Positions 1 to 64,000 of a stretch of DNA of 64,000 bases are shown here, piece after piece. Source of the stretch: Ascidiella aspersa (lineage: Eukaryota); assembly GCA_963924565.1 (NCBI GenBank), contig OZ004609.1, positions 18,786,001-18,850,000 on the forward strand. Direction: 5' to 3'. The notes below the pieces were generated by a model that was not told the DNA's origin, searched no databases, and was given only the letters and a program-made list of their open reading frames with translations. Positions within the stretch are counted from its first letter, which is position 1. Each line of letters starts with the position of its first letter. The position numbers and the translations under genes are program-made.

Positions 1-5
1 CATAC

Positions 6-1779
6 TCTGAAATATTATTTCCGAACTGTGGCATGACCTTCAATAGTCTACAAAGAACAGCAAATCGATGGGGTACAGCAGAAACCGCATCCAGCAAGTT
101 GTTAACAACAGGAAAGTTTTGCTCTGAAATAAATATATATATAAATAAATTGACTGGAAAATATTTTACCTTAATGTGTTATTCAAACTAAAACAATCAC
201 AAAAAAGTGTTAAGAGCAACGATAATAAAATGTATGTAGATAATTATGATAAACAAAATCATTTAGATGTAACAAAGAAATATGCAACTCTCAAATAAAG
301 GTTCTGTGTTCAAAAAATAAGCTTTAAGTATTGAATGAATTCCATACTTGTTTTAAGAACTTTTAGCTTTACTTACCTAGCTTTAAAACATAATCACACA
401 AAGCTCTTCCAACATTACTTATCCACATATCAAAAACAATCCTAACATTATGGAAATATAGACCTTGCACATAAAATATCATCATAGAAGGGACAAATAA
501 ATGTAGTATTTAATATGTTTTTGTTCAAAAGATCAGTATTCTAAAGGCCAAGATATTATTCTGATCCATTTTTTTTTTTTTTTTTGAAATTCATTTTTTG
601 TTTTGTGGTAGAAAATATACTATATACTGTATTAACTGTTTAGAGGGTAAATATCATAAGTCAACAGTATACAAGATTTTAAAAGAATTTTTTTCTATGC
701 ATTTAAATCTGCAGTTCAAAATGTTGGTTTGCACAAAACTGATACCCACATATATCACTTGGCAATTTATTAATTTGATCACAAATACTTAAAACTATCA
801 TTTTTTCCATATTGTCAATTTTACGTAAAATGATTACACTGAAAGTGTGTTAGTCTGCATTCTGTGTTCTGTTAAAGAGGCACAGTCGAAGATTTTTAAG
901 AAGTTTGTGTGAACACCAGACTTAAAACCTACACACCTTAATCTTTCTGCCTTGATAGCATAACACCGCTATGGTGTGCAACTGTACATAAACTTGATTT
1001 CACCTAAAACTTCTGCGCTTCACACCTAAGAAACCAGTCTGTATTTTCTGGCACTTTACTCTGAAATTTGGGTGTACAAGGCAAAATTTTGAGGTGTGCA
1101 GGTTGCAATTATTTTTTTGCAAACCTGAGGTTTCGGAATGCTACTACAATTTAAACAAAATTTAGGTGGGTAATATACAAATTCAGGTGTGGACACAAAT
1201 TGCTTTAATAAACTATTTTTGGTGGGCATTTGACACTGCAGACTGGGCAAGATATTCCAAAAAACTGCCATAAGATGTACTGGCCGCTTTACGGTGCACA
1301 GTAAGGAGATTATATAACTGTCCTAAACAATACAAATTGCAGCAAACTATTATAATTTAGCCATTGCCAGTCTCAATAGGTATCAGCTATATATTTGAAC
1401 AAAATTCAGTTTACTTTCCTACAATAAATGTTTTAATAATTAAAATCTAAAAATTATATCAAAACCTTTCTTTACATTTACATAAAATTATACTAATTTA
1501 ATTTATTTCCAATATTTAAGCTCTTAATTATAAATCAATATCTTCTATTTTATTCTTCAAGTTATTAATTCACATATGAGTCCTTTAATTGTAAATAAAA
1601 AAACATTAAACCAGACTCAAACTAAAATTGCTGACTATAATTAAAGCTTACCCACACAATGACTTAAATGTACTGACCTCAAGAAGGCTACGACATGTTC
1701 TTCTCCATTGTTGAAGAATTCGTTGACGACGTCTTCCAGTTGCAGGTCCAGGCTTGTTGACAGATTTGCTGGTTCGACC
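6..1779 (-). CDS. Unidentified multi-exon protein-coding gene, partial; exons 1678-1779, 377-441, 6-123; continues past the left edge and 5' exons are unresolved
   Basis: Three segments bounded by AG/GT with matching phases (2, then 1) join into one open frame: VEPANLSTSLDLQLEDVVNEFFNNGEEHVVAFLR-IVFDMWISNVGRALCDYVLKLE-QNFPVVNNLLDAVSAVPHRFAVLCRLLKVMPQFGNNIS. The family is not recognised, and the acceptor at 1779 is a best guess. Confidence 0.6.
895..1210. repeat. Degenerate inverted-repeat (MITE-like) remnant in an intron
   Basis: tttaagaagtttgtgtgaacaccaga (~895-920) is an imperfect reverse complement of tcaggtgtggacacaaattgctttaa (~1182-1208), with internal acacct/aggtgt motifs. No TSD found. 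Confidence 0.35.
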
Positions 1780-2734
1780 CTGTCAAGTAAGGCCGATTCT
1801 TCGCGTACGTAATTGTACGTAGTTATGTAAACATTAATTCTAAATATTCATTTACGACCATATAATACATGCAAAGAAATCTTTGTTTGTTAATAAATCC
1901 GTATACAGCTGTCAACCGATATGCATGACTTGTGGGAACAATCCTTAAAATACAATGAGACGGACCTGTAATGTGAAACCTGATACCTCAGGATCTCGTA
2001 ATACATTTATAAAACAGGGTATTTGCTTGTTTAAGATGGCTATAGAATGGTGTGATTAATAATGTATTATAGTGTGAGTGTAGTAAAATTTAAAAAGAAG
2101 AATTTCGAAACGATATGAAGGACAAGATTCAACATAATTTGAAATCCGAGCGAACTTAATATTTGTTACTGACACATCGATTCAGGTTTAATTGTTTGAC
2201 TTATGTTTTTCCGTTCGTTTTTAAGCACATAAAGAACACTTGTACGCAATTTACTGTTTGGTACAGATTGCCAAAAATTCAAGAATTGCGAAAGAAAGTC
2301 GTATACCAAAAAATAACGTCTATCTTGTTATTTTCGGAGGCTACACGTCGGTACATGGCTAAGCAATCGTAATACTGTATCATTGGTATAAAATTTCAAA
2401 ATAGTTTATTGTTTACATTTTAATAAGGGGAAGCTGACTCAATGAACTAGGTTACTAGGGTTCCCAGGTCCCGGATCCGACTCCGGCCAAATGTGCGAAT
2501 TCGTCGAGTCCCGAGTCAGGTTGCCACTGTTCAGCCTGTATTTCACCCATTTACGTACGGTAACTAAAAATAATAGTAGACAACTAAAAGAAGGCTATGC
2601 TTTTCCGCCTTTACAATTTACAGTTGGTGACAATGTCAGTTTCAAATTTGGTAGCCTACTGCGCATTCAAACGTCGGATTCGGGCAGGGTATCTACTATT
2701 GTAAAACATTTTGATTTCGTCGATGAGTTTTTAT

Positions 2735-3322
2735 CAGGGAGTCGAACCGTTTGACTTTTCCGGTTCAGGTTCGGTTCGGGTTCAAGGATTTTTTCGGAAT
2801 CCGGTTCAGTTCCGGTTTCGGTTCGGAGTAATTTAAAAGTTCCGGTTCAGCTCCGGTTCGAACATCGTGATTTCAAAACCGGTTCATAAAGTTCCGGTTC
2901 AGATACAGTATAATTTGCGTTAAATCTCAAAATGTGGGTCACTAAATGTAGAGAATAATCTTTGAATTGTAAGTCATTTAATCTAAGTTCCGTGACTTAT
3001 TAAAAAAACAGCAACTCGATATTGAAATATCTAAAAAATAAAAAATGAACGATTTTTGCATTCAATATTCTTATTTTTTTCATAAAATTTCGAACATGGC
3101 ATAACTTGACTCTGTAAAATAGAAGTTGTGACGTCATGCTGGGGCGAACCGCTTTAGTTTACAAGTTCGGTTAAGGTTCAGGTACTTTCAAATTATTCGG
3201 TTCAGTTCCGGTTCGGCTCCTTAAAATCTTATAAAAACAGGTTCAGGTTCGGTTACGGTTCAGAAAAAATTGACCCAAAACCGGTTCATAAAGTTCCGGT
3301 TCGGTTCCGGTTCGACTCCCTG
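2735..3322. mobile_element. Non-autonomous hAT element (MITE), 588 bp
   Basis: Perfect 14-bp TIR cagggagtcgaacc/ggttcgactccctg, perfect 8-bp TSD gtttttat (2727-2734, 3323-3330), and arrays of subterminal (c)cggttc motifs at both ends. Confidence 0.92.
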
Positions 3323-5248
3323 GTTTTTATTATTTTTCGAATAAAATCGTTTATATCTACCTATATAGCCTACCTATCTTCGATCCGGAATCTAGAAATA
3401 TGGATACGGTCTGAAGTTTAAAGAATCGTGTTAAAATAATAACAATTATTAAGTATGATAATAGTATTCATCTCTCGCCAAGTCGCTGGCGTACGTAAAA
3501 TTTTAACCGGAGACATTACTTTTGTAGCGCAGCGTTTTTCGTGATCCCCTGTCGTCGATTCAAACTTGAAAAGCAAAAATTGCGGCCAAGTACGATCTAC
3601 ATACTTTTATGTTTCTTCTGCACTTAGCTTAAGAATATTTTTTTTCTTCTTTACGAGTTTTTTAAAAAAGAAAGAATTTAAACAATTGAACGATTTTGCC
3701 AAAGTTGCACTAAACGTGAAAAATCTTTTATTTTAGGGCTATCGATCAGTGTAGAACAACCAGAGTCCGACTTTGGCCAATAAAATAAAGTCGAGTACCC
3801 AGTAGTCCCACTAAACCACATTACCGGACTGCACGACGTCTTCTCCATAGTTCTGTTATCCATTACAACCTTAACGCAACCACAATAGGGTAGCAATCCA
3901 ATTATAATGCGGTATATGCTACTTCACCTTTATACGATTTACAGTATGTGATCTTCTCGTTTTCGAACTTTCTACTGCACACGTCAAACTCTGGTTAGTC
4001 GTACTCTAATCCGAAGTCCGACCCAGGTTTATACTAGTAATGACCTCTTTAAAATCGTTTGACGTAAAGCTTTAAGACACTTCCCAGCAACATCGTATAG
4101 CCTACCTTTTTAAATTTGTTACGGCAAGAGCGTAAGTCCAACCAATGGCAAAATGATGATTACAAGACAGTTGTTTAACGAATATGAACCAAGTTTAAAT
4201 TGACAGATTGACTTTTCCTTTACTTACAGCAAATAAGCAGTAAAGGCAAATCGCTGTATATTTTAAATGAAGAAAATCCGATTCAAATAAGAGCACAATA
4301 AATATTTGCGAAGTCAGGCTTTAATGAAACAAGTAAGGACTGCTGAACGCGACAGCACGCAAATGTATAGACGCCGTGTAAAGCAGATAAAGGGAGTATA
4401 GTTTCAACTTATTTCTCACAGTCGCGGATTGTTTAGAACTTGCATCAGCCATTCAAAACAGGGCATGTAAAAATTCGAACACATGCAATTTTCGAACAAA
4501 CTGAAACAACATGCAGAAAACAGCAAACGCGTTCAAGTTCAACTAACCGGCGTAAGTTTGATAGGCCAAACGCTGGTTTAACATACAAAGTTTTAACTAT
4601 TTCGCATAATATCATACAGAGAACCTTTTTTTAATAAAAATAATTGCCTCGAAACGTAACTGACAATTTACAGAAATCAAACATCGAAAATAGCAATTTC
4701 CCTGTGGAAATAAACAGTATTTCAAAGGACAAGAGGAACTTTTTAGCAAATTCTGTTTTAGGGAAGCACGCAGTAGATAGATTTGTCACGTAAGAGGCAC
4801 ATAATGTGAAAAAAGCCAGGTCCCAATGACACATATCGACGCGCGTTTAATTAAATATTTTAATTACCAAAAGCTTTTGACAGATTAAATTAGAACCCAC
4901 ATTACACGATAATTAAAGACAATTAAATAATTTATTAACAAATTCCAACTGAGTTGGTTAAAAAAACTTTTAAAATGTTGCGGCCAGTATCCATTAATAA
5001 CAACTGTTGTTGCAAGAGTTTTTTTTAATTTTTTTGGCAAACAAAACAGAACGCAACAGACCAACAAGGCGTTGGTTATTTCAATGGTTAATACACGTTT
5101 GTAACCATTTTTGCGTCACATTAAGTTGAGAACATGCGACTGTTTTTCTGATGCGTTAAAATCTACTGAACGCCAGTTGCCCGGTTCCCCCATACTGCGT
5201 AGGAAGGCGGTACGTAAGAGGCGTATTTTACCACGGGAAACAGTGACT

Positions 5249-18314
<13,066 letters not shown>

Positions 18315-21300
18315 GGTGATTGGATCAGGTTTTTAGGCTGGATCACAATTTAAGTAGCTGACCATCAAATTTAAAATTTATAACATAACCAAATTCTACA
18401 TAACAATAAACTTGTCTTGATTGTACAGTATTAACTATTCACTATTTCAGCAATTAAACAAACAGTGACAGCAAAATTGCAAAACAAATTGCAGCTTTTC
18501 TGTCGCAAGCTAGAACAAATAGCATATAGTTTCATAATGAGGCGAAAATAAACAATTGTTTGTTTGTTTTTTTGTTTGTTTTTTTTTGGGGGGGGGAGGG
18601 GGGCTTAGAATGACAAGTGTTTTAAAAGTTAAAAGTAACAAGCAGTTAGCCACAAAATGGTTATTTTTTATCAATTAAAGACACTTAGAAAGGCAAAAAA
18701 ACCCTCAAAACAAAACTGCTAAATAGCAGGAGTGTGTATTCATTTTTATACTAAAGAAAAAAAAGAAACAACCCACAAAAATCTCTTGCAGTATAATAGC
18801 ACTTAATATAGCATATAACAGATATGCCAAGGTTTATGCAGACCAGAGGTTCATAACACAACCAAAACTCAACCACTGATACAAACCAACTAGATTGTTG
18901 TTCGAAAGATTGGTGGACATGCACTAATGTAGTTATGTACATTAAGTTTGCTTCAAAAAAATGGCTGTGCAACTGCCATACAGACTGAGACGGGAGTCAA
19001 TTTTGGTTTTAATAAATAAACATATAGGTTCATTTCTTCAAAAACTTTCTGTTTAATAAAATTTTGTGAACAATTAACTTGAAAATAACCTGCGTCATAC
19101 AATTCTTTCCTAAAATTGTTAAGGGAAAATAAAAATAGATAAATTTTGCTCATTTTAATAACAAACAAGTAAAGGTCTGGCATGTATGGTTCTCTTGAAA
19201 CAATTTAAATATGGATGCTGCATATTTAAATTTTAACAAATAAACTTTACTTGTATGCCTGGTGAATTAACTAGTGAATTAACGCCGGCCTGGTGAATTA
19301 ACTAAAAAAAATAGCCGTTTTGGGCGTATATATTGTCTTATTTTGGCGTAGGATTTCAGCCAAAACAAATTTTGGCGCATATTTTTGGCGGCCACAAGTT
19401 ATGGAATACAGCCAGGACCAGCGGCGAATAAACCAATTCATTACTGAATCAGGTACCAGCTATAACGGCACAAAATACAGAGGGTCTGTCTAACCTATTG
19501 AAAATGTTCTGTCAGGTAATGTTTATCACAGGGGGAAAATTGGCCGCCAAAGATATGCTAGTGTTAAACGTAATTTGTCTATGATATTCTAATGTCCAAA
19601 TAGTTGCAATGCAAAAAAGTCTTGGTGCTTGTCTAGAATTCTACCACACGTACAAATAATTTACAGCAACGCACATTAGTTAGGTTAGAGTGCTCTTTAG
19701 CGTTTAGGTTGAGTATTACTAAATTTATTAGCCCAATTTGCGCAGTTTCAATTTTGACGACTGGTTTCGATACTGTATACCTAAAAAAGTGGTAGGATTC
19801 TAGAGCAGGGCCACAATTTTTTCCCAACATTTTTAATGTTAATAAATAAATTATAAACACTACTGTGAAGTTACTAAATTTATATTATAACACAAGCACC
19901 TTTGTTGAGAATTATTTTTCAAACATTTTCACAATGCTTTTCCTCGTGAAAAGTCTATTGTAGGTCCCATGATCGCAGCGTAAATTTGCGATAATCGTTT
20001 TTTGATAAAAAGAGAAATCAGTTTTTAATATGAGTGAATTTAACAAAATACTTGTAAACAATTTTTGCATTTTAAATATACAACACAAAATAAAAAAGGG
20101 TTAGAAAAATACAAACACTTGGGTTACGTAAAACGAAGCAACGACATAAGAGTTTCTATGTCGTTGAGCGAACAGAACGGTTTAGAAGCAAAAATGGTTA
20201 TGTTGTAAACAAAGTCAACAGTGCGAAAAGCAAGATCGCATATTACAGGTAAATTTAAAGATATAGATTTTGTGATTGAACAAATGCATGTTTTTTAATA
20301 CACACTGAAATTAGGTTCCTCTTAATAACGCTATAAAAACATTGGCTTGAGAATGACTGTATCAATTTTTAGGGGTGTGTGGGTTGCAACCTGTGAAAAG
20401 GTATGGCCCGAGTCAGGATGGGTACCAGGCCTGACACACGAATTCTCTCAGTATAGTTTTATGAGCATCTAAATAAAACGTGTTAATCGTATAATTTGTT
20501 TCTTACTTTTCTATTTGTAGGCCTATATTATCCGCAAGCGCGAATTCAGGAATTTTATTTTTTGGGGGGGAGAGAGGCATGACAATATTTTCAGAGGTGA
20601 CGGCATAAAGTTACGTCATAACGTGACGTCATAAGGTATTTGGTTAAAGTCTTAGATTGGCCAGGTGTTGCTTTCAATTCGAAAGCTGTATATGTAATCA
20701 TTCGATGTACCAGTAATCGATTCGCGCACAACGCAACGCATTGATATCGTTAAGTTACCCCAGCCTGATTTTCGACGTTGCGATAGGACGTATAGGCCTA
20801 CGCCGCTCCAATTTTTATTTACTTAGTTAATAAAAGCCAAAATACAGATTTTTCGGGGGAGCATGGCCACGTTTAATTTATTCAGTAAAAATATAGGTAA
20901 AATTACAGTTTCGGGATGGGGCTTGAATCCTTCCCTTCTATCTGAGATGAAGCACCCTGTTTGTTACGCTGTCGATCACGTTATTGATTTAGGTATAGTG
21001 CTTCTCTTTTTCAAAATGCTTTATTGCACTTGCGACACAGCAAGCAATACGAATACTTTTTATTGAATAATTTCTTGGTTTGTACAGCGGACCAGGGCCG
21101 GATTAACATAGTAGCAGATGTAGCAGCTGCTACGGGCACCGCGCTTCACAAGGCCCCGTGCTTGGTGAGCAAAACATTTTTTCATGCAAAAATGTCGAAC
21201 ATGGTGTTTTTGACTTACTAGAATGACACAGGAGAATATTATAGTTGTAAGATTAAATTACTAGTCCCATCGCCATCGTCTTTCCTTCCTAATCATTGTA

Positions 21301-22187
21301 AACTTTAAAAAACAGTAATTTCTGGAGGCAACTGCCTTGATCGTCACAAACACAACAATGTGCCGGAAATACTCCGACGTTTTTTAGCGGCCTGTATACC
21401 CAGAAGTGTAAACTATTAGTTTCGCTTTTAGCTTGGTTTCCCAGTCGCACAAAAAAAAACACTTGTCTTTACCTTGCAACCTTTTTCTATCGAACGCTCT
21501 GCTTTTAGTCGTCATTATTCCGACTTAGGCTGCCGTAAAAATGTTTGGCGGAATTCGAAGCGGAAAACATCTTGCAGAGGTTTAACAACTGGTGCACGTT
21601 AACGACGCGTTTGTCTAAATCTGTCAATGGTTGGACTACATATAGGCAGTGGTGGGATTCAAATTTTTTGTCAGCCGCTTCTATCACAAAAGTCATATTT
21701 TTCAGCCGGTTCTGTTATAAAAAGTCATATTTTTCGGCAAATAATTAAAGTAGTTGCAATAACAGGATGCAAACCCAGGAAAGGTTGGAACCGGCATCAC
21801 TGCTAACAGCCACACTAAAAAGCAGCATTCGCCTCTTGACGTATACTTATGACGCAACAATGGAATCTTCAGACACCCTGTCACAAAGGAAAATTACTAC
21901 AATTACAAAAATTAACACAATATATGACTGTTACGTGCGACCTTGACCATTGCAGATTTTGAAAAAAATAACACGTGAGGTACATGGATATAAGTCGGAG
22001 AAATACTTTCTGCAATTAAAGTAGATATGCGGCCCTCGTGAAAGCAGCAACATTATTAGGCCGAACATGTTGGCAAAGGCGCTGTGTCCATAACAAATCC
22101 GTATTCCCCGGACCAAATCATTCTCAAGCATAATGTAAGATTTCATCAAGCTGGCCTCTTAAAACTATTATATATTATGATGTAGCC

Positions 22188-23937
22188 CAGTGCTCCTCAA
22201 CCGATGTGAGACCATGCCAGGTGTGCCGCGACGTTCCCGGAGGTTTTACTTCTGTTTTTAAGGGTACTTTTTTCAGTAGAATTATCACAAAAATGGTACA
22301 CCAGGGCAGGCATTTAAACCCGAACTTCAGAACATTTTTTTAACTAACACAACTATCAAGAATATAAATATACAGCAAGGGTATAAATATATTTTTTTCG
22401 AACTCTACACAAAGTGGAAAAGGTGGACTACAAAGTGGAAAGGGGGATTATCAACGCGCGAAACCGTAATGAACTATCAGTGTAAATGTATTACTAACGT
22501 TTGAGGAGCAATCGGTCTGGCCTCGGATGGTTTGGCATTGAGTTATTTGCTCCTGTTCGGTGTTATTGGTGGGTAATAGGTGGGTAAGAAGTTAAGTTAG
22601 GATTGAAATTATTAGAGAAGTTAGTTATGAATTTAGGGGTTGGGTTTGGGGTTAGGTAAAGAAATGTATTGGCATTATTCTAACCGTTTACGCACTTTTC
22701 CGACGGGTTTATGGCTTATTCCAATTTAGATGTTATTACGATTATAGGTATTATAGTTCTATATTGGTCTTATTCCGAAATTTGTTTTATCCGACGTTGG
22801 TGTTGTTCAAATTTCAGTTCTATGGCTGGTGTCCATTTGGCCGTATTAGGATATTTTAGAAAGAGCGTAAAAAAACACAAAACTTGTAAATAATAGAACG
22901 TAAAAGGTCAAATTGTCGGCGATCTCGGCGCGTTTAATCATAAATCTTCTTTTTTATGGTTAGCCCAGGATATTTGGTTTTGTTGTCTATCTTATTCAGT
23001 ACCGGTACTGGATATTTGGCCTAGTGCGTATTTGACTATATTATGTCGTTGGTTTGAATATGATGGTTTTATAGATTTTCTTGCTTTAGGTATTGTTGCT
23101 TTTTAGGTTTCATTGTGTGTTCCCGTTTGTTGTTGGTGCGTTTCACCATTTTATACGCGACAAAATGTTTGTTTATTAAAAGTCTTGCTGCAGAAAGTTG
23201 CATTTTTCCTCGTAATAACATAACGTTGAGAAATAATGTAAGTATCTATAGGAAGTAATCTGGCGTTGGTCTAGAATCCTACCGCAGTAAACATTATTTA
23301 GTTTAGGGTACGGGTTAGCGTTTGTCTATGTTAAGCAATATTGTTAAATAATAATACTTGACCCACCCCAACCCAAACACTAACCGACACCCTAACCTAA
23401 ATGTTATGTAAATATGTCATCGTTGCTTTAATAAATATTTCAACGATGTGTTGGATTCTAGTGTGCCTCGAAGTTCCCAGAGATGCACTTTTTAATGATC
23501 AATCGAATTAATGCGAAAAATGTATATGTCATAAAGGCAGGTAGTTTTGATTGTATAATTCCAACCCAACCCATTAATTAGTCTTGGCAGCTGGTTCAAA
23601 AAAATGTATTAAACGAAAAAGTACAAAGCACCAAGGGGTTGGATTTTTTAAATGCTATAAAAGCCCTCTGTAATTAGCTATTGCAAGGGGGCACACTTTT
23701 CAGGACGTTGACCGAGAAAATTTAGTAATTCTGCAAAACCGCAAAATCAGATGATAAAGAAATGTAGTACGTAACATTTTCGGCGTCTTTGATAACAAAT
23801 CGCTTCTTTTTCTATTTGCTGCCTATGATATTTGCTGATGTTATCTATTGTCGATTGACATAAATTTCGTAGGTGTGCGGTCAAATTGTTTCATCTCTGT
23901 TGGTGTGCCGCAAGTGGAAAAAGGTTGCGGAGCACTG
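22188..23937. mobile_element. Nested older hAT (Buster/Charlie-like) element
   Basis: TIR cagtgctcctcaacc / ggttgcggagcactg with gtgtgccgc subterminal motifs. The flanks atgtagcc and ttctagac are only a degenerate TSD. Confidence 0.65.
23271..23461. repeat. Small palindromic (MITE-like) element
   Basis: tttagtttagggtacgggttagcgtttg (~23297-23324) pairs with caaacactaaccgacaccctaacctaaa (~23374-23401); outer arms ctagaatcc/ggattctag. Confidence 0.5.
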
Positions 23938-24095
23938 TTCTAGACCAGGGCCAGTAAAAATTATAAAAAAACAAACATTTTTATTGCATTAGCGCAGAGT
24001 AGCTTGCACCAGTGTGTTTAAACCTTAACACAATTAGTGTTATATGTAAAGTATTTGCTTTAGTTAAGTTTATGCACCTATACGTCATTAATTTA

Positions 24096-24165
24096 GAGAG
24101 GGGGGCGGTACGAAATAATATGGAGCGCAAGGGGGCACTACTATGAAAAAGGTTGGGAAACACTG
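24096..24165 (-). mobile_element. Terminal fragment of the same hAT MITE family as 37755-38912
   Basis: gggggcactactatgaaaaaggttgggaaacactg is the near reverse complement of the left end at 37755 (cagtgtttcccaaccttttttacactagtgccccc). The other end was not found. Confidence 0.65.
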
Positions 24166-25280
24166 ATTTACCTCTTTTAAATATTGAAAATGACGTTCTG
24201 AAGTCACTGAACTCATCTAAATAATTTCCAAATTTGCAGAGGTCAAATGCGACGAAAATTCCTTTAAATGATATTGCTGAAGTTTTATTTTTCTTCTTGT
24301 AAATAAAACATCATATTAGAGTTTTGTTGTTGTACATTTGTAGAATATAGATCACATCTATAAATTATTCAATTACTTCCCAGTCATTATTTGTACATTA
24401 AATCAATCTGCTACAGGCCCCGCACTTAGTTAATCCGGAACTGCAGCGGACGAAAGTTATAATCAATTGCGACATATTTATTCGTAACTATGATCTGATT
24501 TTAAAAAGGTCCACTGGAGTCATAATATTTGAAAGCTTTTTATCACTACAATTGAGTTCAGAAACGAATAGAAATCAATGTATAACGTCCCCCCTAAAAA
24601 AATTATAACGACACACAGAGGCATCGCGACGCGCAGTTGATAACCTCTGACTTAGTATATAGCCTCTCAACTATACCGTAGTTGTAAGATTGGCATTTGT
24701 CTGAAGAACGTGGGTGAGCATTTTTTCCAACTATAGATAAACTAAGTTTTACAAATTGCCCTCATCGATCAGTACTGAATGATGAAGCATGGAGAATGAG
24801 CTTTTGGTGGCAATATCACTTCAGTCAAGGTGAAATCTGGTGGCCTTAACCAGATTCACAGAGTTGTCTTGTGGTTTAATATCTGGATACACATATTTAG
24901 CCCGTTAGTATAAGGTTACTCGACCCTATATTTTAACCTAATAAAATGCTTACACAAAGACAATACATAAATTTTCTCCACATATTTTTAACTATAGTGT
25001 CTATACATAAATATTTTTGGATTTTTGCATAATATAAACATTTTGAGCTCAATGAATTGTGGCTGCATGTTAAATATTGTGGCGTTTATGTCTATAAAAT
25101 AGCTCTATATTTTGGTAAATTACTTCGTGATAGATGCGTTTTAAAAGTTTTAACTGCGACCTTTTAAAACGAGGCTAACAGGAATTGTCAGTTTTATTGC
25201 GTATATATATAAAACAATACCATGTAAACAGTAAAATGTATTTGGCTGTAAATTTGGTCAAAAAGCATCAATACAATAAA

Positions 25281-28200
25281 TTAAACATTGGCAAAAACAT
25301 GGCTTTCAGAAGAAAACCCTTGAATTGCAATACCCGAGTCATTCGACCATTTCCTCGACACTTTATTTGGAAGAAGATCTGTTTTTTTGCTATTTTTCAG
25401 ACGACACTGGTTGTCCTCGTCGCTTGCGCTTTCCCCGTAGCCTTCGTCCGAATGCGTTCTCTTCTTAGAACAAGTTGCCGAACTCGCGGAAGACACTGCA
25501 GATTTATAGGCGTTGTGTTTGACATTTGCCGAGTGGAAAGTATGCGCGCTACAGCGATAGGGTTTGTCCGAGCACAAGTTCGATTCACCGACAGAGTAAG
25601 AACCGCGCGGAATTTTGTCGCGTGGACTTTCAACTTTAACAGTCCGCATTTCATCAACCTTTTCGAACGGTAACTTTTCCAGTCCCAAAAGTCGATCGAT
25701 AGACGTAAATATGCTGTTTGTTGGAGGTTTGACTTTTTGGTCCTGACCGCATGAGAGAGACATTTCCTTTCGGCTAAAAGGCTTGGCAATGTTGCGCTGC
25801 TGTGGAGCCATTATACTTGGATTTATATTATATGAATAAAGGTTATCAGGCGAAAATCGGCTTAAAAATTGCTGACGCGCAGCTACTAGGTGTTGCATCT
25901 TGCTTGATTGGTTGTACAATATCTGGCGCATTGGATTGGTAGAATAGTCAACCTGATAGGGGTAAGGATTGTTGAGAAACGAATGTAATGTACCGGAGGG
26001 TAATTTGAGTTTACGCTGCTTTGGGGATTGAGACATATCGTTCGTGGTGTGAATCAGTTTGTCTTGGTTTCCGCAGTGAAATTGGTCCCGTATCGGCTGT
26101 CCTGCATGTACCTTCAAATAAAACATAACTATTACAACAATCCAGATACCGAATGTAACTAAGTATATTCATTAAATTCGATTAAATAGGTGCATTTAAT
26201 TTGTGTTGATACCAACCCAAATTGCCGGATACTAGAAAAAGATGCGCACCTTCTATACCACATAAAGTTTAAAATTACCGAGAGCTACAATGCCGATACT
26301 AAAAAGACAAATATATTGGGCTTATAATGCCGGGAGGCAAAAAAAGGCAATAACTAAAATATAGTTTACATGGCTTGTCTGAATGTCGCTGTCGAAAATT
26401 AGCAGAAAGCAGGAAAACAGGCACATGAGGGCAGCAAGCGAGCACCACGCATTACATCGAGATTCAAAAAGGGACTTTATACCAATAAGGCAAACCAATT
26501 AGACCAGTGATTCCCAAACTGTGTGCCGCGGCACCCTAGTGTGCCTCGAGAGATTGTCAAGTGTGCCGCGAAACTTTTGTAATTTATGAAAATAAGTTAT
26601 TTGTATTACCAATAGGCATACAGACAGGAATTTTAGACTTAAATACGCACCGCCAATTACAAATTAATAATAGTGAGACATTCACGTATAGTTTGCCGTG
26701 TGTCAAGGGCGATTGTAAAATGACACTATTGTTGTTCTGTTAAAAGTGTGCCGCGAAATATTTAGGATATTTTTAGTGTGCCGCGAGCCAAAAAAGTTTG
26801 GGAAACACTAAATTAAACAGATTAAAGTGCAACCAGGTTTGGACATTTTAGAAACCGGTTTACTCCTGGTTACACAACCTTGCCAGAAATAGCTCCGCTC
26901 AAACATCCAACTTTTACTGCAAGATCATTTCGTGTGCGCTCTAAAAATGCCTTCTTCTTTGGGAGCATGTTTTTATTGTTACCGACAAAAATTTATTTTT
27001 GGGAAACTCCCACTGAGATGTATGTTAGCCGTCGCAGCGGCTGGCCTACAAAATCGCATTTAAGCCCATGCTTGTCAACCAACAGTCACGGATACCCATT
27101 AGATCAGAATAATATGGCAATCGATTCTTTACATTTTACTTCCTTAACTTTTTTGTCGAACTGTATTTATTGGGCTAAATGTTTTTGAATCCCTGCGAAA
27201 TGCGAAGGACACATAAAGCAAAATGCCAGTTTTATTTACCGAACTTGTATAGCGCCACGAGTAACGTTTTGGCAGGGCTGCGGAGTCGGAGTCGGACTCA
27301 TGACTCGGGACTCGAGTAAGACCACGTGGTGAACATTTTTCAACCATGTATTATGAGTGGATGAATTACATAAAAAGAAACCTAGAAGTGGATTGCTGAA
27401 TATCTACCGTACTTAGTTACGTTAATTGGCGGAATACAGGCTGTTGAGTCTGAGCTGGCCTCAGGACTCGACGAAATAGCATATTTGAGCGGAGTCGGAC
27501 TCGGGACTCGGACTCGGGTTATTTTTAACCGACTCCGCAGCCCTGCGTTTCGGGCAAAGAAGAATGTTATATTAGTTTAAAAAAAATTATTTTTGATTAC
27601 CAGTAAAATTTTGCTTTTAAAATTACAATGGTTCACTGATAAATGACTTAGCACTCTAAGGAAGATGTAACGATGTATCTAATATATTTTCTTGATAATA
27701 TGTTAAATGGCCCAAATCTTTTTCTATGACTATAACATTTGGCTTCAAGGAAAACATCGCGATTTAGATAACTACGCAAAGTTGGCGTAAAGTTCGAGAA
27801 GTTTTGCTGTTTTTCTACGGTATCCTATATAATTACTTTACATTGTAAGGACAACGCAAGCTTTCACATTGAGTTTATGATGGCATAGTAGTACAACTGG
27901 TAAATATCGTTCTTAACCTGGGCAACTCCTGGTATTCGTCTAGTTTACAAAAAATAATACGCGCCAATGTTCTTAAGAAACACCATTTCAAACTTTTACC
28001 AAAATTTACCTGGCGTTGATGACGCCTCAAACTGTTGATGTGGCGAAATTTCTTGGAGCACTGACGACACTGGTAGGGTTTTTCCCCAGTGTGGATGCGC
28101 ATGTGAACGGTAAGTGACCCGAGTTGACTGAACTGAGTGCTGCAAAACTTGCACGAATATGGCTTTTCTCCCGTGTGAACCTGGGTAGCATAATATGTGT

Positions 28201-29285
28201 TAGTTCATAACGCATATGAGTAAAAGTGATTTAGAGAAAGAAGATTTGCACATTATTCCAGCATGTAATCATAAAAAGTAATTTGCTTTTTGTTGAACCT
28301 TAGGTATACTAAAATTATGTGATGGGAACACAATAATAAAAAAAATCGGACGAGTTGTGCTAGAATTATAGCCTTTATAGGGCTATAAAATTGTCTAGCT
28401 CATTTAAGAAAATGACCTCAAAACCATGTGCATATAGCCTGTCAATAAGCGTTTTGGGGGATAAATGTTACAACTTGTTTATAAAATTCAAATACTTCAA
28501 AATGTTTCCAGATAAGGATGATCACTGACAAACTATGTTTTAACAACAAAAATAAAATTGTTCTCCATTGAAGCACCGCTTTTTTGTGTTTAGTGTGAAC
28601 AAGTTATTATTGAAAATATGTTAATTTTACCTAAAATTAGGCTAAATTAATGGGTGAGTTAACCCGAAGCAATTAATTTCGTTAAGTGAAATTGATACCG
28701 TTGCATTGGTTAGCTACAGTCATAGTTAACGGTCTGTAAGGAACTCGTTTTAACCATCAAAATACAAAATGTAGTCTAAGAACTCACGCGTTCGTGGACC
28801 TTTAAATGACATAAGTAGGAAAACGTGCGTTCGCAATATTTGCACTTGAAGCTTTCTGCAACGGGCTTTTCGCCAAGGTCAGATTGCGACGAATCTGAGG
28901 AATCCGTCGACGTAACTTCGGACGATCCATCTGACGAATGCGTCTCCAAACCTTCGTCACTTGTTGTGCCGGGTGAGAGGAGCGACTCGTGATTTGATTG
29001 GTTGAAAGGTGTCGTATGTATTTGACCGTTAATCGAGCAGAGTATCTGTGTCGACGGAACATCGACCTTAACCGGAGGTGGTGGGGTAACTTGCAATGAT
29101 ATCGCCTGGAATTTTTCGGTGGAGCAGTCTATCAAGTCGTTTGTACCCGTACATGAAACATGCTGGTAGCCTTCGAAGGCATCAACTTCACCGCATTCCA
29201 AATATTGCCTCTCTTCTGCACTAGTTGCCTCGTTGACTTCACCTTGACGTGGAAGTTTAAGTTTCATCGAACGAAACGAATTCAT
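25281..29285 (-). CDS. C2H2 zinc-finger protein with three tandem fingers (~499 aa); exons 28788-29285, 28010-28180, 25281-26111
   Basis: Spliced: [21 protein letters not shown]|[57 protein letters not shown]|VHAGQ. Canonical TGEKPY linkers, phase-0 GT-AG introns, Ser/acidic N-terminus and low-complexity C-terminus. Confidence 0.9.
26505..26810. mobile_element. hAT (Buster/Charlie-like) MITE, 306 bp, in a zinc-finger gene intron
   Basis: TIR cagtgattcccaaact / agtttgggaaacacta, TSD aattagac/aattaaac, and repeated gtgtgccgcg motifs. Confidence 0.88.
27273..27545. mobile_element. hAT MITE, 273 bp
   Basis: Perfect 17-bp TIR cagggctgcggagtcgg / ccgactccgcagccctg, TSD cgttttgg/cgtttcgg, and subterminal gactcgg repeats. 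A related end lies at ~15445-15463. Confidence 0.9.
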
Positions 29286-32200
29286 TTTACTTTACCGGCT
29301 TTCACGACTTGTAGTAGTAAATTTGTGTGAGGTAATCTACTAATTCTTAACAAATGATCACTTCAACAAATATTTACCAGCCATAATTTAGTATTACATT
29401 AATAATGTGACGTAACTCTAGAAAATAATAAACAATTAATATGTATACAAAATAGTTTTAAATATGCTGCTATTGTTATCTATAGTGAACTAAAAAATCG
29501 TCTTTTTCAGTGATGGCTGCTTTAGATTTCCCGCTCGCTTTTGTATATTGTAACATAGATAAATCGTTTTTGCAATAAAACTTTATTGTTTGGTTTTCAG
29601 CTGATACCCTTTATTTCTCTGTTCTTATAGACACAACAATTAAACGCAACCTCACACTATACAATGTTGCGTTAGCAATATTGTTAACTGAATATTCAAC
29701 AAGTATTCTCTTACTCGACAACCAATTTTCGCGCAAACCGACTTTCATCTGTCCTGTCACGTTGGCGGTGTCACGCAAGTGTGGCATCTTCGAGTGCATC
29801 GCAACACTTTTGAGGCGTCCCCCTCACGACCGCGTGGCCCGTAAAATAACAACAATCACCTGTGCTGCGCGCCACTTTCGATTGCCGAGCGAAAAAAGGG
29901 AAGAGAGAGAGGCGCGGCGATTCTTGGAAAACGACGGCGCCGTAATTTCGAACACGAGTCGAATATTCATAGGTTGAGCAATTACTAAACGATTCGCTTA
30001 CATAATTCTATCATATTGAGCAAAATTTTGCAATCCATTTTTTAATGTTCCTGCTGATTATGTTTTCATTCTTGGTGACCGGCATTTTGGAAATAAACAC
30101 AATTCCCGTTTTCTCAACAAATTGTTTATTACTTTTTTACATATCTTTGACAAAACTGTAAAACGCTAGCCGCATGTATAACAAGGTCTCATGCCCTCGA
30201 AATTCTGGTTTACTGACTGCAAAGCTTTTCATTGCGTGAAAGTAGAAGCCGCGAGCGCGCGTTTGGGCGCATGCGGTCCACGCTTCGCAGAAGCAACGTG
30301 TCCACCCAACGAGGCGCTTTCGTTTCTGCGAAATCGTTCACAGTTGATTAGTCAACGCATGTTTGTGTACCCGGTTCTGTTGCCGCTTGCGGGTCGCCGA
30401 TCTTGCGCCCCTGCGGTCGCCATAACACCGGTAGAGAGACAAAGGAGACACCTTCTCGTTTTATGGCTAGTGTTTAGAGACTGTCGTCACGCGCATAAGC
30501 CGTATAAGTATATTGGCCGCAGCCGTTTAACTTGACCGCTCCGTGAAACGGTGTATTTAGAAGACGCCCGGCGTTGGCCATTCGTCGTTTCTGGGACGTG
30601 ACGAATAATCACTGACGTATCGCAGGTCGATCTCTATATTTTTAGTACCTTTTCGTCGAACGCGCCGTGCTTGTGATGTGAGGTTGCATTTTTTGTCTCG
30701 ACGGTTCGAAAGCCGTGCAAATATTGAATAAATTATTCGTAAGCTGAAATTTTGACAGACGTTATAATCTTTACGATCACCCCTAATGTGACCCTAGTAT
30801 TGATTTCGTCACATATGTGGCCAATCGTTGAAAAGCAAGCTATTATGATTTCTTTATCTAATTGCCGAACTTTACGGACATAGCAAAATCTTAAATGATA
30901 TGCAGTATGTCGTTGTGATTATTATTGCTGTTCCTGCACGACAAAAATATAATATATTAAACGTACGATATAATTAACAGCAAATCGTATAAAAGCAACA
31001 TCGACTGAACGATAGTCTAAATTTCGCCCAGCTCGGCTTGGAAGTAAAAACGCCGAAATTTAATGATATTAAGAAAACGTCGGGTTGGTGAACGCTAAGG
31101 TGAAAAATAAATTAAGAAATATATGATCTAAATAAAATACAACTTTACCAAGCATAATTTCGGGTACTGTTTATGTTATACTGATGCGTGGTTAAGCAAT
31201 GGAACGTAAAGGGTTGTATTGCATATTTTGTGACAAGCAACTATTTTAATGTATCTAAATCCATGAATTTTGCAAAGTAAATCAATAAAATACCCTGCTG
31301 TTTTAACAGAGCCTTTTTAAAATGTTGTAGTTGACGAAAGGAAGCCAAATGTTTATTACGTCACGCAAGTAGTTTATGGTTTTCTTTGAGTTTGATGCAT
31401 CATGGCAATAACCATAGAGTTTTGCCAGCCCCTTTTGAGCGGAGACAGGTCGTCGCCGTTTGCCAACAAACAAGTACACGTTGCCCATATGTCCACTTCC
31501 GATTGTTTACGGTCAATTTCAGGGAGGAACATTGCTGGAACATATACGTCACACACCGCGCGGCGTTTTCCGTGAAACCAATGCTTACACAACTATGCAC
31601 GCATTTGGGTGTCTACTTGCTTCCAGTCATAGTATAAAACAGTGAATACTTCTTCCGGATGAAAAAAAATACGATGCTAAAGCTATCGCCTTAAAACAAC
31701 AAAATATCTAGAAGTCATGAGAACAAGTCGGTTTCAAAACTCTTAAAACATTGTCTGACGGCCCCGAAACACGGCACCCATTATTAGCGCTGTCCGACAA
31801 ACGGCAATTTCTCTCCAATACATGTGTCACAATCGGCTTTACACATCACTGCTTGACACATTAGCAACCGCCGGTAGTGCAATTAGTTTGCGTTTTTGCG
31901 TTCGCCCAAGGAAGGACTCTTTGGTCAACATCGAGTTATAAAGAACATGATGGAAAATTTGTGAGTTGCCGTAAATTCGACGAACGTTAAATTTGTACAA
32001 CTTACGTATTTTTAAGTAAACTTACAAAGTAATTTGCAATCACTCCTATAAGCCCTTGGAGCAGAAATTTTCATCTTTCAACAATTCTGAGCATTTTGTG
32101 CAGTAAAAGTTACGCTTGATTGAATATGCAATTTATATTGTTATCTGTTCTGCAGTTATTTATAAAACAATTTGATGGTGGTATTGCCTACTACCACTAA

Positions 32201-35200
32201 TCAATATTCTACGCACATTTGTCTTTTGCGACATACTTTAATTAAACCAATATTCTTTTCGTAGTGGTTATTTTTGTGCTTTAATCAGGGTGCATTTTTA
32301 AACGGTAAAACAACTGCCTAATGGAAACTGTGGTTCAGTTGAAGTCGCGACTACTAGCCTCACAACCAGCGTTTTTGACAAACAGATTTGCTGGTAGCGG
32401 TCAAGTTGTCCACCACGGGTGGCAATTGTCGTAATAAGCGTTTACGACCGCCATGTGCGACGTTCGCACCGCTATAATCGTTTGGGATTCGCGTGAATGC
32501 ATTGGGCCCAGTCAGGACGCCTTCTAACGTAAAGAGCCTTCCAGGAAGGGTTGCACAACAGTTTCCCAGAAGCCGGCGGGCGCGTCAAATCGAAAAGCTT
32601 TTGCGGCTTTTGTTGGGCGACTTGTGATTGAACCTCGATTACCGGAGCCGCATTCCTCTAATTACCCAGCGAATTAAATCGTTCACTAAAAAATAGAGCG
32701 ACGCCACCGAGTGCGGTTGAAACAAAAACAAGCTGAAGTCCATTGTTGCGTAATAGGCGGCGGCAAAATTTAGCGGCTTTGAGATGAACCTTGTCTATCA
32801 CAAAGGAAAGTACTCATCTGGGTTGTTTGTTTTACTGTGTGCGGCGTTTATCGAAAGATTTTGTTTCATTAGACCATATATAGAATTGTTAGATTTATAA
32901 ATCTAAAACCACCTAACGATGTTTGAAGGGTTTTGCACATAATTTGCTATTTATTTTTATGAATTTAAAGCTGTTTTCGTGGAATTGTTCCAATACATAC
33001 AGCAAAGTTTAGTCAATATTACACAGAAAATGGTATTTATTTTGCATACAGGTTACAGTTCGTATAGCGGACGTTTGTTGGAGCACGGAATAAGTCATTT
33101 TATCGAATACTGTGCGTGCAGCCGATTGACGAAACGTGAATGAGTAAATCGTTTTTTGTTTGATGACGTTCATTACCTTGTCGATCATGTGTTTCTTAGC
33201 GCAGAAATAGTAGAAAAACTCTATATTTGGGATATTATAAATGGATGAAAATCTTGGCCCATTTGTCAGTGCAAAATGCCACTAATTTGTTTTTTAAGTT
33301 TTTGGTTGGGCACTGCGGTTGTTAAAAATAAATATAGATACACTTACCGGAAGGTACCCTTAACCGCGTGACAGTATGTCAGTTACATATTTCCTGTTCT
33401 CGTTTTCCTTACGTAACCTGAACTTCAATAATAAATATAAACTACAATACTATAGAAATTTAGCTTGTTTTGCGTTACATCGGTGCAATTTGTTTATTAT
33501 TTCATCTTATTTTACACAAGCATGATATAAACTGCGTAGTCGTTTGCTTCTACAAGTACATTGCCCGGGGCTAATACTTCAGCGGAGTTCCTCAAAAACT
33601 TTTAGCCATCCATATTGGAAAACAGTGGAAAGTAGTATTACGGGTCGCAAATAAACCGAATTGATTTAAATGTTGCGGTTTATTTACATGTTGCAACACA
33701 TTGTGCCAAATTCTCATATGCGCACCAGGGACTGCCAAATTTTCAGATGCGCAATCAGGGTTTTTTGTATATAGGCCTACCTGAACTTCCTATTCCTAGC
33801 ACATTTGGGAATCCGCAGGTAACGTTAATGTAAAAGTTGTTGAGGTTTCGGTACATTTGTGGACAGTGAGCTAATCCGGAGCATTCCTGAGTATACATGG
33901 GTGTTGATGCATTTGTTAAACGCTCCAATTCCAATAGTTTGCCTGATATTTCGCATAGGTATCTCAACCGCAACAAAAGAGAGTGGTGTACTTTTCAATT
34001 TATTAATTATAGTGGTGGTTTTGTTCTTGGAAGACGCGGTGCAAAATTACTTGGGTCATTTGTCATTCGGTTCACTCGTTTCGGAAATGCACCACCGATT
34101 TTTTAAGAGTTATCGCTGTATTAGTAGAAAGTAGCAAGTTATAATAACAAGAATAACAAAAACCGACGCACAATAATATTATCGCATTAACAGCGAAAAG
34201 CGATCCTGTGCAAAAGGCAATACCGAATATGCGATATAGGACTGCATTAAAACGAAATAAAAGAACAAGAGCAAAAATACTTTTATGATCACATGCAATA
34301 GAATTTTAACCGTTTCCGTATATGCCCAAAATAAACGTTTCCAACATAACAAACAAAAGTAAAGCTAACAATAAGATCAGATTAAAATTGGTTATGAAAA
34401 GACCCGAACAAGGTGGCGATAAATGCAGAGCAACAATAATTTGACAAATTAGGATTATTACATTATTGCAGCTGTACGCCGATGGCACTTGAACAAACTG
34501 CAACTTCATTTTATGCGACCATATGTTGTAGAATGTAGATGTAGTTAAACAGAGAACAATATGTGATATTATTTTATCAAACCAGTTATATCTATTTAAA
34601 CCAAAAGAAGAATTAAAAAAGGGGAAGACGGTAATTACTTTTGGCGAAAAGTGCATTTTGTAGACTTCGTGCAATACAAATTATCTTTCTCGTTGCGCAA
34701 AATATCATTCTAAAATAAAAAGAGTTCTAATATATTTGAATATACGGTCACATTTTGAATGAAAAGGTATAAGCCACTTAATAGAGCAAGCGTGGTAAGA
34801 CAAACCGCGAAGTGTCTAAATAAAAACCGAAAGCGCATCGTTGCGAAAGGCGGAGCATTTGCAACGAAAGGTAACCTAGCCATCTTTAACCTACAACACG
34901 TGGAAGGTGCGGTCTATTACGCAAAAAAGTGGACCCTCTTGCTGGGCGTCATGTACAAGTGAGCCGACCGATGCTCGCTGTACGCAAATAGCGACATGTA
35001 ATGTTGTTACTGCCGAATTAGGGTCGCTTAGGTTGACTATCCGCTACCCAAGTGCCTAACCTGGCCGGAGCATCACGTAATTCACGACCGGACGGGATTT
35101 GTTTACTACAAGTTTGCGACGCATTGCTTTACCAGGACCAGCGAATAAATTTAACTTTTACCCATTTTTGTGCGTTGATTGTGAAGATTAAAAACTAAAC

Positions 35201-36444
35201 CGGTTCTACACAAAAGAGGAAAACTAGCGACAAAGAAAGTCGTAACATAATTAATTTATAGCTTACGTAACAAACGAGAAAGTTTATAACTTTTGGGATT
35301 TTTGATTCTGTTTGAAAAATATTGTTCTCGAATCCAGACTGTAAAGCCAAAACGGCTACGTTGACCTATTCGCTACCAGGTTAATAATCTGTCATCGTGT
35401 GACCCCGCAAGGTGGGGCGTCGGTACTAATTTCGGATTTGCATTGTGACCATTCACGTTATACAATAGTTTTTCAATGCAACGATTTCAAAAAGAGCCAC
35501 TCTTCGCAACCCAACGTGCTTAGTTGTCAGGCACAAATGTCAGCGACCGTTTGGTTGTCCGAACATGTAAAGTAGTCCACACTCACAGATCGTGAACGTA
35601 CGCGTCACGGCTTTTTAACTGCTGGAATCAGACGTAGGCGCACGGCAGCAAAGGTTGCAACAAATAGCATGTAATGGTCACCTCACCGGAAAATGCACCT
35701 TATTTGAATATTGGGCACTGGTTAAAGCACGATCTTCCTATTCGGTTGATATAATGAGTTCGTTTGGAAGAATGTTGCGTCATGCCAATTGCGAGACTAG
35801 TTAGAAATATACTTACAACATTTGACATTATCCACCGCCCAGTGAATTTTTTTCCTAAATAGTATACATGATAAATTTTTGCGGTTTTATCAAATAGAGT
35901 CCACTTAAATACCTCCAACGTAACATAGAAAACAACTTTAAAAACGGTGGTCGATTATATCCATCTCAGAATAAACAATTTTTGATTCCAAGTATTGTAA
36001 TATGGCAAAATTACAATTGTTTGGGATAACAAAAGGAATTTCGTTTCTTGATTATTTCCCGTAAATACAACGGAAAGTATAAAGCATTAGAATACAACAT
36101 TAACTGCGATCTGAAGTATCTTCATCAGAAGTCAATTCTATTTGTTAAACAATTTCGGGTTTTTAAAGTTGAATGACAGCGGAAAGAGAAGGTAGCTTGT
36201 AGTAACGCAACACCACAAAAGGTCGTTGAAATTTACCAAAAAAAACGTCAATTTACCGAAATGCTTTTACAGTGGCGCGCGAGAAAAAAACAGCAAAGGG
36301 ACAAGCGAAAATCGGCTAACGCTTTGCTGAGCAAATGGAAAGCACAAGAATTACGAAAGGGAACCATTGCGGAAGCGGTGACGACACAAGAGAAATAACA
36401 ATAAAATACAGGAAAAGTATAGGACGCTGTTCTGTGAAGTCTCG

Positions 36445-39400
36445 TTAGGTTTGAAGGGTGAATCGGGATCGCGTAGCCGACTTAACAAAGCCGAGGAGGG
36501 GCGTCGACTTGGAGCGGGTTAAATGTTGGTGACAAGGTTTAGGCGAAACCAACGGCGTCGAGATGCTCTCGGAGCGGCCTCTATCTTTGCTGGCGGGAAG
36601 CGACGAACTGCGTTGGACTCCGGCTTTGATTGTCTCCATCCGCCTGACGATGTCTCGGACGCCGACACCGGGCGATTTCGGTTTGCTCACGTCCTCCGAT
36701 GACTTGGACTTGCTGGCCGCGAACGGGTTCGGTTGTGACGCGGTCTCAGAGAGCCGGCGACATGTAGCGCTAGAGAGCCAGGTCGGGCGCCAGGTGGAGC
36801 GTTCGGATTGAGTACGTCTCACCCTGACCCCCTTGATGTGGAACCGTGAAACACTCGGAGGTGAACACGATGTACCCCGGACCACCTTCGGGGGCCTGTA
36901 AGGTGCCGCCGACCATAGGTTTGCAATGCCGGCCCTGATAGTTGAAGAGCTGACGTCACGTGTGGGTGACGTGGTGTCTTGTTGTTGAATAGTCCTTGTC
37001 GGTGACGAAACAGCTTGCGGTTGGTCGATAGAGAATTTGCCGACGAGGTCGCGTACGCTACTTTCCGAAACACAGGCATCACCATCTCCCTTGCTATTTT
37101 CCGGAGGAATTCCCCCCATGAGCAATTTGTTAATTAGAGTGGTTGGCGATGAATCAGTTTTAGCAGAGGGTGGACTAATCGGTTCGCTCAATATCTTGTC
37201 TTTAGATTTCTTTGACTTCGATCCCCTTCTCGTTAGCTTTTTAAGGTGCTTTTCTATCTCTCGCGCCATCTGGCGGACACGCCCTGCTTTCTTGGACGGT
37301 TGCGTGGTGGCGCCCGTGAGGTCGTCAGCAGAGAACGAAGTAGAGAACGAAGACGAACGACTGCTTTCTACCGAATCGCTCAACAACTGTGTTCCGACCT
37401 GTCGCGAGAAAGTTCTTAGGTCGAGCATAAACAGTAAATACAGCTGCTACCTTGACCAACGAATACGGCTTAGGTATCATTAGTACACCGAAAGCTATTT
37501 CAGACTCACCGAATCTTATTAATGATGCAAGCAGGGCAGGCTAGAAATACAAATAGCCTGTAGTGAGGTTCGAACTCACGACCTACGGTCATACCGCGAC
37601 CGTCGCTCTACCAACTGACCTAATCGAACCTCACTGCAGGCTAGTTGTTTTTGCAATGTACTGATATATCGGTTTTTGATTTACATGTCGATTAACACAC
37701 ATCACAAAATACCAACTGAATGGTACACAAACAAACTTTGGTTACACTATATACCAGTGTTTCCCAACCTTTTTTACACTAGTGCCCCCTTGGGCTCAAT
37801 ATTATTTCATATCGCCCCCCTCATCTTGCTTTACAGTAAAGTATCATATTAATCGTTGTCTAACATCATATTGACTTCACATTCGTTTCGATAAGCTGTC
37901 AGTCATATTTTAGGTTGTCTAACATACATTCACTATGCTAGGAATTTATAGATACATTAATTCACCAGGTTATGTCATTACCCAAAATTCAAATTTCTGC
38001 ACCAATACTTTAAATCAAGGGTCGGCAACCTTTTCTTGTCACGGGCACTAATCAAACTCATAAAGGTGTGGGCCGCACAAAATGTTAACTTAGAATTGTG
38101 TTATTGGAATGTTAGAACAACTGTGAATCAGGCGGACCTCCGATTTTTTTCATCCACCACTACTAATGAAAAGTGTAATAAAGCTACTTTAACACGATAA
38201 CTTTAATAGATAGTGTAATTCAGTGTTTGTTAAGCTCTTTAAGTCCTGGCGCACCTGGCGAGCGAAGCGAGCGCGATTTTTTTTTGGGTATACTAACATT
38301 TATTTTAAATTTCGTGCTAGTATTCATTACATTGCTAAAAAAAAAATAAAAAAATGGTAAAATATATGTCTAATATTTTTTAATACGTTTTCCGTTTGTC
38401 CGCACAGGTAACAAGCGCTTATCTATTGCAAAGACAGCATGAAAACGTAAACAAACTGGACGCAGAAAGATCAAGAAAAATGTTTGCCCGTTCTAAGTTA
38501 AAATAGTCAAAAAGTATTTAAAATGGACTTGTGTCTAGTTTTCAAAGAGGTGGCGGGCCGTAAGTTGGCGCCCCCTGCTTTAAATATACAAACATTTTGC
38601 CACGTATAAAACTGTGAAACGCAACAACAACCAACAACTTTACATAAGAAAGTCAATTATTACGTAACAATGGTCCGAAAACTACTACAAGTTCGCAGTA
38701 CGAAAGTTGCCATTTAAGGTTAAAAGTTACCTACAGTCCTGTTTGTTACTATTTATATGTGAACTTTTCAATTAATTTTGCCATAAGTACTTTCATGTAA
38801 CGCCCCCTTATATGCATTCAGCGCCCCCCAAATTAGAAACAGACCCAAAACGCCCCCTTGTAACTCACCAACGCCCACAGGGGGGCGGTACCGCCCACGT
38901 TGGGAACCTCTGCTATATACGGATCTGTTCATAAGTTTAATGGTGAAAATAACAGCCCAAATAGACGTAAAAAGCGACATGCTTATTGTTCAAACGTATC
39001 TATCGTTTTTGCGACGCTTGTTTCGCACATTTTTATCATTCCTTTATGCGACTGTGTAACTGATGTGGCCTTTATATCACTGATGATGGCACAAGCATTT
39101 GCCGAAACGTTTGAACAATAAAGCATGTCGATTTTTACGTCTATTTGGGCCGTTATTTTCACCATTAAACTTTGGTTAGCTATATATAACCATTAGGTTT
39201 ATCTTACCTCTCTGATACACAAGAGAAGTTCCGGTGACATTGGGCCGCTGGGTTTCGCATCGCTCCAATCCTGGGTTTTGTTCGGCAGTACAAGTTTGAT
39301 AGGCTCTGGCTTTACAGGTGACGATATTACGAGGGTTTCAGGAGCCAAACCACAGTCGGCCAGGTTGTTATTGTTACTGTTTGAATTTGCATTGGCAAGC

Positions 39401-42400
39401 GGACGCTTTTTGTCACCGATGTAAAACTGCGATCCAGGGGTAGGTTCGTCTTTGGCAGTGACCTCATCGAAGGCGACCTCCACAACTGTTTCATCGACTG
39501 GCACAAACGAACAAGCAGACGCTGACGGTGTCAACGGTGACGTGGTTCGACGTCTTGATGACGGCATCGACATGGTCCTCTGAATTCCCTCGCCTTCTGG
39601 CCTTGACTTCGGATCAAATGTGTTCGGCGAATTCCTACTTTCAATGTCGGTGACGATCTTACGCACGGAAAGCGCCAGCGCCTCGGAGTACGAACGACTC
39701 CGTGAGGCTGGCGACGATTCGTCGTCATTGTCAAGCGCAGATGACATGTTGGCATCATCCGCTGTCATGTTGGCAGGTGGCAGCGAGGCAGTCTTGTGGT
39801 GGCCCTTGACAAATACAGCGGAATCTTCGCTTTCCTCCGTGGTACCTGGCAGCGCGGAAACCAGCTTCGCGTCATCCGAAGGTGACTCGATGACGGCTAC
39901 GATTTGGCGAACTGGAACTTGCGATTTGAAGGGCGCCCCCTGCTGTTCGCTTTGCTCGATCGACATAGCGGAGTCGGTCGACTCGGACATCGTGAATTGC
40001 GACTTGATGCGGTCGATGTCGACGTTCTTTGCGTTCTTGAACGACGGACTGTTCATAGGCGACACCATGGACGGATGCAGCTTCTCAGGCGTCGTGACGT
40101 CAAGGGCTTCCGGGCGTGTGATTGGCTCGCACACGAGGGCTGCTGGCGACGAGGTTCGAGCCTTGGGAGACTTGCGTCGTGCGGAAGGCGTTTTGGCAAT
40201 GCTGAGCAATATGGAACAACACTTAATCACTATAAATGTTTTAGGTTTATTTTAAGCAATTACAAAACGCTTTAGTATAATTAGATGTTTGGCGAATGAA
40301 TCGGCGTGACAAACGGAAAATAAAAAAACGCCCCCAATGGCCACAGTGGCTTATCGGAGTGGCCAAAAGTTTCTTTCATATCATATTAACTTTGTTGCAT
40401 AGCCGCGATTAATTTATAATTTTAAAGAACCCATATGGGCGGTAACTATCCATTTAGATGCTGCGTTTCTCAATGGAACAAGTAGCGGTTAGAGAAAGTT
40501 CTCGTTTCCGCATGTCAGCTGTAAGAATATATATTTTGTCCAGGATTGTTATTTACTATAAAAGTCAGTAAGCAAATCCACAGTACCACAAACAAATGAA
40601 GGTATAAATGTATATTTATCACTTCGTGTGTGTTTACTGTTTATAAAACCAAAACCAATGATCTATGTTGTACAAACGTTTTTCGCACGTTTTTACGAAC
40701 CAAAACTTCGTTTACAGTTAGACTAAGAAGGCTCACCCGACGTGCACAAAAACACTGTCCTCGCTATGCGCCAGATCGTCTAGGTCGTGAGCGCCCCCGT
40801 GTGGCGAGGTGGCTGCCGTGTGGCGGCGTAGTTGAGCTCGTTTGCCGGTGAAAGACTTGCGCTTCTCTTCGGCCAGCTGCAGACGGTTGGCGTCAGAGCC
40901 GTGTGGCACGATGAACCCCGGCTCTGACACCGGGAAGCCAGCGCCTGTTGCGTCACAATTGCATGATTTTAATTAATAACACTGCTGTTTTTTTGTATAT
41001 TACAAGGCCCATCAGGCTGGTACTCGGCCTTGTCATTAGTATTGATATTTCGCCTTATTCAAGTAAAAAATATTTTTTGTTTGGTAAATAAAGAAATGAA
41101 AGACAGTACACGACCACATACCATTGCATTGATCGGGTGTCAACTGGTTATTAGGGAATGATGGTGGCGACTGATAGGGGCGTCGGCCTTCATCAGGAGA
41201 CCAGGACTTCGGGCGAGATACCTGAAAACATAATTTGACGATACAATAAGCATTTTTCGTCAGATTTCATAAATTTACATTAGTCTGAACATTGTAAAAC
41301 CTTACATTTGAAATTTACATTTAAAATCGCCTTGGAAGCACATCAATGCATTATAAACATAAACATTTACGATGCAAAACAAAAATGTATTTTGTCCTGA
41401 CGAGCAGAAAAATCTGAATATAATACACCGTGGATACGACCGATATAAGCTATTTCGAGCAAAACGACTAAGGACCAATCGAATATCAAAACGGCGCAAC
41501 AAAGCTATACCATGACGTTACATGGCGTGCTGGACAAACAACCTTCGACGAATGATCGTAAATTTGGATCGACAAAAAGAAAACGTAAGAACGTTAGTTT
41601 GACCTCGATTCAAGTCGTTCGAATCTGGGTGGCGCGCGAGAGGCAGAATAACGGCTTTTTTAGGTTTATACTCCATTAGAAAAAGCTTTTGTTTAATTTT
41701 CTCGAAACAGTTTTCAGTCACTTTACAAAGTACGACGTACTCGCGACGTTTTGGCTAAAGAGAAAGAAGGGACCGTAAAAGATACTGAACAAAAAAGTTT
41801 GTTACATCTGTAGTTATATTTGGCAGAAAATTATGTTGGACGCAAGTCCTCGTCCCCTTTGCCTAGATAACTTGTTTAAAACTGTTTATAATTTTGTGTG
41901 TACAGAAAACTTACCACATACACGCCGCTATTTAATATATTAAGATTTTCGCAAAACAAGTAAATAAACCTGTTTGCGCACTCCTGTATCAGAAATTATG
42001 GAATTTACCTATTGCCTAGAGGTGTATCATTAAATTGTCAAGTTACAATGTTAATGCTTTGTAGGAAGTGTTCTACATATATTTTTTATTTTCTTCGTGT
42101 GCCGCAAAACATAGTTTGAGAACAAAATCTTAACGGGGTGCTTGTTAGTGAAATTTATGTACTGCGAGTTAAAAACCTTATTTCTATCTGATCACGTAAC
42201 GTACACTTCTATTCTAATTGCGAAGCGAAAACAATTAAAATAAATTACTCAACAACGTTTATCACAAGAGTAAAACTACATATATTCATATATCCTTACA
42301 CAAACCACATATATATATTTATGCAACTTTTAATATGCGTTGATAATCTACCTTAGGAGTTTCCATAGAAGCGATATCGAGAAGTCGTCGGTTGAGGTCA

Positions 42401-45400
42401 AATTCGGTGCCGTCGAGAATGGATGAGTCGCCGGTTTCGTCGGAGAGCTGGATGAGAGGGGCGCTGGTGCGTGGCGAGAGGACGGGCGCTGTAGAGATCG
42501 GATGATCATCGGATATGCTCGGTTCCGACAAGCTTGACTCGGATCTCGAGCGGAAGAGCTTGTTGTGACGCTGGGCGCTGAAAATTTTTTTGCGGAAGGT
42601 CAGCCGAATAGTCCGCAAAACAAATAGACAACGGGACAATTTGAAATACGGGACAGTTTAAAATATTTGACATAACTTAACCTACAAAATACCACAAACT
42701 ATCCTTAATACAGGGATCAAACATTTAAGGGACAGACAAATTTAATTGGACTGGCGATCGCGGGTTGGATAATAAAATTTTGCTTAGGAATTCATTGATT
42801 TGAATATCATTGAAGCAAAAAACTAAAAAAATAAGCATTTATAGCTGATTTTCTGCTCACTAAAATAACACTTTATTCAAGAGACAAAACAACATATATT
42901 TTGTAAAGCGTACTGCAGAGAATATACGAGCTATGAGTTCCTATAAACCTTTCTTTTTGCATTTGCAGCAGTAAACTGTAAAGATAAGCTCGCTTCAAAT
43001 AAATTTGTTTGGCGACGCAGGAATGCTAAACAAGACAATTCCGATAACCGTAGACAAATTCAGGAACATGAACTGTTTGCATTTAACTCGGACAATGCCT
43101 ACCTGGCGGCTAGAATGCCCTCGTACTCGTCGAGCTGTAGCATGAAGCCGGAATTAGGAAGCACGATCGAGCGTCGAGTACGCACGAACTCGAGCGCGCG
43201 GGCTTTGGTCCAGTTGCGCTCCTTCATGACGTAGGCGCATACGGTGGCGCCCGATCTGCTGATGCCCATTTTGCAATGCACCAGACATTTTCCGCCGCTC
43301 CTGCGGAAATATAAAGATATATTTAATTGAGGGTACATGTATTTATAAACTATGGGATAAATGCAGCTAAAATAAAAATGCCAAAAACTGTGCGACCCTA
43401 TATTATATACAACACTGTTACGTCTCGTGTAGTGCTCAGGCATCCGACAGACCGTAAGGTAAAGATTCCTAAAACTTTAGTGTAACAAATGATTACCATA
43501 AATTTATTAGTTTTTGGATGTAAAACACATGTAAAGCTGTCTCGCGAGCAAAGGCGAGCGCTAAGTATAGGTAAGAAAGACATTCTACTTACGCCCTGGC
43601 TTCGTTAATAAACTTCCAGGTGTTGTTCCAGTGCGGCAGCAAATCAGACTCTTCAACGTCATGAAGCCGGATGTTCTTGTAGCAGAACTCACCCGGGAAA
43701 AAGTTGTCCACCTCCATCGTAACGTTCAGAACGTGCGTTATCCTTAAGAAGAGAAGATATATGACGACGTAGAAAAAATTACCGCAGCAAATATAAGGTG
43801 CGTGAAAAGGCGTAAATGGTACTTTTACAGTGTAAACCAGCAGCCGTAACAGGCAAATTTTACAACTCCTAAGACTTAAGGGTTTGTCAAATTTCACTAA
43901 GCTAGTTATGCCAATGAAACTTAACAAGGTCAAGAGCACAAGGACATTTTCAAGTGTCTTATCACGCAAAGTGTATCGCGAGACGAAATTAGGCAGGCCA
44001 CCGGCGCACCCTGATAAATTAAGCAAATCAGTTTAAAACACTCGTATTAGTTTCTCGCCACAAGTATTCTTTTATTTGCAGATGTATATATAAAGTTTAC
44101 TAAATTTATGTTTTTAAACTTGTTAAAAACGCTTATGATGATAGGACTGTTTTGCCCAACAGGCCAGTTTTAGGATTGTTCAGTGGTACACGCCGGAATT
44201 GAGTATGGCATCAATGATCGGCAAATCACAGAATTGAGTATGGCATCAATGATCGGCAAAATTTTTTGGCGCGGCCCAAAGCACTCTTTTCAGAGATATT
44301 GAAGGCCCACTACGTAAAACCACTACAAAAACAGTGGCGGATTCAGGATATTTGTTTTTTTAAAAACAAAAAAAAAAACACTGTCATGGCATAATGTAAA
44401 ACATACTGTAAAACGAACAATATGCGTGCGAAGCGCGAAAAATTTGCGCTAACATTTAGTCAAAGTTCAACTGGCTCTCAGGACCACATTTGGCACGTGC
44501 GTCTGAACCACGCTCAGACTATATAGAAATCATTAGCCATTTAGCCACACAAACTTTTAAAATAAAGTGCAATGAATGTACGGCTATCACGCGGCCCATA
44601 AGTACATGTTAACACTTAGCTATGCAAAAGTTACTTGGGGTCCACTAAAAATGGCTCTGTGGTCCACATTTGCCCCGCGGCTCACAGTTTGCCGACTACT
44701 GTATGGAAACCTTAACGCAAGGCGTTCTAGTAATATGATTTTGGAGAATTTACCAAAGTTGCGATGTTTATCGTATATAAAACGCTTTAGTAAGTTTTAT
44801 TTTCAAATTATTTTGCAACGGCCAAAAAATTACATATAAGAACAGCACACCAACCCGAGTTCTTTGAGCTCATCAACGTTGGAGGCGTTCCACTCGGAGC
44901 CCAAGTAGAGGTATTCAAGGATCTCAGAAGGACAGTCCATCTGCCCCAGCACCGTGAGCATCTCGTTGTCGATGTACTGCTTGTAGTTGGTCAGGTCCAT
45001 GTCGATCTGCGTATAAAAGCCATAAATGTTTTAAATCGCGATGACGTGAAAAAGTTAAGTTACTTCTAAACGTGAGGTCATAAAATGTAATCTTAAGAAC
45101 ACTATACGCAGATTGTTTATTATGCAACAGTTTTAGGCTGTAGAGGTGTTACTAACACAAAAGATGTAATCGATAGCGCAAAACGCCTTTTTAAGTTGCC
45201 AAAACTTTCATTTTTCGATGATGAGATAAAACGCACTATGCTTTTGGGCGAAAAATAATTTTTTTAATGTGGCAAGACATATTGGAAACGTAGAAAGTGT
45301 CATTAAACACTGGGGGTGCATGGCCACCCTGAATGGTGTTGCTAGACGGGGTTAAGCAACTTAGAATTTTACAAACCCATACTTACCACTTTTTCAAGTG

Positions 45401-48400
45401 CCTGTCTGATCTCCCTACAAGTGCAGTTATCCAGGTCCATAGTCATCATTACTTGCTTCAGCCGGTTCCGGATGATCAACTCGACCGGTGCTCGTTCGGG
45501 GTCCCTGAACAATGATTTCTTACTCTAACGAATGCTTACAAACAATCTAGATATGTAGGACACTGTTTTTTTATTTTTTATATATATATGAGCTTATTAT
45601 AAAACACTATCGGTTTTTAGTCAGATTAGTTTGTTCAAAGTTCTAAAAATGTTGTATAGTGCACAGTAACTTCGTACGTACAAAATTAATGCCTTCGGGA
45701 AACAGTTAATTCAACTTACGGCAAACTGTTATATGCAGTTCTTAAAAACATTGTGCTTGGAAATAAACAAAAGCAACGTATGTTTTACAAAGCAAGCAAA
45801 CCGCTTTTTGTTCATCTAATGATTGAAAATCAACTTCCCACTAATCGCTTCTGCAAGCAATCATAATGTCTCACGCAATCTAGTGCGACAAGCAGGAACA
45901 AGACTCACTTTTCGGCCAAGTAGTTGGGCTGATTGTCCCACAAGTCGTCGGTGTAGTTCCACTCGTTCATGTGCAGGCGCTCGGAATTCAACTTGCTTTG
46001 GTAGTAGCACGTCCAGGTGAGGTAGAGGCTTCCCTCGTAGTAGCTGTGACGACGCGCCACATCCACACACCGGTGCATGGTCTGTAGCGCTGACCTGTAC
46101 GAAGATCACATGTTGGGTGAACGATAGGACAAAGCACATATATAAGTAACAAGGATCGTTGTAAAACAATTTTTTTTCATTAAAAACCAGAACCATAAGA
46201 AAAATTAACACCGCATAGCAAAAAATTTTCTAAAAATATATTTAAAAAAAATATTTTTTATATTGGCTGAATTTCAACTACAGCCACTGTAAATTTTTAC
46301 TTTTACGTATAATTAAGGTTTGAAGATATTTGTGCACAACAAATATTTTCTGAGATACTGGTATGTTATCTTATAGTTACCATAAACCGACGGTCGTCCT
46401 TATAGCTCAAACCTCGTAGTGATACAAGTCATTTTCTTTAACTACGTCATTCGTAGGTCGAAAAAGATACTGGTCAGTTGTTACGCAATTTTAGGCTCAA
46501 GTAAAAAAAATTGAGCAGAATTACTTTGGAATGGTTTAAAAGCACGTTAATACACCCTAATTTAAAAACGTAACTCACCACATTGCTTGCACCGACACTG
46601 GTTTGAAGATGTGTACCCGATCTTTACGCGTCATCTTAAATCCCCTGAAATTGAAAAGAGGCGAAATAGGAAAACTGCATAGCCAATAGACAGCCGAAAA
46701 CTTACGTAGTCAGCCGAAAACTTACAACCTCACAGTGCTATCTACATCATTCATTATATTGAAAATTTTAATCTTTTTTCAAAAAAAAACGATAAATGTT
46801 TTATCTGCAGATGGCGAAGTACGCGTTTTGCATATTTACTCACAGATGACACATACAAAAGTAGAGCTGTTTTCGTTCCTTTTTACGAAAAATAAATACC
46901 GTGTAATGTTAGAATCAGCAGTAATTGTTAGTTGTCGTAATAGATGCGATTGTTTTATACTGCAAGTAAACAATGACAATTGTCTGTATAACAAATTTAG
47001 CATTTTTCGGACAATTGGCTGAATAACAGTTAAGTACTTTGGGGCGGATTGCGTGCCATTTTTTATTAGGTCACGTGTCACATTTGTCACGCGTGCCGCG
47101 TGTTGCACACCCCTGTACTAGTCCCACACAGAAAACTAGCACAGCACTTACCCGTCGCCGTCGAGCTTGATCGTGGTGTCGTTCCACACTGGCAGCACGA
47201 GTCCTATCTTGCATTCTGTGCTCTCGCGCGTGGCGAAGTCGCAGCCGAGAATGATGCTCTCATCAGTGTCCTGTCTTCCCTGCGTGCTCACAATCACCAG
47301 GTAACGGCGGTGGTCGTCTTTCCAGCTCTCCAGACGGACGGCCTAGCGGTGAGTGAAATGTGCGCGCGTTAGATTGGCCAGCATGAATTTGCGTTGAAAA
47401 TTAGGGTCTGGTTTAGAAACTGAGTTCTAGTTTGGCGCGTGTTTTTAAATGTACAGTGTCATCGGGATCGAAGGCCATATTTCTAACCCCATACCAAACG
47501 ACTAGACTTAGGATTTTCGCTAATGGCCAATTCAGAAGCAAAATCTAACAAACCAAAAAGGTAAAAAAAATTGGGTACGATTCTGAACGCTTAAATGTTG
47601 AGCATGAACAGATTGGCGCCAACATTTCTCAGTAATAAATGTGCAAACACTATTACCTTATATAATTTGTACTTAAAAATATACACATCGAAGTAGCAAT
47701 ACGAGGAAAAAGTCCAGGCTTGGGCATTTTGTTATCGATATAATACCGCAAAATGCTGGGTTGGATTTCGATCCGGGTGAGTGCCCAAAATAGGTTGTTG
47801 TTCTTGTCCGACATACTACACACATTTTGTTAATCTGCGACAAATTATCTTAAACGCCAAAAACTGAAGGCAAGTTTTTGAGTAAAATGTTAACGATTAA
47901 CGCTTGTGCAACTACAAAAACGAATAAAACAGACGCATAAAACGGTGAGTACTACGCTTTCAATAGTTAAGTAAACAACCAAGGTCGACCGTACGAGAAA
48001 TATGTAAACGGTCCGACTTTTTTAGTTTGAGTTCGGAACGATCCTCAATATATGTGACTTGTTTTATCAAGCAAGTTTACTCACCAGCTTTATGTTGTCT
48101 TGTGGTCGTAAAAGATGGAAAATAGCACGTAGGTGGATTTGCAGCTCGCCTGTCAAATAAACAATCATTTAGTTATTTAAAATTTCCATCAGTATACGTA
48201 ACAACAGAAGCACGAATTAATTGCTTTATGATTAAAACATAGCTGAAAAAAGGATATGTATAATATTGTTCGAGAAAGTATTGTGTATATGGCAACAACA
48301 GCATAAAAGTCACCACCAATAAGGTGAACACTAAATTGCTTTAACCAACGAAGGTGAGCCGGAAAAGCTTTTGAAATGCGATTTTCTCCTGATATCCAGC

Positions 48401-51400
48401 ATACCGCAGGCGCGCACAAACCAGGGATGCCCTTACAGCAAATCTAATGCACTTAGATCATTCGTGGGTTTTGACGATAATCCTTGGGGTTTTCACGGAT
48501 AAACCGATATTGCACCCTGTGCATTGGGAATGTGCCTACAGCACAGGTCGAATAATCCGAGCACAAAGTTGGCTGTGTGTTCTTTAAAAAATGTTGCTTA
48601 CAAAAATGTTAACCGGTGTATTTTTTGTTATAAAAATTCCAATCGTTTGAATAAATTTTATCTTAAAACATTTTTGTGCTTATATTTTAACTATCAACAA
48701 GTGTTTACTCAGCAGACAAGAAGGATAGCGCATAAATTTCACAAGTAAGGGCCAAGATGACGGACGGTTGAGAAATTTAAAAAATCCTTTCGGTCGTGCT
48801 TCGTCTTAGAGCGTTAAACGCCAACCGCATATTTGCACTGCTTAAGGAGACGAAATATGTGCCTAAATAAAGGGTTGTTTGCGTCCTTAGGGTGTGCGAT
48901 AAAGTGAAATACTTGAGAATGAGATCAAATGAGATACTTCTAGGGAAATTAGTAGACAGTAAAAAACAATGATCAAAGGTTATCATCGCTTCACTATCCC
49001 GATTTATCTACCTAACTGCACAAGCTTAATAACAAATGACATCAGTTATTTACGACAAAAGTTTCTGCCTGTTGACAAGTTTCAACCAACACAAACTCTA
49101 TAAATCAATATATCCCTCAAGTGCCTTTTTACACTTTCATCCGTTTCCAATACAAAGGAGCATTGAATATTAAGCAGATTCGAGCTATTGTCAGAGCGAT
49201 CTAGCAGGGTCACCAGTTCGCCCTACGTAAAGCCCAAAGCCCTGCTGCTTGTCAATATTGGTCGTGTCACTTAACTAAACAGCAGTTACTTAAAGAGCAC
49301 AAAGTTGAATTGTCCGTTCGATGCGATGTTTGTCGTATTTGCACTTTTACCATTTTAAGGAGCATCGACATGTCTTGAATTTCTCGGTAAACAGCAGGAC
49401 ATTGGTGATGTTTTATGGCTATTTCATAACCCATTTTGGCGCCCCAATAAACTTAAGCAACTTTCTATGGGAGGTTATATAACAAACAAGTGTCCTATTT
49501 TTTGCAAACATTTTCATATGGTTTTGGATTTATTTCAGGGCATCAAAGCGATGTGAAAGTTTTACAGTGCAATTTTGTGTTTGAGTGTGTTGGTAGAAGT
49601 TTATTTATCAACAAGTTCGGTAGCCATTGAAGAAATAGTGGTTTTCTGAAAGTTGCACTACGTTGGACCAACGTATCACTGGGCAGTTAATACAGCTTAC
49701 TAAGCTGTAAGTCCATTTGAATTCTATCTTTTCTGTAATCAGTACAAGTTTTGCAACAATCATGTACAACAACCCAGTTAAAAATCTCACAGGAGTATCG
49801 ATCGAAAAATGAGATGAAATTAATTGCTTTTAAACCAGCTAGCAAACGCATTTTCGTCACACCGTTTTACAGACGACTTGCTAAATTTTTCATGTCAATT
49901 TAAGATAAACACGTCAGTGCCGAATTTCCAAGCTTGCGCAGTGCATGAGCATTGCATAAATACGCAAAGCAACTGGAACTGGTTGCAAAACTTCGCAAGC
50001 AAAATGTCAGAAGCGCGCAGATTAATTGTCTTCACATTTCATGCCTCAAACAATTAGATGGGCAACAAAACTATCGTTTACGTTTGTATATTGATTAACG
50101 CAAATAACTAACTGTGGGCTAGGTATATGGACAAATTGGGTGTCTTTTGAAAACCTTGTCAAAAGGCAGGTAATCGCATAAAATAGGAAATAATTCGTTG
50201 CTTCAAAGTAAGACCTTTGTTAACGATTTAGAACTTTTCGACAGAGAACTGTTATTTTATGTGTCCAGCTTTTTTTCAAAGAAAACACAGCAGTTCAGAG
50301 TTTTATCGCTAAAGAAATAACAACGTTTGACAAATAGAGAGGTTATATGGCAACGTTGTCAGAAAACTAATTTCTTTTAATGGCATTGGGCCAAATAAAA
50401 CTGAAAGTTAACGACCTTTTTTAGGTTCGGTCACATGAAGTTTTGTATTGTTGACTGTAAACGCACTGCCTTAATTCTAATTATACGGATTGTTGTGTAA
50501 AAACACTATCACTTGGGGGTAAAAAATCGCAAATTGTATAAAACAATCGAGAATAGCTCATTGAACTCAAAGGGGTTGTATTATATGTTATTCTTGCAAC
50601 TTTTTTAGTTGTTATTGTAAACGGTCAGTCGAGTCCGTTTTTACGTCATATAAACTTTACCATTTTAATGGGCCACGCAGATAAGCAGCTTTTCGCTTTT
50701 AAGTTGCCCTGGTAATTTACAGGGAGCGCGCTGTCGGTTCTTAATTATTATCTGTATAACGACAAGTAAAGTTTAGGTTAACTCGTGGCATATGATGAGC
50801 TTTACCGCAAATCGATTTAACGTTTAAATTTTTTGTTTACGACCTACAATCGACTAACGGAAAGGGTTTAAAGGTTTGTCTTAAATATATAGCCAAACAA
50901 GTTTTATAAGTGACAAAATGCTCAGGATGCACACTGGTGACAAACCGGTGAACGAAACCAGGCACAAAATAGCCCTATTGCAGCGCGTTTCCTCAGTCAT
51001 GCACGTCCGGTCAATGGTTCACCAAAAGCGCAGCAGAGAACCTCTCACACCCCTTAACGCAACACGAACGCCGGCAAAACTTTTCGAGACTCGTTTACCT
51101 TGGGGCAGTTCAAACTGGCTGTCGTGCTTGCGCAGCATAACGCGCAGTGCTACGTCATGACGGTGGTGGCGGTTGGCCCAAGAGGAAGAGGTATGGGACG
51201 AACCGCTGCAGCAGGCTGCTACCAAGGCCTCGTTGAGCAAGTGGGAGCCACTTCGAAACCTCGGCTCAGAAACCGGCTGACTTGCAATGTAGGACGCTTC
51301 AAGGTCGCTTGGGTAAGCGGCAACCGCGCATGAACACATTATTGCCACCAACGGTAATGGTGGTGATGATTGTGGTGATAATGGGCACAGCGCCCCTTCA

Positions 51401-54400
51401 ATGACACGGATTGCTTAATTTTACTTCCGCCAGAAAGTGCCTATAGTGTTGCACGAGCGGCAACCACTCGTCACGTAAATATACATGCACAATCTGACCT
51501 ACTGATTAAATACATGTGTTAGGGATTATTACGTCTAGTAAAGCAACAAACTGAAAATATTTCTATGGCATATTAAAATCATTCTTCCTCATTCGTTAAG
51601 CATTGCTGGTTTTTGATAACACCAGAACTCATACTTTAAACAAAACTGCTTAGTTAATCAAATACTGTGACTCGCTAAAGTTATAACTTTAAAGGTGCAT
51701 TTACCTCAAGCAACCGAATCGTATTGTCAACTATGAAACAAGGTGAATACATCCTGTCATTAACAGCACTTGGCAGAAAAGGTACCCCAGGAAACAATAC
51801 AGGGGTGGCAGTGACGCCTATGGGTAATTCCTAAAAAACGTCGTTCAGCTTTGTAATGCACTTCAAACGATTGCTGCTCATTCATAAATAATTAAGTACC
51901 GTTAAAATCCAATTGGCCTAATTACACCTGCTACCGTGAAACTAGGAAACAGACTGAAGCTGGCGTGGAGTTTTTTGAGCAAGGTACAATGAACTAGATG
52001 GTCGTTGCAAAACAGCCCCAGTCAAACGTTAGCGAAAGCAAGTGGCGGATGACTAAGAATAGGGCAGAATTGGACTGCATTTGCAAGATACGCGTCACGA
52101 TGTCATACGGCGACTGCATTAAGATACAAAATCTATGAAACAAATGCAAACAAGGCAGTATGGCGTAAACACGACCCTTTAACTGTCGCACGTTTACGAC
52201 TCGGTGACCGCAAAACTAAAAAGCTCACTTTATCAATGAAATGGCAGTTTACTAAGGGTTAAACAGTAGTAATGCTGTTGGACTACCAGGCCTGGTTGCC
52301 GTACAAACAAAAAGTAATTTCGTCGAGTCTTTTTCATTCCTCTGATAGTGGCTAGCACGATAATATTCACAAGAGAAGACTATATATGCAGCTTATAGGA
52401 GCGAAGGTTTAGCGCCTGTCTGTAGATGAAGGGCACTGGTATGATGCTTCTAATCTCAGCTACGTTACGCAACGTTCAAAGTTGAGCCTCATCTGATTCA
52501 TCGGACAATCGAGCAGAAATCTGATTGCTATTGATTGCCCAGCACCGCGTGTGCCGTGCATGCCACAAACTGCTAAACGTAAGCAGAGCGATGCGTGATG
52601 CCTTATAAGGCGCGCCTGACCATTCGGGACAGCAGTGTCAAAAGCATTAACGTTGCCGAGGTTCGTTAAGCCAAAACCGCGACAACGCAGGTAGTCGACT
52701 GTAACATCGAGTACATGCAAACCACATAAAACCTACTTCACGAACTAAAACTATTGTTAGAATAAACGTCATGGAAAATGTAGATCCCACAATCGTAGCA
52801 CTACGGCCAAAGCTTGTCATAAAAACAAGGTTCACAACACTTGAACAATACTAACAATTTCACCCTATTTGCAAAAACAGTTTATTTTATTTTTATGCCA
52901 TGCGACTAGGTTCACACAAGCAACTTCGATATTGTAGAAAGGCAAATATTTTCTGGCACACCTGCACTAAGCTATCTAATCCTGCCTTCCAAAGCCAATA
53001 AGAAGCGGTCGAAAAGTACTTGACAGCACGCTGTGTTATGGTCATAAATGCATAAAGGCTAGTCCTAGGCTAAACCTCAAGCAGTTTAGGAGACCGACGC
53101 CTAATTGTTTTACAAGAGGCGTGGCGGGTTAGACGGAGATTTCTACAATAATCGCAGTGTTATGAACGGCGCAAAGAGTCAACATGCGAGTCGACCCCCG
53201 AGTTCTAGCTCTTTAACTTAACACACGTTGGGTTAACGCATAGGCAAGTAAGAGGGCGTTGACAGAAACTTCATTGAATATTCCAAAGACACACTTATTT
53301 CAATATCTTGCCATAAAAAAGGAAGATTTACGATTTAATGAGAAAACTGGCAGATTAGGCCTGTTCAAAATGGAGCAATGGAGCAAAATTAACCTCTACT
53401 CTTTTAAAGGAGTTAGTTCTAACAAGATCAACTAATTACTGGTCGAATCCTTATAACTAAATTTCACTTTTTATACACACCGATTGATTTAAAACAATAG
53501 GTGTCAAATGTGAGCTTTAGCTATACCAAGGGGGTGATAGGGAACGTTTAAAACTTGTTGGGCACCCATAAATAAATCCGATTGGTAGACTGTAGAAAAT
53601 GCCAACAACAAATATATTCCTATTGTGCACACAGCCCTGAAAGAATGTAATAACACAGTAGAATAACAGTCCCGCAAAAAAAAAACATTTGACGTTTCTC
53701 AACTTTACAACCGAACAACACTGGCGTTATAGTTCTCAAAGTGCACCAAACAAGGCGCAGTGACGCATCGAGATTCACGCTCCCTGCTTGTTGGATCACA
53801 TATTGCGGATAATCAGATGCAAGCGCTAGCTTGTCCTAACTGTCCTAATCCGGTACGATTGCAGTAAACACCAAGTACACAGGAAAAGTCGAAGTTTATT
53901 GTTCCTCGATTGGGACAATATGTTTCTATAAGCAAGGCGCGTTTATACTAACATCTCTATGTATAACGACAAAACAAATGGCACGTACGATTCTTTTTTT
54001 GTAATTTCCGAAAGTTATCGTCGAAAGTGGTCTGGTCAGCTTGACACAAACTGTTCGCGTGGCGTTAGTTTTCACTAAAATCACGCCAATCTTTTCAGAA
54101 AGCAGTATTCTAAATGTAGCTGACGCCTTTTGAACAAACAACTGGCTGGTTGAACTCCAACGCTGACCCGCCCAATAACGAAGGAAATTTTCTTCGTAAA
54201 GTCAGCGGCGGCGAAGCACATCAACGGGAGAGCGGGCAGTAACCAGCAATAGACAGAAAGCGAATCGGCATGGCTGTCTGACTGGGAGTGTGGGGTTTCA
54301 ACTTTATGCCTTGCTTTGCGCTTGACCAAATATGAGCTCATCTTACTTACTGCACAACAACGAGCGGGAAACGGTGTCGTAGTTCGGTCGGGTACAACAT

Positions 54401-57400
54401 GTTTCTTTTTTCTTTTAAAACCTTTCGTCTTTTTGTTTTTCGCTTGAATGATTAAATACGTTTTGCCACAGAAAGCAAAGTAGTACACGTGAACTGCTGG
54501 GCTGGAGACAACTGACATCTAAATGCTGTTTACAAACTAAATATTACCTGCCGCGCATAGAACAAACAGCGAATCTCGGTATTAATTTCCCGCCATTAAA
54601 TATATAAGGACAGCCATTGCCTTCGATGTAATAGAATAAGTGCACGTTGCGTAGTCATTAGTTACACGACGAACAAAATCATATAATTTACAAGACAAAG
54701 AATATTATATTATAATTATTATCTCTTGCGAATGTTACAAGGGAACGGTCTACTTTCGACTGTCAATATGCATTTACACTTTGGTGAACTGTTCGATCTT
54801 ATTCAGTAAACATTCCTGGGAACGAAATTTGCAGAAAACAGGTTGCACAGCCTGTTCTAACATACATACAGTTTGTGTAGCAAGTAGTAGGGCTTCCTCA
54901 CTGACTGCCTCCGTTGCAAACTTACAACACGGGTACGAAAGTGCACCCGAGAGAAACGCTGGGCTTCCATGAGACGAACAAAGCAAACAAGGGAACGCGC
55001 CACTTGACCGACGTTGTCTAATCGCGGGCAAACAAAAGACTCTGGAGTGACTTTTTAATTGACTGAAAGCAGCATCAGCAGTCTGTTTAGCGCACGGCGT
55101 TTTGTGGACAAGCGTGGGGAGGTTAACTATTCGTTAACCTCGTTTATACGAGTGACGAGTGGCGACCTTTGTGTTCGGTAGTAATTTGAAAGGTGTGTAC
55201 TCTACACTACGGGTATATAATTCAAATAAAATATAACCAACTAAACAATCAACGGATTCGCCAACTTTTTTGACCTCGAACCTCTATTTGTCAACATTTT
55301 AGTTTACACATGGCCTTAACGCAATCGTGAGAATCTACGCAAAATAATTCAAATAAAGCTTTGTCCAAAATTAAAAACACGCCAAAATAACTATAAATCA
55401 AACTGCTTATAAAAGTTGAGTTGGTCGAGTGTGCCGATACTGCTTTAGACACCATCGAAACTGAAATGAAGTGGTCTTAGCGATCGTTTTTGGGAGATAA
55501 GGAGGTTTTAATAGGCTTTCAAACGGTCTCCCAAAACAATATATTGCCTTCTCCATCCGTCTTACGATGGATTTACCAAAACCATAGCCATTTTACATAG
55601 CAACCGGTAAACCAGTAAGAGCAAACCGAAAAAGGGTGCAACAACGTTACAACATGAAAGGGAACAACCAAAAGTAAGAGCCAGACAAATAAATATTCAG
55701 CAAGAAAACTGGCCAATTGCCTTTACAAAGAGAATGAGAGAAACAAAAAAAAGAACGCAGAAACCCCGAGCCTTCGTCACAAGATCGCTTCCAGATATTG
55801 CATCCTTACTATGGACAAACAAGGCGATTTCCCGCTTACAGCACACACAAGTCACGAAATTATCTGTTGACATCAAAATCGGATTTTATATTCGCTGGAT
55901 GAGCATAACAACATTGAAAAGGCCACAATTTGGTTGCAGCATCAGTTTGAAATGGATTAGTTATCGCGACTTACATTAAAACATTTTGTTTTGAAATTAA
56001 GTTAGTACAACAGACGATTGCCGAACAAAAATTAGCAAATTTAACGTTTAATTTTAAACGACTTTTTAGACATAAGTTCCAGTTAACAAATAGGTCATCT
56101 GTTCTCATTTAACTTTATATTAAAATGTCTGTACAACTTGTATGCCAAACTGCAACTCTATTTACTAATCTGGAACAAGTATCATTGTAAAGCAAACTTG
56201 CACGTTTAATGTTCCTTAGGGCAACACCTTTTTTGGAGAGCGGTAAATTATGCACTAGCTACTAGCATGTTATCTCTTATAGTACGATCTAGTCTAGAGT
56301 TTACTCTAGATAGATCGAAGCAGCGAACAACAACAACGCAACAACAACAATCCTCCGACTAAACCCTTCGTTAATTAAACTGAGCGCGAAGTGAAACGCA
56401 GGCGCTCCATTTTTAGATGAATCCGTGGCACGGCAAGCGTTTTAAGCCACCTCGTCTGCTCATTAGCGGGAAGGCTGCGGATTGGAAAAGCGCTGTCGCT
56501 ACAAAAATACCAAAAAACAAACTAACGGGTTTTCTGTCGTCCGTCTGTCGCTTATTGGACGCAGCCAGCGCTCGCGTTACGTTATTTACTTGGCGTTAAA
56601 TACACGTTGGATGCACCGCACTCTACTGACGTAACTGAATCTACAGGAATAAACAGTTAGCACTTTGTAAACTGCAACAACTTACAAACCTACAGGACTT
56701 GTCGGCAACAAAATACCAATGGAAAGGAATTTTCTTAAGAGTTGACATTGAACACCGCAAACAATTGAGTTCAACATCGAGTGGCGGTGATTTCTTTGAG
56801 AGCAAATATCAGGAATGTAGATGAGATGCCAAGGAAGGTATTTTCTCTTGTGACCGCAATGCAAATCGCTTGCGTTACTCGGTCTGTGCCTGGATGACGC
56901 GGAACTGCCCAGCAAAGGGTGATGAGTTCAATAACTTTAAATAGATAACCAACCAGCTGTTTAGGCCGCATGTAAAATCGAATTAAAATTCGAGGTTGTT
57001 TACAACGCGCTGTTTACCAATTTTCCGCCGAATTATAGTTAAATGACTTTACAGAAACACACACCCTTGTCGTATTAGGTAGATTTAAAATTTCAAAATG
57101 TTACGTGCCTTACGCTACCTACATGAACAATTCAGTTAGGCGTCAAAAAACGTATGATGGGTGGTAAGCTATCTAAAAACTGCATAAATCTGCAACCTAC
57201 ACATCAACATGCAGATATGATATAATAATTGCGTCCATAAAACATAACGAATATAGCCCACGCCAAATGTCTTCCATATAAATCGGATGATCCTGTTCAT
57301 TGAGTGACGTGACTTCTTAGAGTCATAATTTAAGTGCGTTATCTAAGTGAATTCAACCAAGTGAGCCGCCCAGATTTTTCTATCTTGAAGGCAGCCTACA

Positions 57401-60400
57401 AACTTTCTTAACAGCATTTCCAGCTTCTCGAATTTCAGAGCAACCAAAAAGGGGGTCAAACTGTACATTGAACAATGATTTTGTTTGACTAAACATTTAA
57501 AATGCTGATTTCCGTGAGATATGACCAAACGTGGTTTTACTGTGAAACTTGAAGCTGGCTACGAAATATATTTTTTTATGACTGAAAGAAAAAAACTGAT
57601 AAAGGCTACATCGAAACTTTTTTTAGCATTTTTAATACTTCATAGTTAATAAAATCGTCGACATCTTCTTGATTAACCTTAAACTAAAAACCCTTCCAAC
57701 TGACAAACCAATCAGAAAAACAAAAACATTCGGGTATTTCAGTAATAACTTCTCAGTCTGAAACTGACGCGCAGCGACCTACCTCATAGAACTGAATTTG
57801 AAAAACAGACGGCCACAGCTTGACGTCACACAAACTCTATCCAAAGATTTGGCACGTCACAGGCTGTCGTAGGCATATTGCGACGAAGTGATCACGAGTG
57901 AACAAGCGGGGATTTACCGGGCATTAGAATTCCTACTAAATGGCTGTTTGACCTTAGCGCAATTTAAGCAACTAAAACTTGTGCTTGCTGTTTACGTCTG
58001 GCGCAACTTCTTTCCCGAATGTTGGTTTAAATCACTTCATTTGCGCAAATAGCATACGACTGTAAAGGTGTTAAATAAAAGATTTTGTGTCAGTTTTTGA
58101 TAAAGCCCAGATTAAATATTGCTAAATATTCCTCCCTAAGTTTTCAAAGCTTGAGTTAACCGTAAAAATGCCAACAATATATCTAACACTTTTCCAATAC
58201 ATAGCTAAGTATGAAATGTATGATGGTGGGCGAAAATACAGCTTGTGCATCATCACTACCATGTCACCGTAGTAAATTTTGAAAAAAACGTGTTACGCGT
58301 AAACTGTCCTTTCCAGGTTTACCGGAAATATGTTAAACCCGAGCGGCATTTCGTTTGGGTCTCTCGGCTTGTCGAGCGTCAACGGGCCAACTAGTTGCGT
58401 CATACTTCCCGATGCGATCAATTTAAGGCCAAACTTGTATGAACGCATGTGCTGAAACTGTGCAACCCGAAAAACCTCATTTCATCGAAAAAGGAGTTAC
58501 TTTATTTGACGTGATTTGGCTTAAAACATGTTTGTTACTGTGAATATTACTAATTTTTATCGTTTTGCTGCACTGAACATTTTTAACTCATTTTTGGGAC
58601 CTATATTATATTTTTCAATATTAATTTTATATATTGCAAATTTTAAAACATTAGCAACCTAAAGTAACTGTTGTGCGATAAGTTAAACGCGATTCTGCCA
58701 GTATACATATAATTTTAACATAACCATCACACAACACATTGTATCAGAAGCATTAATCCTTTTTCTATTTCAGTATCCCAATTCATGAACGCTTTCCCGT
58801 ATAGCGTACAACTTCATTAATTGGACAACAAAGTACTCATTGTCCTGACGACAAGAAATGAACGGCCAAACTCGAAAGTAGCACGAAGTTGCCACGCAGC
58901 GTTTTTTCTGCACTTGGCAACTCGGGCAGGTGCCGGCGGTCTCCCGGAAAGTGATCGGCTAGAAAATGCCACACTAGCCTATTTGGACCGAGCAGCTTTG
59001 CCTAACCTTACACGGCGTTTCGCTTGGTTGTCCGCAGCGTTCCCCTGGGTCTTAAGTAAGTACATCTTCGCTTCGCTGGTTGCAACCTCCATGTTCAAAG
59101 ATAGGAACGATTTTCGTGCAACACATTGCGAGCAACAAAGGGTGATATGCGCATCAGATTCGCATTTACACTTTGCGATACTGAGTGAAACCATTTGGAC
59201 AGAAATATACGTCAGCAATATATAAACCGGCTAGTTTTTATTCGATCAGTTACCTTGGTGCAAGAAAAAAACGTTTGTTCACTGCCAATGTTAACGACTG
59301 ACGAGGAATGTTTACAGATGTAATTTATACTTGTAAAACCGTTGGGTAGTGGCCTGCAATTTCCAAGGGTTATACTCTATTTAAAACAAATGCAAGTCAA
59401 TTTCAACTAGATCACCATTTCTTCAAGACAACGATAAACAAAATAACCTTTTCAAATACTAATAAAGCACTAGGTTCCAATCCTACGTCAGCCTAATATA
59501 TTACAGCACCATACTACCCAAACCTCTTACACATATACACCAATACCACAGTCTAAAAACACCATGTATTTAGTATACCTACAAGTACAAACACCACGGG
59601 CACAACATTAGCAACTCTTCTTACTGTAATTTGGAGAAATTTCTGAAAGAGACAGTAACAGACTCCAAACGCCTGCCTTTTCTGACAGCGAAGCCGCGAG
59701 GCATAACTAGGATCAGCACACAACTTATAATAGTGAGCTAAGGAATGTACAACAAAATTCCCAGGTTGAATTGTTACATTCATTGAAATACAGCGATTCA
59801 TCTTAGAGATAAACTTGACAGGACCATGAATAAATACAATAATAATCTTGGGATTGGCAACAATGTGTAGCGATTGTCCCTTACTTAAAGCTAATGCTTT
59901 TATAACTGTTTAAACTTTTATCTAGTTTTCCTTTGCAACATATCGCAAAACACAAACTGTTTTTGGTTCAAATTCAAATCAGAGCGTTTTTTGTACATTC
60001 TTTCTTTGTAACAATTAAGAAAACACACAAATTTCTCGAAAAATCAGTTTCGTTGACCCGACAAAAGCTTGCAATGCGTTCTAATTATAGCTGCATAAGT
60101 TTATTCTACAGTCTAAAGGTCTAAAAAGGTAAAACTCAATTAAAGCGCAATACCACACAATGGGGTAAGTCGTTCGACTCGCTATTTGCCACAGATGGTA
60201 TGCGCAGCAATAACACCATAGTCATTACATCCGCTGACTCGAATAGCTTTATACGAAGCGTAATCAACGACTTAGTGGCGATGCAGCGAAACTATGAATC
60301 AAAACGATTTTATTTGTTCAAGTATTCAGACATTCAAACTTGGGTCAAACATGTGACATTTCAAACTTGGGCCTATTTACGCTGCTAAGAGAGTTCTTTG

Positions 60401-63400
60401 AATGGGTAAATGTATGAGCTCTTGTATTTTTAATCTCGACCTAATGTACCAGGCCGATATCTACAGTGATTAGTGTCACTGGTCACTGGTGAACCCAAAA
60501 GAAAGTCAAGTTCAAAAAGGTCATAAAACCACCTTGGATAGACTATTGTGCGTTCAACTTCACCTTATTTTTTGGTTCATACAAAGTACCGAAAAACCGT
60601 GTATTTGCCTACAGTATTGTATAATTAATCAGTGACGTTCAATACTAAATTTAATAAAATATTTTGCATGGTTAAAAAATCAACGCAATCATCTCGATCT
60701 AAAATATTTGTTCGAAAAAACAATTTGGTGTACTTTCAGAACTTTATCGTACCTTAAAAAAGTAACCATGCGCTTTTCATAAAACATAGTAAACGTACGG
60801 CGGCAATATTAAGCGACTGGCTATTTGTAGTGAACTCCCGTTAAAACAGCGAAATACAGGGCATTAAAAGATTAGTTGACTTTTTTCTGTATGAATAAGT
60901 CGACATACCTCCAAACTTCTTGACGATTTGTAAGTTGTCAGTGGCGAGACTCGTCTGTCTGGGCAGAATCAGAGCGGCTCCTTTAACGGCGAAGAAGTTC
61001 TCGCTCACGCTTCTGACAGTCGAAATGTGATTTGATTAGTTGCTCTTATTATTAGATTGCTCTTCTCTTACGACTGCCTAACAAGCACGTTTGGTCTAAG
61101 GAGTGTCATGACTCATGTAGAATATAAATTTAGTAGAATTATCGAACTCGAAGAAAATTAATTCACATAAAACAATCTTACCCTAAAAGAAACGTTACTA
61201 ATTAGTGTTTGGGAATTGACAGGTTTACTTATCCATATATAGTTCTGTCCTTCACTAATCAATTTATGAGTAGGGGTGTTCAAAGTAGTATATCGAATCC
61301 AATTCTGCCGTTTATTTCGGGTAATTGGAACCGATATCATTTAATGTTTTACCGCCGATTGTTGCGCCTAATTGCACAAACGCGTGTGGTAAGTTGGCCT
61401 GTCGCTGCGGCGACCAATTTACAGGGCTTGCTTTAAATGTAGCCTGGTAGTGCAGTGTCAGCGTTTTTTCGGGCGACCAATTACCGCGTCTCGCGATAAC
61501 TTTCGTCTAATAATTAAGTGTCAATCAAGCATTATTGGGCGAGCGACTAACGTGTAATGTCTGGTGTGGAGTTCGCAATTGCCCTAAATGCGTTAAGTTG
61601 CAAAAGTAATATTACGTTGTAAAACGTTCTGGCCGTCTACAAAATGCGCTATAGGGTTACTCAAGGTCAACTTTAGGCCAATATTCAGCGAGGTTATGCA
61701 GTTATGCACAGCGTAATTGTCAAGAATTCGTTATGTCAATAGTAAATTTGTATTCTTTGCAGTACATTATTTGACTGCATAACAGATCATGTTGGTCAAA
61801 AAAGAAGCACTAAAACCCAACAATGCTTTAAAAAACAGGACCGAATCGCTTAAGACTTCTGTGTGCAGACTGTGCAGTGTTTCATTGTACTCACTATTGG
61901 CAAAAATATAAGTTTTGGCAACAACCTGGACAGTTGACATATTACAGTTTACAGAACTGCAACTGACAGTTGTTAAGAATGTTAAACATATGGGAGATTT
62001 TTTTATTATAATGTACACATGTTAGCAAATTGTTTGGGCGATTTATTGCTGTGATTGTAGGCCCTGTGGGGTAGATTAAGATTAATCCCTTCCCCAAACA
62101 AAACCAAGGTTATATAATTTAATAAAAATATACTAGGATTCGCTATTCTGGATTCGTTATTCTAGATTCGAAACCTATTATTCTAGAATACCTTGGGATT
62201 CTACTTTGAACATCCCTATTTATGAGTAAAGTTTTTAAAAGGTATATTAAAGCATTTAAATAAACCTTGGTCGAAAAGTCATTCTTCAGTCACAAGACAC
62301 AATTTCAGTCGTTTATTGCTGTGCTGCACCAAATGTAAAATCAGTATGCTGAACATATATCGCTAAACTTTAAGTGTTGCTATTTATTGTTACACCAACA
62401 AGATTATAAATAACCGATATATTTCTATAACACGTTGTGCAGGACTGGCCACATTTTAGACGTGAACCATATTATATTTTTAATATTCGAAAGTTTAAAG
62501 TTCGTGTTAAAAATGCCAATTAAGTTTTACGCTTTTAGTTTTCTGCTAAATGACCGTTACCAAGAAATATTCTTGATGCATCCGGTTTGGTAATACCATA
62601 TACAAACTAACTTATATCAAGGGACGATTCCAGTGCAGTGCCCAAGTGGCGCTGGGTGTTTCGCATAGTACGCGTCCGCAAAAAAGCTTGCTTAATGAGG
62701 ACATCTAGTGTTTTCATAAAATGGTATTTTTTGCAGCCAGCAAGCACGCGAAAAAGTTAAATGCAAAACACCACTTGCGACTGAACAGGAAGTAAAAGGG
62801 AACGGCGAGCAACAGTATTTAATCTATACAGCCGTGACCGGCGTCACGCTGATGACGTCAGCAGGCGTTTCCTTGACTGAAGTAAATTTTGTGACCTGCT
62901 TAACCTTTTTCTCATGCGGGTAGGTGGAGGGAGGTTGGATACACGAGATTTCGGGCATACATTATTAATTGGAAGTTAAATGCAAACCGAAGTTGAACAC
63001 GCGTCTCTGTATTTTGTTGGCAGAATGGTTGGAAATGGTTATAAGGTGGCTTAATTACAGTTTATACCCAAATAGGATTATACCGTAACATCTTGTAACA
63101 TCCTTATTTGTAGCAACAGTGTTATAATGATTAAGCTATCAGAAGCAAAAACCTCAAATAAACAAATTTTATAAAATAAAAAAAAAGAGACAAACTAATA
63201 CACCAGTTACTGATAATATTTACCAATATTCATTTGCATACCGATATATCGGCATCTGTAAATTTGTTTGACATTTTTGCTGATATCTTCCTATTATTAT
63301 GCTCTCGGCCTCAAAACCCAAATAATTTTCTAATTTAGTTCAAAACTGTTTTTTTTTCTAAACATTTAGTTTGAAAAAAGTTTCTAAATGTTTAGTTTGT

Positions 63401-63517
63401 ACAGAATTTATATTGTATTTACCCTTGTCTTTGTAGTTTCCTTGTCTTGGTAGGAGATGTAATGTTGGGAACCTCATCCTGTTTTTCCTCATCATGAGGT
63501 TCAACTGAATTACCATC
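36445..63517 (-). CDS. SSH: Protein phosphatase Slingshot homolog (cofilin phosphatase), 5'-partial. Exons 63423-63517, 60909-61012, 48085-48149, 47152-47342, 46579-46644, 45909-46094, 45387-45504, 44855-45006, 43593-43742, 43103-43300, 42352-42577, 41122-41221, 40737-40944, 39208-40201, 36445-37398
   Basis: SSH N-terminal motifs (SVSENFFAVKGAALILP, LLRPQDNIKLAVRLES, IKLDGDGGF, HIFKPVSVQAMWSALQ), a DEK-C-like region (IDNEMLTVLGQMD), a dual-specificity phosphatase domain (YLYLGSEWNASN; active site VHCKMGISRS) and a long Ser/Pro-rich tail. All introns are GT-AG and phase-consistent. The usual first exon is not in the window. Confidence 0.95.
37554..37643 (-). repeat. tRNA-derived sequence (A box, anticodon-like stem, B box) enclosed in a 20-bp inverted repeat; not a functional tRNA
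   Basis: Minus strand reads tagcctgcagtgaggttcga-tTAGGTCAGTTGGTAGAGCG-acggtc-gcggtat-gaccgt-AGGTCGTGAGTTCGAACCTCAC-tacaggcta. Arms 37554-37573 and 37624-37643 match 19/20. Confidence 0.75.
37755..38912. mobile_element. hAT (Buster-like) non-autonomous element containing a nested MITE
   Basis: TIR cagtgtttcccaac / gttgggaacctctg, perfect TSD ctatatac (37747-37754, 38913-38920), and subterminal cgccccc motifs. Confidence 0.9.
38016..38577. mobile_element. Nested hAT MITE, 562 bp
   Basis: TIR caagggtcggcaac / gttggcgccccctg, perfect TSD ctttaaat (38008-38015, 38578-38585), and gggccg subterminal motifs. Confidence 0.85.
38933..39172. mobile_element. Long inverted repeat, probable Penelope-like element terminal-repeat remnant
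   Basis: Arms 38933-38997 and 39107-39172 (~65 bp, 2 substitutions and 1 indel). The right arm starts inside a hammerhead motif and contains AATAAA. Confidence 0.6.
39071..39122 (+). ncRNA. Minimal type-I hammerhead ribozyme motif (Penelope-type)
   Basis: tca-CTGATGA(39080-39086)-t-ggca-caagcatt-tgcc-GAAA(39104-39107)-cgtt-tga. It has both core boxes, a 4-bp stem II, palindromic AACGTT in place of stem III, and stem I TCA/TGA extended by TTTAT/ATAAA. Confidence 0.65.
44247..44701. mobile_element. hAT MITE, 455 bp, with a 30-bp duplication of its left junction
   Basis: TIR caatgatcggcaaa / tttgccgactactg, flanks tatggcat/tatggaaa, and gcggccc motifs. 44196-44225 is repeated at 44231-44260. 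Confidence 0.7.
51099..51339 (-). CDS. SSH: Candidate alternative first coding exon of SSH (80 aa: MCSCAVAAYPSDLEASY...HDSQFELPQG)
   Basis: GC-rich open frame from ATG 51339 to the donor CAAG|GTAAAC in phase 1, which matches the phase-1 acceptor of exon 48085-48149. There is an in-frame stop upstream. Confidence 0.45.
61271..62218. mobile_element. hAT (Ac-like) non-autonomous element, 948 bp
   Basis: TIR taggggtgttcaaagtag / ctactttgaacatcccta (17/18), perfect TSD tttatgag (61263-61270, 62219-62226), and subterminal gattcg/attct repeats. Confidence 0.88.
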
Positions 63518-64000
63518 CTTAAATGCAACAACAGTTATTTGTTTATTATTGTACTGCTGTCCATAATATGCAGATATTATTATACAATAAGATATCTCTA
63601 TATTACTCAAAAAAGAAAAAACAAATAAAAAGAAATACGACCAATGTATTTTCTTTTGAAAATTTTAGGTTTCTGGAAATATCTTTCATCATAAGTTATA
63701 AAATTGACTTAATAAGAAGTTCAAATACCATAATTATAAGAGAATGATAAAAACAGTTAATTGTGCCATCAATATTAGTCCAGCTCTATGAATATTGGTG
63801 AACAATATTTATAAAAAAAAATCCTCAAAAATACAAATCTTTATAAAACATGGTATATGTATTTTAAACTGTTTTAAAATTTTAACTAGACTTTAAAATG
63901 TTTATAAAACAGTAAAATGCAAAACATAGGAAAAAACTGTTAAGAGCAAATCAAAAACAGAAAGGGAGAAACAGCATTTTTAGGAAGACTGAAGACCAGT

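What the first reader, a model, noticed from the sequence alone, without database searches (positions are those of the whole stretch)
38933..39172. Hammerhead ribozyme motif whose downstream tail is duplicated in inverted orientation, inside an SSH intron
Seen: CTGATGA-t-GGCA..TGCC-GAAA-CGTT-TGA on the + strand (antisense to SSH), followed by AATAAA. A near-perfect inverted copy of the downstream ~65 nt (38933-38997) stops within about 5 nt of the predicted cleavage site (after 39111). Known: Penelope-like retroelements carry minimal hammerheads with a palindromic, reduced stem III in their terminal repeats, and often have inverted partial repeats. Inference: this is a Penelope-like or retrozyme-like insertion whose inverted end marks the self-cleaved RNA terminus. 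It also places a ~65-bp hairpin about 35 nt downstream of an SSH splice donor.
Basis: partly seen in the sequence, partly recalled or inferred. Interest (0 to 1): 0.7.

Follow-up and report, generated by a model that had tools for sequence, protein, structure and literature searches.

The report
Head-to-head Penelope retroelement end stump
This hairpin in a Slingshot phosphatase intron is the two head-to-head ends of a Penelope-type jumping gene, one of several hundred such stumps in the genome; it carries a known minimal self-cutting RNA motif that faces away from the host gene, and the family's inner ends pile up at a likely transcription start rather than at the predicted cut site.

Summary
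The minimal hammerhead (39077-39114, + strand) and the ~65-bp inverted arms are real. The feature is one short insertion of a Penelope-like element (PLE). Its arm 20-mer has 599 exact matches in the genome, control 0, and relatives link directly to RT and GIY-YIG coding sequence. It has a 12-bp target duplication and a one-sided tail, later split by a hAT-like insertion. Eight of 9 hammerhead pairs covary across five PLE families.

The claim that the inverted end marks the self-cleaved terminus is not supported. This arm runs 4-5 nt past the cut. Among 99 arm ends from 58 loci, 9 lie within -5..+4 of the cut (7.6 expected), while 25 lie at -38..-33, about 31 nt after a TATA box: a likely transcription start. 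The motif is antisense to SSH, this copy has lost the TATA box, and its hairpin is predicted to bury the cut site. This architecture is already described for PLEs. The scan noted the same shape in this genome and the same pile-up in shark genomes. Ordinary mobile DNA, with one useful mechanistic side-result.

The parts
37733..37744 (.). Left copy of the 12-bp target-site duplication (AAACTTTGGTTA)
   Evidence: Identical to 39167-39178. Family TSD median 11 bp; 39 of 58 loci at 10 bp or more versus 1.5% in shuffled pairs
37745..37754 (-). Outer end of the PLE tail; 37747-37754 is also one copy of the 8-bp duplication made by the later hAT-like insertion
   Evidence: Continues the family tail seen in other copies. 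CTATATAC at 37747-54 and 38913-20
37755..38912 (.). Later, unrelated hAT-like composite insertion (short TIRs, 8-bp TSD) that split the PLE tail
   Evidence: TIRs and TSD; loose read ends at 38912/38913. The hAT label is recalled from the TIR and TSD pattern, not tested
38913..38932 (-). Rest of the tail, present on this end only; codes for about residues 17-23 of the element's ORF
38933..38997 (-). Left (tailed) arm: element sense on the - strand, from -5/-4 to +61 relative to the hammerhead cut; holds only the 3' half of the ribozyme
38997..39076 (+). Upstream pLTR sequence of the tailless arm, starting at -132. A 17-nt deletion between 39053 and 39054 removes the family's TATA box. The family's 5'-end pile-up maps to 39074 and 39076
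   Evidence: Alignment to natural copy L007; end mapping; TATA position
39077..39114 (+). Minimal type I hammerhead: 3-bp stem I, CUGAUGA, bulged U, stem II, GAAA, palindromic AACGUU in place of stem III; predicted cut after 39111
   Evidence: Sequence; covariation across five PLE families; intact in 27 of 43 family pieces that span it, this copy included
39104..39172 (+). Right (tailless) arm; AATAAA 39117-22; ATG at 39125 opens the conserved ORF N-terminus (M-S-x-x-T-S-I-W-A-V-I-F)
39167..39178 (.). Right copy of the 12-bp TSD, overlapping the arm end by microhomology
39206..39207 (-). Predicted splice donor GT of the Slingshot intron (39207 to 37399) that holds the insertion
   Evidence: AG|GTAAGA and phase-0 frame continuity; no spliced read listed

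Best explanation
This is one short, 5'-truncated, head-to-head insertion of two ends of an endonuclease-bearing Penelope-like retrotransposon, flanked by a 12-bp target duplication, likely made by two reverse-transcription events on uncut element RNA and likely inert now. Shown: family membership, RT + GIY-YIG parentage, TSD, one-sided tail, a conserved minimal hammerhead between a TATA-like box and the ORF start, and loss of the TATA box in this copy. Inferred, from the anatomy plus the in vitro PAc results in PMC11167929: the endonuclease nicked both strands of an AT-rich target about 12 bp apart; one nick primed cDNA at the end of the tail and the other at the start of the tail; the two cDNAs stopped at -5 and -132 and were joined with 1 nt of microhomology. 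The outer ends are therefore RT start sites and the inner end is a truncation point, not a ribozyme cut. In the family the commonest inner end (-38/-36) is likely run-off at the capped 5' end of pLTR-initiated RNA (about 60% for that step). In the SSH pre-mRNA the ribozyme is antisense, and the insertion would only form a ~68-bp hairpin.
For: Copy number: 599 exact arm 20-mers, control 0; 320 exact matches to the 5' part of the hammerhead, control 0. Parentage: L006 and L033 join the repeat to GIY-YIG coding sequence. L051 holds a broken RT (RVT_1 E 6e-6, below Pfam's cut-off) plus GIY-CxC-YIG frame directly before the repeat. That frame is 52% identical to an intact 848-aa sister ORF with RVT_1 E 2e-9; a second sister ORF has RVT_1 and a weak GIY-YIG hit. 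Insertion shape: TSD of 10 bp or more in 39 of 58 loci, 79% AT. All 40 of 58 loci with arms on both strands are head-to-head, and 37 of 39 two-arm copies have exactly one tail (p = 1e-9 against 50:50). In 26 of those 37 the tailless arm reaches further upstream than the tailed one, as here, so it cannot be a fold-back copy of the tailed cDNA. Hammerhead: 8 of 9 pairs show two-sided changes, including C3-G8 to U3-A8; 0 of 500 shuffles reach this; slid controls give at most 2. Inner ends: 25 of 99 at -38..-33 (p = 3e-11) versus 9 of 99 at -5..+4 (p = 0.35). G precedes 10 of 17 ends at -38/-36 (p about 0.004). In sister family B the TATA box lies 5 nt further upstream and the cluster shifts upstream with it: 13 of 52 ends at -11..-7 from the core. 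PAc cuts and extends both strands from two RT start sites that bracket the tail, and uncut RNA is its main substrate (PMC11167929, parts 1-2 of 4 read).
Against: No intact ORF of this exact family was found among 125 scored of 654 candidates, so the parent is seen only as broken copies. Pfam did not recognise this family's own GIY-YIG part. The transcription-start reading has no RNA support: (about 6% of one run) listed no read-start pile-up and no reads on the ORF part of L051. The family B cluster is broad (-13 to -6), its anchor cannot see ends downstream of -6, and A precedes 6 of 13 ends, as often as G. The G count is not corrected for junction microhomology. Three of 99 ends map exactly at the cut by exact extension (2 of them ambiguous), so a small cleaved fraction is not excluded. 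The covariation set (7 sequences) was picked with a hammerhead descriptor and the structure was set by me, which leans the count towards it. Minimum-energy folds of the monomer and homodimer do not give the full active hammerhead.
Confidence: 0.9

Rival explanations
1. The inner end of the inverted arm marks the 5' end of RNA cut by the hammerhead.
For: The arm stops 4-5 nt from the predicted cut. Three of 99 family ends map exactly at the cut, one of them (L111) without ambiguity.
Against: The arm carries 4 nt from the upstream side of the cut that the partner piece does not explain. No enrichment around the cut: 9 of 99 observed, 7.6 expected. In PAc, ribozyme mutants insert normally and uncut RNA is the main substrate (PMC11167929).
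Confidence: 0.04
2. The identity is the same, but the -38/-36 pile-up comes from RT stalling or template-switching at a small RNA hairpin just upstream of the ribozyme (-51 to -33), not from a transcription start.
For: A 7-bp hairpin at 39061-39079 forms in the minimum-energy fold of 39060-39125. Long stems are a plausible place for RT to pause (recalled, not tested). No RNA start was seen.
Against: The peak is two sharp positions about 31 nt after TATA, has excess upstream G, and shifts with the TATA box in family B, whose upstream sequence is unrelated.
Confidence: 0.3
3. The inversion arose by self-priming (fold-back) on one strand, as proposed for Adineta PLEs, instead of two target-primed cDNAs.
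For: PMC3846280 (passages) proposes self-priming from palindromes at inverted junctions. Some copies here join at the AACGTT palindrome (L112).
Against: Here each arm holds sequence that the other lacks (tail on one side, -132..-6 on the other), and the junction has 1 nt of microhomology. The arms differ in reach by more than 10 nt in 35 of 37 copies.
Confidence: 0.12
4. It is a MITE-type DNA transposon whose arms are TIRs, or a retrozyme.
For: Long near-perfect inverted arms. A chance 8-mer (GCTATATA) lies near both ends.
Against: Arm length, centre and which side has the tail all vary. TSDs are 10-13 bp. The arm encodes the N-terminus of an RT-endonuclease ORF. The left 8-mer is part of the family tail plus the last base of the hAT-like insert.
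Confidence: 0.01
5. The hairpin has been co-opted to tune SSH splicing or to be A-to-I edited.
For: A ~68-bp duplex starts 35 nt after the donor. The right junction is present in contigs of two samples of one study, one of which may be the source.
Against: It is a young copy (9 mismatches in 176 nt to L007). The donor is outside the long stem. The A>G and T>C differences in reads also stand in DNA contigs of other copies, and 81% of laid reads run on into unlike sequence.
Confidence: 0.05

Closest known systems
Insertion unit of EN+ Penelope-like elements (Penelope/Poseidon type; Pen2a_Av of Adineta vaga, PMC3846280; summary in 10.1101/2021.04.23.441226 = PMC8557442)
   Same: pLTR plus adjacent inverted truncated pLTR, ~30-bp tail on one end only, short TSD, pLTR holding the first codons of the ORF, TATA/Inr-like motifs, RT followed by GIY-YIG (passages read).
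   Different: This copy is only the two ends, with no ORF body. The family is unnamed in my calls. Its tail is split by a later insertion and its TATA box is deleted.
[quoted passage not shown]
   Same: Type I, no real helix III, palindromic 15.2-16.2, unpaired base between positions 9 and 10.1, G10.1-C11.1 pair, opposite-strand pairs 100-700 bp apart, and a U3-A8 core variant (sister family in L054).
   Different: Stem II is 5 bp and stem I is 3 bp, shorter than the S. mansoni consensus described there. No activity assay exists for this family. The paper's supplements (alignments, table S1) were not seen and may list this lineage.
PAc (Poseidon from Anolis carolinensis; Frangieh et al. 2024, PMC11167929)
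   Same: Hammerhead overlapping or next to the ORF start, two RT start sites bracketing the tail, AT-rich targets, no sign that cleaved RNA is the template.
   Different: Here the evidence is genomic only. The conserved N-terminus begins at an ATG 12-13 nt after the cut. The strict one-tail-per-insertion coupling and the 5'-end pile-up are not discussed in the parts and passages I read.
Animal non-LTR retrozymes (10.64898/2026.07.22.740005; abstract and outline only)
   Same: Hammerhead-bearing, non-coding, derived from PLE pLTRs according to that abstract.
   Different: Retrozymes are described as tandem arrangements. These copies are dispersed, variably truncated and head-to-head with TSDs.

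Membership tests
EN+ Penelope-like element | RT followed by C-terminal GIY-YIG endonuclease in the parent element | tested here: met
   L051: RT motifs and RVT_1 E 6e-6 (below cut-off), GIY-CxC-YIG frame directly before the repeat; 52% identical to an intact sister ORF with RVT_1. Parent copies of this family are broken.
EN+ Penelope-like element | CCHH motif with two cysteines between GIY and YIG | tested here: met
   VVYRLKCSCGKTYIG followed by two histidines in the L033 frame; motif as described in passage. Read by eye.
EN+ Penelope-like element | pLTR that includes the ORF start | tested here: met
   The arm and tail translate to the same N-terminus that opens the 848-aa sister ORF.
EN+ Penelope-like element | Inverted 5'-truncated end with a 30-40-bp tail on one side | tested here: met
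   Outer ends are bimodal near +58 and +87..91; 37 of 39 two-arm copies have one tail.
EN+ Penelope-like element | Short variable TSD in AT-rich target | tested here: met
   12 bp here; 39 of 58 loci at 10 bp or more, control 1.5%.
Penelope/Poseidon clade | Phylogenetic placement; no extra Zn-finger in the RT-EN linker | tested here: inconclusive
   No extra Cys/His cluster seen by eye in the linker. No tree was built.
Minimal hammerhead ribozyme | Conserved core with stems I and II and palindromic stem III remnant | tested here: met
   Rfam models give no hit.
Minimal hammerhead ribozyme | Self-cleavage (monomer, dimer or protein-assisted) | not testable with these tools
   Needs an in vitro assay. 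Minimum-energy folds do not show the full active fold.
Non-LTR retrozyme | Tandem head-to-tail monomers with a hammerhead in each | tested here: not met
   58 sampled loci are dispersed single or head-to-head stumps.
MITE / TIR DNA transposon | Fixed symmetric termini with a fixed-length TSD | tested here: not met
   Asymmetric ends, variable centres, 10-13-bp TSDs.

The most novel reading that the evidence does not exclude
The family's stumps are a fossil record of the Penelope insertion reaction. Each insertion uses both RT start sites once, one per target strand (37 of 39). The template is uncut RNA whose capped 5' end lies only 4-6 nt before the hammerhead core, about 31 nt after a TATA box. 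The ribozyme would then sit in a ~50-nt leader between cap and start codon and act to decap or switch off the element's mRNA, not to define the ends of the inserted DNA.
Probability: 0.5. Interest if true: 0.45.

Novelty: new member of a known kind. Interest (0 to 1): 0.2.

Why it matters
The locus itself matters little: it is a promoterless stump whose ribozyme faces away from the host gene. The family statistics matter somewhat more. How PLEs build their inverted ends, and what their hammerheads do, are stated as open in the papers read. The counts here argue against cleavage defining the inserted ends and for two coupled priming events on uncut, probably capped RNA. They give exact positions to test by 5'-RACE and in vitro with an intact sister ORF from the same genome.

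Tried and rejected
Rfam scan at E up to 10: no hammerhead family among 10 hits. Unconstrained monomer folds were no better than shuffles (z 0.03 and 0.29) and did not give the full hammerhead; the homodimer cofold did not either; this is uninformative for a dimer- or protein-dependent motif. Pfam on this family's C-terminal 318 aa: 0 families. Sequencing-run search: no RNA holder listed by index; one raw RNA run was added by species label. Laying about 6% of that run gave low exon depth, no listed splice joint and no locus-specific editing signal, and no read-start pile-up or ORF reads on L051. The 8-mer GCTATATA as TSD was rejected (tail sequence plus last base of the hAT-like insert). A first end-mapping with L034 as reference was dropped because that copy has a 6-nt duplication in loop II that shifts coordinates; L007 was used instead. 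Literature searches: 'Penelope-like + hammerhead + ascidian' gave 0 papers; 'Penelope + pLTR + transcription start + inverted + tail' gave 3, with 2 listed; at least 4 of 'Penelope-like, pLTR, non-templated, cap, truncation' gave 7, with 6 listed and none of those holding 'non-templated'; the five-term extra-G search gave 0. These searches cover only the held library, so absence from print is not shown. No phylogeny, structure prediction or large protein-database search was run.

Full report
1. Observation. The 256-nt stretch folds into one long hairpin, z = -15.5. The host gene is Slingshot-like on the - strand. A GT-AG, phase-0 intron from 39207 to 37399 joins two long frames; spliced reads were not among the joints listed. 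Rfam does not score the motif; the paper on minimal hammerheads found them with its own descriptor.

2. What it is. A search of the window's genome gave 115 matches from 40 scored of 712 candidates, and a 20-mer of the arm occurs 599 times against 0 for the control. One copy (L006) continues into GIY-YIG coding sequence. Following it led to L033/L051, a near-full but broken element with RT motifs, a CxC-bearing GIY-YIG domain and then the same repeat. The arm of the window copy is 93% identical to L051 over 88 nt. The C-terminal frame is 52% identical to an intact 848-aa sister ORF; sister ORFs score RVT_1 above cut-off and one gives a weak GIY-YIG hit. The sequence just after the ribozyme encodes the element's N-terminus in this and three other families.

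3. Anatomy of this copy. From left to right: a 12-bp TSD (37733-44); the tail, split at an 8-bp duplication by a 1,158-bp hAT-like insertion (37755-38912); the tailed arm on the - strand reaching -5/-4 relative to the cut; a junction with 1 nt of microhomology; the tailless arm on the + strand from -132 through the ribozyme to +61; and the second TSD (39167-78). The + arm differs from natural copy L007 by 9 mismatches in 176 nt and a 17-nt deletion that removes the TATA box.

4. Family sample. One search listed the first 100 of 599 matches (C1 and the start of C2). I held 70 loci from them, dropped 9 that overlapped another locus or one already held and 3 segmental duplicates, and kept 58 loci with 99 arm-bearing pieces. 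Left out of the count: listed places already held from earlier searches (L007, L010, L012, L035, L049), further units of a tandem array on C1, one likely duplicate at C1:40.12 Mb, and a second element in L129. Results: TSD of 10 bp or more (one mismatch allowed) in 39 of 58, median 11, against 1.5% for shuffled pairs. Forty of 58 have arms on both strands, all head-to-head; 37 of 39 two-arm copies have exactly one tail. In 26 of 37 the tailless arm reaches more than 10 nt further upstream, in 9 the tailed arm does, and 2 are level.

5. Is the hammerhead real? Seven natural motifs from five families align without gaps. Eight of 9 pairs show two-sided changes, 92% of cells pair, 0 of 500 shuffles match, and slid controls give at most 2 such pairs. 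One family swaps C3-G8 for U3-A8, a variant also reported in PMC4209133. The motifs were picked with a descriptor, so this count leans towards the structure. Within the family, 27 of 43 pieces that span the motif keep it intact, this copy among them. Activity is untested. PMC4209133 reports no monomer cleavage and low dimer cleavage for a schistosome motif, and PAc's ribozyme needed protein.

6. Does the inverted end mark the cut? Not on this evidence. The left arm has 4 nt from upstream of the cut that the partner piece does not supply, so its template most likely crossed the site uncut. In the family, 9 of 99 ends lie in -5..+4 where 7.6 are expected (p = 0.35); by exact extension 3 of 99 fall on the cut, 2 of them ambiguous. 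By contrast 25 of 99 lie in -38..-33 (p = 3e-11), 17 of them on two positions, -38 and -36. These are about 31 nt after a TATA box. G precedes 10 of the 17 (p about 0.004, not corrected for microhomology); untemplated G at full-length LINE-1 and SVA 5' ends is read as a copy of the cap (PMC4859970, passages). In family B the TATA box is 5 nt further from the core, and 13 of 52 distinct ends (from 53 of 115 matches examined) fall at -11..-7 from the core against 13 in the next 30 positions. That cluster is broader and its G excess is weak (6 G, 6 A, 1 T). RNA reads gave no start pile-up at low depth. I put run-off at a transcription start at about 60% and stalling at a small hairpin at about 30%.

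7. Mechanism. Shown: parentage, TSD, one-sided tail, head-to-head geometry, end distributions. Inferred: both target strands were nicked and each primed a cDNA, one at each end of the tail, and the two were joined. This rests on PAc cleaving and extending both strands from two start sites that bracket the tail (PMC11167929) and on each arm holding sequence the other lacks. Self-priming (PMC3846280) remains possible for copies that join at palindromes. For the host: the ribozyme core is antisense in SSH pre-mRNA, no AATAAA lies on the host-sense strand, and the donor is outside the long stem. In a + strand transcript the left arm is predicted to pair with the cut site. Differences in RNA reads match other family copies in DNA contigs, so editing could not be judged.

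8. Comparison and novelty. The layout matches the described PLE insertion unit (passages of 10.1101/2021.04.23.441226 and PMC3846280) and the motif matches the described minimal hammerheads. For D. virilis Penelope, PMC2377424 describes a TATA-less internal promoter with an intron (passages), unlike the TATA-spaced site inferred here. Supplements of these papers were not opened and may name this lineage. My reading, including the pile-up, was stated before I saw the scan's notes. Those notes report the same shape in this genome and the same start-before-the-ribozyme pattern in shark genomes; they are unchecked and not independent support, but one gave me the lead to PMC3846280. The host is called a sea squirt in those notes; I did not test that. 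Verdict: a new member of a known kind, interest 0.2.

Noticed in passing
window 37755-38912: hAT-like composite insertion with short TIRs and an 8-bp TSD, sitting inside the PLE tail, so it is younger than the PLE copy. It appears to hold further nested repeats (very high contig depth).
   Followed up: partly
window 37545-37652: tRNA-like sequence (37563-37622, - strand, 25.6 bits, below Rfam's cut-off) between 29-nt inverted arms. Very high contig depth; contigs of X1 and X2 show a form lacking 37548-37597.
   Followed up: no
window 39171-39186: The target around the right TSD resembles the reverse complement of the element's tail end over about 16 nt. Could be RNA-target pairing or chance; not obvious by eye in other copies, not counted.
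   Followed up: no
L054:3637-3668 (G000:C4): A sister PLE family with intact 843-aa ORFs has a hammerhead with the U3-A8 core variant and a 6-bp stem II, preceded by a TATA-like box.
   Followed up: partly
L052, L053, L054, L055, L066: At least two sister PLE families keep intact or near-intact 816-880-aa frames, some in tandem, and may be recently active.
   Followed up: partly
window 38982-38990: The host-sense arm has lost one A, so it lacks the AATAAA that the family arm would place in the sense strand of the SSH intron. One event; selection cannot be told from chance.
   Followed up: no
window 16836-17165 and 15541-15692: Near-perfect tandem duplications of about 167 and 76 bp.
   Followed up: no
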